DNA from: Ignicoccus pacificus DSM 13166
GTDB taxonomy: Archaea > Thermoproteota > Thermoprotei_A > Sulfolobales > Ignicoccaceae
Reading direction: 5' to 3'
Length of the DNA stretch: 32,000 nucleotides
Assembly (NCBI GenBank): GCA_025340205.1
Contig: CP006868.1
Coordinates: forward strand, 840,001-872,000
A program made the position numbers and the translations under genes. Each line of letters opens with the position of its first letter. Positions within the stretch are counted from its first letter, which is position 1. Under the pieces are notes generated by a model that saw nothing but the letters and a program-made list of their open reading frames with translations, did no database searches and was not told where the DNA came from. This document shows, one piece after another, positions 1 to 32,000 of this stretch.

Positions 1-1
1 A

Positions 2-550
2 CCCTACATAGCTTACCAGCTGCTGTGTTACATCTGGCCGGCTCTTGAAGAGCATGAGAAGAAGATGTTGAGGAATAGCATTCTAGCTGTAGTAGGGCTC
101 TTCTTGTTAGGAGAAATATTCGCGTTCACCATAGTCGTGCCCTTTGGATTGAAGCTGGTCGTGATATTCGGACAAGTAGCTGGAGCTGAGGTGAGATGGT
201 GTCTCTCTGACGTTATCAACTTCGTACTCTTCACGGCGATAGTTACTGGTGCTTCGTTCCTATTGCCTATAATAGTATACTACTTGGTCCTTATAGGACT
301 TCTAAGGCCCGAACAACTCAAAGGAAGAAACATGAGGATAGCATTCCTAATAATAATGTTTATCGCTGCCGTGATAACTCCTGGAGGCACCGGAGTTAGC
401 ATGATAGCGATAGGTATACCGATGTTCGTATTGTACTACTTAGCAGTAAGGATGGCAGAGAAAGCAGTAAAAGAGAGAGAAGAGAGGCAGAGAAAACAAC
501 TTGGAGAGCTAGGTAAGGGAGGAGGTATAAAGTTTGAGAGTACCAAGTAA
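2..550 (+). CDS. tatC: Tat translocase subunit TatC, 5'-truncated by the window edge
   Basis: The frame is open from nt 2 (PYIAYQLLCYIWPALEEHEKKML...), which resembles the TatC Y-x-x-W-x-F-I-x-P-x-L-x-x-x-E-K region. Several hydrophobic helices follow, then a charged C-terminal tail, with the stop at 548-550. Confidence 0.75.
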   Translation, partial: PYIAYQLLCYIWPALEEHEKKMLRNSILAVVGLFLLGEIFAFTIVVPFGLKLVVIFGQVAGAEVRWCLSDVINFVLFTAIVTGASFLLPIIVYYLVLIGLLRPEQLKGRNMRIAFLIIMFIAAVITPGGTGVSMIAIGIPMFVLYYLAVRMAEKAVKEREERQRKQLGELGKGGGIKFESTK

Positions 551-609
551 ATTGCGAAAAATAGATAACTTTTAATTAAAATAATCCATGGACCTCCTTG
601 GAGAACAGT

Positions 610-1050
610 ATGAAGTGTTGTCCTGTCCTAACGGTAGATACCGTTGTAATAGATGGTGATAAGGTTCTCTTAGTGAAAAGAGGTGCTGAGCCGTTCAAGG
701 GAAAATGGGCCCTTCCCGGAGGCCATGTAGAGTGTGGTGAGCGCGTTGAGGATGCTGCCTTAAGGGAGCTGAAGGAGGAAACTGGAATAGATGCTGAATT
801 AGTCACCTTACTCTCCGTGTACTCGGATCCTCGTCGAGACCCCAGAGGTCACTACGTCTCAATAGCGTTCATTGCAGTCCCTAAAGAGAAAGGACAAGAG
901 CCTAAGGCATCGACTGATGCAAAGGAGGCCAGATGGTTTAAGATAGGCGAAATTCCTTGGAATGATCTGGCTTTTGATCATGCTCAGATAATCAAAGATG
1001 CATTCCGTATGTTGTTACATCTAAAAAGAGAAGAGGGTTCAACATTTTAG
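610..1050 (+). CDS. NUDIX hydrolase (ADP-ribose pyrophosphatase-like)
   Basis: Complete Nudix box GGHVECGERVEDAALRELKEETGI (G-x5-E-x7-REUxEExGU). The ATG at 610 is preferred over the TTG at 598 because an AT-rich TATA-like element (TTTTAATTAAAATAA, about 571-586) lies about 30 nt upstream. Confidence 0.85.
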   Translation: MKCCPVLTVDTVVIDGDKVLLVKRGAEPFKGKWALPGGHVECGERVEDAALRELKEETGIDAELVTLLSVYSDPRRDPRGHYVSIAFIAVPKEKGQEPKASTDAKEARWFKIGEIPWNDLAFDHAQIIKDAFRMLLHLKREEGSTF

Positions 1051-1085
1051 GTGAACCTAACTCGCAGGAAATACGGTGGTTTTAT

Positions 1086-1934
1086 ATGAAAAGCATGCTA
1101 ATCCTAACCTTGCTTTTGCCGTTCTTAGTGGCCAACACTTTGGTAGCTAGCGTAAGCAGCTTGGCTATGATAGCCTCTTCTGTACTTCCCCAATGGAAAG
1201 TCGTTTCTCTTATGCCACCGGGTGTAAATCCGCTCTTCTGGAAACCCTCTCCCTCCCAAATCACAGAGGCCCTCCGTGCTGACGTATACTTGCAGACAGG
1301 ACATTGGCCATACGAGATCCAAATAGCACAAATGAGAAAGGAAAAGGGATTAGTTACCGTTCCTCCAATTTATGAATTCAAAGATCCTGCCCTCGGTATA
1401 GCAGCATTAGGATTCGCTATATTGAGAATGCCTAACGGTGAACTGAATCCACATGGATGGTGGCTTTACGCTCCCAACGCTTTATCACTTATGAGATCTT
1501 TAGTTATACAATCTTGTCAACTTGAGCCTGCGCATTGTATGAGCTACTTAAAGAATTTCCAAGTTGAAATAGAGAAGGTTAGAGAGGTACTGAAGGAATG
1601 CGTTCCAATATACTATAAGAAGAAAGTTGTAGTTATGATGCCGGTCGAACAATATGCGCTAGCTAACTTCGAGATAAAGGTCCTAAAAGTAGTACAATCA
1701 AAAGGAGCTATACTCAGTGGTCGCGAACTCCGGGAAGCTGTAGATGCTTTAAAGAAGTCCGATGCCTTAGTGATATCAGAAGTCTCAAAAAATGTACCAG
1801 CTACCAAAATAATGGAAACATATGCAAGACGTCTCCATAAACCAGTAATAGAAATAAAGGTGATGTGGGGCAATTGGAAGAGTTATGACATCTACTTGAA
1901 GCAACTTTGTACGGAGCTGAGGGAACTAAGATGA
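1086..1934 (+). CDS. ABC metal (Zn/Mn) transporter substrate-binding protein, ZnuA/TroA-like
   Basis: N-terminal signal/anchor helix, an NPHGWW motif (equivalent to the DPH-x-W metal ligand region of ZnuA/TroA), and an ATGA overlap with the downstream ABC-3 type permease. Confidence 0.6.
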   Translation: MKSMLILTLLLPFLVANTLVASVSSLAMIASSVLPQWKVVSLMPPGVNPLFWKPSPSQITEALRADVYLQTGHWPYEIQIAQMRKEKGLVTVPPIYEFKDPALGIAALGFAILRMPNGELNPHGWWLYAPNALSLMRSLVIQSCQLEPAHCMSYLKNFQVEIEKVREVLKECVPIYYKKKVVVMMPVEQYALANFEIKVLKVVQSKGAILSGRELREAVDALKKSDALVISEVSKNVPATKIMETYARRLHKPVIEIKVMWGNWKSYDIYLKQLCTELRELR

Positions 1935-2782
1935 TAGAGTACGTCATAGCATTAGTGACGTCGGCAATACCCCTCTTCTTGGGAGATGTGGGCGTTGCTT
2001 CTGTGATATTAGCACTCTCGATGATAGCTTCACCTTCTACATGTCCTATCATATGTAACAACATGATAGGAGTATTGATGACATCTGCCTTGCTGGGCGT
2101 CTTAATTAACTTACTTGTGACATTCTTCAACCTAACTTTAATCCAAGGTATAATAACATTAATGATATCTACTATAGTGTTAAGTATTATCTATGCATAC
2201 GGGTTAGAGAAGGATATAATCGAAGAGATAAGCGAGTGGAGTGTCATCGTACTAGTATTGGTCATGGTAGGCACGATGTATCTATCTCCAGAGCTTGGTA
2301 GCCAAGCGATGTATTTCATTGCAGGAGGCATATGGGTGGTTTCAACAGACTTGGCACAAGTCTATTTAATAATTGCTATGAGTATCCTACTTATCTCCGT
2401 AGTCTTAAGAGATCATATAGTAGGCACTATGTTTGATAAGGAATATATACTTGCTGTGGGCTCGAATACATACGTAAGATACTTCATTTTGTCATTCTTG
2501 AGTGTGTTCGGTATAGCTGTTACTGCGTATACCATAGGTCTATTTGCTACGCAGACAGTATTAGTATTACCGGTAATAATCTCCTTGAAAATGCTGAAGA
2601 AAAGCATAGAGGAAATAGTTCCTTATACTTTCGCTATCTCAAATACTCTAATGAGTTTGGGAGCTTATTTGTCAATGATCTATGGTATATCTGCAATAGG
2701 AGCATCCTCTGCAATGATGGTATTATTAATAGTATTACTAAAGTTACGTCATTCCAAGCTAGGCAGGACTAGGAAAACATAG
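1931..2782 (+). CDS. ABC-3 family metal transporter permease, ZnuB-like
   Basis: About 8 hydrophobic helices over 283 aa. The ATG at 1931 overlaps the stop of the binding-protein gene (ATGA). No ATPase gene is adjacent. Confidence 0.55.
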   Translation: MIEYVIALVTSAIPLFLGDVGVASVILALSMIASPSTCPIICNNMIGVLMTSALLGVLINLLVTFFNLTLIQGIITLMISTIVLSIIYAYGLEKDIIEEISEWSVIVLVLVMVGTMYLSPELGSQAMYFIAGGIWVVSTDLAQVYLIIAMSILLISVVLRDHIVGTMFDKEYILAVGSNTYVRYFILSFLSVFGIAVTAYTIGLFATQTVLVLPVIISLKMLKKSIEEIVPYTFAISNTLMSLGAYLSMIYGISAIGASSAMMVLLIVLLKLRHSKLGRTRKT

Positions 2783-2790
2783 GGAGTCTG

Positions 2791-3594
2791 ATGGCAGAGC
2801 TTGCCAACCTGGTGAGTATGCTAAACAAAAAGAAAGAGAGAGTTAAAGTATTTGAGAGAGCTAAGGAAATAGCGACCGCGCAGAGAGATAAGCTAGAAGT
2901 GATAGCTGACGCCGTTATGCATGGAGCTAGGATAAATGGAAAGGAACTTAGTCTAGCAATGGAAGCGTTAATAATAGATCCGCAATATTTCTATTATAAA
3001 AGCACGATAGTGGTCACACCAATAGGCTTCTACCTAACTAAGGGATACGCTCTCGATGAGATATATGCTCTTCCTGGAACTCTTCTTATAGAGGGAGACG
3101 AACTCTTCCTACATCCAGTAGTTCAAGAGTACCATGAATATCTCTTCGGCTACCTACTGGATACTATGGGACCTGGTGAGACGGCTCTCTTTACGCCATG
3201 TTCGAAAGTGAAGCCCTATAGAGACAGCTTCATGTATAAAAAGGTAGAGGCGATAATTGATAGGTATGGTAATGATACTTGGAGGTTCATAGTGGGCGAA
3301 CCGCTAGCTATAGTGCCTAGGTATTTCGACCTCTACTATCCCGCTGCACATTATGATTATCCACCAGAGAAGGTTACTGAAGATGAGTACGAGATATATG
3401 TGAATTTAGTAAAGAAGGCGATTGAGCTGATAGCAACCAAGTTCGAGAGAATAATCTATACGCTCCCTAAGAAGCACAAGAAGGTGTTTGAGGAAGCCCT
3501 TAGAAGAGCTCAAGTTGAGGCCCTTTATAGTCCCTATAATGTCTATTACTTCCCGAGGTTGCGTGAGGTGCTTGTCAGTACCGCCTCCGTCTAG
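2791..3594 (+). CDS. Conserved hypothetical protein with an ArcS/DUF5591-type PCx3KPYx2S motif
   Basis: The 267-aa ORF contains LFTPCSKVKPYRDSFMY, which matches the PC-x3-KPY-x2-S-x2-(H) signature described for archaeosine synthase ArcS, with the final H replaced by Y. No TGT or PUA domain is recognisable. Confidence 0.5.
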   Translation: MAELANLVSMLNKKKERVKVFERAKEIATAQRDKLEVIADAVMHGARINGKELSLAMEALIIDPQYFYYKSTIVVTPIGFYLTKGYALDEIYALPGTLLIEGDELFLHPVVQEYHEYLFGYLLDTMGPGETALFTPCSKVKPYRDSFMYKKVEAIIDRYGNDTWRFIVGEPLAIVPRYFDLYYPAAHYDYPPEKVTEDEYEIYVNLVKKAIELIATKFERIIYTLPKKHKKVFEEALRRAQVEALYSPYNVYYFPRLREVLVSTASV

Positions 3595-3615
3595 TTACGT
3601 CATCTTTATTAAGTA

Positions 3616-4869
3616 TTGCAATTCAAATCCACCCACGAGTGTGGGTGGGAGTTATTGCTCGATATAAAGTCCTTTATAGCAGATAGGGTCTCCTTAATGG
3701 AATCATCCGAGATAAGGGAGATACTCGAACTAACAGAAGGTAAGAATGTAATAAGCCTAGCCGGAGGGTTACCTGATCCGAACTACTTCCCTGTGGATGA
3801 AATGGCCGAGATCGCTAGTGAAATAATCAAGGAATATGGTTCCAGAGCGCTTCAATATAGCGTAACTCGTGGACTAAGGGAGTTTAGAACCGAAATAGTA
3901 AAGTTCATGGAAAGGTCCGGTACCCCGGGCGAGAGACCTTATAATATAATCGTAACCTCGGGTAGTCAACAAGCCTTGAACTTGTTGGCCCAGATATTGG
4001 TAAACCCTGGAGAGATAGTGATAGTTGAAAAACCAACCTACCTAGCTGCCATCAACGTCTTCAAGGCAGTGGGGGCAAGGTTCGAAGGAGTTCCCGTAGA
4101 TAATGAGGGTATGAAAGTAGACGAGTTAGAGGAGAAATTGAAGGCGCTGAAGGCCGACGGAAAGAGAGCTAAGATAGTGTACACCGTTCCTACAGCTCAA
4201 AACCCTTCAGGAGTAAGCATGAGTAATGAGAGAAGAGAAAGGTTGCTCGAGCTGGCTGAGGAGTATGACTTTCTAATTATTGAGGATGATCCCTATAGCC
4301 ACTTCATGTTCGAGGACGTTGATTTCAAAAGGTTGAGGAGTAAGGATAAGTACAGGGTGATATATACTAGCACCTTCAGTAAGATACTAGCTCCAGGGCT
4401 GCGATTGGGATGGGTAGCTGCCCACCCTGACATAATAGACGCGCTAGAAACGGCGAAACAAAACGCTGATTTGCATACCCCTACCTTCAATCAACTCATA
4501 GCTACTGAGGCACTGAAGAGAGGAGTTGTGGACAAGCACATTCCAAAGGTAAAAGAAGCGTACAAGAGAAAGAGGGACGTGATGCTAGAGGCACTTGAGC
4601 AACATATGAGTGGAATGGCTACGTGGACCAAACCAGTTGGGGGGTTATTCATATTCGTATACTTGGACGAGAATATCGACACCAAGGAAATGTTACCTCA
4701 AGCTCTCAGCGCTGGCGTGGCTTACGTGCCAGGAAGCGCCTTCTACATCGACGGTAGTGGAAGGAACACCATGAGATTGAACTTCAGCTACCCCTCAGAG
4801 GAAGAGATAAAGAGCGCTATAGAGAGGCTAGCAAAAGTCGTAAAGGAATATAGTGATAAGCACAAGTGA
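3616..4869 (+). CDS. Class-I PLP-dependent aminotransferase (COG1167/LysN/aromatic aminotransferase-like)
   Basis: SEIREILEL...ISLAGGLPDPNYFP N-terminal signature, PTAQNPSG, and the STFSKILAPGLRLGW lysine motif. The true start is probably the TTG at 3655 (MLDIKSFIADRV...), downstream of the hairpin, rather than the TTG at 3616. Confidence 0.85.
   Translation: MQFKSTHECGWELLLDIKSFIADRVSLMESSEIREILELTEGKNVISLAGGLPDPNYFPVDEMAEIASEIIKEYGSRALQYSVTRGLREFRTEIVKFMERSGTPGERPYNIIVTSGSQQALNLLAQILVNPGEIVIVEKPTYLAAINVFKAVGARFEGVPVDNEGMKVDELEEKLKALKADGKRAKIVYTVPTAQNPSGVSMSNERRERLLELAEEYDFLIIEDDPYSHFMFEDVDFKRLRSKDKYRVIYTSTFSKILAPGLRLGWVAAHPDIIDALETAKQNADLHTPTFNQLIATEALKRGVVDKHIPKVKEAYKRKRDVMLEALEQHMSGMATWTKPVGGLFIFVYLDENIDTKEMLPQALSAGVAYVPGSAFYIDGSGRNTMRLNFSYPSEEEIKSAIERLAKVVKEYSDKHK
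3629..3648. promoter_or_regulatory. Perfect 8-bp stem hairpin (CCACCCAC-GAGT-GTGGGTGG) between the ArcS-like gene and the aminotransferase gene
   Basis: Read directly from the sequence. It lies 35 nt after the upstream stop and just before an in-frame TTG at 3655. Confidence 0.4.
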
Positions 4870-4879
4870 ACCCTAAAAG

Positions 4880-4889
4880 AATTATAATA
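4880..4889 (+). promoter_or_regulatory. TATA-like box (AATTATAATA) for rps15
   Basis: AT-rich element about 35 nt upstream of the ATG at 4920, in an otherwise GC-balanced spacer. Confidence 0.4.
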
Positions 4890-4919
4890 CCTTCTTACAG
4901 ATCCCCCTAGGGGTACGTT

Positions 4920-5399
4920 ATGAACAAGAGGAAGGAAAAAGGTAAGTCCCACTCGAAGAGACCGGTAAGGAACACCCCTCCAAGGTGGATTCAGCTAAAC
5001 CAAGAGGAGATCAAGGCTCTGATAGTGGAACTAGCTAAGAAGGGCTACGGACCTTCTATGATAGGAATAATACTAAGGGATCAGTTTGCTATACCCCTAG
5101 TGAAACCTGTCGTGGGTAAGAAGCTAGTACAAATAATGGAGGAGCAAGGAATAGCTCCTCCCATACCCGAAGACCTCTTCCATTTAATGAGAAGAGCTGT
5201 AAGGGTAAGAGCACATCTCGCCGAGCATCCCAAGGACAAACACTCCGCTAGAGGACTTAACGACATCGAGTCCAAGATAAGGAGGCTAGTTAAGTATTAC
5301 AAGAGGGTTGGCAAACTCCCACCGGACTGGGAGTACGATCCGGAGAGGGCGAGACTACTTGTCCAACAATACTCCGCACTCTTTGAGTCCGGTGCCTAA
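4920..5399 (+). CDS. rps15: 30S ribosomal protein S15 (uS15, archaeal/eukaryotic S13e type)
   Basis: KGKSHSKRP...PRW...[29 protein letters not shown]...[22 protein letters not shown] is the typical archaeal uS15. Confidence 0.95.
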
Positions 5400-6696
5400 C
5401 CTCACCACTTTTCTCTCTGAAAATCAAACGGCACAGCAAGCCCTAGAAGCAATAAAAACACTCATAAGCGAGATAAGGGATTATGGTTTTGTAAGGATAT
5501 TCACTCTTCCCACCTTTGAAGAACTAATCGCTGCTTCCCAAGTTCAACAAGTTATGGAAAATAACGATATTCAAGCGCTCGTTGATATATATCCTTTCAA
5601 TTATCCTCCAGAGGACTCGCCTACTATAGTGATCGGAACTAGAATAGGTAAGAGGAGAGCACCTACAATAGAAGTCTCTCCAGGCCCTCTCTTAATGGAA
5701 GAGAGAAGGGTTAGCTTTTGGATAAATAATGGTTCGATAAGTTCTATAATAATAAAAGTACTCGAGGAGATGTTTGTAGTAAAGGAAGAGTATAAGATAT
5801 ATTCTCTAATTGCAGCATACGCTGGTGATCGTGGTGATGTTGGTAGCGGTCTTGATGGATTGATAGTTGAAGATCTAGAGATAGCTGGCATAGTCGAGAA
5901 GAGCTTCACGTTCTCGTTATACAAGTGGAAGAGCCTACCCTTAATACATTCCGTCGCCTATACAGCGGTTCCATACTTCCACGGTCTCTTAGCGTCTCCA
6001 GAGAAAGTGTTAAACTTCTTGAAGGCATCAGGAATAGACATTGAGGAAACTGAAAGATTGTTGGATATGATGACGGAAGAGGAGAAGTTAGTTAATACAT
6101 TAAAAGCCTTAACCGAATATCTAAATAATGTAAGTAAAAGGAAGCGAGAAGTGACAGAAATACTATATGAAGGTGTTGAAGTGAAGGAAGACGCTACGAA
6201 GAACTTCGATGTCCCATCGATATTGATGCATGGTTTCAAGCAAGGAAGTTTGATCTTCCTAGGCGTATCTGACATCTCCTTGTATCATGTAGTTAGCTTA
6301 ATTACCTTGGGTAAATATTACTATAAGGCCGAAGACTTGTATTTGAAGACGATAACGTTTGCATCAAGCGAACTTCCAGCGGCACTAGCTGTTCCGAAAA
6401 GCTACACCGTATCCGGAAGGAGGGGTACATTGTTATTCTTGCCCGAAAAACCTCCCTCTCCAACTTTGCTATATCGTATGGTTAGAGACTTTGGGATAGG
6501 TAGAGAGGCTGCCCATGTTGTGGGATTCAACGCTTCATCGAAGACTATGGTTCCAATAGATTCTCTAAAAAGAGCATCCTTAGATGTAATAGGTATAATC
6601 AGGAGAAGTATCAGTAAGGGCTGGAAAATTGACGGTGGATGCTTGGTGAAAGAAGATGAAGATGGGAGAGAGTTCAAGGAATTGTTATCAAGTTAA
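5392..6696 (+). CDS. Putative RecJ/Cdc45-like protein with a degenerate (non-catalytic) DHH domain; function assigned mainly by synteny
   Basis: A long ORF sits between rps15 and pcc1/rps3ae, the position occupied by RecJ/GAN/Cdc45 homologues in many archaea. No DHH or DHHA1 catalytic motifs are visible. The ATG at 5308 would overlap rps15 by 92 nt, so the in-frame GTG at 5392 (or the TTG at 5383) at the rps15 stop is preferred. Confidence 0.4.
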
Positions 6697-6916
6697 GGTT
6701 AAGTTGGAGATAATAACCGATGACGTCAAAACACTATTCGAATCACTCAAACCAGACGACGTAGAAGTAAGGGGGTTGAATTACAAGTCCTATATCGAAG
6801 AAGGTATGCTAATATATGAGTTTGAAAGCGATCAAATCCTTACTCTAAGGAATGCGCTAGATGATGTTCTGGAAAAAGCATCCCTCGTCGAGGAAGTATT
6901 AAAAGGGACGCAATGA
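6656..6916 (+). CDS. pcc1: KEOPS complex subunit Pcc1-like
   Basis: A small (about 70-86 aa) beta-alpha protein, ...VKLEIITDDVKTLFESLKPDD...LIYEFESDQILTLRNALDDVLEKASLVEEVL, fits the Pcc1/CTAG family pattern (A..LRA.LNS.L). The start may be the TTG at 6704, which avoids overlap with the upstream gene. Confidence 0.5.
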   Translation: MKMGESSRNCYQVKVKLEIITDDVKTLFESLKPDDVEVRGLNYKSYIEEGMLIYEFESDQILTLRNALDDVLEKASLVEEVLKGTQ

Positions 6917-6937
6917 AGCTCAGCGGGGATATCCACA

Positions 6938-7576
6938 GTGTCCGCTAGAAGGAGAATAGGCGGTAAGGATCGATGGAGGATAAAGAAGTGGTATAATATA
7001 GTCACCCCCGAGGTCTTCAATAACGTCATCGTAGGTCAGACCCCAGCAGACGAACCTTGGAAGCTGATAGGAAGGGTCCTCGATACCACCCTCTATGATA
7101 TAACCGGTGATTTTACATATGTTCATGTACACGTATATCTACAAGTAATCGATGTTGATGAGAAGAACTTACAAGTGTTTACTAGGTTCAAGGGCCACGA
7201 ACTCGCTAGGGACTACATAAGAAGCTTGACTAGAAGGAAGAGTTCAAAGGTGGAGGGAATATTTGACGTATGGACTAAGGATGGTTATGGACTTAGGTTA
7301 ACCATAGACACCTTTACCGCCTACCGCTGCCAGACCAGCCAGAAGAAAGCCATAAGGAAGATACAGAAGGAAGTGGTAGAGGAGTTGGTACCTCAGATGA
7401 CTCTAAATGAACTTATCAACGCGATGCTATTCGGTGACTTGAGTGAGGAGATATCCAAAAGAGCTAGGAAGATATATCCAATAAGAAGGACAGAGATCTA
7501 TAAGTCAAAGTTGCTCTATGTCCCTGGAAAGGAGGGTCCGGTTAAGGCTGTCGTGGTCCCCCAGCCTCCTGCCTAA
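6938..7576 (+). CDS. rps3ae: 30S ribosomal protein S3Ae (eS1)
   Basis: GTG start. GGKDRWRIKKWYNIVTPEVF...GRVLDTTLYDITGDF...RFKGHELARDYIRSLTRRKSSK is the typical eS1 sequence. Confidence 0.95.
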   Translation: MSARRRIGGKDRWRIKKWYNIVTPEVFNNVIVGQTPADEPWKLIGRVLDTTLYDITGDFTYVHVHVYLQVIDVDEKNLQVFTRFKGHELARDYIRSLTRRKSSKVEGIFDVWTKDGYGLRLTIDTFTAYRCQTSQKKAIRKIQKEVVEELVPQMTLNELINAMLFGDLSEEISKRARKIYPIRRTEIYKSKLLYVPGKEGPVKAVVVPQPPA

Positions 7577-8300
7577 AGGTACAAGTTTCTTTGAATGGGC
7601 ACTTTTCACATAATGGATTCTTACTCCTGCAGATTCTCCTGCCGAAGAGTATTAAGTACATGTGAGCTTCTAGTTCCTTGCCCTTGAAAAGTTCTGATAA
7701 TTTATTGCTCACCTTATCGTAGCTTCCGGAAGCTAAGCCCAGCCGCTTCGCTATCCTAAAGATGTGCGTATCAACGGGAAATGTTGGATGACCGAAGTTT
7801 AGGAGCACTACGTCAGCTGTTTTCTTACCTATACCCTTTATAGTAAGTAAGTAATCCCTATCTCCCTCTAGAATGGCTTTTGTAACCTCTTCCTTACGTT
7901 TACAAGCCTCTAAAATTGCTCTGGCTTTTGACTTGTACAATCCAGCTGGTCTTATGGCTTCTTCAATTTCTTGAAGTTCCAAATTACAGATATTTTCGAC
8001 GCTTCCAGCTCTCTTCAGTAAATTAAACCATGCCTTAAAGGCATTAGCTTCATTAGTATTTTGAGAGAGAATCGTTGCTATAAGTGTTGCAAGAGGATCT
8101 TTTGTTAACTTATGGACGTAGAAGGCGATGAACTCCCGTTCATTGATAGGTCCTAAAACTTCCTTCAAGACATCTAGCGTCTTCTCAATGCCCTTAACAT
8201 GGTCTCTATTATTTGGAACGGGTTTTGCTCCCTTCTTAGTTTGTCTAATGCTGCGAGCATGTCGTTGAGCGTCTTGAAGTTCAGTACCCAAGCAACCCAT
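7542..8300 (-). CDS. nth: Endonuclease III family HhH-GPD DNA glycosylase with a 4Fe-4S cluster loop
   Basis: LIATILSQNT, the HhH motif IKGIGKKTADVVLL, FPVDTHIFRIAKRLG, and the C-terminal C-x6-C-x2-C-x5-C (CRSKNPLCEKCPFKETC). The start is uncertain: ATG 8300 overlaps the upstream membrane ORF by 127 nt, TTG 8168 gives no overlap, and ATG 8375 is unlikely. The 3' end overlaps rps3ae convergently by 35 nt. Confidence 0.85.
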   Translation of the reverse strand: MGCLGTELQDAQRHARSIRQTKKGAKPVPNNRDHVKGIEKTLDVLKEVLGPINEREFIAFYVHKLTKDPLATLIATILSQNTNEANAFKAWFNLLKRAGSVENICNLELQEIEEAIRPAGLYKSKARAILEACKRKEEVTKAILEGDRDYLLTIKGIGKKTADVVLLNFGHPTFPVDTHIFRIAKRLGLASGSYDKVSNKLSELFKGKELEAHMYLILFGRRICRSKNPLCEKCPFKETCTFRQEAGGPRQP

Positions 8301-8644
8301 CCCGACATGATTATAGCTATAGCGGATAATATCAATATTCCGACAATTTTCATCCCTATTCTCCATGCATACCACTTTTTCTCTATAGGTAGCATTTCCT
8401 TTCTTCTCAAGATAATGTAAGTTATGTCTCTTAGTAATCTATAGAAAAGTTTTGCGTCGAAGTAGAGTAGAATGCCTAGAGGTATAGCTATGCCTAGTGC
8501 GAAGAAGTGTATTTGATGCTTTAATACGAAGTTTATTAGTTCTTGTCTGAACTTAATTATCTCGTATGGTAGTCTCTTTATGAACTCTTGAATTTGTTGG
8601 GGAAACGATTGAGCTAGTACCACGTTAATAATGACCAATATCAT
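8174..8644 (-). CDS. Small integral membrane protein (about 3 TM), unknown function
   Basis: Hydrophobic helices (LAMILVIINVVLAQSF, IHFFALGIAIPLGILLYF, MKIVGILILSAIAIIMSGWVAWVL). The ATG at 8644 lies 2 nt after the stop of the upstream 114-aa ORF (TAG-CG-ATG). The longer start at 8761 would overlap that ORF. Confidence 0.5.
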   Translation of the reverse strand: MILVIINVVLAQSFPQQIQEFIKRLPYEIIKFRQELINFVLKHQIHFFALGIAIPLGILLYFDAKLFYRLLRDITYIILRRKEMLPIEKKWYAWRIGMKIVGILILSAIAIIMSGWVAWVLNFKTLNDMLAALDKLRREQNPFQIIETMLRALRRR

Positions 8645-8646
8645 CG

Positions 8647-8991
8647 CTAGTCTTCTCTTATTAGTATGTAGATCCAAGGCTTTCCCCCACTCCGACAGCA
8701 CTTTAAGCCTACTAGTAGCGGGTAACAGAGACCTTTTTCTTTTATTATGTGATAGCTCCACGAGATCAAGGGCAAAAGAGTCAGCGTTATGTTTACCTTA
8801 TGTGTTAATACTAAGTACATTAATGTGAAAGCCCTCACTATCGTGAAATCGAGGGATGAGAAAAGTAGGGGTAGGGTAGGATTGTCAGAGAAAATCAATA
8901 CTAGGGCCACCGAGAGTTCAATGAAATAACAGAAGAGGGCTCCCAGTGGACTAGGAGCAATCATCTCATCAGCACTCGGGTTCTTCGTCAT
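8647..8991 (-). CDS. Small integral membrane protein (2-3 TM), unknown function
   Basis: The ATG overlaps the queC stop (ATGA). The N-terminal two thirds are hydrophobic (LGALFCYFIELSVALVLIF, LPLLFSSLDFTIVRAFTLMYLVL). Confidence 0.45.
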   Translation of the reverse strand: MTKNPSADEMIAPSPLGALFCYFIELSVALVLIFSDNPTLPLLFSSLDFTIVRAFTLMYLVLTHKVNITLTLLPLISWSYHIIKEKGLCYPLLVGLKCCRSGGKPWIYILIRED

Positions 8992-9758
8992 CGCCCCCTC
9001 TTATTCAACCACTCCCTATACCACTCGGGGAGATCTTCGTAACTATCTGTTAGAGGATCCGGAACGCTTGCCTCCATGAAAGCTCTAAGCCTTGTGTAAC
9101 AAGCTGGACACCTACCACAAGGTCTTTCTCCTCCTCTATAACATGTCCAAGTGAGCTCGAGTGGAACGTTGAGCTCTAAAGCAGTCTTAACTATGTCTGA
9201 TTTCCTCCGATGTATGAATGGAGCATAGATCTTTATGTATGCTTCTTTACCTTGTTTCTTAGCGTTGAATACTATAGAGGATCCTTCGTTTATGGCCCTT
9301 TCTACGGCCTCGACGAATTCAGGCCTCGTATCAGGGTAAACCGGCTCGCCGGGCTCGTAGTCCGTTCTGTGAAAGCCCACAGAGATTACACCCTTCGTCT
9401 CATCAAATTCGATCATATGCTTCTCTAAAACTGCGGCTGCCGAGGAGAGAAGCACTAGGTTTCTTTGAGGAACGTACGTGGGAGGGACCAGCCCTGGTAC
9501 TATGCTCTCAGCCTTAGGTAACTCTCCTTTAAGGAGAGCAGATGCATCGGCTATCTTGAATATATTAGAAAGATCCAAAATTATGTGTTCTGCTTTATAG
9601 AACCTAGCTATAGCCTTAGCCGATTCTATTTCTCTTTTATGGCGTTGACCATATATTACGGTTAATGCTATAGCTTTCTTAGGCTTGAACTCATTTAGCG
9701 CCTTCGCAAAGGCAGTAGCCGAATCCATGCCTCCCGAGACGAGACCAACGAGTATCAT
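8988..9758 (-). CDS. queC: 7-cyano-7-deazaguanine (preQ0) synthase QueC
   Basis: The N-terminal PP-loop LVSGGMDS and the C-terminal zinc motif C-x-C-x2-C (CYRGGERPCGRCPACYTR) fit QueC, as does the overall length. Confidence 0.9.
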   Translation of the reverse strand: MILVGLVSGGMDSATAFAKALNEFKPKKAIALTVIYGQRHKREIESAKAIARFYKAEHIILDLSNIFKIADASALLKGELPKAESIVPGLVPPTYVPQRNLVLLSSAAAVLEKHMIEFDETKGVISVGFHRTDYEPGEPVYPDTRPEFVEAVERAINEGSSIVFNAKKQGKEAYIKIYAPFIHRRKSDIVKTALELNVPLELTWTCYRGGERPCGRCPACYTRLRAFMEASVPDPLTDSYEDLPEWYREWLNKRGR

Positions 9759-10877
9759 CTAGATCACCCTATACCAGTTGTCTCGTTCCCTAGGCTCACA
9801 ACCCGCTTGATGAATCCATAGCTTTATCTCATCCTCTCTTGGGAATTTAACTTTAAGACCAGTAGAAGGGATTACTCGTTCATTATAGAGCGTTCCACCC
9901 CAGTCATCTGCTCCAAAGTTGAGTGCTAGTTGGGCAACGTCCTTGCCCACGGTAAGCCATCCAGCTTGAATATGTGGAATGAATCCATCAAATACTATCC
10001 TCGCAGTCGCTATTATTCGAAGGAGTTCGTAGCCTCCCCAAGGATACTTTATTCCGTACTCCTCTGCAAGTCTTGTTTTGTTGGGTTCAAAGTTCCAAGC
10101 AATGAAAGCTAAGCTGCCGGGTGCTCTCCTCTGTAACTCTCTCAAGCGATATAGATGGAGAGCTCTTTCGTAGGTTGTTTCTACGTGGCCGAACATCATA
10201 GTAACTGAAGTCGGGATGCCCATTCTATGAGCAATTTCGATTATGTTAATCCAAGTTTCTACGTCAATTTTACTGGGACTTAGTATCTTTCTAACCCTTT
10301 CGACTAAGAGCTCCGCACCTCCCCCGGGAAGGGAGTCGAGTCCAGCATCACGCAATCGCTCCAAAACCTCTCTATAACTCATATGATGTTTCTTTGATAA
10401 ATAATCGATTTCAATAGGACTCAGAGCATGGATAGCGACGTCGGGTAAGTTGGACTTAATTAAGTGGAAGAGTTCTTCAAAATAATCAATTGTTATCTCT
10501 GGATTAACGCCTCCTTGGATGAGGACTTGTCTTATTTTGTATCTAGACCACACTTCTTTGATCATATTATAAGCATCTCGAGGTGAAAGTAAGTAACCTT
10601 GACCCGGTTCTCTATAGAACGCACAGAACTTACATCTCACCACACAGACGTTCGTATAATTCAGTATCATATTTTTAATGTAGGTACACATTTTTCCGTA
10701 ATGTTTCTCTTTAATTGTCTTGGCTACCTTACCAAGAGCCCATAAGTCATGACTTTTCAACAATCTTTCTATATCCCTTACGCTGAGGAGTTCGCCGGCA
10801 AGATATTTCTCTAGTATATCGTAAATGTCAGTGTCTTTGAACTCAAGAGGTGAGAGAACACTTACCCCTCTGGACAC
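9759..10877 (-). CDS. Radical SAM enzyme of the MqnE/MqnC/CofH (futalosine / FO-synthase) family
   Basis: GTG start. It has the cluster motif NYTNVCVVRCKFCAF (CxxxCxxC). It also has LPGGGAELL, MMFGHVET, LRELQ...FIAWNF and NFGADDWGGTLYNERV, which are characteristic of this subfamily and not of QueE. Its stop TAG is immediately followed by the queC ATG. Confidence 0.8.
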   Translation of the reverse strand: MSRGVSVLSPLEFKDTDIYDILEKYLAGELLSVRDIERLLKSHDLWALGKVAKTIKEKHYGKMCTYIKNMILNYTNVCVVRCKFCAFYREPGQGYLLSPRDAYNMIKEVWSRYKIRQVLIQGGVNPEITIDYFEELFHLIKSNLPDVAIHALSPIEIDYLSKKHHMSYREVLERLRDAGLDSLPGGGAELLVERVRKILSPSKIDVETWINIIEIAHRMGIPTSVTMMFGHVETTYERALHLYRLRELQRRAPGSLAFIAWNFEPNKTRLAEEYGIKYPWGGYELLRIIATARIVFDGFIPHIQAGWLTVGKDVAQLALNFGADDWGGTLYNERVIPSTGLKVKFPREDEIKLWIHQAGCEPRERDNWYRVI

Positions 10878-10893
10878 TCAAAGTCCCTTTTCG

Positions 10894-11994
10894 TCAACCT
10901 TTGATCCACTTTATAGTTTCGAGGAGCTTGTCAAGCGTAGATCGGTATATTCCTATTCCATAATCTGCGACACCTCCAAACCAGAATATTTCATCGCCTC
11001 TCTTGACGAGTCCAGAGCCGTATATCACCATTGGTCTGTCGCCATAGAGTTCCTCTATCGTAGAAGGCCAAAGTAAGTACTCGCTAATCCCTAGGAGTTC
11101 ACCTTCTGAATTCACGATGGCTACGCCGTTCCTATATATCAAGTCCTCTCCTATACCGTGCCAGCCGAACAAGTATTCGTTGGCGCTTATCTGCACAGGA
11201 GGTGTCGAAACCCCAACCTTTATTTCAAAGTCCTCGTGGACCATGCTTACATCCATCAGTTCATATGGTACGGTCCACTCGTCCTCGGCATTTATCGTGG
11301 CTCTCCAGATGACCTCATGACCCTCTATGAAAGGTCTGGTAAGAATGCGTAGTTTCTTCCCTTTTCTCCAGAGTGCTATGGTATTCTTCCATGAAGGGAG
11401 CAAAAGCTTGATTGTAGGATCTGTAGAAGAACCTAGGTAAAGTATACCCTTTTTCTTGGTCTCAAGTGTTGACTTATCTAATAATGTAAAACCTTGTTTA
11501 GGCCATAAACCACCATCTCTTAGACCAACTGCAGTATAGAATATCAGAAATTCATCATCAAACAAATGGGCTCTAGGATCCTCTGCACCTCTTTTTATTT
11601 CATGCTGAGTGGTTGGGTATACCACGATTCGACCTTCAAGCTCTAAGTTTGGTAGATCTTCTATGGAGGAAACAGGTAGATCGAAATAAGCTATTGAGGA
11701 AACGTAGTCGTAGTAATCGAATACTAATCTTACAAATAGGTGGAGATGATCGTCCTCTATAACGGCTGAAGGATTGAAAGCAACCAATGGTCTTCTCGGA
11801 TAGTTTGAAATGAATATCTGTTGAGCTGTTAAGTAGCCTACTCGTTCGAAAATTCCTTCTACGAACTTACCCCTTCTTAGTCCTCTTAATTCCTCATACG
11901 CCTTACTCACCTTTCTAGTTAGTTCGTCAACTATTCTTGATCTCAAGGGCATCCTTGCCATGGGTGAGCTAGAGGTAGTAGGGTAATATAACAC
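10894..11994 (-). CDS. GH130/DUF377-like beta-propeller glycosidase or glycoside phosphorylase (COG2152)
   Basis: FNPSAV..., GAEDPRAHLF...FYTAVG, ...IFWFGGVADYGIGIY match the conserved blocks of the GH130/DUF377 family. Alternative ATG starts at 11961 and 11952. Confidence 0.65.
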   Translation of the reverse strand: MLYYPTTSSSPMARMPLRSRIVDELTRKVSKAYEELRGLRRGKFVEGIFERVGYLTAQQIFISNYPRRPLVAFNPSAVIEDDHLHLFVRLVFDYYDYVSSIAYFDLPVSSIEDLPNLELEGRIVVYPTTQHEIKRGAEDPRAHLFDDEFLIFYTAVGLRDGGLWPKQGFTLLDKSTLETKKKGILYLGSSTDPTIKLLLPSWKNTIALWRKGKKLRILTRPFIEGHEVIWRATINAEDEWTVPYELMDVSMVHEDFEIKVGVSTPPVQISANEYLFGWHGIGEDLIYRNGVAIVNSEGELLGISEYLLWPSTIEELYGDRPMVIYGSGLVKRGDEIFWFGGVADYGIGIYRSTLDKLLETIKWIKG

Positions 11995-12020
11995 GCTCCA
12001 AGAAAATCAGAGAAATTCTA

Positions 12021-13187
12021 TTACTCTTTGATTATTTTTAGCTCTTTTAGGTACTTGAGCATGTCATAGTATGCCTTGATCCTAGCTTCGTTCTTTGCAT
12101 TCTTAGGACCGGGATTCTTCATGTAGAATGCGTTGACTTCATAGCAAGTACCCTTAACTCCTCTCTCCATTAGTGCCTTAGAGAGTCTTGCTAGGTCCAC
12201 AGCCAGACCGGCTAGGGCAGGAGAATCGTTAATCCTCATGTTCACTATTAACTCATCTACAAGACCGTTGAACGTAATCCACTCTATGTCCATAGCCACG
12301 AACTTTCTGTCACCTATAGCCTCGACGTACCCTGTGGGCCTAATGTAGTGAGGGGCATCGTAACCCAAGATATCTTCCACGATACTGGATTTCGTTTTTT
12401 CCTTCATTAAGTTCCTCTCAGGTATAGTCAACGCTAGGAAGTCTGTGTTTCCGCCTATGTTGAATTGTACTATGAATCGTATTAATCTATTCCTTTCGGC
12501 TAGATGTTCAAGTAGATCAGCGGTTAAGGGAGTTGCACCGGTGGCGCCATCGTCTCCGAGTAGTAAGGAGTTGGTCTCTGCGAACAAGTTTACCATTACT
12601 GGATCGTTAGCTAGAGGGGTAGGTATGAGGTTAATGAATGCAATTTGCTTGCCGGTATCCTTAGATGCTAAGTAGGTAGCGTAGGCATAGGCTTGAGCGG
12701 CGCTAGCCTTTCCTTCTTTTATCCTCTTTAGTAGCTCTTCTTCAGATCTAAAGGGTTCGGCAGGCTCTGTTGAGATTAAGTTAAAGACAACGTCGATGGA
12801 GTCTTTTTTCAATTCATTAGCTATTTCTTCTATGGCTTCCATAGGCTCAATTTCTTGATCTCTTCCGGAAACCGGAAAGAGTTTGTCAAGTCCCGCAGCG
12901 GAACCCATGAGGAGGCCCTTACGTACTTCGGTTTCCGGTAAGCTGGAGGGCAAAGGAATTACGTCCTTTAAGGATTCAGTTACGATATCCCTTACACTTT
13001 TGCCTACCTTCCTAGTGTCGACGTCATAAACGCTTACTATCTCTTCTTCTAAGAAGTCAACCGCTAAGTCGTACTTTGCCAAGGGAACACCGTAAGGTTT
13101 CATGGAACCTTCTTTGAGCCTGTAGAGGCCCACTATGTAGTGTGAGGCCACTAAACCCATTCCGAAAATCGATACCTTAACTACCAT
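12021..13187 (-). CDS. ino1: myo-inositol-1-phosphate synthase
   Basis: An N-terminal Rossmann-like fold (VSIFGMGLVASHY), LLGDDGATGATPL and QFNIGGNTDF are hallmark motifs of archaeal/bacterial MIPS. Confidence 0.9.
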   Translation of the reverse strand: MVVKVSIFGMGLVASHYIVGLYRLKEGSMKPYGVPLAKYDLAVDFLEEEIVSVYDVDTRKVGKSVRDIVTESLKDVIPLPSSLPETEVRKGLLMGSAAGLDKLFPVSGRDQEIEPMEAIEEIANELKKDSIDVVFNLISTEPAEPFRSEEELLKRIKEGKASAAQAYAYATYLASKDTGKQIAFINLIPTPLANDPVMVNLFAETNSLLLGDDGATGATPLTADLLEHLAERNRLIRFIVQFNIGGNTDFLALTIPERNLMKEKTKSSIVEDILGYDAPHYIRPTGYVEAIGDRKFVAMDIEWITFNGLVDELIVNMRINDSPALAGLAVDLARLSKALMERGVKGTCYEVNAFYMKNPGPKNAKNEARIKAYYDMLKYLKELKIIKE

Positions 13188-13216
13188 GTGCTACCTACCG
13201 ATAGAGGTAGTTGAGT

Positions 13217-13229
13217 GAAATATAAAGGG
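13217..13229 (-). promoter_or_regulatory. TATA box (CCCTTTATATTTC on the - strand) for ino1
   Basis: AT-rich element centred about 36 nt upstream of the ino1 ATG (13187), followed by the inverted repeat at 13191-13210. Confidence 0.45.
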
Positions 13230-13250
13230 ATGTAGATCGCATACAGACGG

Positions 13251-14555
13251 TTACTTCCTCCTCCTTCCTCCTCCCCTTCTCTTTCCTCCCTTCCTTCTGG
13301 GAGGTCTTCTTCCTCCTCTCTTTCTCGCTGGCGGTGCTTTTCTCTCTGCCTTTTCCTCCCTCTTGGGAGGCTTCTGATACACTCTCTTTATCTCGTCGAT
13401 CCTTGCTCTTAATTCTTCCTTGAGCTTCTCACCTATGTCCCTCCCGGTGAAGTAGTCCGTTCTCGCTGCTATCGCCAGCTTAGCAGCTAGCGCTCTAGCT
13501 ATCTTACCTCTCTGCCACTTAGGGGATCTGTGTATATCAGGGTATTGGAAGATTATTCCGTGCTTAGGAGGCTTTCCGCCCGTCCTAAGGGCTCTGAATA
13601 ACGCCTTCTCCGCTCCTAGCACTTGGATTGTAGAAGCCGGCATGCGTGCTAAGTTCTCCAAGCTTCCAGCTAGTGAGATGAGTCTCGCTCCGAGCACGGG
13701 ACCCACTAGCGCCGTCACGTTGGGTGCCACTTCCTTCATTATGTAGCTTATATAATCAACTAGCTCTCTCCTCAATGAGTACAAGTCTTCTACGATGGAT
13801 GCAAGCTTTTGAAGTTGTTCCAAATCGGTTTCAGTTAGGTCCGCTCCTGTACTCTTCTTAGCAGCTTCGGCTATCTTTTCAGCTAAGTCCTCCTTCAGAC
13901 CCAGCTCCTTGAGTCTCTCGACAGTCATGGCGTCTCTGCTTCCTATTTCAGCCACTATTCTAGCGTAGAGGTCGTGATCTTTCACGAGGTCGTCCAGTTC
14001 AGGGAAATGAAGGCTGTACCATTCTCTAAGTCTAGCAATTAATAGGTTGATGATTTTGTCGATGTCATCTATAGTTCTGACGGCGTGAACCGCCAGCAGA
14101 TCTCTCTTCTGGGCGACACTCCTAAGCTTCCTCCTAACTACTTCGATGGTTAGCTTATGTAACCAATCATAGAATTCCTCCTTAGATTCCATCATTCCAT
14201 ATTTTACGCTCAACTCAGCTACATTCTCTCTAACGTATATTGCCTTGTCATTGGCTGGAACCACCTTCACTTCGAAGCCCATTGAACTAGCCTCTCTGGA
14301 TTCGCCTTCGGTCTCGAAGACTATGGTTCCCTCGAATCCCTCCTCCTTTAAGTTCTCAAGCAATCTCTTAGCAGCACTAGAAAGTCCTCCTACCTTCTCG
14401 GTACCTTCCTTGATTCCCCTAGTCCATCCTTCGATGACCATAGCCTCTTGGACAGCTTGGTCAATGTCTTTCGGATTCGGCTCGAAGCGCTCTACTTCGT
14501 TATTTTCATTTACTAAGAAAGCTCCAACGGCGTGTTGTACCAGCCACTTCTCCAA
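13251..14555 (-). CDS. nop5: C/D box sRNP core protein Nop5 (Nop56/58) with an Arg/Gly/Lys-rich C-terminal tail
   Basis: TTG start. The coiled-coil and NOP domain motifs are present (LREWYSLHFPEL, APNVTALVGPVLGARLISLAGSLENLARMPASTIQVLGAEKALFRAL...KHGIIFQ). The tail is KRGGRRPPRRKGGKRRGGGRRRK. Confidence 0.9.
   Translation of the reverse strand: MEKWLVQHAVGAFLVNENNEVERFEPNPKDIDQAVQEAMVIEGWTRGIKEGTEKVGGLSSAAKRLLENLKEEGFEGTIVFETEGESREASSMGFEVKVVPANDKAIYVRENVAELSVKYGMMESKEEFYDWLHKLTIEVVRRKLRSVAQKRDLLAVHAVRTIDDIDKIINLLIARLREWYSLHFPELDDLVKDHDLYARIVAEIGSRDAMTVERLKELGLKEDLAEKIAEAAKKSTGADLTETDLEQLQKLASIVEDLYSLRRELVDYISYIMKEVAPNVTALVGPVLGARLISLAGSLENLARMPASTIQVLGAEKALFRALRTGGKPPKHGIIFQYPDIHRSPKWQRGKIARALAAKLAIAARTDYFTGRDIGEKLKEELRARIDEIKRVYQKPPKREEKAERKAPPARKRGGRRPPRRKGGKRRGGGRRRK
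13254..13298. repeat. 45-nt uninterrupted polypyrimidine (+) / polypurine (-) tract
   Basis: Read directly from the sequence; only C and T occur on the + strand. It encodes the RGG/K tail of Nop5 (AGG/GGA/AAG/AGA codons). Confidence 0.8.
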
Positions 14556-14588
14556 ATCGTTCTACCCTCACGAGGCCTCAAAGTAATC

Positions 14589-14599
14589 CCCTATATAGG
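14589..14599 (-). promoter_or_regulatory. TATA box (CCTATATAGGG) upstream of nop5
   Basis: Located about 40 nt upstream of the TTG start at 14555, in the 53-nt spacer after the upstream gene. Confidence 0.4.
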
Positions 14600-14608
14600 C
14601 TTGGGAGC

Positions 14609-15454
14609 TCACGAGATCTTTTCCAAGATCTCGTCTAATACATCCTCGAGCTTTTTCTTCGGTTTGTTGCATTTCTCCTCTATAATACTCTTTAACATGT
14701 TCCTATCTTTAGAGTTTAAGAAAATTTCTATGGCCCACTTTGTGTTAGGGGAGAGCGAAGCGCTGCTGTGATCAACGAAAAGCCTTCCTTCACTTAAAGC
14801 CTTCCTAAGATCTTCGCAAGTGGCCGTCGAGAGGAATTCCTTGAACTTATCCTCGAAGTCTACCGCTTTCCTCAGTTCTTTTTCGTTTAGCATATACCCA
14901 CAAACCATGCATGTGCCCGTGGGGTCCACCGCTCGAAATCCACACCTTGGACAGTAACCGACAGGTCCCGGTTCCCCGCGAAATCTCCAGGCCTCCTCCC
15001 AAGACGCTTGAAGTGGTCCGCTCAAATCTATGCCCAATCTTTTCATTTCTCTATAAAGTCTAGGTACGAAGGGAATTGAGAGTTCACCTATGTAACTTAC
15101 TACGAACTCTAATTGTTCGGGAGTTAACTCCCCCTCAGGTACTATTTCCAGAAGCTTCGCCGCCAACACGGCGAATATTCTCTTTTGATTACGTAATATG
15201 TTATTTACCAAGGTCTCAGCCTTAGGCTTCGTTACCCTATCTCCCATCAGCTGTACCAATAAGTCACGGAGTAATTCTATGACTTGATCATCGCTTAAGC
15301 CCAAGACGTCCAAGCCCAGCATGCTATAGACAGAGGGTGCTAGCTTCTCTGCAACGTGGACGGGATCCCACGTCCTCCTACGAACCCCACTTTTCCTCCT
15401 CTTAGTTCTTGTACTCTTTGAGCTCTTCTTGGTACTTCTCTTTCTCTTGGCCAC
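14609..15454 (-). CDS. Hypothetical protein with a highly basic N-terminal tail and an internal zinc ribbon
   Basis: GTG start. The N-terminus is MAKRKRSTKKSSKSTRTKRRKSGVRRR, and a CPRCG-x12-CMVCG four-Cys ribbon is present. No family is recognised. Confidence 0.6.
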   Translation of the reverse strand: MAKRKRSTKKSSKSTRTKRRKSGVRRRTWDPVHVAEKLAPSVYSMLGLDVLGLSDDQVIELLRDLLVQLMGDRVTKPKAETLVNNILRNQKRIFAVLAAKLLEIVPEGELTPEQLEFVVSYIGELSIPFVPRLYREMKRLGIDLSGPLQASWEEAWRFRGEPGPVGYCPRCGFRAVDPTGTCMVCGYMLNEKELRKAVDFEDKFKEFLSTATCEDLRKALSEGRLFVDHSSASLSPNTKWAIEIFLNSKDRNMLKSIIEEKCNKPKKKLEDVLDEILEKIS

Positions 15455-15496
15455 TTGGTAACACCTTTCTACATTGGTCGAAGGAATGCTGAAAAG

Positions 15497-15946
15497 TTAG
15501 GGCATTCTCAAACACTTCATACATAGAGACGGTTTTAGATGCCATATAATCCTTCTCCTAAAAACGTCGAGCGCTACTACGTCTCCTGTACCTAGATCAA
15601 CGGATATACCTAACTCTTCTAGCGTCTCTTCAAGTTGTGGGTTATGAGAAATGTAGAGAGCTCCTGGCCTTATATTGTTGAGTAGGACCTTAGCGCTTAG
15701 TCTACCGGGTCTGAGCCACTCCACCGTTTCGACTTTGATGTTACCTCCCAGACATTTATTCAACAATTCCGCCGTTTCTAAGCTCCTTACCAATGGGGAG
15801 GTATAAATTAGAGCAGGCCTCTCTATACATTTGCAGATCGCTTCAACTTGCTTTTTCCCGTGGTCGCTTAGAGGTCTATCCTCGTCGCGCATTTCAGAGC
15901 TTTTCGGTATCGCCTCTGCGTGTCTCATAAGCATTATCATTACCAA
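15497..15946 (-). CDS. Histidine phosphatase superfamily protein, SixA-like phosphohistidine phosphatase
   Basis: The LMRHAEA (RHG-type catalytic motif), RPLSDHGKKQ, TSPLVRSLETA and SHNP motifs are present, and the size is about 145 aa. Start is TTG 15946 or one of the ATGs at 15940-15928. Confidence 0.7.
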   Translation of the reverse strand: MVMIMLMRHAEAIPKSSEMRDEDRPLSDHGKKQVEAICKCIERPALIYTSPLVRSLETAELLNKCLGGNIKVETVEWLRPGRLSAKVLLNNIRPGALYISHNPQLEETLEELGISVDLGTGDVVALDVFRRRIIWHLKPSLCMKCLRMP

Positions 15947-15997
15947 CTTATCTCAACCCCTCTGAGGTTAGTACCTTGGCCATATAATCGAATAACC

Positions 15998-16735
15998 ATG
16001 TTGAGTGAATCTATCGAGGGGGTAGAAGTGGAAATACTAGCGTTTTCGGACGTACATACGCCAAGGTACTTGCCATTGTTAATAAAGAGCATTCAAGATC
16101 TAAAGGAGAAGAACTTTGATGTTGTAATGATGGCAGGTGATTTGGTTGATAGGTCTAACGTTGAGGAATTCTCTAAATTATTGGAGGTATTAAAAAGCAA
16201 TATAAAGTACAAGTACATCGTTGCCGTCTTTGGTAATGAAGAGTATAGAGAGAAAGAAGAGGAGTTCAAGGAAAGCTATCCAGAAGTTAGATGGTTAAAT
16301 GATGAGTATCTTGTTTTGAAGTTAAACAAAGGATGCTTAGGTGTAGTTGGCAGCAGAGGCTCACTATTAAGACCCACCAGTTGGCAAAGAAAGAACTTGC
16401 CTGGCATAGCTGAGGAGTATAAACGTAAACCCGAGGTAATAAGACAGTTAATCAAAGAGGTAAAAAAGGAATGCCCGAATGTAGTATACCTAAGCCATTA
16501 TGCTCCTACATGGAAAACCTTGGTAGGTGAAAGTAGACATATATGGCCATATTTAGGTGATCCTAGGATAGAAAAAGTCCTAAAAGAGGAAGGAGTTCAT
16601 GTAGCCATTCATGGACATGTACATAGAGGAAGAGTTAGTTATGTTCACACATCTACGTTAACGATATATAACGTTGCTTTACCCGCTAGAGGAAACGTGA
16701 CCATAGTCAAAATGGCTCTGCAGTTAACCATCTGA
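15998..16735 (+). CDS. Calcineurin-like metallophosphoesterase
   Basis: ILAFSDVHTP, MAGDLVDR, FGNEEY and HGHVHRG motifs are present. The GTG at 15920 overlaps the divergent gene and is rejected. A TATA-like CATATAATCG at 15981-15990 plus the SD-like GAGGGGG at 16016-16022 make GTG 16028 (MEILAFSDVH) a credible alternative start. Confidence 0.8.
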   Translation: MLSESIEGVEVEILAFSDVHTPRYLPLLIKSIQDLKEKNFDVVMMAGDLVDRSNVEEFSKLLEVLKSNIKYKYIVAVFGNEEYREKEEEFKESYPEVRWLNDEYLVLKLNKGCLGVVGSRGSLLRPTSWQRKNLPGIAEEYKRKPEVIRQLIKEVKKECPNVVYLSHYAPTWKTLVGESRHIWPYLGDPRIEKVLKEEGVHVAIHGHVHRGRVSYVHTSTLTIYNVALPARGNVTIVKMALQLTI

Positions 16736-16780
16736 AAACATAAAGGTATGGATTAGGGCGCTTGGTGGGATCTAGAAAAG

Positions 16781-17095
16781 ATGGCAGATTGGAGGGCTCT
16801 AGCGGTCGCAGAGGCGCTATACTTCTACGCATTAGCACCAGTGATCTTCGAAGTATTGAAAGATAAGCTGAAGAAACCCAAGCTCTTCAGTTTTGTATAT
16901 GCAACTGGAGCCCTCCTACCAGTTTACGTTTATACGTATTCAAACGTACAATGGTTGTTACCAGTGGTCTTCGCTCACTTCATGGTTGCCATGATGGCTA
17001 AGGAAGATGGATATGAGGCGTTGATGTCTCCATATCCTTACTTGTTAGGTTCGACTCTAATGATAATAATGTACTTGAAGAGTGTGGTAGGATGA
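16781..17095 (+). CDS. Small membrane protein (3 TM), first gene of the RCK/MscS-like operon
   Basis: The 104-aa product is hydrophobic throughout, and its stop overlaps the trkA-like ATG (ATGA at 17092-17095). Confidence 0.5.
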   Translation: MADWRALAVAEALYFYALAPVIFEVLKDKLKKPKLFSFVYATGALLPVYVYTYSNVQWLLPVVFAHFMVAMMAKEDGYEALMSPYPYLLGSTLMIIMYLKSVVG

Positions 17096-17754
17096 AGATA
17101 CTTATCGTAGGAATAGGTGAGTTAGGGCGACATATCGCTATAGACCTAAGCTCTAAGGGACATGACATCGTAGCAATAGATAAAGATAGTAAAAAATGCA
17201 ACATCTTAAGTACAGAGTCCGATGTCATGGTGTTAAACAGAGATGCCACAGACCCAAGTCTCTATGACGAGTTGGAATTAGAGAGTTTCGATGTAGTGAT
17301 AGCGACGACAGATAGGGACGAAGTTAACTTGTTCGTAGCAGCTGTGGCAAGGGAATATGGAATAAACAGGGTAATAGTTGTAACTAGGTCCGAGAAAGCC
17401 GCTAAGTTGATCAACACGTTAGGACTTTCGGAACTCACGCTTCCCTCTCCGGTTATCTCGGCGAAAATAGTAGAAAGCTATATTGAGGGTAGATACAGTT
17501 TAGTACCAATAGTTCAATCGATCGCTGGAGAGTACAACATATATGTTATTGCTATATCTTCCGGCGACAAAGCCGTCGGAGCGAAGTTGGGAGAACTAAA
17601 GAAGGAACTACCAGAGGATGTAATGATACTAGCCGTGTTTAATGGTGAGGAATTTCTTGAGCCTGATGATGATATAGTTATTGAACAGGGATATTTGTTG
17701 ATAATGCTTATACCCGCTGGGAAGGAGAACATCGTAGAAAATGTCTTGAGGTGA
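17092..17754 (+). CDS. trkA: RCK-domain protein (TrkA-N NAD-binding plus TrkA-C)
   Basis: MKILIVGIGELGRHIAIDLSSKGHDIVAIDKD Rossmann motif, with a C-terminal TrkA-C-like segment (...VGAKLGEL...DVMILAVFNGEEFLEPDDDIVIEQGYLLIM). Confidence 0.85.
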   Translation: MKILIVGIGELGRHIAIDLSSKGHDIVAIDKDSKKCNILSTESDVMVLNRDATDPSLYDELELESFDVVIATTDRDEVNLFVAAVAREYGINRVIVVTRSEKAAKLINTLGLSELTLPSPVISAKIVESYIEGRYSLVPIVQSIAGEYNIYVIAISSGDKAVGAKLGELKKELPEDVMILAVFNGEEFLEPDDDIVIEQGYLLIMLIPAGKENIVENVLR

Positions 17755-17759
17755 GGTCT

Positions 17760-18530
17760 ATGATTAACGAAAACGTAGTGATAGCGGTAGCATATGCAAC
17801 ATTCTTAACGTTGTTCTATATAATAATAAAGAACAGGTATATAGAAACGATGGTAAAGAAGCAGATCATAACAACGGCGGGTGGCAAGGAGCTGAAAATG
17901 GTTATGGAGACAGCATATATAGTATTGTTGGTCATTGGAGTTTTCATTGCCCTAGTTGATATAAGGGCTTTGATATACTTGATCTTAACTGCGTTGGCAG
18001 TAATAGCAATAACATCTCATGATGTGATAAAGTCCATATTCTTATATTACATGATAGTTCTAACGAAAATGATTACACAAGGAGATTTCGTAATAATGGC
18101 AAGAGGTATCAGAGGGTGGGTGAAGAAGCTAACGCCATTCTACGTAGAACTTCATGGTGAGCATGGTGAGATAATCAGAATACCCAATATTTTAGCGGCT
18201 TCTGAGCCCGTTAGGGTACCTAGCAAGGCATTACCCTTTACTCTATTAATAAGGATTCATGGACAAGCTGAAATAAATGAAAAGGAACTCAGAGAGAAAT
18301 TAGATGAGGTCATAGCGTTTACAAAGAGGTTCTGCGTCACCTCACCTCATGTGAAGATCAGGTCTGTTGGTACAAACTTCGTGGAATATGAAGTAATTTA
18401 CGGACTTAGCAATTATGAAGCTTCAAACAGGATAATAGAGATCTTGTATAGCAAGTTAAAGGACGTTGTTAAGGAGATAAACGGGCAAATTGAGATTAGG
18501 CGCGAACACACAATAATGAGCAAGCTCTAA
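17760..18530 (+). CDS. MscS-like small-conductance mechanosensitive channel family protein
   Basis: Three N-terminal TM helices are followed by ITQGDFVIMARGIRGWVKKLTPFYVELHGEHGEIIRIPNILAASEPVRV, which matches the MS_channel beta-domain pattern (GD.I...G..G.V..I....T.L....G....IPN). ATG 17760 is preceded by GAGGTGAGG. GTG 17751 overlaps the trkA-like stop. Confidence 0.6.
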   Translation: MINENVVIAVAYATFLTLFYIIIKNRYIETMVKKQIITTAGGKELKMVMETAYIVLLVIGVFIALVDIRALIYLILTALAVIAITSHDVIKSIFLYYMIVLTKMITQGDFVIMARGIRGWVKKLTPFYVELHGEHGEIIRIPNILAASEPVRVPSKALPFTLLIRIHGQAEINEKELREKLDEVIAFTKRFCVTSPHVKIRSVGTNFVEYEVIYGLSNYEASNRIIEILYSKLKDVVKEINGQIEIRREHTIMSKL

Positions 18531-18558
18531 ACTATTATTTCTACCAGACCATTGAAAT

Positions 18559-18879
18559 ATGGGAAGAAGGTTGAGCATGCCCCATACTTATACTTTCGAG
18601 CCCTTCATGATAACAATTAACGAGGGAAAGGTGGAGATAAAGAATATCTCAGAAGAACCAGTTACGATAATTGAGGCCACAGCCTACTATTTCTACAAGG
18701 CGGTTACTCCAGACCATAAGATAATTCGGATGAAGGGCTCTGAGAAGATAGCCGATCATAAGGAGCTAAAACCGGGAGAGGGAATAGAAGCGAATCTCGA
18801 GGTACCAGTAATAGGAGTTAGCATTGTGGCATACTACAAAGGTGAAATAATTAGACGTGAGATAGAACTTGAGGTTTAA
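18559..18879 (+). CDS. Hypothetical small beta-rich protein
   Basis: The ORF has coding-like composition and no recognisable motif. An alternative ATG lies at 18577. Confidence 0.45.
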   Translation: MGRRLSMPHTYTFEPFMITINEGKVEIKNISEEPVTIIEATAYYFYKAVTPDHKIIRMKGSEKIADHKELKPGEGIEANLEVPVIGVSIVAYYKGEIIRREIELEV

Positions 18880-18937
18880 ACAATAAATCACGTTATTAAG
18901 TCAATTGTAAGTAACGGTATTTGAGGGAGCGAGGGGA

Positions 18938-20140
18938 GTGAGCTGTAACGGTTTCGTCGCGCATAGTGAGCCGGAAGTCGAGGGCGTCACCTTTTACATT
19001 TACATAACTTGTAAGGGTAATACCAAGTACGAATATGTCCTTCCTCGCATGGTTAGCGATGTCTTAAGTGATGAAAGACAATATGATATGATAATTTTGA
19101 GGAGATCGAGGAACTTAAAGAAAATTAGATTGAACGTTGAGAGGTCGGTCATAGAGATTCAAACTGATAGTAAGGATCCCCTCGCGATGATCCTCTCCTT
19201 ATGGGTCTATACCGGTAAGATGCTCTATCCTCTTCTTTTCGATGTCGACATAGTGAAAGGTTTGACTAGGTCTTTTGAATTAGTAGATCTAAAGGGCGAA
19301 ACACTTAGGGAAAGGTCTGGGATAGTGCTTACAAGCAAGAAGAACCTAGTAGACGTTCGTGATATGCGAAATTATAGCATTGTTTTGAAGTCGGTAAAAG
19401 CCAGCTGTTCAGACGTTTCTATCTACCCTAGCAGATCGCTCGTTTTAGGTCATAGAAATAAGGTCTACTTCATGCAATTGGGAAGTAGCCGCGAGCGCGT
19501 CGTCGAGTTCAATGAGAACGTAAGAAGGTGCGCAATATTCCCCTATGCTAGACTAATCGCAGCTGCCACCAGAGGAGAGGTTTCGCTTCACTACTACAAG
19601 GGAGGAGAGTGGAAGGTTCGTGGACGCTTCCCTGTAGTGATGCCCAAGTCTCTTGAGTGGTGTCTCTTCGCAGGTAAGATATCATTGGGTGTCGACTTGG
19701 TGGGGAAGTATAGTATAATAACGATTGATGGTGATTATACCAGCATAGAACTCGGAAAACCACTCATGGCCAAAATATCACCATTTGGAGATAAACTGGC
19801 AGTTGCTTACCCGAAGAAATTAGTGATACTGGATGTGGAGAAAGCCGAGCCAATAATAGAAGTTCAAGTTGATGAAGTTCAAACGATGAGTTGGAGTCCT
19901 TACGGCGACTACCTCGCCTTCTGTACTCGAAACTCGTGTAGCATATACTCTGATTTAACTGAAAGTATCGTCATCGGGAAACCCATAAGAGGTGTGAGGT
20001 GGAGTTGGTGGAGCCCTCACACCTTGTCATTATATCTACAAACAGAAAATGGAACGAAGCTCATCTACTTCGATCCTCAAATGGTGAGCAGCAAGAAAGT
20101 AGCAGTTCGTCTCCCCACTTACTTAAGAACAAAGGCATAG
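18938..20140 (+). CDS. Hypothetical protein, C-terminal half beta-propeller/WD40-like
   Basis: GTG start preceded by GAGGGAGCGAGGGGA. WD-like strands include VQTMSWSPYGDYLAFCTRNSCSIYS and ISPFGDKLAVAYPKKLVILD. The 3' end overlaps the convergent sirC-like ORF by 80 nt. Confidence 0.55.
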   Translation: MSCNGFVAHSEPEVEGVTFYIYITCKGNTKYEYVLPRMVSDVLSDERQYDMIILRRSRNLKKIRLNVERSVIEIQTDSKDPLAMILSLWVYTGKMLYPLLFDVDIVKGLTRSFELVDLKGETLRERSGIVLTSKKNLVDVRDMRNYSIVLKSVKASCSDVSIYPSRSLVLGHRNKVYFMQLGSSRERVVEFNENVRRCAIFPYARLIAAATRGEVSLHYYKGGEWKVRGRFPVVMPKSLEWCLFAGKISLGVDLVGKYSIITIDGDYTSIELGKPLMAKISPFGDKLAVAYPKKLVILDVEKAEPIIEVQVDEVQTMSWSPYGDYLAFCTRNSCSIYSDLTESIVIGKPIRGVRWSWWSPHTLSLYLQTENGTKLIYFDPQMVSSKKVAVRLPTYLRTKA

Positions 20141-20816
20141 CCTTGCTCGGTTCATAGCCTCTTATACCGGCTTCTTTGGTAGCTATCTCGATTGCCTTAT
20201 ATAAAGCATCTTCGATTCTCCCTTCTTTGATAAACCTAATTACATCATCGTTAAGCATCACGTACCAGTAGAGATGATATCTGTCCTTGGCATCTTTTAT
20301 TCTATTCTTTAGCTCCTTCTTGAAAAGCTTAGCAAAGCGATTTATGTTCTTCCAGAACGTGTTTCTTTTGAGACATTCTTCTATAAGATATTGAGCTATG
20401 TGTGCTGAGACTCCGGAAGCCCCCTCGCTACTTATAGCTATCCTTATTCCCTCCACTTCGCTTTCAAATGGTACGTGAACATCACTTCTGTTGGCATTAG
20501 TGGCGTCGTTAACCAGTATACCCATCTTCTTTGCAACCGAGAATATCTTATCGTTAATTTCGGGAACAGAGGTAGCGATGACCACAAGGAAAGCTCCGTT
20601 GATTAATTCCTCAATGGTCTTTTCATCCCTTAAATCAGCTTTAACCAATTCAACACCATCTAGTGACTTTAGCTCTTCACTGAAGTCCTTGGCTACTACG
20701 GTAACCTTAGCGCCGGCCTCTTTGAACTTCTTCGCTCTTCTTGTTCCTACGTGTCCTCCTCCGAACACTACTACCTTACGACCTTCTAGTGAGAGGAACA
20801 ATGGGACGCGCTTCAA
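20061..20816 (-). CDS. Precorrin-2 dehydrogenase / sirohydrochlorin ferrochelatase (siroheme synthase N-terminal domain type, SirC/CysG-N)
   Basis: TTG start. It has the motif GRKVVVFGGGHVGTRRAKKFKEAGAKVTVVA, and VVIATS...IND...A follows it. Both are typical of NAD-binding SirC/Met8-like proteins. Confidence 0.7.
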   Translation of the reverse strand: MKRVPLFLSLEGRKVVVFGGGHVGTRRAKKFKEAGAKVTVVAKDFSEELKSLDGVELVKADLRDEKTIEELINGAFLVVIATSVPEINDKIFSVAKKMGILVNDATNANRSDVHVPFESEVEGIRIAISSEGASGVSAHIAQYLIEECLKRNTFWKNINRFAKLFKKELKNRIKDAKDRYHLYWYVMLNDDVIRFIKEGRIEDALYKAIEIATKEAGIRGYEPSKAMPLFLSKWGDELLLSCCSPFEDRSR

Positions 20817-20933
20817 CTAGAGATGACACCCAAAGAGACGATCAAGAGGGAGTGTGAAAACCGGCGCGCAAGCCCGACCCATTCACCGCCTTCGGCGGCG
20901 TAGTCGAGCCGAGGAGGTGTCGGTGAATGATAT

Positions 20934-20941
20934 CTTTAAAT
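20934..20941. promoter_or_regulatory. Palindromic TATA element (CTTTAAAT / ATTTAAAG), candidate bidirectional promoter
   Basis: This is the only AT-rich element in a GC-rich 300-nt spacer. The predicted TSS about 26 nt to the right falls at the 5' end of the C/D sRNA (20964-20968). About 26 nt to the left it falls at 20910, the first base of a strong hairpin. Confidence 0.45.
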
Positions 20942-20967
20942 CCTAATGAGTCTTACCTCCCGTGTAC

Positions 20968-21024
20968 GGGAATGAGGACGTGGGCAGCCCCTGAAGAGTG
21001 ATGAGCCTAGTCTCACTCTGACCC
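20968..21024 (+). ncRNA. Box C/D guide sRNA (2'-O-methylation guide)
   Basis: GGG-A-[AUGAGGA = C box]-CGUGGGCAGCCC (12 nt)-[CUGA = D']-AGA-[GUGAUGA = C']-GCCUAGUCUCACU (13 nt)-[CUGA = D]-CCC. The terminal GGG/CCC stem, box order, guide lengths and 57-nt size match canonical archaeal C/D sRNAs. Confidence 0.6.
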
Positions 21025-21116
21025 TTCCATGGGAATACACAGAGAGAAGCGAGCTCTTGTAGAGTCACAGCGGGGCAACGCGGAATAGAGAGGGTATGTG
21101 GTGATAAGGAAAAAGG

Positions 21117-21863
21117 TTACTTGAGTCCCATACGGGCCTTCGCTTGTCTGCATCCCCTTCCGGTACACCTGGCGGCGATGTGACCGACCTTCTGTCCGGG
21201 TGGAGACTCCCTCGCACGGGTAGTCGGGAAGCTGGGGCTCTGATGACTTCCTCCTCCGTGGGGGTGATTGACCACGTTCATGGCGACGCCTCTTACTATA
21301 GGCCACTTCTTGGCCTTAGCCCTCCACTTGTAGTAGGAGTTACCAGCCTTTAGTAAGGGTTTCTCATCTCTACCGGCGCCCGCTACTATGCCTATAGTAG
21401 CCCTACACCTACCATCCACTTGCTTTACCTTACCACTGGGAAGCTGAATTATTACGTTTCTACCGCTCTTACCAACTACTATAGCGTAGGTCCCTCCAGC
21501 TCTGACCAGCTTGCCTCCATCGCCGGGCCTGAGCTCTATGTTAAACACTTGGGTACCCTCTGGGATGGCATTTAGCGGTAAGATGTTTCCGTTAGCGGGA
21601 GCGGCATTAGGACCTATCTGGAGCTTCTGACCCACGTACATACCCTCGCCAGCAGGAATCCAGAAGTCAGCGACGTTGGGAATTACCACGTGGGCGAGAG
21701 GCACCCATCTACCGGGGTCGTGCTTCATCTCTATTATGTAGCCCTCGTAAGTCTCACTAAGCTTGATGTTTGGATACTTTGCTGGAGCAACTCTCAGATG
21801 CGCCCTGTTCCTCCATTGAGGAGTTCCTCTACCATGGCGCTGCTGACGAAGCCTCTTTCCCAT
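21117..21863 (-). CDS. rpl2: 50S ribosomal protein L2 (uL2)
   Basis: GKRLRQQRHGRG...; GGGSHQSPSFPTT...; MNVVNHPHGGG is the hallmark uL2 motif. A T-rich stretch (TTTTTCC on the - strand) follows the stop. Confidence 0.95.
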   Translation of the reverse strand: MGKRLRQQRHGRGTPQWRNRAHLRVAPAKYPNIKLSETYEGYIIEMKHDPGRWVPLAHVVIPNVADFWIPAGEGMYVGQKLQIGPNAAPANGNILPLNAIPEGTQVFNIELRPGDGGKLVRAGGTYAIVVGKSGRNVIIQLPSGKVKQVDGRCRATIGIVAGAGRDEKPLLKAGNSYYKWRAKAKKWPIVRGVAMNVVNHPHGGGSHQSPSFPTTRARESPPGQKVGHIAARCTGRGCRQAKARMGLK

Positions 21864-21892
21864 ACTTGCGTCCCCCGCACAGCCACTTGGGA

Positions 21893-21900
21893 GGAATATT
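21893..21900 (-). promoter_or_regulatory. TATA-like box (TTAATATT) for rpl2
   Basis: Centred about 33 nt upstream of the rpl2 ATG (21863), in the 45-nt spacer after the pantoate kinase gene. Confidence 0.4.
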
Positions 21901-21908
21901 AAGCCTCT

Positions 21909-22706
21909 TCAAAGACCTCCGATGCCATTTTCCGATATAGTGAATATCTGGGGGTCTAACCCCTCTTTCCTTAATTTATCGAGTACAGCTCGTATGTGAA
22001 TGTTCTTTACTACAGTCAAATAGACGGATTTCTTAGCGTATGTCCCGAGAACACCTTTAAGCGATTCTATAAAAGAGAATTCTTCAGGATACATCCCTAA
22101 CGTTTTCGAAAACGCGTTCGCTACGTTGAGGAAAGTCTCCAGAGACGGATTCGTGAGGAGTCTTCGCCAAAGTGGTGGAAAGGGGAAGTAGGACTTTATG
22201 GAACTAAGCATGGAAGGTGTATCCTTCCAAGAGCCTTTGAACTCTAAGGCGATAACCGATACTTTCTTGAACTTATCACTTTCTATAATTGAATATACTT
22301 TCCCCCATCCGGGACCTCCACCTTTAACTCTGAGGGCTATGCCCTTCCCATAGGCTATCGCCATAACATCCCCTAGCCCAGTTTTCAATACAACTTCGGC
22401 GTTGTGAGCTTTTGCGATGGCCGAGTGGTAGTTAGAATACTTAGATAGTGCAGAGGCTAAAGATATCGCCGCGGAAGTAGCAAAGCCCTTTCCTATACCA
22501 ACCGGCAACCTACACTCGACATACGAGCCTATGATCCTTTGATGTGGTAAGGGTGGCCAAGGTCTAGAGGAAGGGCAACATATTACGCCAGGTTTTAGCA
22601 ACAAGCCAGCGCCAAGAGAGCCAGTCGAGAGGGGGGAGCGGGTTAGGATGGGCTTCCATATACCGCTAACGTGAAGAGGTATCTCAAAGCAGCCCTTTCG
22701 CTTCAT
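21909..22706 (-). CDS. GHMP-family kinase, probable archaeal pantoate kinase (PoK, COG1829)
   Basis: It has PLHVSGIW...TGSLGAGLLL and the GHMP motif II-like LPVGIGKGFATSAAISLA. It sits directly downstream of coaBC. The ATG at 22706 (MKRKGCFEIPLH) is preferred over 22766, which overlaps coaBC by 83 nt. Confidence 0.55.
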   Translation of the reverse strand: MKRKGCFEIPLHVSGIWKPILTRSPLSTGSLGAGLLLKPGVICCPSSRPWPPLPHQRIIGSYVECRLPVGIGKGFATSAAISLASALSKYSNYHSAIAKAHNAEVVLKTGLGDVMAIAYGKGIALRVKGGGPGWGKVYSIIESDKFKKVSVIALEFKGSWKDTPSMLSSIKSYFPFPPLWRRLLTNPSLETFLNVANAFSKTLGMYPEEFSFIESLKGVLGTYAKKSVYLTVVKNIHIRAVLDKLRKEGLDPQIFTISENGIGGL

Positions 22707-23883
22707 CGACAACACTCCTCGCCACCAGAAGCTTGGGCATTTTAGGAACATGTCTAACCTTTCCATCCTTGGTTATTATGAATACTTCATTCATATCTGA
22801 TGTAAAACCTATATCCTTTCTATCAACTCTATTAGCAACTATCATATCAAAATTATACGATTGAAGCTTCTGTAAAGCGGTATCTATTACGTCCTCGCCC
22901 ACCACTGCGGTGAATCCTACCTTTCTCTTAGCATTTACGTTTAACGCTACCTTTGGAGTAGGTACGAGCTCTAGTGTTACTTCGTTTTTAGAATCCAACT
23001 TTCCATCGAAGAAGTTCTTTGGCCTATAATCCGCTGGTGCTGCCGCGAAGAACGCCATATCGAACTCACCTAACTCCTTTACAACTTCGGCCATTTCCTC
23101 AGTAGTCTCGACAGCTATTTTCTTCACCCATGGCGGATACTTCGCTATTGAAGGACCGTGAACGACTACGACGTCCGCACCTCTGGCGAACAACTCCCAA
23201 GCTAAGGCGGCCCCCATCTTACCGCTACTTGGATTTGATATGAATCGTATGCGGTCTATATATTCCCTAGTAGGTCCGGATGTTACGAGAACTTTCTTGC
23301 CCTTGAAATCCTCGTCTCTCAGGGTCAAGGTCTCAGCGACGTTAGCTATGAACTCCACATCAGGTATCTTCAATCTACCATCTTCTTCCACAGGTTCTAG
23401 AACCCTCACTCCCATTTCCCTTAATCTAGAAATGGTCTCCCTATACTGAGGAGTCAAGGTCATTTGCTTGTGCATTACTGGCGTGACGATAACCTTTTTC
23501 TGATACCCTAGGAAGTTGATTGCAGTTAGTGGGATGTTTTCATCGGCTATACCCCACGCTAGTTTAGTTGACACGTTGAGTGTGGCCGGGGATATCAACA
23601 TCAAGTCACATTCCTTAGCTAGACTTACGTGTTCCGTTTCACCAGTTAGATCGACTATGGGCTTGTTCCCAGTGGCCCAATGGAAGAGTTCGGGAGAAAC
23701 TATTTCTGATGCCTTCTTGGTCATCATTACCTTTACTTTGGCACCTCTCTTTATCAGTTCTCGCGCTAGGTCTACCGATTTGTAAAGCGAGACGCTGTAA
23801 CTAACGCCCAGTAGTATGCACTTGCCCATTAGAGACCTCCACTTGCTACCGACAATCTCTTCAACTGGGTGCACGGCTTTCAC
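22684..23883 (-). CDS. coaBC: Bifunctional phosphopantothenoylcysteine decarboxylase / synthetase (CoaBC, Dfp)
   Basis: N-terminal flavoprotein domain (ILLGVSYSVSLYKSVDLAREL...PATLNVSTKLAWGIADE). The C-terminal CoaB domain has VTSGPTREYIDRIRFISNPSSGKMG and AAAPADYRP. The start may be the internal ATG at 23829. Confidence 0.9.
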   Translation of the reverse strand: MKAVHPVEEIVGSKWRSLMGKCILLGVSYSVSLYKSVDLARELIKRGAKVKVMMTKKASEIVSPELFHWATGNKPIVDLTGETEHVSLAKECDLMLISPATLNVSTKLAWGIADENIPLTAINFLGYQKKVIVTPVMHKQMTLTPQYRETISRLREMGVRVLEPVEEDGRLKIPDVEFIANVAETLTLRDEDFKGKKVLVTSGPTREYIDRIRFISNPSSGKMGAALAWELFARGADVVVVHGPSIAKYPPWVKKIAVETTEEMAEVVKELGEFDMAFFAAAPADYRPKNFFDGKLDSKNEVTLELVPTPKVALNVNAKRKVGFTAVVGEDVIDTALQKLQSYNFDMIVANRVDRKDIGFTSDMNEVFIITKDGKVRHVPKMPKLLVARSVVDEAKGLL

Positions 23884-23903
23884 TACTGAAGGGTGCTACA
23901 ACG

Positions 23904-24440
23904 TTGGAAGAAAATACCTTTGCCCATGTAACAATACGTTACGCTACTGAGAGAGACTTGCCCCAAGTAGTTCTCATTAATCGAAAGGAACTACCAGAGA
24001 ATTATCCTTACAGCTTCTTCGAGTACATATTATTCACCAATCCCAAGTTCTTCTACGTTGCTGAGATTAACGGTAAGATAGTCGGCTATCTAATGGCGCA
24101 AAAGGAGGGACGTGGAAGAATACTTCTCAATCCAATTCCCGAGATAACAAAGGAAGAACCTACGATACACTTGCTCTCGATAGCCGTGCTAAAGAAGTAT
24201 CAAGGTAAAGGGATAGGAAGCCAGCTGGTCAAGAAGTTAATTGAGGAGGCATTGAAAGAAGGGATACGTTACATTTACTTAGAAGTAAGGGTGAGTAATG
24301 AAAGGGCCCAAAAGCTTTATGAAAAACATGGATTCAAGAAGGTGAAGAGGTTAGCTCATTACTACATGGACGGGGAAGACGCTTATGTTATGTTAATAGA
24401 CCTTGATGAGCTGAGAGGGGTTTCGAACAAAGCACTATAA
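23904..24440 (+). CDS. rimI: N-terminal protein acetyltransferase (GNAT), Ard1/RimI type
   Basis: The motifs LPENYPYSFFEY, HLLSIAVLKKYQGKGIGSQL, YLEVRVSNERAQKLYEKHGFKKVKRLAHYYMDGEDAYVM closely resemble the Sulfolobus Ard1 sequence as I recall it. TTG start. Confidence 0.85.
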   Translation: MEENTFAHVTIRYATERDLPQVVLINRKELPENYPYSFFEYILFTNPKFFYVAEINGKIVGYLMAQKEGRGRILLNPIPEITKEEPTIHLLSIAVLKKYQGKGIGSQLVKKLIEEALKEGIRYIYLEVRVSNERAQKLYEKHGFKKVKRLAHYYMDGEDAYVMLIDLDELRGVSNKAL

Positions 24441-24445
24441 GGAAG

Positions 24446-24467
24446 CATCCTCCGTGCTAGGAGGGTG
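24446..24467 (+). promoter_or_regulatory. Hairpin CAUCCUCC-GUGCUA-GGAGGGUG whose 3' arm is the SD-like sequence of the aconitase-family gene
   Basis: The 8-bp stem (one G-U) was read directly from the sequence. It starts 6 nt after the rimI stop, and GGAGG lies 7 nt upstream of the in-frame TTG at 24475. Confidence 0.4.
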
Positions 24468-24474
24468 CGCGAGC

Positions 24475-25734
24475 TTGACTAAGACTATGGCTGAAAAGAT
24501 ACTGGGAAGGGCTAGTGGTAAGGACGTGAGTCCAGGAGAGATCGTCGAAGCCAATATAGATCTAGCGATGGTACACGACCTAACGGGACCTCACGTAGTC
24601 GAGGTTGTAGAAGAGATAGCGGGAGAGGTAAAGGTTTGGGACCCCGAGAAGGTTGCAATAATATTTGATCACCATGTTCCTGCCGACAAGATCAGAGCAG
24701 CTGAGCTCCAAGTCATAATGAGGAGGGTAGCCAGGAAACTAGGTATTAAGAAGTTCCATGATGTTGGTAGAGGGGGTATATGTCATCAAGTGCTCGTAGA
24801 AGAGGGATACGCTAGGCCTGGAATGCTCATAGTGGGTGCCGATTCCCATACAGTGACCTCCGGTGCAGTGGGTGCATTCGCAACTGGAATAGGGGCCAGT
24901 GACATGGCCATGGTTTGGCTCACCGGAAAGCTCTGGTTCATGGTTCCCGAAAGTATTAAGGTGAACGTTATCGGAAAGCTTCCCAAGGGAGTTTATGCTA
25001 AAGATGTAATACTTCATATAATAGGGAAGGTTACCGTAGATGGAGCCACATACAAAGCTGTTGAATTCCATGGAGATACTATAAGGAACATGACTATTCC
25101 AGATAGAATGACCTTGAGTAACATGTCAGTTGAGATGGGAGCTAAGGCGGGAATGGTTCCCGCAGACGAGGTTACTGTTCAATACTTAAGGGAAAGAGGC
25201 GTTGAAGTGAAGCCCTTCGGACCTGATCCGGGAGCTCACTATGAGGATGAATGGAACTTTGAGGTAAGTAAGCTGGAACCTCAAGTGGCTGCTCCCTATA
25301 GTGTAGATAACGTGCACCCAGTGAGCGAACTTGAAGGAACTCCAATAGACCAAGCCTTCATAGGAAGCTGTACCAATGGCAGATATGAGGACTTCGTCGA
25401 AGCGGCTAAGATATTGAAGGGTAGAAAGGTAGCTGAGGGCGTTAGGTGCATAGCCATACCGGCCTCGATAAAGCAATATATGAAACTCCTAAAGGATGGA
25501 ATAATCGACATCTTAGCGGAGGCTGGGTGCTTCGTAGCCCATAGCACTTGTGGACCTTGTCTAGGCGGTCACTTAGGAGTTCTGGGACCCGAGGAGGTCG
25601 CGATATCCTCAAGTAATAGGAACTTCAGAGGAAGAATGGGACACCCCACCAGCAAGGTGTACTTAGCGAGTCCAGCTACAGTTGCAGCCTCAGCAGTAGA
25701 AGGGAAGATAGCCGATCCCAGAAAGTACTTGTGA
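24475..25734 (+). CDS. leuC: Aconitase-family dehydratase large subunit (3-isopropylmalate / homoaconitate dehydratase, LeuC/HacA)
   Basis: MTKTMAEKILGRASGK..., VHDLTGP, GADSHT, the cluster cysteines (IGSCTNGR, STCGPCLG) and SSSNRNFRGRMG are present. The TTG at 24475 with an SD is preferred; GTG 24454 and ATG 24487 are alternatives. Confidence 0.85.
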   Translation: MTKTMAEKILGRASGKDVSPGEIVEANIDLAMVHDLTGPHVVEVVEEIAGEVKVWDPEKVAIIFDHHVPADKIRAAELQVIMRRVARKLGIKKFHDVGRGGICHQVLVEEGYARPGMLIVGADSHTVTSGAVGAFATGIGASDMAMVWLTGKLWFMVPESIKVNVIGKLPKGVYAKDVILHIIGKVTVDGATYKAVEFHGDTIRNMTIPDRMTLSNMSVEMGAKAGMVPADEVTVQYLRERGVEVKPFGPDPGAHYEDEWNFEVSKLEPQVAAPYSVDNVHPVSELEGTPIDQAFIGSCTNGRYEDFVEAAKILKGRKVAEGVRCIAIPASIKQYMKLLKDGIIDILAEAGCFVAHSTCGPCLGGHLGVLGPEEVAISSSNRNFRGRMGHPTSKVYLASPATVAASAVEGKIADPRKYL

Positions 25735-25739
25735 TCTTT

Positions 25740-27077
25740 TCATCCTAGTTGTAGTCTCAAGACAGGAGGTGGCATGTGCCCTTCTCTAGTTATGAATGAA
25801 TTCGGGGAGAGGTCCTCTAGAGGAAGAACCACTCCTTTGCCTAACAGTCCACCTAGGTCTATCACGTCTCCCGGCTTGGAATTGGGTACTGGAAGTAACC
25901 TTACGCCCATGGGTTTGTTGTGAACGATGCCTATTGTCAGCTGGTCTGCAGTAAGTGACGCTAAGGTCTCTTTACTTACCATGGGTATTGGAACCATATC
26001 AAGGCCGGCGGAACATATAGCCGTGTACGCTACTAACTTGTATATATCCACGGTTCCCCTTTCGGCAGCTTCTAACATTCCGGCATCCTCGCTGAGAGGT
26101 ATGAATAGACCAGAGAATCCTCCAAATCTAGAGACAGCCATGGCTCCACCCTTTTTCAAGGCATCGATCACTAGCGCGAGTGCGGTGAGCGTTCCAGGAG
26201 CGCCAAAGCTGGGGACACCCATGGCTTCAACTACCTTGGCTACACTATCCCCCATCTTAGGAGTAGGCGCTAAGCTGAGATCGACAGAGCCCATCTCGAT
26301 ACCCATTTTCTGGGCGACTTTCTTTCCTGCGAACTCTCCTAGCCTCGAGATCTTGAAGCTAACCTTCTTTATTTCTTCGTGTAGATCCCTAAACGTCCTT
26401 GCATTAGATCTCCTTATCGCAGCTTCAACTACACCGGGGCCGGAGACGGCCACGTTGATCTCCGCACTAGGTCTTCCTAAGCCGTGGTGAGCTCCTGGCA
26501 TGAAGGGAACGTCGCCAGGTAAGTTTACCGAGACCAGAAACTTAGCGTTTCCGGTAGCATTAGTGAGCTTGGCCAACTCGATAAGTTTCCCACTTATAGA
26601 ATAAATGGCCTCTATGTTAAGTCCATCCCAAGTGCCACCCACATTGATGAATCCGAACACCCTCTCAGTGGTGCTGAGCGCCTTTGGCAAGGCTTCGAGA
26701 AAACCTTTCGTAACCTCGTCTAAACCGGTGTTAGCAAAGGTTCCAAATCCTCCAACGGCGTCTACTCCGACCCTCCTCGCGGCCTCGTCTACTTCCTTAG
26801 CATATTCGATCATTCTGTCTATGTCACCATCGCTAGTGATGACGTTCAAAGGAGAAAGAGCTATCCTTGAAGTAACTATAGGTACGCCGTGTTCCTCTAC
26901 CACCTCTCTAACAGCTCTTACTAGCTCCTCTCCCCATTTCTCTACTAACGACGCTGCTACCTCTGGGTAGTCCTTATCTGAAGGAACCTCTAATGAGAGG
27001 GTAACTGCTCTTATATCTAGGTTTAAGTAGTGGAGCATCTCGGTTACTTCGGCGATTTCCTCGGTTCTGAACATCAT
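25740..27077 (-). CDS. UPF0210 (DUF711) family protein
   Basis: The N-terminus MFRTEEIAEVTEMLHYLNLDIRAVTLSL resembles the UPF0210 signature (eIlEt.rMi....LDIRTiT.GIsL), and the size is about 445 aa. The ATG at 27077 overlaps the upstream stop (ATGA); GTG 27086 is an alternative. Confidence 0.75.
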   Translation of the reverse strand: MMFRTEEIAEVTEMLHYLNLDIRAVTLSLEVPSDKDYPEVAASLVEKWGEELVRAVREVVEEHGVPIVTSRIALSPLNVITSDGDIDRMIEYAKEVDEAARRVGVDAVGGFGTFANTGLDEVTKGFLEALPKALSTTERVFGFINVGGTWDGLNIEAIYSISGKLIELAKLTNATGNAKFLVSVNLPGDVPFMPGAHHGLGRPSAEINVAVSGPGVVEAAIRRSNARTFRDLHEEIKKVSFKISRLGEFAGKKVAQKMGIEMGSVDLSLAPTPKMGDSVAKVVEAMGVPSFGAPGTLTALALVIDALKKGGAMAVSRFGGFSGLFIPLSEDAGMLEAAERGTVDIYKLVAYTAICSAGLDMVPIPMVSKETLASLTADQLTIGIVHNKPMGVRLLPVPNSKPGDVIDLGGLLGKGVVLPLEDLSPNSFITREGHMPPPVLRLQLG

Positions 27078-27463
27078 ATCTTCCACCTTTTTCTCTTATA
27101 ATATCTTAGCTCCATGACCCTTGAGAACCAATCCCTAGGGGCGAGCTTGAATAAACAAGCTCTCGGTTCCAGAACGCCAATCCATAAGGGGGAAGGCGGG
27201 ATCTCTATATCAGCGAAATAGGCTTCAGTTACCTTGTTCAGCTCTCTTCTTGAGCGCTCGAGAGCTTCGCTAATTTGATGAGTGCCGTAATAGTATAATA
27301 ACACCTCTATAGGAAATGCCTTGGAAATCATGGATCCTTTTAACATATCTTCATAAGCAAAGATAGCGGATATTCTGAGCCTTATGGGATCGGTACCATA
27401 TGCGTGTCTGGGCCTCTCTGGTACCCTAGCCTTTCCCCAGAAGAGCGTTTGAAACGTCTTCAC
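27074..27463 (-). CDS. Small protein, possibly a KEOPS Cgi121-like subunit
   Basis: EVLLYYYGTHQISEALERS resembles the conserved Cgi121 block (E-I/A-L-L/V-x-x-S-G-x-x-Q-I-x-x-A-I). It is short (129 aa) and overlaps the hpt-like gene by 38 nt. Weak call. Confidence 0.35.
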   Translation of the reverse strand: MKTFQTLFWGKARVPERPRHAYGTDPIRLRISAIFAYEDMLKGSMISKAFPIEVLLYYYGTHQISEALERSRRELNKVTEAYFADIEIPPSPLWIGVLEPRACLFKLAPRDWFSRVMELRYYKRKRWKI

Positions 27464-27950
27464 CCAGCAGCCTTGGAAGTAACTCCTTAACGCTTTCTTC
27501 CCCTTTCTTGATGAGTTCTACTACTTCCCACGGAAATAAGATCCAAGCGTCGCTCTCAATAACCCAATGGTCTATCTTCGCCCTACATTTAGACTTTTTG
27601 ACGATAACAGCTTTCTTTACTTCCTTAGCTCCTAGCATTTTCAAATAGCTTTCTAAAATGGTAATAGTTTCGCCGGTATCACAAACATCATCAACTATTA
27701 GTACTTTCTTCTCAAGGAGATCGCACAAGGGAGTAAGTATTCTAGGCTGGCCCAGTTTATGAGTTCCTTGATATGATTTCACCCTAACGGCCACAACGTC
27801 TTTGGACAGAATGTCTGAGAGTAAGATAGCCGGAACTATACCCCCTCTTAAGACACCTACAATAATATCGAAATCTTCATCTTTAACTTTCTTAGATAAG
27901 TCTAAGGTGAATTTGTGTACCTTTTTCCAGTCAATTAATTCGAATTCCAT
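27426..27950 (-). CDS. Purine phosphoribosyltransferase (hypoxanthine/guanine/xanthine PRTase-like)
   Basis: PRPP-binding motif KKVLIVDDVCDTGETI and an N-terminal IVGVLRGG loop. An SD-like GAGGTGA lies 5 nt upstream of the ATG. Confidence 0.8.
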   Translation of the reverse strand: MEFELIDWKKVHKFTLDLSKKVKDEDFDIIVGVLRGGIVPAILLSDILSKDVVAVRVKSYQGTHKLGQPRILTPLCDLLEKKVLIVDDVCDTGETITILESYLKMLGAKEVKKAVIVKKSKCRAKIDHWVIESDAWILFPWEVVELIKKGEESVKELLPRLLGEDVSNALLGKG

Positions 27951-27972
27951 ACTCTCACCTCAAGGGAGGGAA

Positions 27973-28043
27973 TGTGCCCTGCCCCTGACCCCCCGGTTCA
28001 CCGTCCGGTACACCGGCCTCACCGGGGTTCTCCTAAGCAGGGC
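27973..28043 (-). ncRNA. Box H/ACA guide sRNA (single hairpin with K-turn)
   Basis: On the - strand: GCCCUGC / UUAGGAGAA / CCCCGG-U / GA / GGCCGG-UGUA-CCGGAC / GGU / GA / A-CCGGGG / GGUCAGGG / GCAGGGC / ACA. This gives a 7-bp lower stem, a 9+8-nt pocket and a 7-bp upper stem. A canonical K-turn follows (3-nt bulge plus tandem G.A). The ACA lies exactly 15 nt 3' of the upper stem. The region is very GC-rich compared with its flanks. Confidence 0.7.
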
Positions 28044-28133
28044 GCTCCAAGGTTAGGTTAAGATAAACGGTTTAAGAGATATCCAGCCTAGGTGATATTA
28101 ATCTCAAGTAAAGGACAGATTGGGGCTCAATGA

Positions 28134-31091
28134 ATGAAAAGATGGATAATACTAATGGTGCTTCTCGGCATTGTACTAGCTCAACCAATAACCACGCTGA
28201 ACATCGAGGTTCAAGCACAGAAACCCCTAGTCTATGGTGAACGCGTACCAATGAGAATTAAGGTTTGTAACGTAGGGGTTATGAACTTCTTAGGTGTTGC
28301 CCTTCAATATGAGGTTCGAGGGGGAATTATAGAAGGTGGTACAACTTACAGCCTAGGCTTCCTAGGAAGAGGGGCTTGCAAGGAAATGACCTTGAATGTA
28401 ATTCCAATCTCAAGTAACCTGAAGCTGAAAATATTGGCTATGGTTAATACAAATATAGGAACGAAGAGCGTTTCGATGAAGGGAGATTACTTCTTCGAGT
28501 GGTTTGTGAAATCGCCCAAGTTGTTGGCTTCTGTGAAAAGTGTCGATTTACTTAGCGGAAAGTTAGAGCTATCAATTAAGAACGTCGGTAACATGGTCGC
28601 CTCAAACATAACTCTTTACGCGTCTTCGGATAACTGCCAAGTGAGACCTGCCGTGACTAATATCGGGACAATAAAACCCGGTTCCGCCAAGGTAGTGAAC
28701 CTAATCTTGAGGGCTCCCGAAGGCATAAAGAGTTGTTTGATAAGAGCGACATTAACTGATGGAATCAGCAACTGGACTTCTAAAATAACAATCCAAATTA
28801 GAAAGCCTCAAGTAAATATAGAGATAGGAAACGTCATAACAATATGTTACAGTGGCAAGACTAGCGTGAATGGGACGTTAACTCTAAGCGCTCAGAACGC
28901 GTTGATAGCACCAGCCGTCTCTAATGTAAGTCTCCGTAGAGGTTGTGTAAAGGTACCATATACGTTGATCTCGCCCTCTACGCCATTGCGAATAATAGCT
29001 ACGTTGAACATAGGAAGCTTTACCTATATTGTAAAGAGGGATATCAAGGCACTCCCCCTAAGTATAACCACCAACGTAACGACTCTGGCGATAGGTTCCA
29101 AGAACCTAATTAGACTAAGGATAGGTTCTGATTACAGCTTCAAAAAGGCTATAATGAAGATGGAGCCAAGCGTGGGATCGCTCAACGTCTCGTCCTTGGT
29201 AGTTAATTCCAATTCTACCGTATGGATCTCTTGGTCTATACCAACTAAGAAGATTGAAGGAGCTTATCTACATGTCAACGTCTTAGGGAACGAGATAAAG
29301 ATACCTTTCGTTCTAATTAAACAAGAACCACCAATAAACTTGGAGTATTCTCCTAAGACTCTTCTTGAGGGAAGTAACACAAAGCTCAAGCTCTGTGTGG
29401 TAAATAACTGGACCAGATCCTTGAAGAGCGTTACCTTGGAGACCAACGCTACCCAACCGGTAATTAGCTCTTACTTAGGGAATATTCCTCCTAAGAGTAA
29501 GAAATGTGTCGATGTTATAGCCTCAGTCCCTTGGGGTATGAGAACGTACAAGATTTACGTTATCTTAAACAGTGAAGGGTATACTAAGAAGTACCTCTTA
29601 GACATTCCTATGATGCAGAATCCAAACGTAGCGGTGCTTAAGGTAACGATAAACCCCATGAGTTTGAAACCCGGAAGCAGCTATACTACCCTGATCGTAA
29701 AGAATGAGGGGAAGGGATGGGCAAGAAACGTCGTCGTTTCGGTTAGTTCACCGGACTTAGTATATCCTACCTCTAAGGTTCCTTTAGGAGACATAGGACC
29801 TGGGAAGGCTAAGATGATACAGTTACAGTTTACAGTACCCCCTGACATAAACAAGGAGAAGTGTAAGATCAGTATTGATTATTGCAGTGGTACAGCAGTC
29901 GGACCTTGCGAGCCAAAGCGTTTCGAAACACAAGTCAATATCCCAGTGGAGCCGTACGTTCCTCCAACATTACAGATAACCTCGTCTAAGTTGACTTTAA
30001 GGTCAGGCAACGTTACTGAAATAACGCTCAAGATAACGAATGTTGGTAACGACGTGGCCATAGCTCCCGAGCTTACCATAGGATCCTCCAAGATCATAGG
30101 AGTAGTAGGAGAGACCACGTTTGTTCTCAATAATATCAAGCCTAAGGATTCGGTTACCGTGAAACTACAAGTAAACGTACAACCGGTTAACAAGAGAACG
30201 GCAGCTTCGTTAAGCTACAGCTTAAGGTATGGCGATCCTTGGGGGAAGACTTACAATAACAGAGGATCTCTCACATTTACAATACTACCTATGAAAAGAG
30301 CAGATGTAGTAGTGCACGTTCTATCAAACACGTTGATAAAAGGAGATAACAGAGTCCTTCTGGTTAGGGTAAGGAACGTCGGTAACAGTATTGCAAAGAA
30401 TATAACCTTGACCGCATACGCAAGCGGTGTAGTGATAAAGGATCCCACCCTTAGAATAGGAACCTTAATGCCCGGTCAAGCGATAACGTGGCGTTTAGTT
30501 TACAGCATTCCAACTTCCTCTTTGATAAACAGTGTGCAACTGAGTGTTACTGTAAACTATTTAAGCAATGGACAAAGTGAAGTAAATACTTTCAGTTTTC
30601 CTATGAAGGTAATAATGGGACCTCAAATGGAGATAACAGACGTAACGGTGACCCCTCAGAAAGTGATCGCTGGTAAGGCGCTAAGCGTTTCTGTGGTCCT
30701 AGTGAACAGTGGCGACGCCCCTGCCTACAACGTTCACGTGAGTGTACAGCTTCCCGTTCAACTGACCGCGATCGGACCTACAAGGGTGTTCTTGGGTAAT
30801 ATTAGACAGCAGAACAGCGTTCCCGTAGCCTTCGTCTTAAAGCCAAAGGAAGGAACAGCACCAGGAACCTACGTAGCTAAGATTGTGGCCAGTTACAACT
30901 TCAACGGAGCTAGGTATAGTGTAGAAACTCCTGTCACAATAATAGTTACGTCTCCAAGCTCGCAGTACGTGAGCATGTTCGAGAGATATAAGCTCTACGC
31001 TGCTATAGGAGGAGCAGCTCTAGCGTTAATCGTAATTGTGGTACTTATCAAGAGGAGAAGGAAGAGCGGTGAAGTGATTACAGAGGAGTGA
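28134..31091 (+). CDS. Large secreted, C-terminally membrane-anchored surface protein built from about 9 tandem CARDB/DUF11-like (COG1361 'S-layer domain') Ig-like modules
   Basis: Signal peptide MKRWIILMVLLGIVLAQP. The motif pair x-N-V/E/S-G-...-A-x-N-(I/V) and (L/I)G-x-(I/L)-x-PG recurs with a period of about 105-112 aa (NxG at aa 46, 150, 524, 636, 748, 858). There are many N-x-S/T sequons. The C-terminal TM helix (LYAAIGGAALALIVIVVLI) is followed by KRRRK. Confidence 0.8.
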   Translation: MKRWIILMVLLGIVLAQPITTLNIEVQAQKPLVYGERVPMRIKVCNVGVMNFLGVALQYEVRGGIIEGGTTYSLGFLGRGACKEMTLNVIPISSNLKLKILAMVNTNIGTKSVSMKGDYFFEWFVKSPKLLASVKSVDLLSGKLELSIKNVGNMVASNITLYASSDNCQVRPAVTNIGTIKPGSAKVVNLILRAPEGIKSCLIRATLTDGISNWTSKITIQIRKPQVNIEIGNVITICYSGKTSVNGTLTLSAQNALIAPAVSNVSLRRGCVKVPYTLISPSTPLRIIATLNIGSFTYIVKRDIKALPLSITTNVTTLAIGSKNLIRLRIGSDYSFKKAIMKMEPSVGSLNVSSLVVNSNSTVWISWSIPTKKIEGAYLHVNVLGNEIKIPFVLIKQEPPINLEYSPKTLLEGSNTKLKLCVVNNWTRSLKSVTLETNATQPVISSYLGNIPPKSKKCVDVIASVPWGMRTYKIYVILNSEGYTKKYLLDIPMMQNPNVAVLKVTINPMSLKPGSSYTTLIVKNEGKGWARNVVVSVSSPDLVYPTSKVPLGDIGPGKAKMIQLQFTVPPDINKEKCKISIDYCSGTAVGPCEPKRFETQVNIPVEPYVPPTLQITSSKLTLRSGNVTEITLKITNVGNDVAIAPELTIGSSKIIGVVGETTFVLNNIKPKDSVTVKLQVNVQPVNKRTAASLSYSLRYGDPWGKTYNNRGSLTFTILPMKRADVVVHVLSNTLIKGDNRVLLVRVRNVGNSIAKNITLTAYASGVVIKDPTLRIGTLMPGQAITWRLVYSIPTSSLINSVQLSVTVNYLSNGQSEVNTFSFPMKVIMGPQMEITDVTVTPQKVIAGKALSVSVVLVNSGDAPAYNVHVSVQLPVQLTAIGPTRVFLGNIRQQNSVPVAFVLKPKEGTAPGTYVAKIVASYNFNGARYSVETPVTIIVTSPSSQYVSMFERYKLYAAIGGAALALIVIVVLIKRRRKSGEVITEE

Positions 31092-31096
31092 GCACG

Positions 31097-32000
31097 ATGA
31101 TATTGAACGATCTCTTCAAGCTAACGCTTAAAGATGTTAAAAGCGGTGGAATAAGATCGTTACTCGTTCTATTAAGTGTTGCGGTTGGCGCTGCTTCTCT
31201 CATTGCCTTTGTGGCACAAGCAGAGGGCATGAGATATAACGTAGAGACGCAGTTCAGAGGACTTTCGGCGAATGTCATAATAGGAATGTCACCAATTCCT
31301 TCCTTAACCTATCAAGACGTTATAGTGCTGAAATCGTTCAGGCACGTCGTAGATGTTAGAGCTGCTTTATTTGCAGACGTGAAGATCCCAGCTAAAGGGA
31401 AATACCTCGATTTCAAGTTAGTGGGAATGGATGCCAAAACGTTCTACACAATATTTCCCTCAGCCGTACCTAAGTATGGTAGTATCGAACTGAACGCTCC
31501 AGACTTAGCTTCAATAGGTTTCCAAGTATATAAAGAGACTAAAATAGGGCTGAACAGTCTCCTACCAATAAAGTTCGGAAGAAAAATATTCTACGTTAGA
31601 GTCTCAGCTGTGCTAGCTCCGCTAGGCGTGAGCCCACTCGCCGTAGGCTTCGAACCCGACAAGGCAGTATTTGTAAACATAAACGACGTTAAATCGTTCT
31701 TAAATGTAAGGAAAATGAACTTGGTGTATATAATAGTTGATAGTCCAAAGAACGTGGATAAGGTATATCAAGAAGTCAGTAACTACTTGAAGGGCAAGAA
31801 GTTTCAAGTCTTTGCCCCTCTTAGCGTCATAAAGGTCTATATGTCAGCAGTGAGCTTTGCTGAGCGATTCCTTCTAGCTATGTCGATGATGGCATTTGTC
31901 GCTAGTGGATTTAGCATAGCTAATACAATGATGATAACGGTAATAGAAAGAACTAAAGAAATAGGTGTTATGAAGGCGGTGGGCTTCACTTCAAGACAAA
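31097..32000 (+). CDS. ABC transporter permease, MacB/FtsX family, 3'-truncated by the window edge
   Basis: My own translation from the ATG at 31097 is open to the window end. It reads MILNDLFKLTLKDVKSGGIRSLLVLLSVAVGAASLIAF... and then a periplasmic MacB-like domain. It ends ...ANTMMITVIERTKEIGVMKAVGFT, the classic FtsX-domain motif. It starts 5 nt after the surface-protein stop. Confidence 0.85.
   Translation, partial: MILNDLFKLTLKDVKSGGIRSLLVLLSVAVGAASLIAFVAQAEGMRYNVETQFRGLSANVIIGMSPIPSLTYQDVIVLKSFRHVVDVRAALFADVKIPAKGKYLDFKLVGMDAKTFYTIFPSAVPKYGSIELNAPDLASIGFQVYKETKIGLNSLLPIKFGRKIFYVRVSAVLAPLGVSPLAVGFEPDKAVFVNINDVKSFLNVRKMNLVYIIVDSPKNVDKVYQEVSNYLKGKKFQVFAPLSVIKVYMSAVSFAERFLLAMSMMAFVASGFSIANTMMITVIERTKEIGVMKAVGFTSRQ

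Follow-up and report, generated by a model that had tools for sequence, protein, structure and literature searches.

Five genes lie tightly packed on the minus strand of the Ignicoccus pacificus genome: a radical SAM enzyme, QueC, two small membrane proteins and an Nth-type glycosylase. Do they form a non-canonical operon of 7-deazaguanine metabolism, or are they neighbours without a shared pathway? The original prediction left both answers open. The analysis described here indicates that the string is probably a side effect of the compaction of genomes in the Ignicoccus lineage, and not a pathway module.

Layout and packing of the gene string

The window, meaning the whole stretch of 32,000 nucleotides that was analysed, contains the following features.

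7542-10877, minus strand: five-gene string (MqnC, QueC, 114-aa ORF, 156-aa ORF, Nth; names as predicted)
9759..10877, minus strand: radical SAM (predicted MqnC) ORF, 372 aa, GTG start
8988..9758, minus strand: queC, 256 aa
8647..8991, minus strand: putative orphan Cys-rich small membrane protein, 114 aa
8174..8644, minus strand: putative orphan membrane protein, 156 aa
7542..8168, minus strand: predicted Nth (endonuclease III), 208 aa from TTG 8168; longest ORF to 8375
10894-11994, minus strand: GH130 glycoside phosphorylase (Pfam), upstream co-directional neighbour in the same collinear block
12021-13187, minus strand: myo-inositol-1-phosphate synthase (Pfam), upstream co-directional neighbour in the same collinear block
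2791-3594, plus strand: stand-alone ArcS-type (DUF5591) gene

The junctions listed in the original prediction are confirmed in the sequence. The TAG stop of the radical SAM gene abuts the queC ATG at 9758, queC and the 114-aa ORF share the tetranucleotide ATGA (8988-8991) as stop and start, and TAG-CG-ATG joins the 114-aa ORF to the 156-aa ORF. Nth can start either at ATG 8300 or GTG 8375, which overlap the preceding gene, or at TTG 8168, 5 nt past the 156-aa stop. TTG 8168 is the probable start, judging by where homology in relatives begins and by the starts annotated there.

Packing of this kind is not particular to the string. Same-strand spacers across the whole window have a median of 16 nt, and 12 of the 27 same-strand junctions measure 10 nt or less, at a coding density of about 96%. 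The packing of the string is the baseline of the window and does not rise above background. A ten-gene co-directional run of unrelated functions (15946 to 7542) ends with these five genes, the last of which, Nth, shares 35 nt at its 3' end with the convergent S3Ae gene. Transcription probably yields one or a few polycistronic messages from the string, and translation may be coupled where stop and start codons overlap or abut.

The window had also been described as lacking queD, queE and tgt. This part of the description stands: a Pfam scan that covered the window ORFs of 110 aa or longer not nested within a larger gene, as well as Pcc1 and the two small ORFs, found no QueD, QueE, TGT or DpdA-like domain. 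What had been overlooked is the archaeosine-related ArcS-type gene listed above, and the window is therefore not devoid of other archaeosine-related genes. On the menaquinone side, the 32-kb window contains no MqnA/MqnD-type gene and no second radical SAM step. Scanning the window for Rfam families and tRNAs gave no matches.

The three enzymes of the string

The radical SAM protein had been assigned to the MqnE/MqnC/CofH family from its GGGAE, GHVET and GADDWGGT blocks. All three blocks are present, together with a CX3CX2C cluster motif (C78-x3-C82-x2-C85) that is invariant in the alignment, and both Radical_SAM (PF04055) and CofH_C (PF19288) are matched past their Pfam cut-offs. The family was right, but score and tree narrow it to the MqnC type, and the MqnE and CofH options drop out. 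The protein scores 423.7 bits on the NCBIfam MqnC model TIGR03699, about 120 above its scores for MqnE (304) and CofH (300) and 4.4 below the equivalog cut-off of 428.1. Bacterial MqnC controls pass that cut-off at 457-471 bits, and bona fide bacterial MqnC proteins show a gap between MqnC and MqnE that resembles the 120 bits found here.

Identity reaches 68% with the MqnC of I. hospitalis (Igni_0868) and about 55% with those of Vulcanisaeta and Pyrobaculum, while the second Vulcanisaeta paralogue is only 36% identical. In 69 alignment columns the protein is invariant with the MqnC of Pyrobaculum, Vulcanisaeta, Conexivisphaera and Nitrososphaeria. The phylogeny that the original prediction had called for, built here by neighbour joining, places it in the MqnC clade and not with MqnE, CofH or the second archaeal paralogue. 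The split of the MqnC clade is recovered in 174 of 200 bootstraps and the archaeal MqnC subclade in 199. The I. pacificus protein has no long branch or sign of rate acceleration; its distance to bacterial MqnC is 1.07, compared with 1.09 for the Vulcanisaeta MqnC, which comes from an mqn cluster. Exact-sequence look-up of this protein and of Pyrodictium MqnC returned no record. By score, alignment and tree, the protein is thus predicted to be an MqnC orthologue, a cyclic dehypoxanthinyl futalosine synthase of the CofH family.

An alternative is that an MqnC-like radical SAM enzyme was co-opted for making or salvaging deazapurines, perhaps standing in for QueE, in a non-canonical operon that might be linked to DNA modification through Nth. 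The abutting stop and start codons of the radical SAM gene and queC speak for such an operon. Five QueE models (TIGR03365, TIGR04322, TIGR03963, TIGR04349 and TIGR04508) are nevertheless absent from the 18 NCBIfam families that the protein matches at E <= 0.01, whereas a genuine crenarchaeal QueE, that of locus L009, matches all five. Bit scores, placement in the MqnC clade and the lack of a QueE-model match argue against an MqnE, CofH or QueE analogue.

QueC appears canonical by sequence. It matches PF06508 at 1.3e-51 (175.5 bits against a cut-off of 22) and falls 2 bits short of the cut-off of TIGR00364 (148.3 against 150.3). It can be aligned over its full length to Bacillus subtilis QueC (PDB 3BL5), with the PP-loop SGGxDS present as SGGMDS at residues 8-13. 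Four C-terminal cysteines (C206, C214, C217 and C220) align to the Cys4 site of 3BL5 and are invariant among crenarchaeal QueCs.

Nth, likewise, has the hallmarks expected of a canonical endonuclease III, an HhH-GPD glycosylase/lyase with a 4Fe-4S cluster. It matches PF00730 at 1.6e-20 (73.9 bits), and its best PDB matches are the endonuclease III structures 1ORN and 2ABK. The translation carries GIGKKTADVV, VDTHI (the Lys/Asp context) and CRSKNPLCEKCPFKETC, and the 4Fe-4S loop reads C-x6-C-x2-C-x5-C. Its score on TIGR01083 (126.7 bits) lies below the equivalog cut-off of 211.7, as expected for a divergent archaeal member. The speculative link from this glycosylase to 7-deazaguanine DNA modification finds no backing, with all endonuclease III hallmarks in Nth and no DpdA or TGT-like gene among the scanned window ORFs.

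Three separate roles would follow. MqnC is predicted to make cyclic dehypoxanthinyl futalosine for menaquinone, which would serve the H2/sulfur respiratory chain. QueC would form preQ0 from 7-carboxy-7-deazaguanine, on the way to the archaeosine at position 15 of tRNA, and Nth would take oxidised pyrimidines out of DNA. The I. hospitalis orthologues are already annotated as MqnC and QueC, and each of the three enzymes is a typical member of a known family.

Pathway genes elsewhere and gene order in relatives

The sister species I. hospitalis encodes a QueE-type radical SAM protein of 218 aa (Iho_0229, arCOG02173) that is distinct from the NrdG Iho_0458, as well as a QueD-type 6-pyruvoyl-tetrahydropterin synthase (Iho_0779), GTP cyclohydrolase I (Iho_0632) and ArcTGT (Iho_0478) (PMC3149612 Table S1). 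For menaquinone, the same table lists a second arCOG00656 (CofH-family) radical SAM protein (Iho_1086), two MqnA/D-type proteins (Iho_0875 and Iho_0687) and the UbiA-type Iho_0457 (PMC3149612 Table S1).

Canonical queD and queE and other mqn genes have thus been located in I. hospitalis, outside the string, and by extrapolation the remaining archaeosine and menaquinone steps are presumably encoded elsewhere in I. pacificus too. Because I. hospitalis has queD-, queE-, tgt- and other mqn-type genes elsewhere, no substitute enzyme would be needed; because it has the other mqn-type genes, MqnC would be necessary for menaquinone. In I. pacificus itself a QueE was not located directly: the best 120 matches to the L009 QueE (at least 154 bits, mostly environmental) include no entry from I. 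pacificus or any other Ignicoccus. That QueE was not located is a point on the side of recruitment, but with the list ending at 154 bits it carries no weight as evidence of absence.

Gene order in relatives provides a second line of evidence. All five further genomes sampled from the Ignicoccus clade, namely those of I. hospitalis and I. islandicus plus three metagenome-assembled genomes (MAGs), keep the order of the string, always within a collinear block of roughly 10-21 kb of unrelated genes. In I. islandicus collinearity extends over about 21 kb (TatC ... S15, Pcc1, S3Ae / Nth ... QueC, MqnC, GH130, Ino1, Nop56 ...), and in the others it is shorter. The spacer from MqnC to QueC varies among the clade genomes (0, -4, 47 and 52 nt). 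The conserved unit within the clade is the long block of unrelated genes, not the MqnC-QueC pair.

In the nearest outgroups (Pyrolobus L008, L092) this neighbourhood is absent: QueC has neither MqnC nor Nth nearby, and in locus L009 it adjoins a QueE-type radical SAM gene. MqnC, for its part, lies beside a second CofH-family radical SAM gene and VitK2_biosynth (MqnA/D) in Vulcanisaeta distributa, Vulcanisaeta sp., a Pyrodictiaceae MAG and Nitrososphaerales, and no QueC occurs at these same loci. A profile scan of genome contigs supplied a sample of 80 MqnC contexts among the matches listed, with no Ignicoccus genome therein; QueC was found within 10 kb in one of them. The order MqnC-then-QueC recurs once among the matches listed, in an unrelated Pirellulaceae bacterium (L057). 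This independent occurrence and the conserved adjacency within the Ignicoccus clade speak for recruitment, and the outgroups that lack the adjacency speak against it. A literature search pairing MqnC with QueC found no relevant paper.

Taken with the separate QueE-type gene of I. hospitalis, these observations leave recruitment of the radical SAM enzyme largely refuted, and a non-canonical deazapurine operon built on it is highly improbable. The claim that this protein takes part in deazapurine metabolism is not supported. The competing idea in the original prediction, that menaquinone (futalosine) and archaeosine genes came together by chance, is supported by the identity of MqnC, the contexts of orthologues and the baseline packing. 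It had been proposed that pathway genes elsewhere, along with an adjacency not kept in relatives, would speak against a shared function; the former are present in I. hospitalis, while relatives do keep the adjacency, though only inside the Ignicoccus clade and as part of the long collinear block.

Compaction thus remains the preferred explanation. The I. hospitalis genome shows general operon fragmentation, with about 180 conserved archaeal gene clusters disrupted (PMC2614490). For pathway discovery the string matters little. It does carry a caution: where archaeal genomes are streamlined and rearranged, neither close packing nor a stop codon that abuts the next start implies that genes share a function.

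The small membrane proteins and comparison with known systems

The 114-aa and 156-aa proteins appear to be clade-specific orphans. Neither matches a Pfam or NCBIfam family at E <= 0.01, the preQ0/queuosine-precursor transporters YhhQ/Vut_1 and QueT included. The 114-aa protein is conserved in all six Ignicoccus-clade genomes at 32-48% identity, with an N-terminal motif M[TK][KR]NPS..PSP.GA and a C-terminal motif G.C[YW]P..CC..G. The 156-aa protein (42-67% identity across the clade) consists of a signal/TM segment, a two-TM helical hairpin and a conserved amphipathic C-terminus. Its AlphaFold model is all-helical (mean pLDDT 75.7), and a fold search against the PDB gave no significant match, only generic helical hairpins (best E = 0.39). 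The longer QueCs of Pyrodictiaceae were considered as possible fusions with the 114-aa protein and rejected: the additional residues consist of internal insertions plus a soluble tail, C..GD..AC, at the C-terminus.

Could QueC and the overlapping 114-aa protein, perhaps with the 156-aa protein, form a clade-specific functional unit to which MqnC and Nth are mere neighbours? Such a unit might anchor QueC at the membrane, or be involved in the handling or export of preQ0. The ATGA overlap is kept in six of six clade genomes, with a GAGGGGG-like ribosome-binding motif, whereas the MqnC-QueC junction is not kept; both small proteins also have conserved motifs and a conserved order. For the queC/114-aa pair alone, the kept overlap is a hint that the linkage is not mere accident. 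Since the six genomes are closely related, however, the overlap may be plain inheritance, and overlapping starts are common throughout the window. The small-protein family occurs nowhere else (the 156-aa protein has 3 cluster representatives among 1.84 billion proteins), and proteomics of I. hospitalis detected neither protein. On balance such a unit is unlikely. Of the small membrane proteins, whose part in deazapurine metabolism had been suggested, only the first (114-aa) is a weakly possible participant.

A narrower version has QueC translationally coupled to the 114-aa protein and then to the second orphan, a pair that could handle or export preQ0; this is more doubtful still. Its possible role would be to supply preQ0 to Nanoarchaeota-type symbionts with ArcTGT or ArcS-type genes, which presumably do not synthesize preQ0. 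In Nanoarchaeum equitans, which lives as a symbiont of I. hospitalis, ArcTGT is split and an ArcS-type gene is present; this organism might need external preQ0. A paper on Ignicoccus and Nanoarchaeum tRNA makes no mention of archaeosine. If a QueC-coupled protein did act in deazapurine handling, it would bear on how host-dependent Nanoarchaeota obtain precursors for tRNA modification.

Each enzyme can be compared with its own family. The radical SAM protein shares with known MqnC (TIGR03699; Igni_0868, V. distributa) the Radical_SAM plus CofH_C architecture, the CX3CX2C motif, the clade and the score profile. It differs from the curated equivalog in scoring 4 bits under the cut-off, and from the MqnC of Thermoproteales, Pyrodictiaceae and Nitrososphaerales in that its gene is not embedded in an mqn cluster. 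QueC has the PP-loop, Cys4 zinc site and full-length alignment of B. subtilis QueC, to which it adds crenarchaeal insertions and a C-terminal DPLT..YE.LP.WY..WL tail; its gene is not adjacent to queD or queE and is followed by an overlapping orphan membrane gene. Nth has the same HhH-GPD signature, Lys/Asp context and 4Fe-4S loop as endonuclease III of E. coli (2ABK) and G. stearothermophilus (1ORN), while scoring below the TIGR01083 equivalog cut-off. With the bacterial and phage 7-deazaguanine clusters (queCDE with tgt or dpdA; Dpd systems) the window has only queC in common: queD, queE, folE and tgt/dpdA are absent from it, and the radical SAM gene next to queC is mqnC instead of queE.

Layout of the string

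The string consists of five genes on the minus strand:

9759-10877, minus: radical SAM ORF, 372 aa
8988-9758, minus: QueC ORF, 256 aa
8647-8991, minus: 114-aa ORF
8174-8644, minus: 156-aa ORF
7542-8168, minus: Nth (HhH-GPD ORF), 208 aa, TTG start, placed by similarity to relatives and by their annotated starts

The junctions described in the original prediction can all be read in the sequence: a TAG abutting an ATG, an ATGA overlap, TAG-CG-ATG and, at the last junction, either an overlapping ATG or GTG start or a TTG 5 nt past the stop. Because similarity of Nth to its relatives begins at the TTG at 8168, and the annotated start directly follows the upstream stop in I. hospitalis and one related MAG, Nth is taken as 7542-8168, 208 aa. 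Its 3' end overlaps that of the convergent plus-strand S3Ae gene by 35 nt (7542-7576), and the overlap is similar in I. hospitalis and the MAGs.

The packing of the string is not special within the window, which is crenarchaeal, with a G+C content of about 44% and a coding fraction of about 96%. The median same-strand spacer across the window is 16 nt, and 12 of its 27 same-strand junctions measure 10 nt or less. The string is the 3' end of a co-directional run of ten genes, opening with a histidine phosphatase, a 281-aa ORF, Nop56/58, inositol-1-phosphate synthase and a GH130 phosphorylase. The functions of the members are unrelated. No oligo-T run of at least six on the sense strand interrupts the ten genes.

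Identity of the encoded proteins

The original prediction placed the radical SAM protein in the MqnE/MqnC/CofH family. Only the MqnC part of this assignment holds. The protein carries Radical_SAM and CofH_C domains (Pfam), and its top NCBIfam model is MqnC TIGR03699, at 423.7 bits (4 bits below the cut-off), as against 304 bits for MqnE and 300 for CofH; none of the NCBIfam QueE models gives a match. As controls, bacterial MqnC proteins reach 457-471 bits on the MqnC model, above its cut-off, and exceed their MqnE scores by a similar margin, and proteins encoded next to MqnC-type genes in bacteria clear the MqnE cut-off at 440-505 bits. The closest database proteins are MqnC of Ignicoccus hospitalis (68%) and I. 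islandicus (64%), followed by MqnC of Vulcanisaeta, Pyrobaculum and Conexivisphaera (51-57%), while the second CofH-family paralogue of Vulcanisaeta shows only 36% identity. The sole solved relative is MqnE 6XI9.

In a neighbour-joining tree of 54 family members from the fetched loci (200 bootstraps), the protein falls within the MqnC clade (174/200) and its archaeal subclade (199/200); bacterial MqnE (194/200) and the second archaeal paralogue (160/200) group separately. It lies as far from bacterial MqnC (1.07) as Vulcanisaeta MqnC does (1.09), so its evolution shows no acceleration. On sequence grounds, the protein is best identified as MqnC.

The second archaeal CofH-family radical SAM occurs in archaeal mqn clusters (loci L005 6810-7901, L014 5719-6924, L022 8748-9860 and L037 8706-9902). 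Its MqnC, MqnE and CofH scores are about equal and all below the cut-offs, and it forms its own clade (160/200), apart from bacterial MqnE. Presumably it takes the place of aminofutalosine synthase in archaea, but current equivalog models miss it.

QueC matches PF06508 (1e-51), can be aligned over its full length to B. subtilis QueC (3BL5), and retains the SGGxDS PP-loop and four zinc cysteines. Nth has an HhH-GPD domain with the Lys/Asp context GIGKKTADVV and VDTHI, together with the iron-sulfur loop C-x6-C-x2-C-x5-C; among solved structures it is closest to endonucleases III. Both proteins appear canonical, and the proposed link between Nth and deazaguanine in DNA finds no support.

Neither small ORF has a family match in Pfam or NCBIfam. 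They stand in the same order in 6/6 clade genomes, with 32-48% (114-aa) and 42-67% (156-aa) identity, and because they are conserved, with clear motifs and hydrophobic segments, both are taken as real genes. An exhaustive HMMER search finds just three cluster representatives of the 156-aa protein. AlphaFold predicts this protein to be an all-helical hairpin (mean pLDDT 75.7), with no significant fold match in the PDB. The 114-aa protein has an N-terminal M[TK][KR]NPS..PSP.GA motif and a Cys-rich C-terminal G.C[YW]P..CC..G.

Gene order inside and outside the Ignicoccus clade

The order Ino1, GH130, MqnC, QueC, small ORFs, Nth is kept in five further genomes: I. hospitalis (CP000816), I. islandicus (CP006867) and three MAGs. 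Beyond Nth, where the contig extends, convergent S3Ae, Pcc1, a 430-aa ORF and S15 follow. An inserted HD-domain gene separates GH130 from MqnC in I. hospitalis and one MAG. Collinearity between I. islandicus and the window extends for about 21 kb. As gene order and collinearity both exceed the string, the conserved unit is a long block of unrelated genes in close relatives.

Pfam has no match for a conserved protein of 430-460 aa (5308-6696, plus; arCOG00432 in I. hospitalis), which is flanked by S15 and the Pcc1 (KEOPS subunit) homologue (6656-6916, plus), syntenically in all clade genomes.

The MqnC-QueC spacer differs between genomes (0, -4, 47 and 52 nt, the 52 nt being an AT-rich stretch in I. 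islandicus), so this junction is unconstrained. The ATGA overlap of the queC stop and the 114-aa start (8988-8991), preceded by a GAGGGGG-like motif, is kept in 6/6 genomes and is the only string junction that looks constrained. For this reason the idea that the Cys-rich 114-aa membrane protein is associated with QueC is retained, but it is unlikely: the six genomes are close kin, and the overlap may be plain inheritance.

Conservation of the neighbourhood holds across the six clade genomes, but the link vanishes outside the clade. The matches listed in a scan of species-representative genomes supplied a sample of 80 non-Ignicoccus MqnC loci, and QueC lies within 10 kb of MqnC in just one of them. 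This is a Pirellulaceae MAG (OZ247499.1; L057 9031-11815), where VitK2_biosynth, MqnC and QueC lie on one strand with only 6 bases from the MqnC stop to the queC start. Other Pirellulales loci in the sample lack this order, and this independent case is probably coincidence. MqnC stands with a second radical SAM paralogue and VitK2_biosynth genes in two Vulcanisaeta species, a Pyrodictiaceae MAG and several Nitrososphaerales. QueC adjoins a QueE-type radical SAM in archaeal locus L009 and a histidine phosphatase in Pyrolobus fumarii and a related MAG, with neither MqnC nor Nth beside it in those two.

In these Pyrodictiaceae loci (L008 10001-11372 and L092 10001-11390) QueC is followed by a His_Phos_1 gene. 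The window's His_Phos_1 gene (15497-15946) is the first of the ten co-directional minus-strand genes and lies some 6 kb upstream of queC. The shared gene may be left over from an earlier arrangement.

Remaining pathway genes and overall reading

A QueE query returned no protein of the window's genome among the matches listed. In the sister species I. hospitalis, queD-type, queE-type and other mqn-type genes do occur elsewhere, the queE-type one on our assumption that arCOG02173/COG0602 is QueE and Iho_0229 hence QueE-type. The I. hospitalis proteome, listed with an arCOG for each gene, has the string as Iho_0864 (EndoIII-related), Iho_0865 and Iho_0866 (hypothetical membrane proteins), Iho_0867 (QueC) and Iho_0868 (radical SAM, arCOG00656) (PMC3149612, Table S1). 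Away from it lie Iho_0229 (arCOG02173 'organic radical activating enzyme', 218 aa), separate from annotated NrdG (Iho_0458), and the preQ0/archaeosine genes Iho_0779 (6-pyruvoyl-tetrahydropterin synthase), Iho_0632 (GTP cyclohydrolase I), Iho_0478 (ArcTGT) and Iho_0817 (arCOG00996) (PMC3149612). So do the menaquinone genes Iho_1086 (a second arCOG00656 radical SAM), Iho_0875 and Iho_0687 (MqnA/D-type) and Iho_0457 (UbiA-type prenyltransferase) (PMC3149612). Spectra of 75/54 for MqnC and 24/9 for QueC indicate unequal abundances, and the three proteins downstream of QueC were not detected in that proteome (PMC3149612).

The window also encodes a stand-alone 267-aa DUF5591 protein (2791-3594, plus) that matches the archaeosine synthase ArcS core (NF040592 positions 296-411, 1e-12) and PDB 2Q07 (AF0587), and is without TGT-like and PUA domains. 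Its ArcS motif is PCSKVKPYRDSFMY, i.e. PC-x3-KPY-x2-S-x2; the published ArcS motif has His in place of this Tyr. I. islandicus and one MAG carry the gene in the corresponding syntenic position, but I. hospitalis lacks it. Its product may form archaeosine in this clade, or the gene may be a remnant.

The reading of the string as a non-canonical 7-deazaguanine neighbourhood is not borne out, the radical SAM protein being MqnC and QueC and Nth canonical. The chance juxtaposition offered as the other option fits: the adjacency is conserved only within the Ignicoccus clade, inside a block of unrelated genes. It is most likely accidental, peculiar to this lineage with its compact genome. Probably each enzyme would serve a separate pathway of its own, and genome compaction would account for the inferred co-transcription and the translational coupling of the string. 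The I. hospitalis genome paper reports disruption of about 180 conserved archaeal gene clusters and fragmentation of operons (PMC2614490). Scattered mqn and que genes with unrelated neighbours fit this pattern.

Follow-up and report, generated by a model that had tools for sequence, protein, structure and literature searches.

In the genome of Ignicoccus pacificus DSM 13166, a spacer of 300 nt separates two genes of the minus strand, one for ribosomal protein uL2 and the other for a SirC-like precorrin-2 dehydrogenase, and the plus strand of this spacer carries a box C/D small RNA (sRNA) at 20968-21024. Among archaeal box C/D guide RNAs the element is an ordinary one; it is an unannotated gene of I. 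pacificus, although its class is already known. The assignment to this species, of the order Desulfurococcales, is supported by two proteins of the window: the SirC-like protein matches that of I. pacificus DSM 13166 with 100% identity, and the pantoate kinase encoded nearby is 99% identical to IPA_05000. All positions are given within the window, the whole stretch of 32,000 nt of DNA that was analysed, and are collected in Table 1. A preliminary description, made from the letters of the sequence, had placed the RNA between rpl2 and sirC, with a TATA element upstream of it and nop5 elsewhere in the window. Both flanking genes, a TTTAAA sequence centred 30.5 nt upstream of G20968 and a gene with a strongly matching Nop domain were found as it had stated.

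TTTAAA has only three sites in the 32-kb window, and the chance of one starting within a given 10-nt interval is approximately 0.001-0.01. The hexamer is palindromic and could also serve the divergent sirC. On the plus strand after the sRNA, no T-rich terminator was found in the sequence.

Table 1. Features of the window discussed in the text, with positions counted from its first nucleotide.
Feature	Position	Strand	Evidence or remark
nop5	13251-14555	-	Nop domain, 1e-78
Second sRNA, sR439 orthologue	~8935-8997	-	Both guides conserved; both NP in Dennis et al., 2015
SirC-like precorrin-2 dehydrogenase	20061-20816	-	NAD_binding_7, 6e-28
TTTAAA, putative TATA box of the sRNA promoter	20935-20940	+	Centre 30.5 nt upstream of G20968
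Complete box C/D sRNA, 57-nt core	20968-21024	+	Orthologue of I. hospitalis sR33
GGGA block, 5' end of the sRNA	20968-71	+	Read from the sequence
Terminal stem, 5' half, GGG	20968-20970	+	Pairs with CCC 21022-21024; kept in IHOsR33
Box C, AUGAGGA, U5 to G variant	20972-20978	+	Identical variant in IHOsR33
D' guide, CGUGGGCAGCCC (DNA CGTGGGCAGCCC), 12 nt	20979-20990	+	Pairs with the 23S A-loop
Box D', CUGA	20991-20994	+	Sequence and IHOsR33 alignment
D'-C' linker, AGA, loop of the K-loop	20995-20997	+	GCGA in IHOsR33
Box C', GUGAUGA	20998-21004	+	GUGAUGU in IHOsR33
D guide, GCCUAGUCUCACU (DNA GCCTAGTCTCACT), 13 nt, orphan	21005-21017	+	13/13 identical in IHOsR33
Box D, CUGA	21018-21021	+	CCGA in IHOsR33
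Terminal stem, 3' half, CCC	21022-21024	+	Pairs with GGG; kept in IHOsR33
uL2	21117-21863	-	Ribosomal_L2_C, 3.9e-47

Architecture of the element

Read out base by base, the plus strand gives GGGA-AUGAGGA-12-CUGA-AGA-GUGAUGA-13-CUGA-CCC, exactly the architecture that had been proposed, including the order of the boxes, the guides of 12 and 13 nt, the 3-nt linker and the GGG/CCC stem. Box C (AUGAGGA) is close to the 5' terminus and box D (CUGA) close to the 3' terminus, so placed that a kink-turn is possible, and the short GGG/CCC stem closes this C/D kink-turn. Box D' is followed by box C' across a short loop (CUGA-AGA-GUGAUGA at 20991-21004), for which 3-9 nt is expected, and both guide spacers are close to the expected length of about 12 nt. 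The single departure in box C, U5 to G, had been considered compatible with a kink-turn, and this holds: the facing base of box D is U, so a G.U pair replaces the U.U pair.

Taken alone, the sRNA has no fold that is better than that of shuffled sequence (z = +0.47), as is expected where guide regions are open. One internal complementarity is present in both Ignicoccus species, between GAGUGA (linker and C') and UCACUC (3' end of the D guide and box D).

Rarity and covariance-model match

Both strands of the window were searched with a loose pattern of C, D', C' and D boxes, in which C and C' could each deviate at one base, the guides could measure 10-14 nt and the linker 2-9 nt, and a terminal stem was optional. 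The sole match was 20968-21024. By chance, the same pattern is expected at 0.007 sites per simulated 32-kb window (2 of 300 simulations with the same dinucleotide content).

Comparison with an archaeal C/D covariance model, a check that the preliminary description had suggested, returned the same coordinates. Every position of the Rfam model RF00095 (snoPyro_CD), 1-58/58, is aligned to the plus strand, with precisely 20968-21024 as the match; gaps are few, and the terminal stem, the two guide spacers and each of the four boxes fall into place. The alignment scores 33.3 bits, with E-values of 4e-5 when 601 nt are searched and 2e-3 for the entire window. RF00095 was built on Pyrococcus, however, and its gathering score is 45 bits; at gathering thresholds, Rfam gives zero matches in the whole window. 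Because 33.3 bits is below that threshold, the sRNA is filed under the general box C/D class and not under the Pyrococcus-specific family.

The performance of such models on Ignicoccus was calibrated on positions 263,994-284,761 of I. hospitalis, where published sRNA coordinates were checked, and IHOsR416 and IHOsR37 were found in the DNA exactly as published. IHOsR37 receives 21-22 bits from the Rfam C/D models, which also give a 22.5-bit match at the published position of IHOsR39 and, in the same stretch, miss IHOsR416, which is verified by RNA-seq, entirely. Since verified Ignicoccus sRNAs thus score between 0 and approximately 22 bits, a sub-threshold value of 33.3 bits is no evidence against the sRNA; Ignicoccus boxes are just degenerate by the standard of a model built on Pyrococcus.

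An orthologue in I. hospitalis

A total of 128 box C/D sRNAs of I. hospitalis have been identified by RNA-seq by Dennis, Tripp, Lui, Lowe and Randau (BMC Genomics 16:632; Dennis et al., 2015, PMC4644070). One of them, IHOsR33, is encoded on the negative strand at 236,348 and reads AGGGAATGAGGAAGTGGGCAGCCCCTGAGCGAGTGATGTGCCTAGTCTCACTCCGACCCCCGCTTG (Dennis et al., 2015, Additional file 1). By its sequence, the window RNA is the orthologue of this sR33 and a member of an existing family. The two RNAs align over their full length with 53 of 58 columns identical (11 of 12 positions in the D' guide, all 13 in the D guide), and they share the overall architecture, the GGG/CCC stem and the unusual C box AUGAGGA. 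The proposal that the element is a box C/D sRNA is therefore corroborated by an RNA that was detected in a second species with the same C box and both guides. In at least part of the list of Dennis et al., 2015, C boxes with UGAGGA are frequent among the I. hospitalis sRNAs.

None of the five differences between the two RNAs falls at a paired guide position. The first base of the D' guide is A in IHOsR33 and C in the window RNA, both of which are unpaired against a C in the target. The linker is GCGA in IHOsR33 against AGA in the window RNA, which accounts for two alignment positions and is expected, as the linker position is under no sequence constraint. The last base of C' is U (GUGAUGU) in IHOsR33 and A (GUGAUGA) in the window RNA, and the second base of box D differs (CCGA against CUGA). 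This last base faces G5 of box C and is paired in both species, as G-C in IHOsR33 and as G.U in the window RNA. Beyond the terminal stem, the sequences of the two loci cannot be aligned, and the SirC proteins of I. pacificus and I. hospitalis are only 60% identical. Because the sRNAs are near-identical against this background of diverged flanks and protein, the comparison is a sign that purifying selection has acted on the boxes and the two guides of the sR33 orthologues. In the literature searched, we found no paper that describes sRNAs of I. pacificus.

The D' guide and the 23S A-loop

The A-loop of 23S rRNA contacts the CCA end of the A-site tRNA. In E. coli, loss of the methyl group of Um2552 slows growth and protein synthesis (reviewed in PMC7994747). 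The target sheet of Dennis et al., 2015 (PMC4644070) assigns the D' guide of IHOsR33 to U2826 of 23S rRNA and enters its D guide as NP, and their text equates the A-loop site with E. coli U2552. Modification of the equivalent site was predicted in five of seven archaea, and for Sulfolobus acidocaldarius the prediction agrees with measured methylation (Dennis et al., 2015, PMC4644070). In one place their text prints 'U2526', where 2826 is evidently meant. The I. hospitalis A-loop reads GGGGCUGCCCGCCC in their 23S alignment (Dennis et al., 2015, Additional file 3), in which the core of the loop is common to Ignicoccus, Pyrobaculum, Thermoproteus and Sulfolobus, with GGGCUGCCCGCCC in Sulfolobus.

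Duplexes of the D' guide were computed on 467 nt from the 3' region of I. hospitalis 23S, i.e. on the rRNA of the sister species. The best duplex within these 467 nt is with the A-loop, at GGGGCUGCCCGC (-25.1 kcal/mol), and only 3 of 1000 shuffled guides pair as well. Read 3' to 5' as C(box)-CCCGACGGGUGC, the guide forms a 12-bp run with 5'-GGGGCUGCCCGCC-3', made up of 10 Watson-Crick pairs that include the first box nucleotide, a G.U pair and one more Watson-Crick pair; a terminal C/C mismatch closes the pairing outside this run. On I. hospitalis 23S, the guide therefore has at least 9 consecutive Watson-Crick pairs, and these cover the +5 position, where A20986 faces the U of GGGGCUG, which is U2552 in E. 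coli numbering. The D' guide should accordingly be read as a predicted director of 2'-O-methylation at U2552 in the 23S A-loop. We infer that the RNA is expressed in I. pacificus, that the A-loop of this species has the same sequence and that the methylation itself takes place.

The uridine named in the preliminary description, that of GGGCUG, is thus the right one, but the perfect 12-mer complement that it had assumed is not what the rRNA contains: the real target is GGGCUGCCCGC(C), against which the guide has a G.U pair at position 10 and no pair at position 12. Position 12 is also the sole base of the D' guide that differs between the two Ignicoccus species. That the single substituted guide base is the unpaired one makes this pair of RNAs a clean example of selection on guide bases only.

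Other guides and enzymes for the same uridine

The same nucleotide is reached by different RNAs in other archaea. For U2826 of 23S, Dennis et al., 2015 (PMC4644070) enter S. acidocaldarius sR7, with its D guide, and Nanoarchaeum equitans sR10, with its D' guide. Like the window RNA, sR7 carries an A-loop guide (GUGGGCAGCC, for U2826), but it does so in the D position instead of D', and its own D' guide is directed to G2783. The D' guide of N. equitans sR10, AGUGAACACCCU, tracks the A-loop of its own 23S in the same register, whereas its D guide is directed to U2880. In Methanopyrus kandleri, the D' guide of sR17, AGCGAACAACCG, likewise tracks its own A-loop in the same register and appears from its sequence to be complementary to it. 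In all three (Sac sR7, Neq sR10 and Mka sR17), homology to the window RNA is confined to the guide, and the partner guides differ. The E. coli enzyme RlmE (RrmJ/FtsJ) places a 2'-O-methyl group on the same A-loop nucleotide, Um2552 (PMC7994747). In this bacterial route, a stand-alone methyltransferase recognises the site, whereas in the system of the window the specificity is supplied by an RNA guide. In yeast, snR52 and Spb1 act at equivalent A-loop positions.

Genomic position

The sequence of the RNA is conserved, but its position is not. The preliminary description had proposed the boxes of orthologous spacers as a test, and here the expectation failed: relatives have a tRNA-Ser gene downstream of L2 and no sRNA. 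Directly downstream of L2, tRNA-Ser(GCU) is found in I. islandicus, in a metagenome-assembled genome (MAG) whose L2 is 91% identical and in a vent metagenome contig (86%). Upstream, all three have one and the same gene order (DUF711, aconitase-like, GNAT, CoaBC, pantoate kinase and L2), and in the 91% MAG an integrase gene follows the tRNA-Ser(GCU). The L2-downstream spacers of I. islandicus and of the closer 91% and 86% relatives show no similarity to the spacer of the window, in which no remnant of a tRNA-Ser and no att site was found. Nine loci from a contig search with uL2 as the query contain no C/D pattern, and synteny downstream of L2 is not conserved among them. The window sRNA sits at a synteny break.

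In I. hospitalis, the neighbourhood is also a different one, with sR33 at 236,348, sirC at ~432 kb, inside an examined stretch of 422-443 kb, and pantoate kinase at ~274 kb, inside one of 264-285 kb; at ~236 kb, the orthologue lies away from both genes, whereas the window RNA lies between uL2 and sirC. The failed conservation of the spacer is outweighed by this same comparison, because the RNA has been kept at a non-syntenic site in I. hospitalis. A guide for the functionally important Um2552 of the A-loop has thus been retained within the genus although its gene moved. Wider scans with the DNA pattern gave 2 chance matches in metagenomes, in coding-like sequence without C' or D boxes, and 1 chance match and 0 matches in the viral scans.

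The orphan D guide

The complement of the D guide is AGUGA-GACUAGGC, with the A before the hyphen as the nucleotide facing the fifth guide base. When rRNA was searched for the complements of both guides, as the preliminary description had advised, the D' guide found its target in the I. hospitalis 23S A-loop, while the D guide found no counterpart in I. hospitalis 16S or 23S. Six 7- to 8-mers of the D-guide target were tested, and none occurs in the I. hospitalis rRNA of the supplementary alignments; in the rRNA alignments of seven species, 7-mers of the target occur only at one unrelated E. coli or M. kandleri site. Within the window, the target is found only as the antisense of the sRNA itself. 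Among 24 loci (~315 kb including the window, of which ~60 kb is Ignicoccus DNA), matches are at chance level only; from the Ignicoccus clade, this search took in one tRNA, the L2-adjacent tRNA-Ser of I. islandicus and of the two other relatives. In the literature, a search with the D-guide sequence returned unrelated primers only. By these searches, the D guide is without a 16S or 23S target and the RNA is no double guide for these rRNAs; membership of the class does not need a second target. Helix II of 5S rRNA, which contains AGUGAG in Crenarchaeota, and tRNA may be considered as candidate targets.

Orphans of this kind are common. One third of the archaeal sRNAs compiled by Dennis et al., 2015 (163 of 489) have no rRNA target, and many guides without one match tRNAs or 5S rRNA, although these data were not compiled (PMC4644070). 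The D guide of the window RNA is a conserved orphan of the same sort; probably it either has its substrate in a different stable RNA, such as a tRNA or 5S rRNA, or does no more than assist in the assembly of the RNP. The complementarity of GAGUGA and UCACUC could be a structural constraint behind part of its conservation.

Proposed mechanism and alternative explanations

In the model of the archaeal C/D RNP, L7Ae binds the kink-turn and the K-loop, a Nop5 dimer forms the bridge, and fibrillarin methylates the nucleotide that is paired to the fifth guide base upstream of D or D'. Applied to the window, the reading that we prefer, and hold with high confidence, is that 20968-21024 on the plus strand encodes an sR33-orthologous box C/D sRNA that guides 2'-O-methylation of U2552 in the A-loop by means of its D' guide. 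The anatomy, the rarity of the pattern, the homology, the complementarity to I. hospitalis 23S and the TATA box were obtained in the present analysis, while the expression and the predicted target of the orthologue are taken from the literature (Dennis et al., 2015). Transcription would most likely be driven by the RNA's own TATA promoter, TTTAAA (20935-20940), and the transcript would be trimmed to ~57-65 nt. Boxes C and D would form a kink-turn closed by GGG/CCC, and C' and D' a K-loop; L7Ae would bind each motif, and a Nop5 dimer would bridge two fibrillarin subunits. The 12-nt D' guide is predicted to pair in helix 92, with its 5' strand and its loop, at 23S 5'-GGGGCUGCCCGC-3', which would place fibrillarin on the nucleotide opposite the fifth guide base upstream of D'. 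This nucleotide is U2552, the first of the A-loop, and its 2'-O-methylation by fibrillarin would yield Um2552.

Other explanations were weighed against this one. A chance constellation of boxes, or a decaying and unexpressed relic in a rearranged spacer, might be suspected from the Rfam score of 33.3 bits, below the gathering threshold, and from the synteny break at a place where relatives have tRNA-Ser and an integrase gene. Such an origin is very improbable, given that 0.007 sites per window are expected even without the terminal stem, that the RNA is near-identical to the expressed IHOsR33 with changes only at unconstrained positions, and that boxes and stem are all undamaged, as is a TATA box at the proper distance. 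It is also conceivable that the conserved element belongs to the minus strand, as the 3' UTR of uL2, the 5' leader of sirC or an ORF of 41 aa (20943-21068) that overlaps it. Both flanking genes are on that strand, and inspection by eye of the ~55 nt directly upstream of sirC showed no TATA-like sequence, which would allow sirC a long leader. On the minus strand, however, the uL2 stop codon is immediately followed by a run of five T (21110-21114), at which the uL2 transcript should end before it reaches the element; the spacer, read on the minus strand, folds no better than shuffled sequence (z = -0.53), and the C/D boxes are legible on the plus strand only. In addition, the I. hospitalis homologue at ~236 kb is far from sirC at ~432 kb, and the conservation of the sRNA is therefore independent of these neighbours. 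An explanation on the minus strand is exceedingly improbable. A role mainly as a chaperone of rRNA folding, with methylation secondary, would have the D' guide on the A-loop strand and the D guide, imperfectly, on GUGAGACAGG in 23S. Approximately half of archaeal sRNAs are double guides with targets within 100 nt, and Dennis et al. proposed a chaperone role for double guides (PMC4644070). Within the 467 nt from the 3' region of I. hospitalis 23S, the best D-guide site according to RNAduplex is CGUGAGACAGGUC (GUGAGAC-AGG, -16.5 kcal/mol), equivalent to E. coli 2595-2604 and 46 nt downstream of U2552, with 7 Watson-Crick pairs that include +5, a bulged guide base and 4 further pairs. Yet an equally good or better duplex is formed by 116 of 1000 shuffled guides, and the site fails the criteria of Dennis et al. 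(no bulges and at least 9 consecutive Watson-Crick pairs), who list the guide as NP (PMC4644070). Identity at 13 of 13 positions is also hard to explain by a duplex that uses 11 bases and a bulge, and the chaperone role is accordingly judged unlikely.

The D guide may instead be the functionally important half of the RNA, methylating an RNA other than 16S or 23S that contains AGUGA-GACUAGGC; we would put this slightly short of an even chance. It is compatible with the explanation by A-loop methylation, to which it adds a second substrate, for which tRNA, 5S rRNA, SRP or RNase P RNA, the pre-rRNA spacer and mRNA are candidates. It is favoured by the 13/13 identity of the guide, kept despite the 60% identity of SirC and the diverged linker and flanks, and by the many guides without rRNA targets that match tRNAs or 5S rRNA (Dennis et al., PMC4644070). 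Against it, no target was found in the window, in the 24 loci with their ~60 kb of Ignicoccus DNA or in the rRNA alignments of seven species, and the UCACUC/GAGUGA complementarity could explain some of the conservation on structural grounds. Further support comes from a second conserved pair, the sR439 orthologue of the window, both guides of which are NP in I. hospitalis. As this sRNA too has its orthologue in I. hospitalis, conservation of this kind is general between the two genomes. Tentatively, and with rather less than even confidence, the D guide and both sR439 guides may be grouped as a conserved Ignicoccus set that methylates non-rRNA substrates (tRNA, 5S rRNA, other ncRNA or mRNA). 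With more than 100 sRNAs in each Ignicoccus species, comparison of two genomes is a cheap way to pick out the orphan guides that are under selection.

Rearrangement downstream of the uL2 gene

In this Ignicoccus clade uL2 is a lone gene that belongs to no ribosomal-protein operon; its neighbours are the genes for pantoate kinase and CoaBC. The proteins form a tight group (78–91% identity), separate from ordinary crenarchaeal L2 at ≤67%, and in the window protein the N-terminal domain PF00181 is unmatched. Downstream of uL2, I. islandicus carries tRNA-Ser(GCU), as do two closer relatives, a MAG and a vent metagenome contig, and the sRNA and sirC are not found there; in the MAG locus a Phage_integr_3 integrase gene comes after the tRNA. 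The gene order of I. pacificus has therefore arisen by rearrangement, with the breakpoint directly after uL2, and a search of the window for a tRNA remnant found none left.

Features of the window and of related loci
Feature	Position	Strand	Remarks
Second box C/D sRNA	8935–8997	-	GGGGC, GAUGACGA, AGAACCCGAGUG, CUGA, UGA, GAUGAUU, GCUCCUAGUCCAC, UGGGA, GCCC
nop5	13251–14555	-	neighbourhood 12021–15454
400-aa beta-propeller-like gene	18938–20140	+	convergent to sirC (-)
Inverted repeat, perfect, 9 bp	20880–20929		CATTCACCG...CGGTGAATG
uL2	21117–21863	-	sole Pfam match Ribosomal_L2_C
Position downstream of uL2, with tRNA-Ser(GCU)	L022 (I. islandicus) 11588–11870; L014 (MAG) 10824–10911; L015 (vent contig) 7057–7144

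Directly upstream of the palindromic TTTAAA box that precedes the sRNA lies the inverted repeat, whose arms are separated by a GC-rich 32-nt spacer containing a CCGCC-UUCG-GCGG hairpin; the + strand fold of the region has z = -1.8. The repeat could be a binding site for a regulator, or, if the TATA box is bidirectional, it could belong to a sirC leader of considerable length.

A second box C/D sRNA and its detection

The window also carries a second box C/D sRNA, whose C box contains the queC stop codon and whose D box is non-canonical. It nearly escapes both the loose box-pattern search and Rfam, where it scores 18.8 bits with the sR46 model. Its orthologue in I. hospitalis is sR439, with a D' guide identical at 12/12 positions and a nearly identical D guide; for neither guide of sR439 is an rRNA target listed (NP/NP; Dennis et al., 2015, PMC4644070). 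The RNA-seq-verified I. hospitalis sRNAs sR37 and sR416 (18159–18220 and 20115–20183 of L020, the pantoate kinase neighbourhood) give 21 bits or nothing against the Rfam C/D models, and therefore Rfam-based annotation would miss most Ignicoccus C/D sRNAs.

Neighbouring genes

In many archaea nop5 is followed by the fibrillarin gene; in the window the next gene downstream is instead that for myo-inositol-1-phosphate synthase. The 281-aa ORF upstream of nop5 has no Pfam match. The 3' ends of sirC and the beta-propeller-like gene share ~80 nt (20061–20140), and the convergent overlap is likewise present in the I. hospitalis sirC neighbourhood (L012, 10695–10759).

Follow-up and report, generated by a model that had tools for sequence, protein, structure and literature searches.

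Genomic context of the element

The window analysed here, a 32,000-nt stretch of the Ignicoccus pacificus DSM 13166 genome, contains a spacer between two divergent ORFs (27951-28133) that is 183 nt long, as a first-pass annotation of this DNA had reported. On one side of the spacer lies a divergent gene for a 985-aa CARDB-domain surface protein, and on the other an operon that begins with a PRTase gene and continues with a 129-aa ORF and then a DUF711/UPF0210 protein (Table 1). The annotation had called this operon PRTase/Cgi121-like/UPF0210. The PRTase has a Pfam match (PF00156) and the third protein is DUF711/UPF0210; the 129-aa ORF has no Pfam match and scores only 21 bits as Cgi121 against a cut-off of 40.

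Embedded in the spacer is a sharply GC-rich block of 71 nt, with a GC content of 0.70 compared with 0.30-0.45 in its flanks. Read on the minus strand, this block contains every anatomical feature of a box H/ACA guide RNA that the first-pass annotation had ascribed to it, and the Shine-Dalgarno-like GAGGUGA that it placed between the ACA and the PRTase ATG is also present. Box H/ACA guide RNAs are a known kind of small RNA that picks a uridine in rRNA for enzymatic conversion to pseudouridine. The block is single-copy within the window, and no rRNA or tRNA genes were found there.

Table 1. Positions of the candidate guide RNA, its predicted parts and the neighbouring genes in the window (promoter positions in the last column are relative to base 1 of the hairpin)
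Feature	Position	Strand	Remarks
Candidate box H/ACA guide RNA gene	28043..27973	-	71 nt
Basal stem H1, 5' strand, GCCCUGC	28037..28043	-	7 bp with 27976-27982
Basal stem H1, 3' strand, GCAGGGC	27976..27982	-	Partner of GCCCUGC, 28043-28037
Pseudouridylation pocket, 5' strand (5' guide), UUAGGAGAA	28028..28036	-	9 nt
Pseudouridylation pocket, 3' strand (3' guide), GGUCAGGG	27983..27990	-	8 nt
Upper stem H2, 5' strand, CCCCGG (28027-28022) plus U (3b-3n pair)	28021..28027	-	Pairs with 27991-27997
Upper stem H2, 3' strand, A (3b, 27997) plus CCGGGG (27996-27991)	27991..27997	-	U-A pair is 28021/27997
K-turn module	27998..28020	-	Read from sequence
K-turn tandem G.A/A.G	GA 28020-28019 and GA 27999-27998	-	Read from sequence
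K-turn 3-nt bulge, GGU	28002-28000	-	Read from sequence
K-turn C-stem GGCCGG/CCGGAC, cap loop UGUA	Cap loop 28012-28009	-	Read from sequence
Box ACA	27973..27975	-	Directly 3' of H1; 15 nt after upper stem/pocket top; 22 nt before the ATG at 27950
Shine-Dalgarno-like GAGGUGA of the PRTase gene	27955..27961	-	GGTGA kept in the four-lineage alignment and also in L145
A/T-rich promoter-like block	28058..28075	-	TTAAAC at -32..-27, TTTATCTTAA at -24..-15
PRTase gene (IPA_05030)	27426..27950	-	Product 100% identical to I. pacificus IPA_05030; Pfam PF00156
DUF711/UPF0210 protein	25740-27086		Product 100% identical to IPA_05020

Structure and relation to known H/ACA RNAs

The predicted hairpin has a minimum free energy of -41.6 kcal/mol (z = -3.3), and none of 200 shuffled sequences was as stable. 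In the archaeal H/ACA guides characterised in Pyrococcus, the basal stem H1 has 7 bp or more and adjoins the ACA, each strand of the internal loop measures 5-11 nt, the upper stem H2 has 5-6 bp, a K-turn or K-loop is present, and 14-15 nt separate the ANA from the target U (PMC2377435, PMC3849170). Here, H1 is 7 bp (GCCCUGC/GCAGGGC) with the ACA immediately after it, and the pocket strands measure 9 and 8 nt, or would measure 7 and 6 nt if two extra Y-G / U.G pairs proposed by RNAalifold form. H2 has 6 bp (CCCCGG/CCGGGG), beyond which a single Watson-Crick pair adjoins the G.A pairs; the Pyrococcus guide Pab91 has the same count. An H2 of 7 bp was non-functional in some Pyrococcus predictions (PMC2377435), and the verdict on H2 length here depends on convention, because counting the extra pair as part of H2 makes it 7 bp. 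The K-turn has tandem GA/GA, a 3-nt bulge and a C-stem closed by G-C, its 3b-3n pair covaries, and by analogy with the family the module would bind L7Ae. From the ACA to the uridine the distance is 14 nt for the helix 69 site and 15 nt for the U914 site, both of which are considered below.

No Rfam family reached its gathering score anywhere in the window. In E-value mode, the two best matches covering the hairpin were both Pyrococcus H/ACA families, both far below gathering: Pab91 (RF02795), which aligned to exactly 27973-28043 of the minus strand at 19.5 bits versus a gathering score of 71, and the third (3') hairpin of HgcG/Pab40 (RF00064), at 14.5 bits versus 77. The Rfam search that the first-pass annotation proposed as a check has given an end-to-end alignment with Pab91, an experimentally validated H/ACA RNA whose stems, K-turn and ACA are in register with those of the element, but only sub-threshold scores. 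Because no gathering score was reached, the element is not a member of a curated Rfam family; it appears to act like the Pab91 and HgcG RNAs while belonging to neither family. Riboswitch families gave no alignment at E up to 10. Matches to SNORD123, dauA and lncRNA families had low scores and fell inside coding sequences or on parts of the hairpin, and I regard them as chance.

Among the closest known RNAs is Pab91/Pfu91, which guides psi2685 of P. abyssi 23S rRNA. It and the present element are both single hairpins in which the basal stem is directly followed by ACA, both have a 6-bp H2, one Watson-Crick pair and then the tandem G.A pairs of the K-turn, both place the ACA 15 nt from the pocket top, and the cmscan alignment runs from end to end with no indels in the stem. 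They differ in their guide sequences and targets (the E. coli 2604/2605 region for Pab91 versus helix 69 or domain II here), in the basal stem (9 bp in Pab91 versus 7 here) and in the C-stem and loop, which are 14 nt longer here. Unlike Pab91, the present element has a crenarchaeal host and its gene lies in an mRNA leader. [quoted passage not shown]

Conservation and covariation in six lineages

Relatives of the locus were reached by protein searches with the PRTase and the DUF711 protein, and a covariance model (R1) was built on the first four copies of the element. With this model, copies scoring 90-102 bits were detected in six distinct lineages: the window itself, L001 (MAG GCA_054016855.1), L002/L003 (JGI metagenomes), L143 (ENA), L145/L146 (MAG GCA_054016835.1 and a Logan assembly) and L148 (JGI). 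Three of the sRNA-bearing loci were gained through the DUF711 search, which found no ortholog closer than 47% in named species. A look-up of the exact PRTase protein of the window found no record. Three loci with DUF711 but without the PRTase (L147, L149 and L150) have no copy of the element within 5 kb. Protein searches found neither PRTase nor DUF711 orthologs in I. hospitalis or I. islandicus, and because these orthologs were the route to the element, no sRNA was found for either species. As a search pattern, the element can be written GGTCAGGG-N7-ACA with an upstream K-turn; a metagenome scan with a degenerate pattern returned 14 matches, all of them without stems and attributable to chance. 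Two tRNAs are present in the related loci.

In all six lineages the element lies 13-40 nt upstream of an orthologous PRTase gene, even though the PRTase proteins are only about 50% identical and the next gene upstream of the element is not constant: four lineages have a divergent gene for a surface protein there, and the other two a small co-directional ORF. Mean identity between lineages is 85% for the sRNA compared with 56% for the PRTase coding sequence and 44% for the 60 nt upstream. The ACA, the entire 3' pocket strand (eight bases) and the AGAA of the 5' pocket strand are invariant in 6/6 lineages. So are the GA and UGA of the K-turn and its C-stem, with the single exception of L002, where U replaces G at position 2n and gives UA instead of GA on the non-bulged strand. 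Elsewhere there is more freedom: the bulge and apical loop of the K-turn vary, the bases 3' of the ACA diverge between lineages, and in the 5' pocket the AGAA, which comprises the four nucleotides nearest the upper stem, is preceded by a fifth position that is always a purine and by a sixth and seventh that are variable. The invariant single-stranded parts (ACA, GA/UGA of the K-turn, and pocket strands) are exactly those that an H/ACA RNA needs.

The stems have changed in concert. In the set of six distinct sequences, aligned by fitting to the model, the 19 Watson-Crick or GU pairs of the proposed structure are 99.1% paired, and at five pairs both partners have changed. Four of these pairs belong to the upper stem, among them the one that adjoins the G.A pairs, and the fifth to the basal stem. 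The basal stem, 100% paired over its 7 bp, has undergone a single compensatory change, from G-C to A-U, and has one G.U, and four of the seven upper-stem pairs carry compensatory double changes. None of 500 shuffles reached the observed pairing and covariation, sliding the partners by 1-3 columns lowers pairing to 31-55%, and RNAalifold gives the same three helices. Divergence of the stems without covariation, which the first-pass annotation had named as an outcome that would count against it, is thus not what these lineages display, their five compensatory pairs being the opposite. Fold, conservation and covariation are plain in the six sequences, and the hairpin with its conservation is more than chance.

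Two observations bear on the strand. The G.U pairs of the homologues (one in the lower stem of L143, one at 3b-3n of L002) would be C.A mismatches if the opposite strand were read, and the ACA and GA motifs are present on the minus strand only. These pairs and asymmetric motifs together identify the minus strand as the functional one.

Probable co-transcription with the PRTase operon

An A/T-rich, TATA-like element, presumably a promoter, lies 25-45 nt upstream of the hairpin in all six lineages, and the rest of the spacer is unconserved. Between the ACA and the ATG (13-40 nt) neither an oligo-T terminator nor a second promoter was found in any of the six, and this interval, which carries a conserved GGUGA, is too short to house another promoter. 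Because nothing of this sort precedes the start codon, the sRNA is probably co-transcribed with the PRTase operon, as the 5'-terminal part of its transcript. Transcription would start from the TATA-like promoter some 27-32 nt upstream, and the sRNA would then either be trimmed out of the leader or be active while still attached to the mRNA. A 3' extension is tolerated in archaeal H/ACA RNAs, as the multi-hairpin HgcF and HgcG have internal ACA boxes.

An arrangement of this kind is not new, since guide RNAs were described earlier within mRNA leaders of P. abyssi, where most of the high-GC long 5' UTRs had previously been annotated as C/D or H/ACA RNAs (PMC3849170), and Nanoarchaeum equitans has C/D sRNAs that come from dicistronic precursors or overlap genes (PMC3491384). 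In those cases, as apparently here, a guide and its neighbouring gene share one transcript. Unlike them, the element described here has kept its link to one specific operon across six lineages, and this is the only unusual aspect of the arrangement.

Prediction of the rRNA target

Targets were sought in the 16S and 23S rRNAs of the congener I. hospitalis, taken from the supplementary alignments of PMC4644070. Because the I. pacificus rRNA was not in the data set, the target proposed below rests on the I. hospitalis sequence and on the assumption that helix 69 is identical in I. pacificus. The antisense strand of I. hospitalis 23S has a frame of 389 codons without a stop, and its translation, used to retrieve rRNA loci, led to those of the relatives L140-L142 and L144, none of which is Ignicoccus and none of which comes from an sRNA-bearing genome.

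The target that the first-pass annotation had derived from the pocket, 5'-CCCUGACC-U-N-UUCUCCUAA-3', is absent in its literal form from the I. hospitalis rRNAs in the canonical register, and a bipartite search of E. coli rRNA gave no site that also pairs with UUCUCCUAA in that register. Instead, the best site is U2075 in the 3' strand of helix 69 of I. hospitalis 23S rRNA, UAACUCUGAC-U-C-UCUUAAGG. Here the pairing (CUCUGAC-U-C-UCUU) would comprise 7 bp with the 3' guide (GUCAGGG, nt 2-8) and 4 bp with the 5' guide (R-A-G-A), in which nt 2-5 of the 5' guide face the UCUU of helix 69. Pairing on both sides of an unpaired U-N, as in the earlier prediction, would be possible in I. hospitalis (7 + 4 bp), with the register shifted by 1 nt on each side, leaving one guide base unpaired on each side of the pocket top, as at the a/g positions of Pab91.

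Several features commend this site. No other site in the I. hospitalis rRNAs is contiguously paired on both sides with all six guides, and such a two-sided site occurred in only 6 of 2000 shuffled rRNAs when any register was allowed and in 2 of 2000 in the Pab91-like register. The invariant guide bases stand opposite invariant rRNA sequence, the fifth base of the 5' guide is a purine (A or G) that in either case pairs with the target U, and the next two, which are opposite A-A, vary freely. The helix 69 site would thus account for the pattern of guide conservation. Helix 69 is, moreover, already a target of H/ACA guides in S. islandicus (PMC11077068). The weak points of the site are that the 5' side has only 4 bp and that one unpaired guide base is needed per side. 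On balance, the equivalent of U2075 appears to be the most likely target, at roughly even chances.

The uridine in question lies at +4 from the equivalent of E. coli psi1917 and is the equivalent of E. coli 1921. U2060 of S. islandicus is the equivalent of yeast psi2260 (PMC11077068), and from these two relationships the site would correspond to yeast psi2264, which is guided by snR3, and to human psi3747 (PMC2794176). The base at this position is C in Sulfolobus, Pyrobaculum, Methanopyrus and Methanococcus, and U in I. hospitalis, N. equitans and the MAG L140.

A further candidate was a yeast-like H38/H39 site, GACC-U-A-UUCUCAAAC. A genome scan anchored on AAACTCCGAA gave no matches, and I. 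hospitalis reads CCCGUCAAACUCCGAA there, the motif being absent, so this candidate was rejected.

Two known guides bear on the helix 69 prediction. S. islandicus sR148, an atypical H/ACA RNA that serves a crenarchaeal Cbf5, as the present element would, guides psi2060 and psi2066 of 23S rRNA on the same strand of helix 69, and the 5' flank UGACCC matches the GGGUCA-type core of the 3' guide described here (PMC11077068). However, sR148 is without lower stem and ACA and has a single 3' guide, and the two uridines that it guides correspond to E. coli 1917 and 1923 rather than 1921; at the position proposed here the Sulfolobus base is C. Yeast snR3 and its human counterpart, on the other hand, modify what is predicted to be the same nucleotide of the helix 69 stem (25S psi2264 and 28S psi3747), in the identical context UGAC-U-C-UCUUAAGG, and they share the box H/ACA mechanism. 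These eukaryotic snoRNAs differ in folding into a pair of hairpins, with an H box as well as an ACA, and in lacking a K-turn, and they have no detectable sequence relationship to the archaeal element; the two kinds of guide may share ancestry or may have arisen independently.

Alternative explanations

Could a genuine H/ACA guide have another principal target, or an additional one? The 3' guide has a match in domain II of 23S rRNA, at I. hospitalis U914, which corresponds to E. coli U767 (CCCCUGACC-U-C-CGCCUAG), where nt 1-8 of GGUCAGGG form 8 Watson-Crick bp with CCCUGACC, followed by the U, in the very register of the first-pass annotation; the next best site has 4 bp. With an offset of 2 nt, the I. 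pacificus 5' guide pairs at 6 of 7 positions with the I. hospitalis flank CGCCUAG, a total that 4 of 300 shuffles reach, and the 15 nt to the ACA are allowed by the Pyrococcus rules (PMC2377435). The 3' guide outweighs the 5' guide in Pyrococcus, where UN or even UNN may be unpaired and one motif may serve several sites (PMC2377435), and S. islandicus sR435 guides eight sites (PMC11077068). On this explanation the changeable positions of the 5' guide would follow a strand of a helix that differs from lineage to lineage. Yet the 3' flank of U914 is a helix strand variable between species, which the invariant AGAA would have to face unless it stayed unpaired, and the flank in I. hospitalis is a poor match for the other five guides, none of which reaches 3 contiguous bp there. 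The canonical register needs an rRNA strand longer by 2 nt than that of any of the 11 archaeal sequences inspected, the related MAGs L140-L142 have C at the position, and no pseudouridine there was found in the literature examined. I therefore regard U914 as a possible second or alternative target, but a doubtful one, and a role for it as main or additional target, tracked by the variable 5' guide, is likewise rather unlikely.

Explanations that dispense with guiding must account for the position of the element in an mRNA leader. A K-turn operator, through which L7Ae or another protein controls translation or stability of the PRTase-DUF711 mRNA, fits the short distances (22 nt to the start codon and 11 nt to the Shine-Dalgarno sequence), the linkage to the PRTase kept in six lineages despite differing upstream genes, and the presence of an L7Ae gene after DUF711 in two lineages. 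There is also a precedent: according to PMC6298567, archaeal L7Ae regulates its own translation through a leader K-turn that folds only on L7Ae binding and occludes initiation. An operator, though, would need neither a 7-bp basal stem and an invariant ACA exactly 15 nt from the pocket, nor invariant single-stranded pocket strands of 8 and 4 nt; in the predicted fold of the leader the Shine-Dalgarno sequence is left outside the hairpin, and neither the window nor three other lineages have a linked L7Ae gene. Control of this kind would fit as a secondary role atop a guide function, but as the sole function it is highly improbable. Still less probable, and barely credible to my mind, is a riboswitch-like or attenuator leader for a purine-salvage operon, or a merely stable GC-rich hairpin without specific function. 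Its place in the leader of a PRTase gene, the strong conservation of internal-loop nucleotides and the lack of any Rfam family at threshold could be read in this way. Against this, the leader contains no alternative terminator/antiterminator pairing and no oligo-T, no riboswitch family aligned with it at even the most permissive E-value, the conserved strands of the loop have their complement in rRNA at a known hot spot of pseudouridylation, and every H/ACA-specific distance is found. A functionless hairpin is excluded by the compensatory changes.

Interpretation and significance

The guide RNA is thus the preferred reading, and the first-pass identification of a canonical single-hairpin archaeal H/ACA RNA has gained synteny and covariation in six lineages in addition to its agreement with the structural rules. 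I consider it highly likely that the element is the gene of such a guide sRNA, with helix 69 as its putative target. Judging by its sequence and those of its homologues, it is very probably a real and conserved guide, previously unlisted, of a known RNA kind. Binding of Cbf5 and L7Ae and catalysis would follow from the behaviour of the family. The RNA would fold into basal stem, pocket, upper stem and K-turn, L7Ae would bind the K-turn, and the docking site of Cbf5-Nop10-Gar1 would be the basal stem with the ACA. Each pocket strand would then pair with rRNA, the two duplexes flanking an unpaired U-N whose U would be isomerised by Cbf5, with the guide RNA presumably either trimmed from the operon transcript or acting within it.

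A more ambitious proposal goes beyond this. An H/ACA RNP might assemble on, and remain part of, the PRTase-DUF711 mRNA leader, in a fusion that is clade-wide among the relatives of Ignicoccus, and might so couple expression of nucleotide salvage to the availability of L7Ae and Cbf5 or to ribosome biogenesis, in addition to guiding the archaeal counterpart of psi2264. I think this improbable, although it is less so than an operator without any guide function.

Ignicoccus is the host of Nanoarchaeum, and no H/ACA sRNA of this genus is reported in the literature that I found, to which the present element adds a well-supported guide. It does not change the understanding of how H/ACA RNPs function. 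The six-lineage alignment can be used for a covariance model for annotation, and the conserved fusion to an mRNA leader offers a convenient case for the release of archaeal guides from mRNAs, or for their function within them. Finally, the analysis makes a testable prediction: these archaea would pseudouridylate the position of the helix 69 stem that is modified in yeast (psi2264) and human (psi3747) and that is C in most other archaea inspected.

The operon and its spacer

Besides the predicted H/ACA guide RNA, two further sequence features lie in the spacer or extend into it. The 84-codon plus-strand frame that runs antisense to the guide RNA and to the start of the PRTase gene is almost certainly spurious, since the GC-rich hairpin holds it open. 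On the other side of the spacer, the TTAATAT block is probably the TATA box of the divergent surface-protein gene, which as a result would probably have a very short leader. The putative TATA-like element of the guide RNA is a different one.

The middle ORF of the operon overlaps the PRTase gene by 38 nt and the DUF711 gene by 13 nt, and an ORF of 126-132 aa fills the equivalent slot in four of the other lineages that carry the guide RNA (L001, L143, L145 and L148). The first-pass annotation had called it Cgi121-like, a label that proves weak: the ORF scores 21 bits against Cgi121, below the cut-off of 40, and has no Pfam match.

Features of the window and of related loci
Feature	Position	Strand or orientation	Placement
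129-aa middle ORF of the operon	window 27074-27463	minus	
84-codon ORF	window 27802-28056	plus	antisense across guide RNA and PRTase gene start
A/T block TTAATAT, near-palindromic	window 28091-28102		~30 nt 5' of surface-protein ATG (28134)
LAGLIDADG-domain ORF	L141:3906-4397		inside rRNA operon of related MAG
LAGLIDADG-domain ORF	L142:3741-4004		inside rRNA operon of related MAG
Ribosomal protein L7Ae gene (PF01248)	L145:6502-6888	as DUF711	immediately 3' of DUF711
Ribosomal protein L7Ae gene (PF01248)	L148:6505-6891	as DUF711	immediately 3' of DUF711

The 23S rRNA region around U914

I took the 23S rRNA sequence of I. hospitalis from PMC4644070. Although the pattern CCCTGACCT-N5-TAGGGGTGAAAGGCCAATC is found exactly in this published sequence, it has no match in the genome contig collection, which seems either to mask rRNA genes or to lack these Ignicoccus genomes; the gene-position index, likewise, holds no record of the exact window PRTase. 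Antisense to positions 3-1169, the 5' third of this rRNA, lies a stop-free frame of 389 codons. The public protein collection lists 79 'proteins' (P0008-P0086) translated from this frame in the rRNA genes of archaea; these entries are spurious gene predictions. The LAGLIDADG ORFs in the rRNA operons of two relatives are probably intron-encoded homing endonucleases.

Around U914, a candidate target of the guide RNA (U767 in E. coli numbering), every one of the 11 archaeal sequences inspected has 6 nt between GACC and a UAGGGG that never varies, and this 6-nt strand covaries with the strand opposite. GACC is followed directly by U in Ignicoccus, Sulfolobus, Pyrobaculum and one relative's rRNA locus (L144), and by C in Methanopyrus, Nanoarchaeum and three further relatives (L140-L142).

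L7Ae beside the operon

A tblastn search for an L7Ae gene came up empty for the window and for L001, L002 and L143. In two lineages that carry the guide RNA (L145 and L148), an L7Ae gene adjoins DUF711 on its downstream side. L7Ae is the K-turn-binding subunit of both H/ACA and C/D RNPs.
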